Source: Candidatus Hermodarchaeota archaeon
GTDB lineage: Archaea; Asgardarchaeota; Hermodarchaeia; Hermodarchaeales; Hermodarchaeaceae
Reading direction: 5' to 3'
NCBI GenBank assembly: GCA_016840065.1
Contig: JAEOTB010000093.1
Span: forward strand, 1 to 34,036
Length of the DNA: 34,036 nucleotides
A program made the translations under genes and the position numbers. Below are positions 1 to 34,036 of this stretch, piece by piece. The notes under the pieces are model-generated. The model did no database searches. It saw only the letters and a program-made list of their open reading frames with translations, and had not been told where the DNA came from. The stretch's first letter is position 1. Every line of letters begins with the position of its first letter.

Positions 1-84
1 AACGTGAAAGGACCCGTTCGTGAAGGTGATCTTCTCCTTCTTCGCGAGACAGAAAGAGAGGCTCGGCGAATACGACCACCCTAG
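1..84 (+). CDS. rps28e: 30S ribosomal protein S28e (C-terminal part, truncated by window edge)
   Basis: Frame 1 translates NVKGPVREGDLLLLRETEREARRIRPP*, the eS28 C-terminal signature. Canonical position upstream of rpl24e. Not in the ORF track. Confidence 0.95.
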   Translation, partial: NVKGPVREGDLLLLRETEREARRIRPP

Positions 85-107
85 TAGTCTCAAGGATGGC
101 GAAGTAA

Positions 108-368
108 ATGGTAAAGAAATTTACGTGCTCGTTTTGTGGATGCGACATTGAGCCAGGTTCAGGAATGATTTACGTTAAGAACGACGGTAGTCTTCTCTAC
201 CTCTGCAGCAGCAAGTGTAGGAAAAATGCTGTTATTCTTCGCCGGAGAGCACGAAAACTCAAGTGGACAGATGTTTACGAGGAAAGAGTTCGACGGCAGA
301 AAGCAGCCGCGAAGGCTCGTAGCACGAAATCATCTTCACGCAGCCGAGGTTCGCGAAGCAAGACATAG
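108..368 (+). CDS. rpl24e: 50S ribosomal protein L24e
   Basis: CSFCG-x-IEPGSGMIYVKNDG...CSSKC...KLKWT TRASH/L24e motif; synteny. Confidence 0.97.
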   Translation: MVKKFTCSFCGCDIEPGSGMIYVKNDGSLLYLCSSKCRKNAVILRRRARKLKWTDVYEERVRRQKAAAKARSTKSSSRSRGSRSKT

Positions 369-417
369 CTTGGTTTGGTCTTGTTATTTAGTTATCAAGT
401 AGAAGTGGGTTAACTCT

Positions 418-1077
418 TTACTTGTCTAGATCCATATTTCCTAAAACTGCGTCTGCGAGTTTCTGGATTTCACGTCTTGTCCAGCTAGGACACTCACTGA
501 TAAGGAGATTTGTTATCTGTTCCTCATAGTGGTCGCGACTGGAATACGATTGAGCATATTCTTTGCAAATTATTCGTATCTTTTGAGTAGCACTAATTTT
601 CGCTCTTCGCCATTTTTCGATGTATGCTAGTAAATTATCGCGTCCCCCGGAACGGATATCAAGCGATGTTCTTTTGTCCCAGAGTGCAATTTCCTTTTCG
701 GCGTTTCCAGGCTCGTCGCTTGCATGGGCTACATTTACTCCACCAACTAGCCCGTATTTTCCACGCAAACTCTCTGGGTCAGCCTTGTCAACAAAGGTAG
801 CACCAAGTACAGCTCTGAGGCGCCTAACAATATCGTTCCCTTCTAAGACAGTAGCTACTACTTTTCCTACTCGGATGAACTGTATTAGCCAAGGAAAGAA
901 AAATTTCCCCTTGTGTATCGCGTAGTGTTGCGCTGCAAGAGATTTTGGGACACTTCGTTCTACGAATCCTAGTGGTCTAGCATCGGGAAGCGCTTCAAGG
1001 ATTCTTTCAAGTACCGCTGCGCCTACCCCCCGGCGCATCGTGGCATCTGGCTTTAGAACAAGTAGTGTTCGCTCCAT
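418..1077 (-). CDS. ndk: Nucleoside diphosphate kinase with C-terminal extension
   Basis: MERTLLVLKPD, HYAIHKGKFFF, LGAT...SLRGKYG, NVAHASD (catalytic His); locus between rpl24e and aIF5B. Confidence 0.92.
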   Translation of the reverse strand: MERTLLVLKPDATMRRGVGAAVLERILEALPDARPLGFVERSVPKSLAAQHYAIHKGKFFFPWLIQFIRVGKVVATVLEGNDIVRRLRAVLGATFVDKADPESLRGKYGLVGGVNVAHASDEPGNAEKEIALWDKRTSLDIRSGGRDNLLAYIEKWRRAKISATQKIRIICKEYAQSYSSRDHYEEQITNLLISECPSWTRREIQKLADAVLGNMDLDK

Positions 1078-1152
1078 CAGAGTTTACCTCAGATAGGTAA
1101 AAACAAGCCACATCACAAAAACTCTTGGGCTAGACAACATATGGGAGGCTGA

Positions 1153-1167
1153 CACAATTCTTAAATA
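1153..1167 (+). promoter_or_regulatory. Putative archaeal BRE/TATA promoter for aIF5B operon
   Basis: AATTCTTAAATA upstream of aIF5B; the same 12-mer recurs upstream of rps15. Confidence 0.55.
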
Positions 1168-1222
1168 TCGTCTATTGTTTCGGAAAAAAACCTGAAAGAA
1201 TTCATTAATTTTGGTGTTGTAG

Positions 1223-3013
1223 ATGTCGTCAAAACCTGTTCGTCAGCCCATTGTATGTATGCTGGGTCACATAGATGTGGGCAAGACCCTTCTGCTGGAT
1301 AAGATTCGAGGAACTGCGGTTCAAGCTAGAGAGGCAGGCGGTATCACACAGCAAATCGGGGCTAGTTTTTTTCCTCTCCTAACTCTTAAGGAAATAGTTG
1401 GTGACTTGATCAAGAGCCTCAACCGTGAATTCACTCTTCCCGGTCTACTCGTTATTGATACACCTGGTCACGCCGCATTCTTCAATCTAAGGAAGAGGGG
1501 GGGCGCTGTTGCGGATATCGCCATCCTTGTAGTCGATATCATCGATGGCTTGCAACCGCAAAGTTATGAATCTCTGCGAATACTACGCGCGCGCAAAACA
1601 CCCTTCCTGATCGCGCTAAACAAAGTGGACAGGTTACCTGGATGGAAACCTCAAGAAACAAGAAGTATCACGGAATCATTGCAGAAACAAACTGATTATG
1701 TTCGAAAATCACTCGACGAAAAGCTCTATGAAGTGATGGGGGATCTCCATCGGGAGGGGTTTCAGGCTAATCGCTTTGACCGAATTGAAGATTTTGCACA
1801 GACAATTGCGGTAATTCCTACGAGCGCGAAAACCGGTGAGGGGCTATCAGAGCTACTCCTTGTTCTAACTGGATTAGCCCAGGAATATCTAGAACAACAA
1901 CTTCAGACCACACCTGGTCCTGGGAAGGGGGTCGTTCTTGAAGTAAAGGAAACACCAGGTCTAGGCGTTACCATCGACACGATTCTCTTTGATGGGATAA
2001 TCCGTCAAGGGGATACTATTGTAGTTGGTGGGCTCCAAGGACCTATCACCACTCATATCAGGGCTCTCCTAATGCCTAAGCCTCTTGATGAAATCCGGGA
2101 TCCGAAGGAGAGGTTTAAACAAGTTGAAGAGGTTGTTGCTGCAGCAGGTGTAAAAATCGCTGCACCGAATCTTGATGATGCCATTGCTGGGGCAGGGCTC
2201 TTTGTTGCTACATCAGAGGAGGAAGAGGAAGCAGCTCGTGAACGAATCCTTCAAGATATGGAAGAGGTCCGCATAGAAACTGATAAACTTGGAGTACTAC
2301 TTAAAGCTGATACCCTCGGGTCGTTGGAAGCGCTAATTGGTTATCTTCGTGATCGTGGAATTCCTATCCGCAGAGCAGATATTGGTGATGTTTCGAAGAA
2401 TGATGTCATAGAGGTTTCAACGGTCAGAGAATCCGATCCATTACTTGGGGCAATTCTTGTCTTTAATAGCAAAATACTTCCTGACGCAAACAATGAAGCG
2501 TCTGACTTGCAAGTTCCTATATTCCAAAGCCGCATTATCTACGATCTTGTAGAACAATATGAACTCTGGGTTGAAGAAAGGAAACAGGAAATGGAAGCTG
2601 AACTCCTAGGAAAAATAATTTTTCCTGGTAAAATGGAAATCCTACCAGGATACGTGTTCCGTCAGAGCAGTCCTGCGGTTGTTGGAGTCCGGGTTCTCGG
2701 CGGTCGACTCTCACCGAAAAGTAAATTGATTCATCCTGATAATCGCCGGGCAGGCAGCATCCAACAGCTTCAAGACAAGGGAAAAACTGTCCCTGAAGCA
2801 CGTATTGGTGCTGAAGTCGCTGTCTCGATAAAAGGCGTTACTGTGGGTAGGCAAATCGACGAGGGCGACATCCTCTACATCGACCTCTCTGAATCGATGG
2901 TCATTAAGCTCAACCAGGAGTTTAAGGATAAATTAACTTCTGACGAACTGGATATATTACATGAACTGCTTCAGATAAAACGAAAACACGTATCACCATT
3001 TTGGGGAGTCTAA
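1223..3013 (+). CDS. infB: Translation initiation factor aIF5B (IF-2)
   Basis: RQPIV, GHIDVGKT, EAGGITQQIGA, DTPGH, NKVD, KADTLGSLEAL. Confidence 0.98.
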   Translation: MSSKPVRQPIVCMLGHIDVGKTLLLDKIRGTAVQAREAGGITQQIGASFFPLLTLKEIVGDLIKSLNREFTLPGLLVIDTPGHAAFFNLRKRGGAVADIAILVVDIIDGLQPQSYESLRILRARKTPFLIALNKVDRLPGWKPQETRSITESLQKQTDYVRKSLDEKLYEVMGDLHREGFQANRFDRIEDFAQTIAVIPTSAKTGEGLSELLLVLTGLAQEYLEQQLQTTPGPGKGVVLEVKETPGLGVTIDTILFDGIIRQGDTIVVGGLQGPITTHIRALLMPKPLDEIRDPKERFKQVEEVVAAAGVKIAAPNLDDAIAGAGLFVATSEEEEEAARERILQDMEEVRIETDKLGVLLKADTLGSLEALIGYLRDRGIPIRRADIGDVSKNDVIEVSTVRESDPLLGAILVFNSKILPDANNEASDLQVPIFQSRIIYDLVEQYELWVEERKQEMEAELLGKIIFPGKMEILPGYVFRQSSPAVVGVRVLGGRLSPKSKLIHPDNRRAGSIQQLQDKGKTVPEARIGAEVAVSIKGVTVGRQIDEGDILYIDLSESMVIKLNQEFKDKLTSDELDILHELLQIKRKHVSPFWGV

Positions 3014-3182
3014 CTCGGAAGGAGTGACTGGTAAGATTCGCATTTTCTCCCAGCAACTCCTTGCTCCTTGAAGTGCTTAACGGCAAGATTGATAAGCTGT
3101 TAACTCGTGCTAAAGTTCTATTCCAATCCCTTTTGAAAAGTGGATTGCTAAACTACTAAAAACAAGTTATCGAGGATTTGAC

Positions 3183-3581
3183 ATGGTACGGATTCGGCTA
3201 GTAATTGGCGACTCTGAAACTGGAAAAACTACACAACTCGAACTCAGTGAACAGAGAAGTCGTGCACTTCATGGTAGAGTCATCGGCGATATCATCGAAG
3301 GTGATCCTCTAGGTTTGCCTGGTTATACATTCAAGATTAGAGGCGGCAGCGATACTACTGGAACACCTATGCGTCCTGACGTCCATGGTGCGGTTCGTAA
3401 ACGGCTCTTACTCCGTGGAGGTGTTGGTTACCGCGCAAGCACTCAAGGCCAACGTCGTAGACGCAGAGTGCGTGGCAATGAAATCACGGACGAAATCATC
3501 CAGGTCAATGTCTTGATGGTCACAAAGGGATCTAAACCCCTCCTCGAACTCGTTGAAAAGGCAACATCCACCAAAAGCTAG
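3183..3581 (+). CDS. rps6e: 30S ribosomal protein S6e
   Basis: IRGGSDxxGTPMRPDV, GQRRRRRVRGNEI; synteny. Confidence 0.97.
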   Translation: MVRIRLVIGDSETGKTTQLELSEQRSRALHGRVIGDIIEGDPLGLPGYTFKIRGGSDTTGTPMRPDVHGAVRKRLLLRGGVGYRASTQGQRRRRRVRGNEITDEIIQVNVLMVTKGSKPLLELVEKATSTKS

Positions 3582-3607
3582 TCTCAGACATTCACGAGGT
3601 ACGTTCT

Positions 3608-4870
3608 ATGCCACCGAGAGTGCCTAAACAAAGCGTCGTCAATATTGGTCTTGTTGGTCACGTCGACCATGGTAAGACGACCCTGGCGAAGGCGTTGTCG
3701 GGTGAGTGGACTGACAGACACTCACAGGAGATAGAACGGGGAATCTCAATAAAGTTAGGCTATGCTGATCTTATTTTCTACAAATGCCCAGCCTGTCCCC
3801 CACCAGAATGTTACACAATAGAACCCTCATGTCCTAAATGTGGTGGAGAAGCTGAGCTATTGCGACGGATATCGCTGGTAGATGCACCTGGGCACGAAGT
3901 GTTAATGGCTACTATGGTTTCAGGTACCGCTCTTATGGACGGTGCATTGCTTCTAGTAGCAGCTGATGAGAAATGCCCACAACCCCAGACTCGAGAACAC
4001 TTGGCAGCTCTGGAAATAACAGGTGTGGACAAAATCATAATAGTTCAAAACAAAGTTGAACTTGTATCCGAAAAGCAAGTGCTAAAGAATTATGAGGAGA
4101 TTCGGAAATTCGTCGCTGGAACTTTGGCAGAAAACGCTCCAATCATACCTATCTCGGCAATGTTTGGTACAAATCTAGATGTATTGATTCAAACAATTGA
4201 AGAGACAATTCCGACACCACAACGGGATTTAAAGAAGCCAGGTCTAATGTATATTGCACGTTCTTTTGACATAAACTATCCTGGTACCACACCTGAGAAA
4301 CTAAGAGGTGGGGTTGTTGGTGGGACCATTATTCAAGGAAAGTTGAAAGTGGGGGATGAGCTAGAACTCCGTCCTGGAATGCGGGTGAAGCAGGCTCGAA
4401 GTAAGCAACCGGTTTACAAACCTTTGCTCACAAAGGTAATGAGTATCCAATCAGGAACAGGGGCGAAATTAAACACTGCAAGTCCTGGTGGACTAATCGG
4501 CATAGGAACAACATTAGATTCTGCATTTACTCGGGCTGATTCGTTAATTGGAAACATTGCGGGAATCTCTGGAGAACTACCATCTTTAGTCGATAGCATC
4601 ACGTTGAAACCCTTCCTGTTGAAGCAAGTAGTTGGACTCGAAAAACAAATCGCTGTCATACGAATCAAACCCAAGGAGGAACTGATGTTAGTTATGGGGA
4701 CATCAGTTACAGTGGGTATTGTTCAGAAAGTGATGAAGAAGAGCAAGTTAGTTACTTTCAAATTGCAGAAGCCAGTCTGTGTTCTACCAGGTCAAAGAGT
4801 AGCGATTAGTCGGTTAGTTGAGAAGAGGTGGCGACTTATTGGCTGGGGAGCCATCACTGAAGAGGAATGA
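3608..4870 (+). CDS. eif2g: Translation initiation factor 2 gamma subunit
   Basis: VNIGLVGHVDHGKTT, RGISIKLGYA, CxxC/CxxC zinc knuckle, DAPGHE, PQPQTREH, WRLIGWG. Confidence 0.98.
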   Translation: MPPRVPKQSVVNIGLVGHVDHGKTTLAKALSGEWTDRHSQEIERGISIKLGYADLIFYKCPACPPPECYTIEPSCPKCGGEAELLRRISLVDAPGHEVLMATMVSGTALMDGALLLVAADEKCPQPQTREHLAALEITGVDKIIIVQNKVELVSEKQVLKNYEEIRKFVAGTLAENAPIIPISAMFGTNLDVLIQTIEETIPTPQRDLKKPGLMYIARSFDINYPGTTPEKLRGGVVGGTIIQGKLKVGDELELRPGMRVKQARSKQPVYKPLLTKVMSIQSGTGAKLNTASPGGLIGIGTTLDSAFTRADSLIGNIAGISGELPSLVDSITLKPFLLKQVVGLEKQIAVIRIKPKEELMLVMGTSVTVGIVQKVMKKSKLVTFKLQKPVCVLPGQRVAISRLVEKRWRLIGWGAITEEE

Positions 4871-5285
4871 TGTTTCAGCTCGTCGCCCTGTTGTGGTGCT
4901 GCTTGATACGAACTTCTTGTTGTTGCCCTTTCAGCGGCGAATCGATATTTTTGAGGAAATCAAGCGTCTGTTGATTAGTCATGTCGAGTTTGTGGTGCTT
5001 CCACAAATCCTGAGCGAGTTACAAAGGCTAGTAGCGCACGGATCCAGTAAGGAAAGTCGTGCTGCTCGAAGTGCATTGCAGCTCGTGCAGCATTACTGCA
5101 CATCTAGAAGTCAACCAGGTAATATTAAGGTCAAGCTCGACGCTGACACAGCATTACTACACTACGCGCTGGCGACAAGGGCTATTGTTGCAACGAATGA
5201 CCGCGCCTTACGTCGTAGTCTAGTTAAAAGTGGATGCCGCGTAATTTTCTTAAGAAAATTAGCGATTCTTGCGCTTGATGAATGA
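4857..5285 (+). CDS. PIN-domain nuclease (Utp24/Fcf1-like); start uncertain (TTG 4818, CTG 4857 or GTG 4893)
   Basis: VLLDTNFL, EL, DAD, VATNDRALR PIN motifs; canonical position between aIF2gamma and rpoE1. Confidence 0.9.
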   Translation: MKRNDVSARRPVVVLLDTNFLLLPFQRRIDIFEEIKRLLISHVEFVVLPQILSELQRLVAHGSSKESRAARSALQLVQHYCTSRSQPGNIKVKLDADTALLHYALATRAIVATNDRALRRSLVKSGCRVIFLRKLAILALDE

Positions 5286-5374
5286 CTACTCGTTCAAAAC
5301 TCAATTTAATAGAAAAGCTTATCAGCAAATCAGGCTTCCAGAAATCGACGCTTGACTAAGGAGGCATAGCAAAC

Positions 5375-6016
5375 CTGTACCAAGCTGTAACCATTCAAAG
5401 CAATGTCAGTATCCCGCCGAAACGATTCAATGAAGACCTCTATGAGGTAGCGGAGGAACTTCTCCGCGCTGAGTACGAAGGCGTAATCGATGTGGATTTA
5501 GGCTTCATAATAGCGGTCGTAGAAATAATGGAGATCGGTATGGGTAGGCTGATTCCAGGTGAAGGTGCGACGTATCACGATGTTACAGTGAAAATTTTGA
5601 CATTCAAACCTGTGGTGAATGCACTTGCACTTGGTGAGGTAGTAGAGGTTGTAGATTTCGGTGCTTTTATCAGATTGGGTCCTCTTGATGGTCTATGTCA
5701 CGTAAGCCAAATCACAGACGACTTCTTCTCATATGATCCACGAAGAGCTGCCCTAGTTGGAAAGGAAACTGGTAGAGTAATTAGCGAGGGCGACCAAGTA
5801 CGAACTCGAATAGTTGCGGTTAGCATAGAAGGTGGTGCGCGTGGTGGAAAACTTGGACTTACCATGCGTCAACCCTATCTTGGAAAACTAGACTGGATTA
5901 AGGAAGAGATTGCAAAACTTCTGGAATCTAAACAAAAGGCAGAAGGAAAGGGTCCTGATTCAAAACCCGAAAAGGGTGCTTCACGTTCAGGTAAGGAGGA
6001 ACCTAAGGGGCCCTAA
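5375..6016 (+). CDS. rpoE1: DNA-directed RNA polymerase subunit Rpo7 (E'); probable CUG start at 5375
   Basis: GEVVEVVDFGAFIRLGPLDGLCHVSQI S1 domain, GLTMRQPYLGK. The frame extends upstream of the ORF-track start (5492) as (L/M)YQAVTIQSNVSIPPKRF...YEG, the conserved Rpo7 N-terminus. Confidence 0.96.
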   Translation: MYQAVTIQSNVSIPPKRFNEDLYEVAEELLRAEYEGVIDVDLGFIIAVVEIMEIGMGRLIPGEGATYHDVTVKILTFKPVVNALALGEVVEVVDFGAFIRLGPLDGLCHVSQITDDFFSYDPRRAALVGKETGRVISEGDQVRTRIVAVSIEGGARGGKLGLTMRQPYLGKLDWIKEEIAKLLESKQKAEGKGPDSKPEKGASRSGKEEPKGP

Positions 6017-6078
6017 TCACATTTCTACCTACTTGAACCATACTAGCTTGAGGTTTTCAAGGAGAGTGCAGGAAAAAA

Positions 6079-6264
6079 ATGGCACGTAAAGCTTGTCGTA
6101 CCTGTCGATTGATAACCACCAAGAGTCACTGTCCAATTTGTAGAGGCACTAATTTATCAGACAGTTTTTCAGGGGTGGTCTTAATCTTCGATCCAGAGCA
6201 TTCAATGATTGCTAGAAAGCTTAACATCAGCGAACCAGGTGAATACGCGCTAAATGTCCGCTGA
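6079..6264 (+). CDS. spt4: Transcription elongation factor Spt4 (RpoE'')
   Basis: KACRxC...CPIC, DPEHSMIA, PGEYALNVR. Confidence 0.96.
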   Translation: MARKACRTCRLITTKSHCPICRGTNLSDSFSGVVLIFDPEHSMIARKLNISEPGEYALNVR

Positions 6265-6279
6265 GGCGGGGTAACCTTC

Positions 6280-6828
6280 TTGTCTCGCGATTTGTTACGT
6301 AGCGTGACTTTGCACCTACCAGAAGAACTTCGCAGCTCACTAAAACCCCCGAAGGGGAAACTGTTTTCTCGGGAGGCACTTGGGGCAGCTGAAGATACAT
6401 GTGCTTATATTAGACAAAAAAAGCTTCATCCTGTAATCGCTGTTGGCGATATGGTCTCAATAAACTTGGACAAGGTAAGTTGTCAAGCCACAGTATCCAT
6501 ATTAGATGGGAAGACTAAACGTCATGAGAAGTTAGATTTCGAGTTCGCTGTTGATGTAGTTTTCCAAGCAGCTAATCCTGCTGGGCAAATCACACCAGAG
6601 GTTTGGATAGCCATTGAACATGCACTAGCACTGGGGGCAAAGGGAAAAACAGTGAAAATCTTTATAGAGGGTGAAGAAGACCTAACCGCATTGCCTGCCG
6701 TGATGCTTTCCCCTCTCGGCGCGGCTGTTGTGTATGGGCTGCCTAGTAAAGGCATCGTTGTCATCAAAGTGACCTCTACACAAAAACGAGATGTATGTCG
6801 AATCATGCAGAAGATGGTATCGAAATGA
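6280..6828 (+). CDS. GTP-dependent dephospho-CoA kinase (DUF359 family)
   Basis: LKPPKG, VGDMVS, DGKTKR, NPAGQIT, IEGEEDL, YGLP; synteny after spt4. Confidence 0.92.
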   Translation: MSRDLLRSVTLHLPEELRSSLKPPKGKLFSREALGAAEDTCAYIRQKKLHPVIAVGDMVSINLDKVSCQATVSILDGKTKRHEKLDFEFAVDVVFQAANPAGQITPEVWIAIEHALALGAKGKTVKIFIEGEEDLTALPAVMLSPLGAAVVYGLPSKGIVVIKVTSTQKRDVCRIMQKMVSK

Positions 6829-7121
6829 AAATCACTATAGAAAACAAGGTGGACAATCAACTCCTCCACCGCCAGGACATCACATTTCAGGTAGATCATT
6901 CAGGGTCGTCTACTCCCAAAAGACTAGCAGTTCGAGCGAAACTAGCAGCCCTGCTAAATTGCCAAGAAGACCAACTCTACATCATTGAACTCGCTGGGGT
7001 GTTCGGTCGCAGTTCATCACGGGGATATGCTCGTCTTTATCCCTCTAAGGAAGCCGCTCTTGCACAAGAGATTAAACATATCATCAAACGGCATGAACCT
7101 AAAGAGGAGGAAAGTAGCTAG
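6825..7121 (+). CDS. rps24e: 30S ribosomal protein S24e
   Basis: NxLLHRQDI, HSGSSTPKR, FG...GYARLY; ATGA overlap with the upstream stop. Confidence 0.93.
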   Translation: MKITIENKVDNQLLHRQDITFQVDHSGSSTPKRLAVRAKLAALLNCQEDQLYIIELAGVFGRSSSRGYARLYPSKEAALAQEIKHIIKRHEPKEEESS

Positions 7122-7174
7122 AAGCAATCCTCAAATTTACAGCTACATCATAAACGAAGTGAAGGTGAAAACCA

Positions 7175-7348
7175 ATGCCAAAAACTCATAAATATTATAA
7201 AGTTGGCAAAGATGGGAAACTAACACGTGAGCGCCGCTTCTGTAGCCGCTGTGGTGACGGTGTCTTTATGGCAGAACACTCTGATCGAATCGCTTGTGGC
7301 AAGTGTGGGTTTACGGAATTCAAACCCACAAGAAAAGAGGACGAATAA
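7175..7348 (+). CDS. rps27ae: 30S ribosomal protein S27ae (eS31), 57 aa
   Basis: Hand translation [57 protein letters not shown]; AGGTGA Shine-Dalgarno (SD) upstream; not in the ORF track. Confidence 0.96.
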
Positions 7349-7417
7349 GGCAGAATAAGATACGCTTCTGAAGAGGCGGCCTGTCACTAACTCTTTAGGC
7401 TAGCCTGAGGTATTCTA

Positions 7418-8401
7418 ATGTTTGTCCTAGGAATTGAAAGTACTGCACACACATTTGGTATTGGGATAGTCGACACTGAAGGAAAAGTTCTTGCAGACGT
7501 GAAATCTGTCTACTCTCCTGATGAAGGAGGCATTCATCCAAGAGAAGCTGCTGAACATCACCAAGAAGCTTGCCTTCTCATACTCAAGAAAGCAATAAAC
7601 CAAGCAGGTATATCTCTGAGACAACTTTGTGCTGTTGCATTTTCTCAAGGCCCTGGTCTCCCTCCTGCACTTCGAATAGGCGCTATAATGGCACGTGGCC
7701 TTGCATACAGCCTTGAAATTCCCCTATTAGGTGTAAACCATTGTGTTGCTCATGTAGAGCAAGCACGCTACTTCAGCAAAGCAGAACATCCTTTGGTCGT
7801 GTATCTATCTGGAGGTAATACTCAACTAACTACGCTAGAAGGTAAACGCTATCGTATCTTTGGCGAGACTCTTGACATTGCATTGGGGAATATGCTGGAT
7901 ATGTTTGGGCGTGCTGCGAAACTCGCTCATCCAGGAGGACCGAAGATTGAAAAATTGGCGCGACAAGCAGACGGTACCTATCTACCGCTCCCCTACACTG
8001 TAAAAGGTATGGATTTGTCATTCTCAGGATTATTAACCGCGTCGAAACGGCTATTGAAAGAAGGTGCTGCTCTTTCAACGGTCTGCTATAGCCTACAGGA
8101 AACCGCATTCGCTATGGTAACAGAGGTTGTGGAAAGAGCATTAGCCCATACTCAACGCGCAGAAATTCTGCTAACTGGAGGTGTAGCGGCTAATAAACGA
8201 TTACGTGAAATGCTACGAATTGTGGCTAAAGGACAGTCAGCTAGATTTGCTTCAGTACCTCCTAAATTTGCTGGCGATAATGGCGCAATGATTGCATATA
8301 CCGGATTACTCCTGTATAGGGACAAGATTGAGACACCAATCCCTGCTAGTAAGGTGTTACCCAAATGGCGGCTCGATCAAGTGGATATTCCTTGGCAATA
8401 A
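7418..8401 (+). CDS. kae1: KEOPS subunit Kae1 (t6A synthase), unfused
   Basis: LGIESTAHT, GGIHPREAAEHH, VNHCVAHVE, GETLDIALGN, GDNGAMIA. Confidence 0.97.
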   Translation: MFVLGIESTAHTFGIGIVDTEGKVLADVKSVYSPDEGGIHPREAAEHHQEACLLILKKAINQAGISLRQLCAVAFSQGPGLPPALRIGAIMARGLAYSLEIPLLGVNHCVAHVEQARYFSKAEHPLVVYLSGGNTQLTTLEGKRYRIFGETLDIALGNMLDMFGRAAKLAHPGGPKIEKLARQADGTYLPLPYTVKGMDLSFSGLLTASKRLLKEGAALSTVCYSLQETAFAMVTEVVERALAHTQRAEILLTGGVAANKRLREMLRIVAKGQSARFASVPPKFAGDNGAMIAYTGLLLYRDKIETPIPASKVLPKWRLDQVDIPWQ

Positions 8402-8408
8402 GTGAATT

Positions 8409-9053
8409 ATGATGTCTCCGATTATAGCAAAAGGTGCAGAGGCCACGCTCTTCCTTGAGGAATTGTTCGGGTTTCAGGTGATACGGAAACATCGTATTCC
8501 GAAAAGTTATCGGGTTCGCTTGCTTGATACTACACTCAGGCATAGAAGAACTATACGCGAAGCCCGACTTCTTAATGCAGCTAGACGAGCTGGTGTTCCT
8601 ACTCCAATTGTATTTAGTGTCAATCCAGAGACAGCAACAATTATCATGGAATACATTGAAGGTAATCGGCTCAAGGAACATCTCGCCGAGTTATCCACTG
8701 ATAGTCGTCAGATGACTCTTGGTGAAATTGGAAGGTCTGTTGCCCGCTTACATAAGAACCACCTGAGTCATGGTGATCTTACAACATCTAACATGATATT
8801 ACATCCAAGCGGCAAGGTCTATTTCATTGATTTTGGATTAGCAGCGACAACACAGACTATCGAAGATTTCGGTACTGATATTCATCTTCTGCGGCAAGCA
8901 TTATCTAGTACGCATTATTTGATATGGGAAGAATGTTATAGAGCATTCAAAGAAGGTTATCGAAGCACATTCGGTAGAGCCGCAGGCAAGGTCTTTCACA
9001 AAGTCGACGAAATTGAAAGCAGAGGTCGGTATATCATAGAAAGGATTAGGTGA
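8409..9053 (+). CDS. bud32: KEOPS kinase/ATPase Bud32
   Basis: GAEA, KxRIPKSYR, HGDLTTSNM, IDFGL, C-terminal RGRY. Confidence 0.97.
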   Translation: MMSPIIAKGAEATLFLEELFGFQVIRKHRIPKSYRVRLLDTTLRHRRTIREARLLNAARRAGVPTPIVFSVNPETATIIMEYIEGNRLKEHLAELSTDSRQMTLGEIGRSVARLHKNHLSHGDLTTSNMILHPSGKVYFIDFGLAATTQTIEDFGTDIHLLRQALSSTHYLIWEECYRAFKEGYRSTFGRAAGKVFHKVDEIESRGRYIIERIR

Positions 9054-9060
9054 ATGAAAG

Positions 9061-9636
9061 ATGATATCATCCCCTCTTCTCTTCGCCACATCGAGCAAAC
9101 ATAAATTCATTGAAGCACAGGCTATTTTGGGAAAGGTCGGTATAGCTGTAGAACAACATCCGCACAGACCCCCTGAACTTCAAGCAAATTCCTTAGAGGA
9201 AATCGCTCGTCATAGTTGCTTACAAATATTTCAAGAAGTCAGACGAACTGTTTTTGTCGAAGATGCAGGGATGTTCATCCATGAACTAAACGGCTTCCCT
9301 GGACCCTACTCTCATTATGTGCTAGACACGATTGGAAATGAGGGCATTCTAAAATTGATGAAAGGGGTTGATGATCGGAAAGCAGTATTTCGTAGTGCAG
9401 TAGCATTCGCGAGTCCTGGTCAGCCATGCAGGATTTTCATTGGGGAAACTATAGGGTACATCACAGAAGAACAACGTGGCACTCATTGGGGCTTTGACCC
9501 AGTTTTTGTGCCAACCGAGGGAGATGGTCGCACCTATGCTGAGATGAGGTCAGAGAAGAATAGGTATTCCCACAGGGCTCGCGCACTTGCGAAACTAGCA
9601 GAGTGGCTCAGTAAACATGATGCTCTAACCACTTAA
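9061..9636 (+). CDS. rdgB: Non-canonical purine NTP pyrophosphatase (RdgB/HAM1, ITPase)
   Basis: FATSSKHK, VEDAG, LNGFPGPYS, GFDPVF, KNRYSHRARA. Confidence 0.95.
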   Translation: MISSPLLFATSSKHKFIEAQAILGKVGIAVEQHPHRPPELQANSLEEIARHSCLQIFQEVRRTVFVEDAGMFIHELNGFPGPYSHYVLDTIGNEGILKLMKGVDDRKAVFRSAVAFASPGQPCRIFIGETIGYITEEQRGTHWGFDPVFVPTEGDGRTYAEMRSEKNRYSHRARALAKLAEWLSKHDALTT

Positions 9637-9638
9637 AG

Positions 9639-9653
9639 GAGAATTCTTAAATA
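9639..9653 (+). promoter_or_regulatory. Putative BRE/TATA promoter for rps15
   Basis: GAGAATTCTTAAATA upstream of rps15. Confidence 0.55.
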
Positions 9654-9699
9654 GCGTTGTTCTAACCAGCTGAACGACACTAACTAAACAGTGATTCGA

Positions 9700-10155
9700 A
9701 TGGCAAGAATGCATACCTCAAAAAGAGGCAAATCCCATTCAACTAGACCGATTCGACTTGAGGTACCTGAATGGTGTACTCGAACCCCTGAAGAAGTTGT
9801 AGAACTAGTGATTAAACTATCCAAGCAGGGTCATCAACCTTCCAAGATTGGGCTATATCTACGAGACCAGTACGGGGTTCCTCTCTGTAAGGCTATCACA
9901 GGTAAAACCATCACGCAAATCCTCAAAGAGAATGATCAGGCGCTGAAAGTACCAGAGGATTTATTCCACCTTATCACTCGAGCCATCAATCTTCGCCGAC
10001 ATTTAGAAGAGGCTAGAAAGGACCTCCATTCTAGTTATGGACTCCGATTAATTGAAAGTAAAATCCGGCGCCTTGTCAAGTACTATCGCGGAAAAGGAGT
10101 TCTCCCCGCTGACTGGAAATATACTCCTTCAGAGGCTGCTCTTCTCATTCGGTAG
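9700..10155 (+). CDS. rps15: 30S ribosomal protein S15 (uS15/S13e)
   Basis: [41 protein letters not shown]. Confidence 0.97.
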
Positions 10156-10257
10156 ACCTTCTCTCGTTTGAGAGAATTCTTATAGAAGCTTCTTCGAGTT
10201 ATACTCAAGCTAGAAGAGTCTTTCAAGAAGGCGCTGGCACGATTTTGGCTGATTTCA

Positions 10258-11733
10258 TTGACAAAGAATCTAGAACGTTTCTTAGAACTTGCGGATGCGG
10301 CGGCTGGGTATATCGATGATTGGATTAGTGCCAAAGAACAGATTTTTGTAACTTCGCACCTCGACTCGGATGGGCTCTCCGCTGCAGGAATCATTGGAGC
10401 AGCATTACATCGACGAGGAGCATACTTTCAGTTACGAATCATTCGTCAACTCGACCGCGCCTACCTATCTAATATTTCTACAGAAGGTCCTAGACGCTAT
10501 ATTTTCAGTGATCTTGGAAGCGGTCAATTACATCATATCGAATCAGCTCTAATAGATGCGCCAACAGTAATTCTAGATCATCATCCACCTTCTATCAAGA
10601 ACACTTCCAAAAATATCCGACAGGTGAACCCGCATCTCTGTGGCTTTGATGGGACTCATGAGATATCTGGTGCTGGTGTGGCTTACTTGGTTGCTAGACA
10701 TCTGGGTGCATCCAATGAGGATTTGGCTGCATTAGCAGTAGTCGGTGCTATCGGTGATGTTCAAGATAGGGGTGAAAAACATACTCTGCTAAGCTTGAAT
10801 AAGGATATCATTGTCGAAGATGCAGTGGCAGCAGATGTCCTTGAAGCAGCAACCGATATCCGCGTGTTTGGACGGGAAACTCGTCCGATACACAAAGCCC
10901 TGCAGTATACTAGTGACCCTTTCATACCTGGTATTAGCAACGATTCAGAGGGGGCCCTTTCCTTTCTATCTGATATTGGGATTGAACTAAAAGATGGTGA
11001 TCGCTGGCGTACCATCGCATCATTGTCGAAGGAGGAGAAACGTCAACTCAATACGGCTCTAATAACTTACATGTTGAAAAGAAATATACCTGCCCGGGAA
11101 GCTCAGTCAATCATAGGACGGGTCTATACTCTTAAACGGGAGAATCCGGGCAGTTTCCTGAGAGATGCTAGAGAGTTCTCTACTCTTCTCAACGCGTGCG
11201 GTCGTTCGGATCAAGGCGGAGTGGGTGTTGCTATCTGTATGGGTGATCGTGGAAGTTTGTACCGAAAGGCTGAAGCTATTCTTAAAGAACACCGCCGTCA
11301 ACTGGCAGAAGGTCTTTCTTGGCTTGTTGAAGATTCAGGTTCTGTTGAAAGTCGGCGGCTCCTCCAAACGTTCCATTCGCGTGACAAAATTACGGAAACC
11401 CTCGTTGGTTCGATAGCTAGTATGGCTCTCTTTTCACGGATTTTAGATTGGACAAAGCCAGTGATTGCCTTTGCCTTTACTACAGATGGCCGTGTTAAGG
11501 TATCAGCCCGGACCACTCAATCCGTAATAAAATCAGGTGTCCATCTAGGTGAAATCATGCGTCTAGCATGTGAGGAAATCGGTAGCGGCTCAGAGGGTGG
11601 TGGTCACAGTATCGCTGCAGGAGCCACAATACCCAGAGGATCAGAGGAGCGGTTTCTCGAAATCGCCGAACGACTACTTGCTAAGCAGCTGGGTCAGACG
11701 AAAGAAGTCCCCCCACCTAGTGAAGGAGCATAA
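10258..11733 (+). CDS. RecJ-like DHH/DHHA1 nuclease
   Basis: HLDSDG, DLGSG, LDHH, EFSTLLNACGR, KVSAR, GGGHSIAAG; canonical rps15-recJ-rps3ae synteny. Confidence 0.92.
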   Translation: MTKNLERFLELADAAAGYIDDWISAKEQIFVTSHLDSDGLSAAGIIGAALHRRGAYFQLRIIRQLDRAYLSNISTEGPRRYIFSDLGSGQLHHIESALIDAPTVILDHHPPSIKNTSKNIRQVNPHLCGFDGTHEISGAGVAYLVARHLGASNEDLAALAVVGAIGDVQDRGEKHTLLSLNKDIIVEDAVAADVLEAATDIRVFGRETRPIHKALQYTSDPFIPGISNDSEGALSFLSDIGIELKDGDRWRTIASLSKEEKRQLNTALITYMLKRNIPAREAQSIIGRVYTLKRENPGSFLRDAREFSTLLNACGRSDQGGVGVAICMGDRGSLYRKAEAILKEHRRQLAEGLSWLVEDSGSVESRRLLQTFHSRDKITETLVGSIASMALFSRILDWTKPVIAFAFTTDGRVKVSARTTQSVIKSGVHLGEIMRLACEEIGSGSEGGGHSIAAGATIPRGSEERFLEIAERLLAKQLGQTKEVPPPSEGA

Positions 11734-11737
11734 GCTG

Positions 11738-11753
11738 AGGAAACTTATAAATA
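11738..11753 (+). promoter_or_regulatory. Putative BRE/TATA promoter for rps3ae
   Basis: AGGAAACTTATAAATA. Confidence 0.55.
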
Positions 11754-11816
11754 GCTGAGCCCAGTTCCTGCACCTTCACCACTCCGATTAAAATAACCAT
11801 AACTAGTGAATCTGTA

Positions 11817-12413
11817 ATGAGTCGTTCATCTCGTGTTCGTGATAAATGGCGAGAGAAGCGCTGGTACACAATAATTGCGCCTTCCTCTTTCGGCAACATC
11901 GGAATAGGGGAAACACCAGCTGGAAGTCCAAAACACCTTGTTGGAAGAAGAATCGAAACAACACTCTACGCTATTTCTGGTGATTTCAACCAAATTCACA
12001 TCAAACTCTATTTCCAGATAAACGAAGTGAAAGGTGAAAACGCATACGCCCATTTCGCTGGTCACGACTTCACTCGCGATTATCTTCGAAGCCTCGTTCG
12101 AAGGGGAAGCAGTCGTATTGACGGAATCTTTGATGTGACGACAAAGGACGGTTATCGCCTCCGAATATATGCAATTGCGTTTCCGGTGCGGCGCGCGAAA
12201 ACCACTCAACAATCAGCCATTAGAAAGATTATGCAGGAAATCGTGATGAAGCGCGCGTCAGATTTAACGTTTGACGCATTCGTTCAAGAGTGTGTCCTAG
12301 GCAAGATTGGTAGTGATATCTACAATCGAGCAAAGATAGTTTTCCCCCTAAGGAAATGCGAAATCAGAAAGAGCAAACTACTTGCAATGCCAACGGTAGA
12401 ATCTCACGATTGA
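11817..12413 (+). CDS. rps3ae: 30S ribosomal protein S3ae (eS1)
   Basis: DKWREKRWY, TRDYLRSLVRRGSSRID, TKDGY, FPLRKCEIRKSK. Confidence 0.97.
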   Translation: MSRSSRVRDKWREKRWYTIIAPSSFGNIGIGETPAGSPKHLVGRRIETTLYAISGDFNQIHIKLYFQINEVKGENAYAHFAGHDFTRDYLRSLVRRGSSRIDGIFDVTTKDGYRLRIYAIAFPVRRAKTTQQSAIRKIMQEIVMKRASDLTFDAFVQECVLGKIGSDIYNRAKIVFPLRKCEIRKSKLLAMPTVESHD

Positions 12414-12613
12414 TAGCGCGCGAATATTGCAAGACTTTACAGAAAGACTACCCTCCGTGGATTGGAGGGATAACATCTCGTTGTCCCTCGTTTCTGCCCT
12501 CGCTCTGGGGTGCTTTCGTAAACGTTTCACGCCGACTAAAAACAGAAATATTGAAAAAAGAAGCAATAAGGCTTATTAATGACGAATACTGATTTAAGTC
12601 TGGTTGGGCTAAT

Positions 12614-12898
12614 ATGTTTGCACGAACACTTCAGAGTCAGGGATTCTGGAAAGCAAGATCAACTGAAAACGGAAAAGGACGACGGGTATTCCTGAAACAT
12701 GATCTCTACCTAGGCGGTATCTATGTCGAGGTCATGAACAAAGTTGCGATTGTGCGGATTCATGAGCTAGGTCTCGTACGGGTCTTTAAGAGGGCAAAAG
12801 CCCTACGGGTTTTCTTAGCTGAACTTGAAGCAATGAAGGGTCGCCTTGCGGTCGAGTCGCCACCGTTGGGTGCTCTTGTTCATCTTTCTGACGAATAG
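12614..12898 (+). CDS. Hypothetical protein, 94 aa
   Basis: ATG ORF occupying an otherwise empty gap; TTATTAAT TATA-like box at about 12573-12580; amphipathic alpha/beta pattern. Confidence 0.6.
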   Translation: MFARTLQSQGFWKARSTENGKGRRVFLKHDLYLGGIYVEVMNKVAIVRIHELGLVRVFKRAKALRVFLAELEAMKGRLAVESPPLGALVHLSDE

Positions 12899-13008
12899 AA
12901 GGTAATACCTCTCAGATTGTCGTTCCTGAAACTATGAAAAGCTATTTCAGCAGCTGGAAGCACTAGTTATTGTATCGTAATCGTCGTATATCATCAAATT
13001 GATTCTAT

Positions 13009-14574
13009 GTGGTCCAGTTGCCCAAGATTCTTCGAGAGCGTAACGTTGTCAAGAAAGATTGGAGAAAAGTCAAACTCCGAATAGCGCTTTGTTATCCAAA
13101 TGTGTATGCAGCAGGAATGACAAGTCTAGCGACGCATCTTCTCTATTACTTGTTCAATCGTCGAGATGATGTTGCTTGTGAGAGGGTTTTCTATGAGGCG
13201 AATGAAGTACCCTATTCTTTGGAATCAAGGCAACCACTATCACGTTTTGATATTGTTGCATTTTCTCTCCAGTTCGAAGTGGATTACACTCATGCGGTGG
13301 AGATGTTGCTCCGCTCTGGTATTCCTCCTTTGGCAGCTGAGCGTCGTCGACCTTGGGTTATTGCAGGTGGCCCTTGTGCAATGGAAAATCCTTTCCCTAT
13401 GCTTCCCTTTGTTGATGTCTTTCTTATCGGTGACTTGGAACCAGTATGCGATTCGCTCTTGGATGCTTTGATTCAAGCGAAATCACAAACAGAACTTGAT
13501 TCCTTGTTAGGTGAGGTGTTCTTTCTTTCAGGGCGTAATAAAGCGCAACGAGCTATCATATCCAACCTTGATGAGGCGCCACATTCAACTTGTCAAGTAC
13601 TTCCCGAGCCTCCCTATCCCTCAACTATGGAACCTGCATTTGGGCGAAGTCTCCTAGTGGAAGTTTCGCGAGGGTGTAACCGGCGCTGTAATTTCTGCCT
13701 AACTAGCTACCAAAACAGCCCCTGCCGAGAACGTAGCTTGACCACACTCGAGAACATCATTGACGAGGGAGTATACTGCACCGGAGTTGAAAAAATAGCA
13801 CTAATTGCTTCAGGCATAACTGATTACTCACAATTTGGTAGTCTGATAAACTCCATTCTCTCTAGAGGTCTACATCTCTCAATTCCAGCACTCCGAGCTG
13901 ATTTAGCTGATTTATCTATTCTTGAAATGATATCTCAAGGGGGTCAACGAACCTTGACCCTTGCACCAGAGGCTGGCTCACAAGGACTACGCGATATCTT
14001 AGCAAAAGGGATTCCCGACATAGATTTCAACAATATCATGGAAGCGGCAATCAAATCAGGATTCAATATGTTCAAGCTTTACTTCCTAATTGGTTTACCT
14101 ACGGAAACAGAAGAAGACATCACAGCGATATCAAAATTCAGCAAAAACCTTCAAAAAATATCACCACAGCGTCATAGACTCCACGTCAGTGTTTCACCGT
14201 TTATTCCCAAGCCACATACTCCCTTCCAATGGTTTGGCCTCACACCACTACCTATATTGAAGAAGCGACTATCGAAGCTCAAAAAGGAACTTCGCGTTGG
14301 TAGAATGAAATTAGATTTGGCAAATCCACGATGGAGTGTTATTCAATCTGCCCTTTCAAAGGGAACATCTGATTTAGCACCCTTGATTCTTGCTGTAGCA
14401 CAAGAAGGACGGCAAACGGCGGGAACGTGGTTTCATGCTGCAAAAGAACTTGGAATAAACCTAGAAACTCTGGCGACAAAGCAGCTCTCCACTCAGGACT
14501 CGTTACCATGGGAAATACTGGATGTAGGGATTGAACGCAATACTTTATTGCGTAGGTTCAGGAAATTAGCTTGA
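13009..14574 (+). CDS. Radical SAM protein with N-terminal B12-binding-like domain (COG1032-type)
   Basis: SRGCNRRCNFC CxxxCxxC, IALCYPNVY, AGGP, LAPEAGS, YFLIGLPTET, FIPKPHTPFQW. Confidence 0.9.
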   Translation: MVQLPKILRERNVVKKDWRKVKLRIALCYPNVYAAGMTSLATHLLYYLFNRRDDVACERVFYEANEVPYSLESRQPLSRFDIVAFSLQFEVDYTHAVEMLLRSGIPPLAAERRRPWVIAGGPCAMENPFPMLPFVDVFLIGDLEPVCDSLLDALIQAKSQTELDSLLGEVFFLSGRNKAQRAIISNLDEAPHSTCQVLPEPPYPSTMEPAFGRSLLVEVSRGCNRRCNFCLTSYQNSPCRERSLTTLENIIDEGVYCTGVEKIALIASGITDYSQFGSLINSILSRGLHLSIPALRADLADLSILEMISQGGQRTLTLAPEAGSQGLRDILAKGIPDIDFNNIMEAAIKSGFNMFKLYFLIGLPTETEEDITAISKFSKNLQKISPQRHRLHVSVSPFIPKPHTPFQWFGLTPLPILKKRLSKLKKELRVGRMKLDLANPRWSVIQSALSKGTSDLAPLILAVAQEGRQTAGTWFHAAKELGINLETLATKQLSTQDSLPWEILDVGIERNTLLRRFRKLA

Positions 14575-15027
14575 ATGTTAGCAAGATGGGTGAACATGTT
14601 GGTAAAAGAAAAAAGCAAGGCACGTAGAATACAAGATGGTGAAAGACAGGCTCCAGAAACAGAAAGGCAGGATTCGAAGGCTGATCAATGGCAAGAATTT
14701 CGAAGACGATTCCCTCATCTCGCAACAGAGCTTGAAGCTTCACAATCTCGTGTACGTATTGACGGAGTACGCTGGGAGGATGCTGATCAAACACCAGCAG
14801 ATGTCTCACCCTCTCATGGAAAGCTAGCGGGCTATTCACCTGATCCGATTGATTTCATTCGTCGATGCGAAACGAAAGAACAAGCACTTGAAATCATCGC
14901 CTTCTTAGAGAAAAGAAAGGAAATCGATGCAGCCTATGCAGAATCCCTAAGGCATCAGCTACAAACCCGTGGTCTTCAGAGCTTTGGATCAAGAAAAACA
15001 TGGGGATATTACGAGCGGGAAGGCTAA
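14575..15027 (+). CDS. DUF2095-family protein (start may be 14596/14599)
   Basis: EFRRRFPHLAxEL, GYSPDPIDFIRRCET, LQSFGSRKTWGYY. Confidence 0.8.
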   Translation: MLARWVNMLVKEKSKARRIQDGERQAPETERQDSKADQWQEFRRRFPHLATELEASQSRVRIDGVRWEDADQTPADVSPSHGKLAGYSPDPIDFIRRCETKEQALEIIAFLEKRKEIDAAYAESLRHQLQTRGLQSFGSRKTWGYYEREG

Positions 15028-15030
15028 CAA

Positions 15031-16236
15031 CTAATGAGTAGCTGCTGCAGCTACTATGCGAATCACATCATTGGCTTGAAGCTCGTAACTTTCACTTAAT
15101 CGCTTCTTAGTTCTAGCATCTAAGGCGTGGATGAATGTTTCACCTAAATCGGTATGTATTTTGTAAGCAAGTTGCTTTGTCGTTGTACCTTGAGGCACCA
15201 GATAAACATCTGGAAGTACGTTTCCGTCATGGTCGCATAGCTTCCCAATATCTTCTACCGGATAGACTGGGATTAAGTGGAGCACATCGAAAACAATTGT
15301 GTTAACAACACGTTGTACACCCGTTGATCCGTATTGATTCAGTATTTCTTGTTGTAATCGTTCAAGTTGTTGCTTTTCAGTCTCGCTAAGAGCTTCAGAT
15401 TGAAGGATTTTAAAACACGAATCGCCTGGCTGATATTCTATGACGCCTTTCTCTCCCAGTGTTCGAAGAGCAAACTCGCTTGCTGCGCTGCAAGGGATAA
15501 TCTGGTAACCAGATAATTGTTGAAGCTTTTCCAAATGAGCTGATGCTTGTGGCCGGTCCACTTTATTCGCTGCTATTACCATAGGCTTAGCATGACCTCT
15601 AAGAACTTGGGCGAAGGAATATAGATCCGAGTCCGACCAGCTTGTAGGCTTTGTTTTTAATTTAGATTCTTGCAGTGCTGCGCGAATCGTCTTTTCCTCA
15701 ATATTCAGTCCAGAGAGCTTCTCTGCTAGAAGGCTGCTGATGTTGAGTCTTTCAGTTTCTGCACGTCTTGATATACGTCGCCAATCTCGCTGAATAATCT
15801 GTACAATCCACATCGCGATTTCCCGTTCTAGGAACTCTACATCTTTCCGTGGATCCCACGAGCCAGGTTCAACATCACGACCCTCTGCGTCAAGTGACCC
15901 AGAAGCATCAACAACATGAATGAAAGCGTCAGCGCGGCGTAATTCGTCAAGGAATTGGTTTCCTCGACCGCGCCCGGTGTGGGCGTCTGGAACTAGCCCT
16001 GCAACATCCAGCATATCTACTGGTACAAATCGTGTTCCCTCACGACACACTGAGTTATTTGGATTGTCTTGCACTCCAAACTCTTTACACACACAATCAA
16101 TCCTAACAAAGGCGGTGCCTGGATTCGGCTCGATTGTCGTGAAAGGGTAAGCACCGATTTTCGCTGCAGTGCGACAAGCCGCATTGAGGAATGTCGATTT
16201 TCCGCTACTCGGTTTGCCTACAATACCAACGAGCAT
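15031..16236 (-). CDS. ychF: YchF/OBG-family translation-associated GTPase/ATPase with TGS domain
   Basis: GIVGKPSSGKST, YPFTTIEPN, DVAGLVPDAH, ANKVD, IHTDLG. Confidence 0.93.
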   Translation of the reverse strand: MLVGIVGKPSSGKSTFLNAACRTAAKIGAYPFTTIEPNPGTAFVRIDCVCKEFGVQDNPNNSVCREGTRFVPVDMLDVAGLVPDAHTGRGRGNQFLDELRRADAFIHVVDASGSLDAEGRDVEPGSWDPRKDVEFLEREIAMWIVQIIQRDWRRISRRAETERLNISSLLAEKLSGLNIEEKTIRAALQESKLKTKPTSWSDSDLYSFAQVLRGHAKPMVIAANKVDRPQASAHLEKLQQLSGYQIIPCSAASEFALRTLGEKGVIEYQPGDSCFKILQSEALSETEKQQLERLQQEILNQYGSTGVQRVVNTIVFDVLHLIPVYPVEDIGKLCDHDGNVLPDVYLVPQGTTTKQLAYKIHTDLGETFIHALDARTKKRLSESYELQANDVIRIVAAAATH

Positions 16237-16329
16237 AATACTAACCTATTACCGTAATATGGTGTGACCATAAGATAAATCAAATGATTTTTCTTCATTG
16301 AAACATCAAATCCATTTCAGGTGAAAAAA

Positions 16330-17265
16330 ATGGCACGAAAGGGTCGAGTCTTGGTAACAGATCCCGTTCATAAAAACGCTATATCCCACATGAAAACATC
16401 AGGGCTAGATGTTACGGTTCGTACTGACGTTTCCGCTGAGGAATTGAAACAAATCATCAGTGAATATGATGCAATTGTCGTTCGAGGGCGTACAAAGGTA
16501 ACAAGTGAGGTAATTACAGCTGGTCAGCGACTGAAGGTTATTGGGAGATCCGGTGTGGGATTGGATAATGTTGACCGTGCGGCAGCCAAAGAGCGTGGTA
16601 TTCACGTAGTAAATTCTCCTGAAGGGCCTTCAGTGTCTGTCGCAGAGTTGGCTTTTGCCCTGATGTTCAGTGTTCTTCGTAGAGTGGCATTCGCAGATCA
16701 GGGAATGAGGGCGGGTAAGTGGTTGAAGAAAGCCTGTAAAGGTAACGAGTTGAAGGGAAGGACACTTGGTATCATAGGGTTTGGGTTTATTGGTGAAGAA
16801 GTAGCAAAACGAGCTCTAGCCTTTGGGATGAAAGTGTTTGCCTTCGATATACTTCCAGATCGCATTGAAGTGATTAAAGCAATTGGGGCAGAATATATGC
16901 CACTCAAGGATTTGATTGCTAATTCCGATATTCTATCAGTTCATGTGCCCTTGAACCCGAAAACTAAGGGTCTAGTTGGGGCAGCCGAAATTTCTACGAT
17001 GCGAGACGGAGCAATAATAATCAACACATCTAGAGGAGGCATTGTGGATGAGAAAGCGCTTTACCATGCTCTAGTCTCTGAGAAACTAGGTGGCGCAGGG
17101 TTAGATGTGTTTTCTGAAGAGCCGCCATTTGAAAACGAACTCCTCCGGAAAATAATCGCGCTCCCTAATGTGGTAGCAACACCGCATATCGGGGCACAGA
17201 CCATAGAAGCCGAACTTACTAACTCGATGATAATAGCAGAGAAAATTCTGAAGCATCTAAAATAA
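16330..17265 (+). CDS. D-2-hydroxyacid dehydrogenase (short D-3-phosphoglycerate dehydrogenase-like, no ACT domain)
   Basis: GRSGVGLDNVD, GIIGFGFIG, INTSRGG, LDVFSEEP, TPHIGAQT; AGGTGA SD before ATG 16330. Confidence 0.9.
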   Translation: MARKGRVLVTDPVHKNAISHMKTSGLDVTVRTDVSAEELKQIISEYDAIVVRGRTKVTSEVITAGQRLKVIGRSGVGLDNVDRAAAKERGIHVVNSPEGPSVSVAELAFALMFSVLRRVAFADQGMRAGKWLKKACKGNELKGRTLGIIGFGFIGEEVAKRALAFGMKVFAFDILPDRIEVIKAIGAEYMPLKDLIANSDILSVHVPLNPKTKGLVGAAEISTMRDGAIIINTSRGGIVDEKALYHALVSEKLGGAGLDVFSEEPPFENELLRKIIALPNVVATPHIGAQTIEAELTNSMIIAEKILKHLK

Positions 17266-17284
17266 CGAGCTGTGCAATGTTCCC

Positions 17285-17298
17285 CGAAGATTTTTATA
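17285..17298 (+). promoter_or_regulatory. Putative BRE/TATA promoter of the rpl15e-exosome superoperon
   Basis: CGAAGATTTTTATA, a good BRE-TATA match. Confidence 0.6.
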
Positions 17299-17402
17299 GT
17301 GATTGGCGGTTCGCTAACTCCAACTGCCTTCCTATTGGGAGGTTAATGGCTTAGCTTCCTTTGATGCAGTTATTTCCCATACCTAGCGGAGATGTAGAAC
17401 CA

Positions 17403-17978
17403 ATGTACAAATATGTTGGAGAGCTGTACGCGCGTCACGAAAAAAACCTGAAAGAACTGATGTGGCAGCGCTTAATCAAGTGGCGGAAGCAACCTGCTAC
17501 AATTCGTGTCGATCGTCCCACTCGCATTGACCGAGCTCGCCAGATAGGCTATCGGGCTAAACAAGGCTACATCACTGTGCGTCAGAGAATTACTCGGGGT
17601 TCAAGACGAAAACCTCGTCCTACAATGGGACGGAAACCAAAGAAAATGGGAACAGTAAAGATTACTCCTGGTAAGAGTAGGCAATGGATAGCAGAAGAAC
17701 GCGCTGCTCGTAAATATCCAAATCTTCGAGTTATCGGCTCTTACTGGATAGCTGAAGATGGTAAATACATCTGGCATGAAATAATCTTTGTAGATCCTGC
17801 ACATCCCGTAATCAAAGCTGATTCTCGCATTAATTGGGTCTGCGACCCTGTACATAGAGGTCGCGTGTTCCGAGGGTTAACGCCAGCTGGAAAGACATCG
17901 AGAGGGCTACGAAAACACGGAACTGGTGCTGAGAAAATTCGACCAAGTATTCGTGCTCATCAGCGACGTGGTAAGTAG
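17403..17978 (+). CDS. rpl15e: 50S ribosomal protein L15e
   Basis: MYKY start, [18 protein letters not shown], [21 protein letters not shown]. Confidence 0.97.
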
Positions 17979-17986
17979 AATTATTA

Positions 17987-18469
17987 TTGAATGAACTTGA
18001 AGGGAGGGATATGCTGGTGCCAGAACCTGGGCTAACCAGCTTCTCAGCTAATACCTTTGTACATGCCACTGAGAGCGAGGAAAAAGTTCTAAACGCGATT
18101 AAAACACTCCTTAACGAGGAAGTGTGGGAAGCTGCTCAGGTCAAACGTAAATTATTGAAAGGGCATTTTCAAAACCCTCTGATAAGATTCACAGTCACAT
18201 TACATGACCGATCATTTATCGCTCAAACATTGCAATTCATTGGCACTCAAATTTCTACATTAGACCGAAAATATCTGCGACAGAATCTTGATTTACATTA
18301 TGATGGCAAGAGACAATTATTCCTTCGGTTCGACAAGCAAGCGGCTGCTCAAGGTGCCCTCCGGTTTATTAAGCAGGGAGACTCAATACGGTGCTCTGTG
18401 AAATTTTCAGGTCAACACTTTAACATTAATACTCTACGAGAGCTATGTCAAAGGTTCAATCTACTTTAA
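17987..18469 (+). CDS. Exosome-operon RNA-binding protein (COG1325/DUF54); start may be 18011/18017
   Basis: VHATESEEKV, GHFQNP, LFLRFDKQAA. Confidence 0.88.
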   Translation: MNELEGRDMLVPEPGLTSFSANTFVHATESEEKVLNAIKTLLNEEVWEAAQVKRKLLKGHFQNPLIRFTVTLHDRSFIAQTLQFIGTQISTLDRKYLRQNLDLHYDGKRQLFLRFDKQAAAQGALRFIKQGDSIRCSVKFSGQHFNINTLRELCQRFNLL

Positions 18470-18481
18470 GGGCGGTTTAGA

Positions 18482-19135
18482 ATGCCATTCTATGATTTCC
18501 ACGTCCGTCTAATGAAACCGACGATTACTGCTTCTTTGAGTAGATTCTGTACCATCGCCCAGAAGCTAGGATATTCAGGCTTGGCTGTTGAAACAACAAC
18601 AAAATTTCCAGAAAAACTATGTGAAGGCTACCTGTTATTCCGACGGCTAACTCTTTCACTTCCAAATGCTTCTCGGTTGAAATTTCACGCGAAAAAGAAC
18701 CGGAATAAAACCGATCTTCTCGTAATCCAAGGTAACACGAAACCCATTTGTCTGGCAGCGTCATCCGTATCTGATGTTGATATGGTTATGTTTCGTGACA
18801 TCAAAGACTTTGGAGTGGTAGATTCTCTGGTCGCTAGGTCTCTCGCCAATGAAGATATGCCAGTCGAGGTTTGCCTAAAGGGACTCATTCAGTCCTACGG
18901 GCCAGATCGGTCCCGGTTAATGCGGTCAATGGCTACCGCTATGGAGCACTTTGTAAGGGCTAAATGTGTTATCATTACTACAAGTGGTGCCACCGCTCCC
19001 CTTGAACTTCGGGCACCAAGAGATCTCATCGCTCTCACTTTCCTTGCCAATATTCCTGAAGATGTTGCCAAACAGAGTATGTTTGACAATGCTTGCGCGT
19101 TGGCAGAGGTGATTAAACGTCGCGTTACATCATGA
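18482..19135 (+). CDS. rnp3: Ribonuclease P protein Rpp30
   Basis: FYDFHV, LGYSG, TSGAxxPLELRAPRDL; synteny. Confidence 0.9.
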   Translation: MPFYDFHVRLMKPTITASLSRFCTIAQKLGYSGLAVETTTKFPEKLCEGYLLFRRLTLSLPNASRLKFHAKKNRNKTDLLVIQGNTKPICLAASSVSDVDMVMFRDIKDFGVVDSLVARSLANEDMPVEVCLKGLIQSYGPDRSRLMRSMATAMEHFVRAKCVIITTSGATAPLELRAPRDLIALTFLANIPEDVAKQSMFDNACALAEVIKRRVTS

Positions 19136-19167
19136 CAAGCAGAAACCAAACGTAGGAGAAATCAAGA

Positions 19168-19488
19168 CTGAGATCTAAACATCGATATCTCGTGGTTCGG
19201 ATAATCACTGAAGACAACTCTCCACCAGAAGGGAAGTTTCGAGAGGCAATCTGGCAGCAACTCCAACAAATCTACGGTGAATTAGGTGTCAGTCGTATTG
19301 GTTTTTGGGTTATGAGTTATCATCCCGAACATCATTTCTCTATAATTCGTTGTCAACACAACCAGGTTCGTGAATTGCGAGCAGCCTTAGCAACTATCAA
19401 ACAAATCGGTCATACTCCTCTTCTCCTGCAGGTGGTAGGGATTAGCGGCACTATTCGGAAAGCGAAAACTCTACTGCCAAACAAGTGA
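19168..19488 (+). CDS. rnp2: Ribonuclease P protein Pop5/Rpp14; probable CUG start at 19168
   Basis: In-frame LRSKHRYLVV upstream of the ORF-track start, IYGELG, IIRC, GISGTIRKAK. Confidence 0.9.
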   Translation: MRSKHRYLVVRIITEDNSPPEGKFREAIWQQLQQIYGELGVSRIGFWVMSYHPEHHFSIIRCQHNQVRELRAALATIKQIGHTPLLLQVVGISGTIRKAKTLLPNK

Positions 19489-19624
19489 AATGACCTTAAC
19501 CTTGATCATTGGCAAACACCGATTCTATGTTCAGCAACGAAGTACCACAATGAAAACATCTGCTACTATCATTGCGAGAACCATGCCAAAAGAGATATAG
19601 TCAATGATTTGACCTATATTATCT

Positions 19625-19699
19625 GGGGGCTCAGTGAAGCCAGCCGCTCCAGACTGAGCCAATCGGCTATGACGAGCTCGCGACGAGCAGAGAGCCCTC
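19625..19699 (+). ncRNA. Putative box C/D-type sRNA with two K-turns
   Basis: Terminal stem GGGGGCUC/GAGCCCUC; C box GUGAAGC (19634-40); 13-nt guide; D' CUGA (19654-57); GCC-AAUC-GGC hairpin; C' AUGACGA (19669-75); 12-nt guide; D CAGA (19688-91); followed by T5. Confidence 0.7.
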
Positions 19700-19700
19700 G

Positions 19701-19707
19701 CTTTTTC
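19701..19707 (+). terminator. Oligo-T tract immediately after the putative sRNA
   Basis: CTTTTTC directly after the terminal stem; oligo-T tracts are typical archaeal intrinsic terminators. Confidence 0.4.
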
Positions 19708-19714
19708 GATATTG

Positions 19715-20149
19715 TTAGCCACGAATACGTATTGTCACTTCATGAAGCTGCTCTTTTATTAGCTGATATGCTCTCATACTATGTCTTCCATCTCGTGAAA
19801 CCCCATCGATAATCCATGTGCAAGGATTATACGTCATAAACTCTATATCATGTCCCGAGGGGTGAGGTGGTGCTGGATGAGAATGAAATATCGCAACTAG
19901 GTCTAGATTATTCAACGAGGCGGTCGTCAAGATACGATATTGGTGTTCGGGATCAATGGCAAATGATGAAGAAGATTGGGCTATGTTCTCCATTTCTACG
20001 ACTTGGATAACAATGGCTGTGTTATCATCTTCTCTAAATGTACCCAACAATAAAGCGCAACCTTCGAAAGGACCAGCACGGCGCCGAACGGCGTAGAGCT
20101 TTTGTCGTTGGGCCCTTGTGAGTTGGATTGTATGTACTTTCTGTGTCAT
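19715..20149 (-). CDS. JAMM/MPN+ (Mov34/JAB) metallo-isopeptidase
   Basis: EGCALLLG...FHSHPAPPHPSGHD matches the E-xn-HSH-x7-S-x2-D JAMM motif. Confidence 0.92.
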   Translation of the reverse strand: MTQKVHTIQLTRAQRQKLYAVRRRAGPFEGCALLLGTFREDDNTAIVIQVVEMENIAQSSSSFAIDPEHQYRILTTASLNNLDLVAIFHSHPAPPHPSGHDIEFMTYNPCTWIIDGVSRDGRHSMRAYQLIKEQLHEVTIRIRG

Positions 20150-20223
20150 CGAGTGCAGCCCAGCAAAAGGCTTAAATGCTTCTCACCTTTTGAGTTTTCG
20201 CATCCCCGCTTGAGCAGTGATCA

Positions 20224-20616
20224 ATGAGGCAAAAATGTATGTCTCAAAAAACTCGTGAACGGAAACATATGCGGCGCACGATGATAATTAGCAGCGCTGC
20301 CATCGCATTTATCGCGATATTAGCTGGACTAATTCGATTACGACTCGGTCCCATAGCTGGGATAGTTGATTTCCTAGGACCAGTAATAACTGGTGTAATT
20401 AGTATTGTGTTACTGACACTTCTGTTTATTGGTTTGGTCTTGCTCATTGGCAACTTACGGAATTTGTATGGAGAATCAGCTGGCTGGTTTGACGTAATCA
20501 TCCTTTGGGTGTTAGTCACAATATTAGCGGCAATACTATTCGGCGCTCCAGTTGCACTTCTAACTGGTCTTCTATGTATTGGCTTCGTATACTATCTTCA
20601 CCTTGCTCAGGACTAG
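20224..20616 (+). CDS. Hypothetical integral membrane protein (about 4 TM segments; start may be 20239/20269)
   Basis: Basic N-terminus followed by about four hydrophobic stretches; AAAAGGCTTAAATG TATA-like element at 20165-20178. Confidence 0.75.
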   Translation: MRQKCMSQKTRERKHMRRTMIISSAAIAFIAILAGLIRLRLGPIAGIVDFLGPVITGVISIVLLTLLFIGLVLLIGNLRNLYGESAGWFDVIILWVLVTILAAILFGAPVALLTGLLCIGFVYYLHLAQD

Positions 20617-20730
20617 TTCAGAGCAAGACTTAAAACTGGTACTCCTAAACGGCACATCAGCTAGCAAGTTGAATACCCTAAAACATGAGGACAATAATCC
20701 TCCTCCCCATTATGATTGGAGGAACCGTTT

Positions 20731-21438
20731 GTGATTGGCTCTGGTCCGAGTTATGATAGCGCTTTAACCTTATTTAGCCCTGATGGACGTCTCTTTCAGG
20801 TTGAATATGCACTGGAAGCAGTTCGGAAAGGCACAACCGTTGTTGGAATAAGGTGTAAGGATGGGGTAGTCCTCGCTACAGAAATTCGCCTCGTTCCACT
20901 TCAGGAGCGAGCATTAAATGAAAAACTCTTCGAGATTGATGAATCTGTTGGTGCACTGGTATCTGGCTTATCAGCGGATTCCCGGAACTTAATGGCTCAT
21001 GCAAGAACACTTGCCCAAATTCACCGCTTGACATTTGGTGAGGCAATTCCAGTGCAGACATTGACAAAGAAGTTCAGTGATTACATACAAACCTTTACCC
21101 AGAGAGGTGGTTTACGACCTTTTGGGGTTCAGGTGTTGTTTGCAGGGGTTGACAATGCACCGAGACTTTTTGTCACAGATCCTATCGGCTCATTCTGGAG
21201 TTACAAAGCTTATTCACTAGGACGGAAAGCGGATCAAGTTATCGAGATTCTAGAAAAGGAGTATCATCCAAATCTGACGGTGAAAGATGGGCTGATCCTG
21301 TCAGCGAAGGTTTTGATTCAGACTGCGGATTCTACATTAACTCCTGAACGTCTAGACATGGCAAAAATTACTGAAAAACGAAAACGTTTCACCCGTTTGG
21401 ACAGGAAAGCAGTCCTGAAGTTAATAGATCAAAGTTAG
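20731..21438 (+). CDS. psmA: Proteasome alpha subunit
   Basis: YDSALTLFSPDGRLFQVEYA, GLSADSR, TQRGGLRPFGV, TDPIG; GGAGG SD before GTG 20731. Confidence 0.95.
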   Translation: MIGSGPSYDSALTLFSPDGRLFQVEYALEAVRKGTTVVGIRCKDGVVLATEIRLVPLQERALNEKLFEIDESVGALVSGLSADSRNLMAHARTLAQIHRLTFGEAIPVQTLTKKFSDYIQTFTQRGGLRPFGVQVLFAGVDNAPRLFVTDPIGSFWSYKAYSLGRKADQVIEILEKEYHPNLTVKDGLILSAKVLIQTADSTLTPERLDMAKITEKRKRFTRLDRKAVLKLIDQS

Positions 21439-21448
21439 AAGAAGGAGT

Positions 21449-22201
21449 GTGGTATGTGTGTCAGGGTCTGGTGGTATGCGTGGTGATAAACGTGTTGATC
21501 TTGGTGATGCGGCTCTCGCCAAATTGGAAATACATGGCATGCAGTTCGAAATAATCGTTGACCCGAAGTTGGCATGGCGTTTTAAACAAGGGGAAGCTGT
21601 AGACATACGAGACATACTTCAGGGGGAAACTATCTTTGAAGATGCTCTCAGGGGGCGTAAGGCAACAAAGGATGATCTTGAGCATGTTTTCGAAAGTACT
21701 GATGAAATTGCGATAGCACGACGAATTCTCATTGATGGCTCTTTGCAGTTAACTACTGAACAGCGAAGGGAGTTTGTTGAAAAACGTCTCCGGCAAGTAA
21801 TCGATATTATTACTCGTAATTGTATCAATCCAAAGACAGGTCTTCCGCATCCACCCGCGCGTATTGAGGCTGCCATAGATGAGGCTAAAATTACTGTTGA
21901 TTCCCGTCGTTCTGCTGAAGAACAGGTTAGTGACATTGTAAAGGCTCTTCAACCAATCATCCCAATTCGAATGGAGCTTCAAAGGGTGGCCATTAAAGTT
22001 CCACCAGATTTTGCAGCCAAGTCAGTTGGAGTTGTTAAGCGATTTGGCAGAATAACAAAGGAAGAATGGCAGCGGGATGGTTCGTGGATTGCGATAATTG
22101 AAGTACCTGGCGGATTACGTGGCCAGCTAATTGATGAGCTTAATGCGCTTACAAGGGGTCGCTCCGAGATAAAGATACTCAAACAGGAAGAAAGTGAATG
22201 A
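21449..22201 (+). CDS. Ribosome maturation factor SBDS/Sdo1 (start may be 21476)
   Basis: FEIIVDP, LQLTTEQRR, NPKTGLPHPPARIE, EEWQRDGSW. Confidence 0.96.
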   Translation: MVCVSGSGGMRGDKRVDLGDAALAKLEIHGMQFEIIVDPKLAWRFKQGEAVDIRDILQGETIFEDALRGRKATKDDLEHVFESTDEIAIARRILIDGSLQLTTEQRREFVEKRLRQVIDIITRNCINPKTGLPHPPARIEAAIDEAKITVDSRRSAEEQVSDIVKALQPIIPIRMELQRVAIKVPPDFAAKSVGVVKRFGRITKEEWQRDGSWIAIIEVPGGLRGQLIDELNALTRGRSEIKILKQEESE

Positions 22202-22214
22202 GGAATGAATATCA

Positions 22215-22913
22215 TTGACAACACATGTTAAGCCACAAGATCTTGTGGTTCCAGGACAACTACTCGCTAAGGGCGATTACCATTGTGGTGATGGCACCTA
22301 TAAAGAACATGAAGAAGTCTTCGCCTCAGTTGTAGGCATTGCTAAAGTGAAAGGCAACCTCATCTTCGTTGTTGCACTTCAAGGGCGATACAATCCTAAA
22401 CCACGGGACATCGTGATTGGCAAAATTATTGAAATCACCATGAATGGGTGGTTAGTCGACATCAGTTCAGCCTATCCTGCAATGCTGACTGTTATGCACG
22501 CTCTGAGTAGACGAGACGCCACTCGAGCTTCCGATGACCTCCAACGGTGGTATGATGTTGGCGATACCGTGATTGCTGAAATCGTTGCAGCAGATAGAAC
22601 GCGTGATCCACTACTGACCACACGAGGTCGAGGTCTTGGTAAATGCCGCGGTGGCACAATCATTGAGATAACTCCTACACGAGTTCCTCGTTTAATCGGT
22701 CGTAAGGGTTCGATGATTAGTATGCTCAAGTCAGAGGTAAAATGCGACATAGTTGTAGGTCAAAATGGAGTCATATGGATAAAAGGCGATCCTAATCATG
22801 TTGTTATTGCGATTGAGGCAATTCGGCAGATAGAGCGGGAGGCTCATACTAGCGGGCTCACAGACCGTGTCCGGGAAGTCATCATTATGAAGCTCGCTGA
22901 TAAAAGAAGGTGA
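22215..22913 (+). CDS. rrp4: Exosome RNA-binding subunit Rrp4
   Basis: VVPGQ, YNPKPRDIVIG, VPRLIGRKGSMI (KH), GQNGVIWI, EAHTSGLTDRV. Confidence 0.96.
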   Translation: MTTHVKPQDLVVPGQLLAKGDYHCGDGTYKEHEEVFASVVGIAKVKGNLIFVVALQGRYNPKPRDIVIGKIIEITMNGWLVDISSAYPAMLTVMHALSRRDATRASDDLQRWYDVGDTVIAEIVAADRTRDPLLTTRGRGLGKCRGGTIIEITPTRVPRLIGRKGSMISMLKSEVKCDIVVGQNGVIWIKGDPNHVVIAIEAIRQIEREAHTSGLTDRVREVIIMKLADKRR

Positions 22914-22919
22914 AAGGAA

Positions 22920-23726
22920 TTGAACGAGACTGATTCGGTAGAAAAGGAAAAATTATTTGATGATAAAGGCTTACGCCTTGACGGGCGGCAAGTTGATGAA
23001 CTCCGTCCCTTAAAATTAGAGGTTGGTAGTCTAAGTCGAGCAGATGGCTCAGCATACATTGAACATGGGAGAAACAAAATTCTAGCAGCTGTTTATGGTC
23101 CACGTGAACTCCATCCCCGACACCGGGCTATTGCTGATCGTGCGCTGCTTCGTGTAACTTATCGTATGGGAACATTTTCTGTAGGAGAACGGAAGAGGCC
23201 TGCCCCAAGTCGTCGAGAACACGAAATCTCGATGGTAATACGGCAGGCATTAGAGCCAATGTTATTTTTGGAAATGTATCCTCGAGCTGCCATTGATGTG
23301 TTCATTCAAGTATTAGAGGCTGATGGAGGCTCACGATGTGCAAGCACAACAGTGGCTTCTGTTGCTCTCGCTAATGCGGGTATTCCTATGCGAGGAATAG
23401 TAACAGGCTGTGCGGTAGGTAAGGCTGGTGGTAAACTCCTGGTTGATTTGAGCGACCTTGAAGACAAGGTTGGTGAAGCCGATGTACCAATCGCAATGGC
23501 TTACGGGCGCAGCAAATACACACTTCTCCAGATGGATGGAAAACTCTCAAAGGAGGAACTAGCAAAGGTGCTGGAAATGGCTGAAGGCGCATGCGAGGTA
23601 ATATATGAAAAGCAGCAGAAAGTACTCCGAGAGGGTTTCTTACAAATTCGAGAGGAGATTAGCGAGTCAGAAGAACCAGATGTTGATGATATTGAAGCTG
23701 ATACGGAGTCCTCTGATAGCGATTGA
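22920..23726 (+). CDS. rrp41: Exosome catalytic subunit Rrp41
   Basis: RLDGRxxDELRP, ADGSAY, VYGPRE, PSRREHEIS, EADGGSR, DLEDK, LLQMDG. Confidence 0.97.
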   Translation: MNETDSVEKEKLFDDKGLRLDGRQVDELRPLKLEVGSLSRADGSAYIEHGRNKILAAVYGPRELHPRHRAIADRALLRVTYRMGTFSVGERKRPAPSRREHEISMVIRQALEPMLFLEMYPRAAIDVFIQVLEADGGSRCASTTVASVALANAGIPMRGIVTGCAVGKAGGKLLVDLSDLEDKVGEADVPIAMAYGRSKYTLLQMDGKLSKEELAKVLEMAEGACEVIYEKQQKVLREGFLQIREEISESEEPDVDDIEADTESSDSD

Positions 23727-23735
23727 GGGAGAATA

Positions 23736-24536
23736 ATGAAAACGGATATCATTTCTGAAATCGAACGAGAACGAATGAATGAATTGCTTCAAGCAGGAAA
23801 GCGGATAGATGGTAGAGGTTTTGACGACCTCCGTCCAATCAAGATTGTACCTAATATCGTTTCAAAGGCGGAGGGCTCTGCTGAAGCTTGGTTAGGTGAT
23901 ACACGAGTAATTGCTGGGATGAAAGTTAGCATAGGACAACCATTTCCTGATACTCCTGATGAGGGTGTTGTCATTACATCTGCTGAACTATCACCTATCG
24001 GTTCACCTACTTTTGAACTAGGTCCACCTGGTGAGCAGGCAATCGAGTTAGCTCGTGTAGTGGATCGGGGAATACGCCATTCCAGCTGCATACAACGAAC
24101 CAATCTATGTATTGCAAAGGGTTCTCATGTCTATCTCCTCTTTGTTGACCTCTACATCCTAGCGGATCATGGTAATCTAATTGACGCCTGTTCACTTGCA
24201 GCTGTTTCAGCATTGCTGACTTCAAAAATACCAAAAGTCGAAATCGACGAAGAGGGAAATGCTAGTGTATTAGAGGAGTTCAAACCACTTGAAATGGCGG
24301 CTCCGCCATTTACTGTGACATTTGCAAAAATCAATGACAGTGTTGTTGTCGATCCTCTGGCAATTGAAGAGGCTATAATGTCATCACGTCTCACCATTAC
24401 GATTGACGGGGATGACACTATATCCTCCATGCAGAAAGGTGGTTCAGGACCGCTTACTCGTCAAGAAATCCTAGACTGTGTAGAACGAGCGTGCCAAATA
24501 GTTAAAAAGGCTAGGGGCACGCTCCCTACACGATGA
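23736..24536 (+). CDS. rrp42: Exosome subunit Rrp42
   Basis: RIDGR, KAEGSA, PFPDTPDEG, FELGPP, ELARVVDRGIR, GNLIDA, MQKGG. Confidence 0.97.
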   Translation: MKTDIISEIERERMNELLQAGKRIDGRGFDDLRPIKIVPNIVSKAEGSAEAWLGDTRVIAGMKVSIGQPFPDTPDEGVVITSAELSPIGSPTFELGPPGEQAIELARVVDRGIRHSSCIQRTNLCIAKGSHVYLLFVDLYILADHGNLIDACSLAAVSALLTSKIPKVEIDEEGNASVLEEFKPLEMAAPPFTVTFAKINDSVVVDPLAIEEAIMSSRLTITIDGDDTISSMQKGGSGPLTRQEILDCVERACQIVKKARGTLPTR

Positions 24537-24558
24537 AACTGTTTGAGACGTGATTTTA

Positions 24559-24825
24559 ATGGGACGCACTAAGAAAGCTGGACGAGCAGGGCGCTTCGGT
24601 GCACGTTATGGTTCAACGGTTCGCCGGCGAGTTGCGAAAATAGAAGAAGTTGAGAAGGCACTGCATAAATGTCCCAGCTGTCAAACAAAGGCAGTTCGCC
24701 GCGTTTCAACGGGGATTTGGAAATGCCGCAAATGTGACCATACTTTCACTGGTGGGGCCTACAGCCCAGCAACAGATGCACAGAAAATCTTGCGGTCCTT
24801 ACGTGAACGATCTGTGAGACGTTGA
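24559..24825 (+). CDS. rpl37ae: 50S ribosomal protein L37ae (eL43)
   Basis: GRFGARYG, CPSC...GIWKCRKC...FTGGAY. Confidence 0.97.
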   Translation: MGRTKKAGRAGRFGARYGSTVRRRVAKIEEVEKALHKCPSCQTKAVRRVSTGIWKCRKCDHTFTGGAYSPATDAQKILRSLRERSVRR

Positions 24826-25391
24826 ACGGCTTGATTGTTATCGGAACGACACGAAAGCCCTCTCAGCGGATTAGAAGCTTTGCGAAAGAACTTGTCAGAG
24901 TTATCCCCCGCGCAGCCCGATTGACTCGCGGGAAACAGAGTTTAATCGAGTTCTGCGAAGAAGCACGTTCCCAAGGTGCGTCACGTGTCATTCTGATTGG
25001 CGGATATCATGGTAATCCAGGTCGACTGATATTCCTCCAGTATTCACAGGATGAGTGGTTGTTCCAACCCCCCCTAATTTTCACCAAGTCTGTAATTTTA
25101 CTACGGCAGAAGAGACAGCAACCGATTCCAAAATCCAAGGTCCTCTATGTCGTTCAGGACACTGATAGAGATAAATTAAATGCAGAAATCATTGCCCGCG
25201 CCCTAGGAGTTACCTTTGTAGAACGTGAAGCATTGTCTACTGGTAAGCCGGGCGTCGCCCTCTTGTTAGTGGCGCTTCACCAGAGTTCAGTCCTTGAATT
25301 CCTTTCCCTCCAGGATAGCCAACCCGTAGGACCGACTCTGTATGTTCGAAACATATACAGAAAGCCGCGAGGAGATTGGAAACGATGGTAG
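24822..25391 (+). CDS. Brix-domain (Imp4-like) ribosome biogenesis protein
   Basis: TTRKPSQRIRSFAKEL, RGKQSL, HGNPG; synteny. Confidence 0.88.
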   Translation: MNGLIVIGTTRKPSQRIRSFAKELVRVIPRAARLTRGKQSLIEFCEEARSQGASRVILIGGYHGNPGRLIFLQYSQDEWLFQPPLIFTKSVILLRQKRQQPIPKSKVLYVVQDTDRDKLNAEIIARALGVTFVEREALSTGKPGVALLLVALHQSSVLEFLSLQDSQPVGPTLYVRNIYRKPRGDWKRW

Positions 25392-25702
25392 ACAAGAGCC
25401 CCAATCACTTGACGGAAAGAGGAGCACTCCCTTTCTGGCTAAAAATAAGCATCTCAAGCCACACGGAGGAAACAAATAAGGCGTTACTAGCAATGCTTCA
25501 GCCAGAGTTTGATGCGATAGATTCAAAAAGAGTTAGACTGCAGGTAACGCCTACCCGAAACCAGCTAGAATTCCACCTTGCCGCCAAAGATGTGAAGGCG
25601 TTACGTGCGGCCTCAACATCTCTACTACGCCTGTTTATGGTGGCGGAGGGTGTATTACACTTAACAATGATACAAACTAGTGGTGAGGAAAGCCATGAGT
25701 GA
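25385..25702 (+). CDS. pcc1: KEOPS subunit Pcc1
   Basis: LQPE, AKDVKALRAASTSLLRL; position before prefoldin beta. Confidence 0.88.
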   Translation: MVDKSPNHLTERGALPFWLKISISSHTEETNKALLAMLQPEFDAIDSKRVRLQVTPTRNQLEFHLAAKDVKALRAASTSLLRLFMVAEGVLHLTMIQTSGEESHE

Positions 25703-26063
25703 AGATATTCCGCCTCAAGTCCGTCAACAAGTTGAACGTATCCAACAAGTGCAAGAGCGTCTTCAATTCGTGCATGCTGCTTTGCACCAAATCAAACAAC
25801 AACTCGCCGAAATAAACATCGCACAGAAACAGCTTATAGCGCTCGCTGAAGACGCAGTCGTATACCAGATGGCAGGCTCCCTCCTTTTCAAGACTACCAA
25901 GGAGAAGGCTACAAAAACCTTAGAAGAACAGGCTGAAGCGCTTACGGTTCGTCAAAAATCACTTGAAAAACAGGAAAAAACACTCAGTAAACAATACGAG
26001 ACGCTTCAAGAAACTCTCCGTGGAATGCTAGGCGTTAGTGGAGGCCCCGCTCCTGCAGGGTAG
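25695..26063 (+). CDS. pfdB: Prefoldin beta subunit
   Basis: IPPQVRQ, coiled coils, VYQMAGSLL hairpin, LEKQE. Confidence 0.93.
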   Translation: MSEDIPPQVRQQVERIQQVQERLQFVHAALHQIKQQLAEINIAQKQLIALAEDAVVYQMAGSLLFKTTKEKATKTLEEQAEALTVRQKSLEKQEKTLSKQYETLQETLRGMLGVSGGPAPAG

Positions 26064-26103
26064 ATTATTATGAAAAACGGAGCTTCCATTCACAGTTTCA
26101 TTG

Positions 26104-27153
26104 ATGTGTGAACGCCCGTTGAAATTACTTGATACTTCTCAATTCCTCACAGAACTTTTAAAAATTTCAAAGAAGCCAATCGCGCTAATTCTTCATCAGA
26201 GCGCGGATCCAGATGCGATTGGTAGTGCGGCAGCACTTTCAACACTGCTTAAGATGAAGTCAGATGCAAAGTGTACGCTTTTCGCAGAGAGCCTAAATCG
26301 TAGTGCAAAGAAAATTGCTGAATCTTTTAATTTGGTTATTGCCCCCGCAGAAGAGTTAGCTAACTACTCTATTGTAATACTTGTCGATTTGAATAATCTA
26401 GATCAAATAGGCACCTTAGCTGAATACTTTCCCAAAGGCGATTGTACTGTTTTCTGTATCGATCATCATGTTTTCCATCAAAAATTATCTCAATTAGCAG
26501 ATTATGTGTTACATGATGATAAAGTTCGATCAACTGCAGAACTTGTACTCAAGATTTGGTTGGAGAGTGGTATCTCTATGCCTCCAAATATTGCCAAGCT
26601 TCTTGCGTGCGCGGTTGTATATGACAGCAGGCATTTCGGTAATGCTCTGAGTAGTACATTTGAACACTTCATCATCCTGTTAAGGCATGGTGCAGACTAC
26701 TCAGAAGTGCGTAACTTGCTTCACACGCCTTTGGACAAGTCAGAGCGTATAGCTCGACTTAAAGCGGTTCGACGAATCGTTGTATATGACGAATTCAACC
26801 TACTCATCGCCGTTACCACGATAGGTTCATACGAAGCCAGTGTCTGTCGGGCTCTCATTAGTGTAGGTGCTGACGTTGCCATAGTCTGTGCTATGAAAAA
26901 AGACGAAGTACGGTTGAGTGCACGTTGCAAACCTAACGTAGAGCTTGATTATGGGTTGGATCTCGCAAAACATGTAATGGAACCTCTGGGGGAAATAATT
27001 GGAGGTTCTGGTGGTGGTCATCCAACTGCAGCTGGGGCGAATGGAAGAGCAGATAGCGAACACGCTCTTGGACTCGCTGTGCAACTCTTGCGCAAAGAAC
27101 TTAAAGCTAGGTCTAAGTCGGACTCGTCAAGTGATAAGCCATCTATTGGGTGA
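26104..27153 (+). CDS. DHH/DHHA1 phosphoesterase (NrnA-like, exosome-operon associated)
   Basis: HQSADPDAIGS, VDLN, IDHH, SERIARLKA, RLSAR, GGGHPTAAG. Confidence 0.92.
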   Translation: MCERPLKLLDTSQFLTELLKISKKPIALILHQSADPDAIGSAAALSTLLKMKSDAKCTLFAESLNRSAKKIAESFNLVIAPAEELANYSIVILVDLNNLDQIGTLAEYFPKGDCTVFCIDHHVFHQKLSQLADYVLHDDKVRSTAELVLKIWLESGISMPPNIAKLLACAVVYDSRHFGNALSSTFEHFIILLRHGADYSEVRNLLHTPLDKSERIARLKAVRRIVVYDEFNLLIAVTTIGSYEASVCRALISVGADVAIVCAMKKDEVRLSARCKPNVELDYGLDLAKHVMEPLGEIIGGSGGGHPTAAGANGRADSEHALGLAVQLLRKELKARSKSDSSSDKPSIG

Positions 27154-27159
27154 TAGCCA

Positions 27160-27999
27160 GTGAGCATCGAAATAAATCACCTCTCTTTCTCTTACCGAGG
27201 CTCTAAAACAAAGGTATTAGATGATATTACTCTCTCATTTCCTCGAGGACATTTTGTAGGTCTCGCTGGCCCAAGTGGCTGCGGAAAGACTACTCTCGCA
27301 CGTTGTTTAAACGGTCTTATCCCACACTTCTATCCTGGAGAGATGGTTGGAGATGTTATTATTGATGGTTGGAATACCCAAGAACATGCCGCACATGAGC
27401 TTGCGCAGAAGGTAGGGTTAGTCTTTCAAAACCCTGAAAATCAGTTGGTAGCACCAAACGTGGAAAGAGAAATTGCTTTTGGTCCAGAAAATCTGGGTGT
27501 ACCACGTCAAGAGATTCGCCGGCGGGTTGAAGACCTCATCCGTCTAATTCGATTGGAGGAAATCCGTGATAAGGCACCGTTTGAACTCAGTGGTGGAGAA
27601 CAGCAACGGGTTGCAATAGCAGCCACCCTTGCGCTTCAACCTGAAGTTCTTGTGCTTGACGAGCCAACATCTAATCTTGATCCACTTTCAGCGTTTGAGG
27701 TGCTCCAACTGCTTCATCGACTCAATCGTGAAAACCAGTTGACTGTAATTCTAATAGAACACCGACTTGAATTGGTGGCACCTCTTGCACAAGAACTCGT
27801 CATTCTTGATGGTGGCTGCGTTGTTGCTGGCGGACCCACCCGTGAAGTTCTCATGGACGACAAAGTTGCAGATGTTGGTGTTTCTATCCCCAAAATTGTA
27901 CAATTAGTCAAACAGCTTAACCATCCAAGACTTCAGGCAGTGTGTCCCCTCTCCGTCGACTCGACTGTGAAGGCAATTCTAGAGGAGTTGGAAAAATGA
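27160..27999 (+). CDS. ecfA1: ECF transporter ATPase EcfA
   Basis: GPSGCGKTT, FQNPENQL, LSGGEQQR, LDEPTSNLD. Confidence 0.92.
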   Translation: MSIEINHLSFSYRGSKTKVLDDITLSFPRGHFVGLAGPSGCGKTTLARCLNGLIPHFYPGEMVGDVIIDGWNTQEHAAHELAQKVGLVFQNPENQLVAPNVEREIAFGPENLGVPRQEIRRRVEDLIRLIRLEEIRDKAPFELSGGEQQRVAIAATLALQPEVLVLDEPTSNLDPLSAFEVLQLLHRLNRENQLTVILIEHRLELVAPLAQELVILDGGCVVAGGPTREVLMDDKVADVGVSIPKIVQLVKQLNHPRLQAVCPLSVDSTVKAILEELEK

Positions 28000-28820
28000 T
28001 TCTCTTTGATGGTGTATGGTTTGGTTATACTCCTGATCGTACTATTCTCCATGATATTTCCGTTGAGATATCACCAGGCGAAGTCGTGGCTTTAATGGGG
28101 GAAAACGGAGCAGGTAAAACGACTTTGGTCAAGCATATCAATGGACTTCTGAAACCTAGTCGAGGAACCGTCTTCATTGATGGGGTAGATACGCGCACTA
28201 CTTCTACAGCAGCTCTAGCACATAAGGTAGGTTTTGTATTCCAGAATGCAGATCACCAACTTTTCGCCGATACTCTTGAAGGAGAAGTCGCATTTGCACT
28301 TCGTAACCTAGGCTTTCCAGAAGGTGAGGTTGACGAGCGGGTTTCAAGATACTTAGAACAATTTGATCTGACTCGTTATAAGGAACGGTCTCCCTTTCTG
28401 CTTAGTGGCGGTGAAAGAAAGCGCCTTGCATTAGCCTCTGTGCTCTGTGTTGAACCAGATATCTTGATTTTGGACGAACCAACCCAAGCACAGGATGCTA
28501 AACAGAAGCGCAAGCTAGCTCAGCTTATCGATTCCTTCAGATGTTCTGATTCTATTGTTCTTCTAGTGACTCATGATGTGGAATTTGCTGTTCAAATTGT
28601 CGATCGTATACTTCTCTTATCTCAAGGGCGTCTCTTGGCTGATGGTTCACCACGCCAGATACTAGGAAATCATGATTTACTTCGGCGAGCACGGTTATTA
28701 CCACCGCAGATAGCACAGCTGGCCCACACGCTTGCCGATAAGCTACCAACCTTTCCGCGGGATATCATCGCATTAGAGGAGGCAGTCAAAGCTACAAGCA
28801 AACTGTTTGCAAGGAGGTAA
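27996..28820 (+). CDS. ecfA2: ECF transporter ATPase EcfA'
   Basis: GENGAGKTT, FQNADHQLF, LSGGERKR, LDEPT; ATGA overlap with ecfA1. Confidence 0.92.
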   Translation: MILFDGVWFGYTPDRTILHDISVEISPGEVVALMGENGAGKTTLVKHINGLLKPSRGTVFIDGVDTRTTSTAALAHKVGFVFQNADHQLFADTLEGEVAFALRNLGFPEGEVDERVSRYLEQFDLTRYKERSPFLLSGGERKRLALASVLCVEPDILILDEPTQAQDAKQKRKLAQLIDSFRCSDSIVLLVTHDVEFAVQIVDRILLLSQGRLLADGSPRQILGNHDLLRRARLLPPQIAQLAHTLADKLPTFPRDIIALEEAVKATSKLFARR

Positions 28821-28826
28821 TATGAG

Positions 28827-29606
28827 ATGTCGTCATTATTTGAAGCGTTCCGATTCCGCCAGAAAGACACCTTCATGCATCGCCTTGATCCACGCACGAC
28901 GCTTTATATGGCTATATCATTCTCTATCCTTGGTTTACTCTTCCTGGATATCGTTCCACTTCTCTTATCTCTGATGTTGATGTTGCCTTTCCTAGCAGTA
29001 GCTCGATCGCTTCGTCAGTGGGCGCGAAGCCTGAAAGGATTAGCCATGCTTGCAGGTTTTATCCTGATTATAAACACATTCTTCACCTCTCTTACCTTTG
29101 CTGTTTCTACGGTGCTCCGGCTTGTAATGCTAATGACTGCATTTTCCATCTTCTTCCTTACAGTTCACCCCGACGATTTTGCACTTGCCCTTGTTAAACT
29201 AAGGATTCCCTACGAATTTGCTTTCGCGTTTTCTATGGCAGTACGGTACGTTCCAACCATAGCAACTGAAACAGAAACTATTCGTGATGCCCAGATGTCA
29301 CGTGGGCTCGAGTTAGAGAAGGGAAATCTGCTACAAAAGGTAAGAAACTATATTCCTATTCTAATTCCAGTTATTGTTAGTTCTATTCGACGTGCCCTTC
29401 AGGTCGCTGAAAGCTTAGAGTCTCGTGCCTTTGGTTCAACAGCCAAACGTACAACTCTTTTCGAACTAAGTTTCCGTAAATCTGATTTCGTTATGGTTGT
29501 GTTAGCTACTTTAATACTGGCAGCAGGACTTTATGTTGCATTTGTTATTCGTATTATTACCCCAGAATTACTTCCTTGGTTTTTCAGTTGGAGGCTTCCT
29601 CTTTGA
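28827..29606 (+). CDS. ecfT: ECF transporter transmembrane subunit EcfT
   Basis: HRLDPR, RYVPT, AQMSRG, ESLESRAF (X-R-X motifs). Confidence 0.93.
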   Translation: MSSLFEAFRFRQKDTFMHRLDPRTTLYMAISFSILGLLFLDIVPLLLSLMLMLPFLAVARSLRQWARSLKGLAMLAGFILIINTFFTSLTFAVSTVLRLVMLMTAFSIFFLTVHPDDFALALVKLRIPYEFAFAFSMAVRYVPTIATETETIRDAQMSRGLELEKGNLLQKVRNYIPILIPVIVSSIRRALQVAESLESRAFGSTAKRTTLFELSFRKSDFVMVVLATLILAAGLYVAFVIRIITPELLPWFFSWRLPL

Positions 29607-29647
29607 GAGTAAATAATCACTGCAAATAATTAGGTTGTGTTGCTTGA

Positions 29648-30247
29648 ATGGCGCCATTATTACTACATGATATTACAATTGATGGGAAAGAGAATATTGT
29701 GGGTATTTTTGGTTGCACACTCTTATCCCCTTCCTCTAAAGAGTCTCTCCTTTCAAAATGCCAAAGGTTGGCAAGTGAGATGAAAGTCAATGCCCAACTA
29801 GTTGATGCAGAGCGGATAGCTAGCCCGGTTCATCTTCTCTTCGCTACATTTCACGCGCTTCAAGCCTATCATCATGGTACCCAACGAGCTAAAACACTGG
29901 GGATGGAAATACTCAGATATGCTGCTGCTCAACGGCAAATAACTCGTGCTCTAGAATCTTTAGGTGTAACTCACTCAACTACCCAGGTTGGCGGCGTCTT
30001 ATTAGACCAATCCCAAGATTTACTTCACCACTTTTACACAAAATTGCTGAGTGAAATAAATGCGGAGGATACTCCACAGGTTCTTGAAATTTCTGACAGT
30101 TCAAAGGCTGAAGCTGTAAAGTCTACCTTTAACATCAGCGTTGCTGAAATTGAAGCTGTCTTGACATCAAAATATCAAACCGCCCACTTCGATGCCATTG
30201 CCAAACTTGTCTGCGAACGTTGTGCGCTTCTCTCTATTGAGAAGTAA
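29648..30247 (+). CDS. cgi121: KEOPS subunit Cgi121
   Basis: QLVDAERIASPVHL, AKTLGMEILRYAAAQRQITRALESLG. Confidence 0.9.
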   Translation: MAPLLLHDITIDGKENIVGIFGCTLLSPSSKESLLSKCQRLASEMKVNAQLVDAERIASPVHLLFATFHALQAYHHGTQRAKTLGMEILRYAAAQRQITRALESLGVTHSTTQVGGVLLDQSQDLLHHFYTKLLSEINAEDTPQVLEISDSSKAEAVKSTFNISVAEIEAVLTSKYQTAHFDAIAKLVCERCALLSIEK

Positions 30248-30250
30248 TGA

Positions 30251-30781
30251 TTATGGACGACGCATTGTAAGAATTTCTTCTTCTTTAATTAGGGCAAGTC
30301 CAGTAATCGGTCCGAGGATTTCAACAGAGCATATCCATTCAAAATCTTCTAAATCAACTTCACCGGGAAACTGAATAGCTACTTCATGGAGGAGAGTGTT
30401 TCGGTCTAATTTAGTATCTCTTCGATGCAGATTCACTCTGAATTTCGCATCTTTGGGCATCCGTTGAGCAAGTTGTTGCGTACCCGTACGAATTGCCTCT
30501 AGGCTACTCTCCACAACAAGATCGATGGGCTGGATTTTTAGCATCTCTCGAACACTCCAAGGCATGTTCTTGACGACTTGAGCAAGTTGTTGTATAAAGC
30601 CATGGCTGTCACAATTCACCTGTGCTACTACAAGACTACTGATTCCAGTCATCTTGCACCAGCTCAGCTCACACAGTTTCGGGTCTTCTTCGACAAGACG
30701 GTGCAGCTCTTGGCAGCTCTCAACCTCTCGAAAGCGACTACATGACAACAAAACATTGAATTTGTCTTGAATCGTCAGCAT
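30251..30781 (-). CDS. Stand-alone THUMP-domain protein
   Basis: NVLLSC, TGISSL, KIQPID, FRVNLHRR, VDLEDFE...VEILG. Confidence 0.85.
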   Translation of the reverse strand: MLTIQDKFNVLLSCSRFREVESCQELHRLVEEDPKLCELSWCKMTGISSLVVAQVNCDSHGFIQQLAQVVKNMPWSVREMLKIQPIDLVVESSLEAIRTGTQQLAQRMPKDAKFRVNLHRRDTKLDRNTLLHEVAIQFPGEVDLEDFEWICSVEILGPITGLALIKEEEILTMRRP

Positions 30782-30859
30782 ACAACCGAACAGGGGTAGT
30801 TAACCCATTTTTATACTTTCGGGACTGGTATCAATGTGATTTTTCCATCAAATTAAATA

Positions 30860-31507
30860 TCACTCAACAGTGAGCCATGTTTGTAACGCTTCTTCTGGTA
30901 CAGCTCCCTTTCTAACTAATCTTGCAGGTTCTACAGTGCAGTCAACAATAGTAGATGAGGCGGAATGGCGTGTATGGCCCGCATCAATGGTAAGGTCAAC
31001 CTGGTCTCCAATTTGTGAATAAGCGGCGGATGCTGTATGAGGGCTAGACTCGCCAGATCTGTTGGCGCTTGTGCCAGTCACAACATAACCAACACTGGAA
31101 ATAATTTGCAACGCCGCAGGATGATTAGGTACACGCACAGCAAGAGTACCTCTCGGACCTTGCACTCCTTTGGGAAGATTACGACGAGCTGGTAATATCA
31201 GAGTGAGGCCTCCTGGCCAAAATGCTTTAGCTAAATCGTATGCTTTACCCTCTAGTTCAGCAATGTCTAGAACTTGGCTAAAATCTGCAGCTAATACTGG
31301 CATTCCTGCTTTTCCTCGACGTCCTTTGATAGCGATAATCCGATCCACTACGACAGGGTCAGTGGGATTCCCCGCTAGACCATATGCTGTATCCGTCGGG
31401 AGGATGACTATTCCTCCACTTTGTATTACATCAGCTGCTTTCCTGATGATTGTTTGGTCAGGATTGTGTTTATCCACCACTAGAAATTTCTGAGAACCAC
31501 TAGTCAT
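30860..31507 (-). CDS. sua5: Threonylcarbamoyl-AMP synthase (single-domain TsaC/YrdC type)
   Basis: PTDTAYGL, KGR, FWPGGLT, AVRVP, TSANRSG, STIVD; no C-terminal SUA5 domain. Confidence 0.93.
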   Translation of the reverse strand: MTSGSQKFLVVDKHNPDQTIIRKAADVIQSGGIVILPTDTAYGLAGNPTDPVVVDRIIAIKGRRGKAGMPVLAADFSQVLDIAELEGKAYDLAKAFWPGGLTLILPARRNLPKGVQGPRGTLAVRVPNHPAALQIISSVGYVVTGTSANRSGESSPHTASAAYSQIGDQVDLTIDAGHTRHSASSTIVDCTVEPARLVRKGAVPEEALQTWLTVE

Positions 31508-31562
31508 TCTTTTAATACTCACCACAATACATGATATAATCGTCACATAAAACCTAATCGAG

Positions 31563-32576
31563 GTGTTAGATTTGCGGGCGGTGGTCTTAGCCAGTGGTCA
31601 AGGTACTAGATTTACTCCCCTCACGAATTATCTTCCTAAACCACTTCTTCCTGCTGCCAACAACTCCCTCCTTGAACACCTATTCAACATCCTGAAAGAG
31701 GCTGGAGTTACTGATATCATTATTACTACTGGTCACCTTGCGCCGCAGTTAGAAAAATACTTCGAAGAAGTTTCTCCGGGTTTCTCTGTAACTTTAGTCC
31801 CTGCTCCTAATTGGAGGAAGGGTCCTCTAGCTTCGCTCAGTTCAGTCATCCCCTATCTGAAGGAGAATGATGAGCCCTTTCTGCTTCTACCCTGTGATCT
31901 CTATCTATCGGCTCACAATATTGGGCTTCTCTGCAATGCCTCCTCCGAGTTCGCTCTTCTGTATGATTCCCAAACATTTCGCCCTGGTCCCAATCTCCTT
32001 CTCGATGAAAAACTACAAGTCACTCATCTCACTCGCTCCTCTATACCTCTTGCAAACGGATTCTCATGTCTACCTGCGCTCCGTGCATCCTCAACCTTAT
32101 TCGACATAATGAAATGGGATGGCAACAAGACCACAGTTTTTGACCTCCTCCAACTATGGATTGCTAAAGGACGCCTTCTCTCTGGCATCTCAATAGTTCC
32201 AGATACTTGGTTTGATGTTGACGCACCACAAAATCTAATCAACCTCAACCATTATCTCCTCACCACTGGCTGGCCCCCTACACCAATTCCCAATGGAACT
32301 TATTTACCTCTAAACACTCAATTATCAGGTCCAGTCCAAACCCCAGGGATTATCATCGGTAAACGAACTCGTATAGACGGACCAGTACTACTAGGTTCAG
32401 GGGTTCGTATTGGTGATGATTGCTATGTCGCTGATGGTACAACGCTTGGGGACGCTACTGTAATCCATGACAATGCAGCTCTTCAAAGGTGCATCACTCT
32501 CCCTCAGACAGAGATTCCAGCATGTACTAATCTCCACAACGCAATTTTAGATACAAGGGGTAACGCTATACGATAA
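31563..32576 (+). CDS. Nucleotidyltransferase (NTP_transferase family) with C-terminal left-handed beta-helix
   Basis: AVVLASGQGTRFxPLT...PKPL, WFDVD, hexapeptide repeats IGKRTRI/LGSGVRIG. Confidence 0.88.
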   Translation: MLDLRAVVLASGQGTRFTPLTNYLPKPLLPAANNSLLEHLFNILKEAGVTDIIITTGHLAPQLEKYFEEVSPGFSVTLVPAPNWRKGPLASLSSVIPYLKENDEPFLLLPCDLYLSAHNIGLLCNASSEFALLYDSQTFRPGPNLLLDEKLQVTHLTRSSIPLANGFSCLPALRASSTLFDIMKWDGNKTTVFDLLQLWIAKGRLLSGISIVPDTWFDVDAPQNLINLNHYLLTTGWPPTPIPNGTYLPLNTQLSGPVQTPGIIIGKRTRIDGPVLLGSGVRIGDDCYVADGTTLGDATVIHDNAALQRCITLPQTEIPACTNLHNAILDTRGNAIR

Positions 32577-32613
32577 CATCGATTTCCAAGAAGCCCTGTA
32601 TGAGGAACTGAAG

Positions 32614-33237
32614 ATGCCTTCTCGTTACCGTCTGCGTCGTGTTTTCCGTCCTCTTGTTCAATGGGTAAGCCGAGTATTCATCAGATTTCACTTATCTCCC
32701 AACTCCATCTCTGTTCTTTCCTTTCTTGTATTGTGTCTTGCTAGCTTTCTACTTTTTTTCTTTAATCTGTACATACTCTATGGGCTTCTAGTATTCTTTG
32801 GTGGTCTCCTCGATGGTGTGGATGGTGAAGTGGCTAGACGTACTGGCTGCACCTCAGCAACGGGAGGATATCTGGACTCGTTTCTCGATCGACTAGCCGA
32901 CATTGTTGCTCTCCTCCCTTTCCTTAGCATACCCAATCCCTTTCCCATACTGGGTCCCAGTTGGATTTGGGTATTCCTAGCTATTACGGGTTGCATTCTC
33001 GTCAGCTACACACGAAGCCGAGCAACCGCAGCAGGTGCAATTGATACTGATGTAGGTCTAGGAGGTCGTTCAGAGCGTCTCTTCCTCCTTGTGGTTACTG
33101 CTCTTCTTCATCCCCTCAATCCAGCAATACCCTATGTGGGGATGCTGCTTTTGATTCCACTGAGCCACCTTACTGTCATCCATCGGGTTCTTGTCTATAA
33201 TAATCGCCTTCAACCAGTAGTTACCACGAAAAATTAA
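32614..33237 (+). CDS. CDP-alcohol phosphatidyltransferase (archaetidylinositol-phosphate synthase-like)
   Basis: SPN, DGVDGEVARRTG...GGYLDSFLDRLAD signature, SYTRSRA, GLGGRSER. Confidence 0.9.
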   Translation: MPSRYRLRRVFRPLVQWVSRVFIRFHLSPNSISVLSFLVLCLASFLLFFFNLYILYGLLVFFGGLLDGVDGEVARRTGCTSATGGYLDSFLDRLADIVALLPFLSIPNPFPILGPSWIWVFLAITGCILVSYTRSRATAAGAIDTDVGLGGRSERLFLLVVTALLHPLNPAIPYVGMLLLIPLSHLTVIHRVLVYNNRLQPVVTTKN

Positions 33238-33265
33238 ACTAGATATTTACTTCTCCCTCTATGCG

Positions 33266-33970
33266 ATGTCCGTTCCTCTAGAGATTTCTCGCGGCACAGG
33301 AGCTTCTGCTCTACAAGAGGCTATTGTGAACAATCACATCATAATCCTCGTAGATGTTCTACGTGCGAGCAGTACAATCATTACTGCACTCGCTAATGGA
33401 GCTAGCGCTGTCATACCCGCATCTACCGTCAGTGAAGCGCGCCGCATCGCCGCCACACTCCCTAATGCACTCCTTGCTGGAGAACGCGCCGCCAAACCTC
33501 TCCCTGGCTTTGATTATGGCAATTCTCCGCTTAACTTTCTATCAACCAAAATACAAGGCCGTGTAATCGTCCTAACCACTAGTAACTTCACACGTGTCCT
33601 TGGCACTCCCCCCGCTTCAAGTACAATATTGGTAGGTGCCTTCCTCAATATTGATCATGTTGTCCATACAGCACTAGGTCTATACAAGCTATCGCCACAT
33701 CCAATCACAGTAGTTGCGGCAGGAGATTTGAACAGACCGGCGGCGGAAGATGATATTGCTTCAGATCATATCATCTATCGCCTCACCCACCCTGATAATC
33801 CGCCCAGTTACGCATCTTCTGAAGATATTGCTCGAGAACTACTCGTCACACGCCATGCCAGCACTCTCATCAGCTTAGGATACGAAGAAGATATCCATTT
33901 TTGCAGCAAAATCAATACCTATTCTCTCACGCCAATCCTCCGCCAAGGCGCTTTCGTCACCTACATCTAG
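33266..33970 (+). CDS. comB: 2-phosphosulfolactate phosphatase-like (ComB family)
   Basis: VDVLRASSTI, LLAGER, GFDYGNSP, LTTSNFT, ED. Confidence 0.88.
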   Translation: MSVPLEISRGTGASALQEAIVNNHIIILVDVLRASSTIITALANGASAVIPASTVSEARRIAATLPNALLAGERAAKPLPGFDYGNSPLNFLSTKIQGRVIVLTTSNFTRVLGTPPASSTILVGAFLNIDHVVHTALGLYKLSPHPITVVAAGDLNRPAAEDDIASDHIIYRLTHPDNPPSYASSEDIARELLVTRHASTLISLGYEEDIHFCSKINTYSLTPILRQGAFVTYI

Positions 33971-34036
33971 GGAGACTAATAGCAATCCTGTAGCTAATCT
34001 AACTTCCGTGCAGCAGATTCTTCCCAGGCTTGAAGA

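What the first reader, a model, noticed from the sequence alone, without database searches (positions are those of the whole stretch)
19625..19706. Unannotated double-K-turn box C/D-type sRNA hidden between pop5 and a JAMM gene
Seen: a GC-rich 75-nt island with exact bipartite box C/D geometry. First K-turn: 8-bp terminal stem, 3-nt bulge AGU, then tandem GA/GA followed by A.A, G-C, C-G. Second K-turn: D' CUGA, a 3-bp hairpin, bulge UAU, then GA-CG pairing back to CUGA. The spacers are 13 and 12 nt and a T5 tract follows. Known: archaeal C/D sRNAs bind L7Ae-Nop5-fibrillarin and methylate the base paired to the 5th nt upstream of D/D'. Inference: the D' guide predicts target UCUG[G]AGCGGCUG, whose GAGCG resembles the 3' strand of a tRNA D-arm. 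The D guide (GCUCGCGACGAG) folds on itself with the next base (GCUCG-CGA-CGAGC), and the C and D boxes deviate from consensus in a way that keeps the K-turn. It may therefore be a single-guide or non-methylating (chaperone, scaffold or regulatory) K-turn RNA. It lies directly downstream of two RNase P protein genes, and L7Ae is also an RNase P subunit.
Basis: partly seen in the sequence, partly recalled or inferred. Interest (0 to 1): 0.75.

Follow-up and report, generated by a model that had tools for sequence, protein, structure and literature searches.

The report
Ribosome-methylating guide RNA after pop5
The flagged stretch is a real but unannotated small guide RNA of the well-known archaeal box C/D type that most likely directs sugar methylation of two nucleotides at the catalytic centre of the large ribosomal subunit; it is an ordinary, very widely conserved member of its class with slightly unusual boxes.

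Summary
The element is sharply conserved in all 18 genomes of the window's Asgard family. Orthologues, mostly with textbook boxes, occur in 58 of 151 Asgard and 49 of 151 Thermoproteota genomes. The genome encodes Nop5, fibrillarin and L7Ae.

The guides are not orphan. The D' guide pairs with the 23S P-loop and the N+5 rule lands on G2251 (E. coli numbering), the universally methylated G. The D guide pairs with the 5' strand of helix 89, with N+5 = U2460. Both pairings are supported by compensatory guide/target changes across lineages. rRNA had to be taken from relatives.

The tRNA D-arm target, the self-folding "dead" guide and the non-methylating reading are not supported.

The closest described relative is Sulfolobus acidocaldarius Sac-sR110, detected by RNA-seq and listed without targets. 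The D' guide also resembles yeast snR67 / plant U31. The gene sits just after pop5 in Asgard and in Desulfurococcaceae.

This scan already found and followed up the same family on other genomes, with the same conclusion. Verdict: new member of a known kind.

The parts
19594..19600 (+). TATA-like promoter element (GATATAG), preceded by an A-rich BRE-like run at 19587-19593
   Evidence: Centred about 28 nt upstream of the first base of the terminal stem. It aligns with a conserved block (AAAACAGATAAAAC) in the sister genus, while the spacer between it and the RNA is not conserved. Promoter activity is inferred, not shown.
19625..19699 (+). Box C/D sRNA gene (about 75 nt)
   Evidence: Sharply bounded conservation; model R1 match at 19623-19698, 60.8 bits; no conserved ORF on either strand.
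19625..19632 (+). 5' arm of the terminal stem (C-stem of the C/D K-turn)
   Evidence: Pairs with 19692-19699. Stems differ in sequence but stay complementary across lineages.
19634..19640 (+). Variant C box GUGAAGC (consensus RUGAUGA)
   Evidence: Thaumarchaeal orthologues have AUGAAG or AUGAGG, and other Asgard orthologues AUGAUG.
19643..19652 (+). D' guide: pairs with 23S P-loop C2248-C2257 (E. coli numbering). The N+5 base C19649 faces G2251.
   Evidence: 10 bp with one G.U, -22.3 kcal/mol. It is the best or second-best LSU site in 12 of 12 genomes. There is a compensatory G-to-A guide change with C2257-to-U in family f4.
19654..19657 (+). D' box CUGA
   Evidence: An NNGA box starts exactly 2 nt after the ..CCA guide core in 54 of 64 distinct orthologue cores.
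19658..19667 (+). Internal hairpin (GCC / AAUC / GGC) closing the C'/D' K-turn
   Evidence: Orthologues have hairpins of 2-7 bp with unrelated sequences at the same place.
19669..19675 (+). C' box AUGACGA
   Evidence: AUGAAGA or AUGAUGA in orthologues.
19676..19686 (+). D guide: pairs with the 5' strand of 23S helix 89, U2457-C2467. The N+5 base A19683 faces U2460.
   Evidence: 11 bp with one G.U, -22.5 kcal/mol, against -16.5 for the alternative site in helix 93. It is the best site in LSU+SSU, and 14 of 1000 shuffled guides do as well. Compensatory changes are seen in G091, G027, G021 and G099.
19688..19691 (+). Variant D box CAGA (consensus CUGA)
   Evidence: The second position is free in the family (CUGA, CCGA, CAGA, UGGA), while the GA is invariant.
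19692..19699 (+). 3' arm of the terminal stem
19702..19706 (+). T5 tract, likely archaeal transcription terminator
   Evidence: T-rich runs follow the 3' stem in all family members. Function is inferred.

Best explanation
Window 19625-19699 (+) encodes a box C/D guide sRNA. It is probably transcribed from its own TATA-like promoter about 28 nt upstream and terminated at the T5 tract. By analogy with characterised archaeal C/D RNPs, the RNA binds L7Ae at two K-turns: C/D with the 8-bp terminal stem, and C'/D' closed by a 3-bp hairpin. It then recruits the Nop5-fibrillarin pairs that this genome encodes.

The D' guide base-pairs with the P-loop (helix 80) of 23S rRNA and places G2251 (E. coli numbering) five nucleotides from box D' for 2'-O-methylation. 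The D guide base-pairs with the 5' strand of helix 89 and places U2460 in the same way. Holding two domain V segments near the peptidyl-transferase centre at once may also help local folding.

Shown: the anatomy, its conservation, the complementarity, guide/target covariation, the fixed ruler distance, and the presence of the protein genes. Inferred: transcription, RNP assembly and the methylations themselves.
For: - Anatomy is exact.
- Conserved in 18 of 18 family genomes with unconserved flanks.
- One orthologue per genome in 58 of 151 Asgard and 49 of 151 Thermoproteota genomes. Most have canonical boxes; the G091 orthologue, for example, carries AUGAUGG, CUGA, AUGAUGA and CUGA boxes.
- Nop5, fibrillarin and two L7Ae-family genes are in the same genome.
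- The D' guide's best or second-best LSU site is the P-loop in 12 of 12 genomes that have both the sRNA and an LSU.
- Two guide variants (..GCUCCAG and ..GUCCCAG) both fit the invariant CUGGGGC with a single G.U at different places.
- Family f4 has guide A opposite U2257, where others have G opposite C2257.
- An NNGA D' box starts 2 nt after the guide core in 54 of 64 distinct cores, so N+5 is always the C facing G2251.
- For the D guide, helix 89 is the best LSU site in 10 of 12 genomes. Compensatory changes are: G091 guide C-to-U with G2462-to-A; G027 guide G-to-A with C2458-to-U; G021 and G099 guide G-to-A with C2463-to-U.
- 51 of 64 cores keep the 12-nt geometry that puts U2460 at N+5.
- Precedent: Dennis et al. 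2015 (PMC4644070) predict guide-directed methylation of the G2251 equivalent in three archaea. Their Additional file 1 lists U2734 as a target, which I mapped to E. coli U2460.
- The S. acidocaldarius orthologue Sac-sR110 was detected by RNA-seq.
Against: - No rRNA is assembled in this 84%-complete MAG, so targets were read from the sister genus and other Asgard genomes.
- Complementarity of the D' guide alone is not statistically striking: 127 of 1000 shuffled guides find an equally long match somewhere in rRNA.
- A G.U sits next to the target pair (N+6) and might lower methylation efficiency.
- The C box matches the consensus at only 4 of 7 positions and the D box at 3 of 4.
- In a minority of lineages the D spacer is 13-15 nt (Baldrarchaeum, G027, G056), which would move the methylated base in helix 89.
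- A second, weaker site for the D guide exists in helix 93.
Confidence: 0.8

Rival explanations
1. It is the same C/D sRNA, but the D guide acts on the helix 93 region (CCGUCGUGAGA, E. coli 2591-2600; N+5 = U2593), instead of or in addition to helix 89.
For: This site is the second-best LSU match in most genomes and the best in G024. The target sequence is nearly universal. A U2867 target, which I mapped to E. coli U2593, is listed for other archaeal sRNAs in the supplement of PMC4644070.
Against: - For the window's guide the duplex is weaker: -16.5 against -22.5 kcal/mol, and 9 bp starting only at position 3.
- Guide changes in G091 and G027 improve the helix 89 pairing but degrade this one.
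Confidence: 0.12
2. It is a K-turn RNP that pairs with the P-loop and helix 89 only as an assembly chaperone and no longer methylates, because its C and D boxes are degenerate and a G.U lies beside the target pair.
For: Variant boxes GUGAAGC and CAGA. The D spacer length drifts in some lineages. Dennis et al. discuss chaperone roles for double guides.
Against: - The G.A dinucleotides of all four boxes are kept.
- The D' ruler distance is invariant across three phyla, which only matters if the fifth base is modified.
- G2251 is a universally methylated position.
- Fibrillarin and Nop5 are present.
Confidence: 0.06
3. It is not an RNA gene. It is either a GC-rich terminator hairpin shared by the convergent pop5 and JAB genes, or part of a small ORF (63 aa antisense, or 67 aa sense).
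For: A GC-rich stem is followed by T5, and the ORFs exist mechanically.
Against: - The unpaired guide segments are the best-conserved parts.
- The same element occurs in other contexts without convergent genes.
- There is no Pfam hit.
- The stop-free stretch across the element varies from 27 to 109 codons and is only 33-43 codons antisense in the closest relative.
Confidence: 0.02

Closest known systems
Sulfolobus acidocaldarius Sac-sR110 (Dennis et al. 2015, BMC Genomics 16:632, PMC4644070, Additional file 1)
   Same: It has the same double-guide layout. Its D' guide core (..GCCGCUCCAG) is identical to the window's, its D guide (..CGCGACGAG) is near-identical, and both spacers are 12 nt. It was detected by RNA-seq, so the family is expressed in at least one cultured archaeon.
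   Different: - Sac-sR110 has canonical C and D boxes (GAUGAUGA, CUGA), no extended terminal stem, and a degenerate D' box (CUGC).
- It was listed as 'NP NP', meaning no predicted target. The P-loop duplex contains a G.U and the helix 89 duplex has only 8 Watson-Crick pairs in that species.
- The window's RNA has variant boxes, an 8-bp stem and an 11-bp helix 89 duplex.
Thermoproteus tenax sR117 and sR107; Nanoarchaeum sR04; Methanopyrus sR45 (same supplement)
   Same: Tte-sR117 carries the same D guide directly upstream of CUGA. Tte-sR107, Neq-sR04 and Mka-sR45 carry P-loop guides of the ..GUCCCAG or ..GCCCCAG type.
   Different: In T. tenax the two guides lie on separate sRNAs. Their partner guides differ from the window's.
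Eukaryotic snR67 (yeast) / U31 family (Rfam RF01177, RF01285; clan CL00053)
   Same: The 5' guide upstream of box D' has nearly the same sequence (GUCGCCCCA..). From my own knowledge, snR67 guides 25S Gm2619, the G2251 equivalent. An Asgard orthologue (G024) aligns to the snR67 model over its whole length at 25 bits, E = 0.002.
   Different: - That score is far below the gathering threshold of 55 bits, and the window's own copy gives no hit at E up to 10.
- The second guide differs: from my own knowledge snR67 targets U2724, not helix 89.
- The shared guide could reflect the shared target rather than common descent.

Membership tests
Archaeal box C/D guide sRNA | C box (RUGAUGA) near the 5' end and D box (CUGA) near the 3' end, forming a K-turn: tandem sheared G.A, a 3-nt bulge, and a flanking terminal stem | tested here: met
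   GUGAAGC and CAGA keep both G.A pairs. The AGU bulge and an 8-bp stem are present. Consensus identity is only 4 of 7 and 3 of 4, but orthologues grade into canonical boxes, and terminal stems covary.
Archaeal box C/D guide sRNA | Internal D' and C' boxes forming a second K-turn or K-loop | tested here: met
   CUGA, a 3-bp hairpin, a UAU bulge and AUGACGA are present. The hairpin varies in sequence and length but is kept in orthologues.
Archaeal box C/D guide sRNA | Guide spacers of about 12 nt between C-D' and C'-D | tested here: met
   13 and 12 nt.
Archaeal box C/D guide sRNA | Guides complementary (about 9-12 bp) to rRNA or tRNA, with a sensible target at the fifth base from D or D' | tested here: met
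   P-loop: 10 bp with N+5 = G2251. Helix 89: 11 bp with N+5 = U2460. This used 23S rRNA of relatives, because the MAG has none.
Archaeal box C/D guide sRNA | Genome encodes L7Ae, Nop5 and fibrillarin | tested here: met
   Nop5 and fibrillarin are adjacent on contig C61, and two L7Ae-family genes are present.
Archaeal box C/D guide sRNA | Expressed as a discrete small RNA that directs 2'-O-methylation | not testable with these tools
The only evidence is indirect: the Sulfolobus orthologue was seen by RNA-seq.
Any Rfam C/D family | Score at or above the family's gathering threshold | tested here: not met
   No gathering-level hit in the window. The best sub-threshold hit is sR38 at 13 bits, and in a different register.
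snR67 / U31 snoRNA family | Covariance-model membership, and both guides shared | tested here: not met
   Only an orthologue from another Asgard family reaches 25 bits, against a threshold of 55. Only the P-loop guide is shared.
H/ACA sRNA (the other L7Ae-binding guide class) | Pseudouridylation pocket hairpin followed by an ACA trinucleotide | tested here: not met
   There is no ACA after the 3' stem (GCUUUUU follows), and the layout is bipartite C/D.

The most novel reading that the evidence does not exclude
This sRNA family is an ancient, fixed non-coding resident of the archaeal exosome-proteasome superoperon, sitting at the pop5 | psmA junction from Desulfurococcales and Sulfolobales to several Asgard families. 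It would also be the direct archaeal ancestor of the eukaryotic U31 / snR67 snoRNA that methylates the same P-loop G. That would make it a guide RNA traceable from TACK and Asgard archaea into eukaryotes by target, guide sequence and guide position. The synteny part is shown here. Descent into eukaryotes is not.
Probability: 0.25. Interest if true: 0.65.

Novelty: new member of a known kind. Interest (0 to 1): 0.4.

Why it matters
- It adds a missing RNA gene to the annotation of an Asgard genome that appears to have few C/D sRNAs.
- It assigns plausible targets, the P-loop G2251 and helix 89 U2460, to a family whose Sulfolobus member was published as an orphan.
- It shows that the universally conserved P-loop Gm, made by stand-alone enzymes in bacteria, is probably RNA-guided across Asgard, Thaumarchaeota and Crenarchaeota, by one orthologous gene held at the same place in the exosome-proteasome superoperon.
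- That gives a concrete candidate for testing how far snoRNA genes, and not only the protein machinery, go back before eukaryotes.

Tried and rejected
- **Rfam:** nothing at gathering thresholds on the whole window. At permissive thresholds there was only a 13-bit sR38 alignment at 19597-19659. It uses an upstream AUGAUUU as its C box, and that part is not conserved in the sister genus, so I rejected it.
- **Own rRNA:** no 16S or 23S found in the MAG.
- **Genome-wide antisense search:** looking for perfect matches of 10 nt or more to both guides gave only chance-level hits in coding DNA.
- **tRNA targets:** the best score was 7.0, so rejected. Only 18 tRNAs were detectable, many with introns.
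- **Fold energy:** z-scores are not significant on either strand.
- **Sac-sR110 lookup:** an exact-pattern search for the published sequence found nothing. A degenerate pattern then recovered crenarchaeal orthologues, plus a few bacterial chance hits.
- **Stem statistic:** my first anchor regex was mis-anchored and its numbers are void. It was corrected.
- **Supplement markers:** the per-position markers in the Dennis et al. alignment cannot be placed, because whitespace is collapsed in the stored text.
- **Self-hairpin of the D guide:** present in the window (5 bp), but 3-4 bp or absent in orthologues, so it looks like a by-product of the near-palindromic helix 89 target.

Full report
**1. 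Observation**

- An 8-bp terminal stem (19625-19632 with 19692-19699, one G.U).
- A 3-nt bulge AGU.
- Tandem G.A/A.G (19636-19637 with 19690-19691), followed by A.A and G-C.
- A 13-nt spacer.
- D' CUGA (19654-19657).
- A 3-bp hairpin with a 4-nt loop (19658-19667).
- Bulge UAU.
- C' AUGACGA (19669-19675).
- A 12-nt spacer.
- D box CAGA (19688-19691).
- T5 (19702-19706).

It is a GC island of 0.625, against roughly 0.35-0.48 in the flanks. It lies in the 226-nt gap between convergent genes: pop5 (19192-19488, +) and a Prok-JAB gene (19715-20149, -). The neighbourhood is the archaeal exosome-proteasome superoperon: L15e, PF01877, Rpp30, Pop5..., PsmA, SBDS.

**2. It is a conserved gene, not chance**

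A DNA search of 60 relatives found the block at 83-90% identity in all 18 genomes of the same family. In the alignment, conservation starts at the first G of the stem and stops at its last base, while both flanks are unalignable. The exception is a short upstream block, AAAACAGATAAAAC in the sister genus and AAAGAGATATAGTC in the window's genus. It sits where an archaeal TATA box would be, centred about 28 nt upstream.

A pattern scan of one genome per species recovered 63 loci. They include Hermod-, Prometh-, Odin- and Thorarchaeota-labelled MAGs, Baldrarchaeum, and many Nitrososphaeria.

A sequence model (R1) built from 28 orthologues (A1) finds exactly one copy per genome in 58 of 151 Asgard genomes and in 49 of 151 Thermoproteota genomes.

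Most orthologues have textbook boxes. The G091 orthologue, for example, carries AUGAUGG, CUGA, AUGAUGA and CUGA. So the window's GUGAAGC and CAGA are lineage variants of an ordinary C/D sRNA.

Terminal stems have at least nine unrelated sequences that always pair. With box-fixed anchors the mean is 3.7 contiguous pairs, against 1.1 after swapping 3' arms between lineages. The internal hairpin likewise changes sequence and length (2-7 bp) but persists.

No ORF is conserved across the element, and neither mechanical ORF has a Pfam match.

The genome encodes adjacent Nop5 and fibrillarin genes and two L7Ae-family proteins.

**3. Targets**

The MAG is 84% complete and has no assembled rRNA. I therefore used 23S and 16S loci from the sister genus and other Asgard genomes, plus one Nitrososphaerales genome.

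*D' guide.* It pairs with the P-loop, CUGGGGCGGC (E. coli C2248-C2257). The duplex is 10 bp with one G.U, at -22.3 kcal/mol. Counting from box D', the fifth guide base (C19649) faces G2251. By established knowledge, this G is 2'-O-methylated in all three domains: RlmB in E. coli, and snR67-guided Gm2619 in yeast.

Complementarity alone is modest, since 127 of 1000 shuffled guides do as well somewhere in rRNA. Four further observations carry the weight:
- The P-loop is the best or second-best LSU site for the cognate guide in 12 of 12 genomes.
- Two guide variants..GCUCCAG and ..GUCCCAG, differ in a way that only makes sense against GGGG. Each gives one G.U, at N+6 or at N+7.
- In family f4 the LSU has U2257 and the guide has A, where others have C2257 and G.
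- The D' box (NNGA) starts exactly two bases after the ..CCA core in 54 of 64 distinct cores from three phyla. The ruler to G2251 is therefore fixed.

*D guide.* It pairs with the 5' strand of helix 89, UCGUCGCGGGC (U2457-C2467). The duplex is 11 bp with one G.U, at -22.5 kcal/mol. It is the best site in LSU plus SSU, and 14 of 1000 shuffles reach it. N+5 is U2460.

Helix 89 is the top LSU site in 10 of 12 genomes. Compensatory changes support it:
- G091 has guide U where its helix 89 has A2462.
- G027 has guide A where its helix 89 has U2458.
- G021 and G099 have guide A with U2463, and A with U2467.

A second site, CCGUCGUGAGA in helix 93 (N+5 = U2593), is weaker for the window's guide (-16.5 kcal/mol). 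The G091 and G027 changes degrade it, so I keep it as a rival or secondary site.

In 51 of 64 cores the D spacer geometry puts U2460 at N+5. In 13 cores the core sits 1-4 nt further from box D. Among the orthologues I read individually, this applies to Baldrarchaeum, G027 and G056. In those lineages the helix 89 methylation site is less certain.

The best tRNA score is 7.0, against 9.5 for the P-loop. A genome-wide antisense search gave only chance hits.

**4. What is known**

Dennis et al. 2015 (PMC4644070) predicted guide-directed methylation of the G2251 equivalent in three of seven archaea. Their Additional file 1 lists U2734 paired with G2768 as targets. From their alignment row I mapped U2734 to E. 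coli U2460 (offset 274).

The same file gives the sequence of S. acidocaldarius Sac-sR110. It has the same D' guide core as the window, a near-identical D guide, 12-nt spacers and an RNA-seq read count. Its targets are nevertheless recorded as 'NP NP'. The G.U in the P-loop duplex, and only 8 Watson-Crick pairs with that species' helix 89, explain why their criterion of at least 9 Watson-Crick pairs missed them.

T. tenax sR117 has the same D guide. Tte-sR107, Neq-sR04 and Mka-sR45 carry P-loop guides.

Rfam has no model that reaches threshold. An Asgard orthologue from another family aligns end-to-end with yeast snR67 (25 bits, E = 0.002) and with plant U31b, through the shared 5' guide upstream of D'. 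That may reflect common descent or simply the common target.

**5. Genomic position**

In all family members the order is pop5, sRNA, JAB (opposite strand), a 130-aa ORF, psmA.

The sRNA also follows pop5 in Asgard families f14 and f7. In Baldrarchaeum it precedes psmA, and in family f12 it lies between the PF01877 gene and psmA.

A degenerate pattern scan recovered orthologues in Desulfurococcaceae, Sulfolobales, Thermofilum and Thermoprotei MAGs. In 11 of 15 of these loci the sRNA lies next to pop5 and/or psmA. Where both genes fall inside the locus it sits between them, often only about 30-40 nt after pop5. Two further loci (L180, L192) have only L15e or PF01877 nearby.

The sRNA is therefore the ancestral occupant of the pop5 | psmA junction, and the JAB + ORF pair is the later insertion.

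In several Nitrososphaeria the sRNA lies within 0.4-1.6 kb of a PF01877 gene.

I found no paper in the searchable library that links a C/D sRNA to the superoperon.

**6. Earlier notes of this scan**

After reaching the above, I found that this scan has flagged the same family on several other genomes. Two follow-ups (e1-5449498, e1-5425121) came to the same reading: Sac-sR110 as the closest relative, methylation at the catalytic centre of the large subunit, and a family shared by Asgard and other archaea. e1-5449498 also places it between pop5 and the proteasome gene, and the first-reader title of e1-5425121 names Gm2251. These are not independent evidence, but they show that the finding is recurrent rather than special to this window.

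**7. Verdict**

- Observation: confirmed.
- Interpretation: partly supported. The class is right; the target, the 'dead guide' idea and the non-methylating idea are not supported.
- It is a new member of a known kind.
- What is particular here is the variant C and D boxes with a long terminal stem, and the separation from psmA by an inserted JAB cassette.
- Limits: there is no rRNA from this genome, no expression data, and no direct evidence of methylation.

Noticed in passing
window 19715-20616: The Prok-JAB gene (-) and the divergent 130-aa ORF with no Pfam match (+) lie together between the sRNA and psmA in every genome of the family. JAB also follows the sRNA in Asgard family f14. Crenarchaeal loci have the sRNA followed directly by psmA, so this pair looks like the inserted part.
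   Followed up: partly
G000 contig C10, about 25700-25780 (-), outside the window: A crude box scan of the whole genome found one further C/D-like candidate: AAUGAGGA ... CGGA ... AUGAUGG ... CUGA, with a 5-bp GCAGC/GCUGC stem. Very few canonical candidates turned up overall, which suggests a small C/D sRNA repertoire.
   Followed up: no
L098 (G021), L151 (G099), L152 (G056), L097 (G023): In these Asgard 23S rRNA loci the P-loop and helix 89 are 400-540 nt apart, instead of about 195 nt. This indicates introns or large insertions within domain V.
   Followed up: no
G000, several contigs (for example C10:99325-99484): Many tRNA genes in this genome carry long or multiple introns. ARAGORN finds only 18 tRNAs, some with doubtful anticodon calls.
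   Followed up: no
L044, L048, L054, L062, L086 (Nitrososphaeria): The thaumarchaeal orthologues lie 0.4-1.6 kb from a PF01877 'RNA_binding' gene, the same gene family that precedes Rpp30 in the window. This may be a remnant of the superoperon linkage.
   Followed up: partly
window 19597-19659: A weak Rfam sR38 alignment (13 bits) uses AAUGAUUUGA upstream of the real sRNA as its C box. That part is not conserved in relatives, so it is probably chance.
   Followed up: yes
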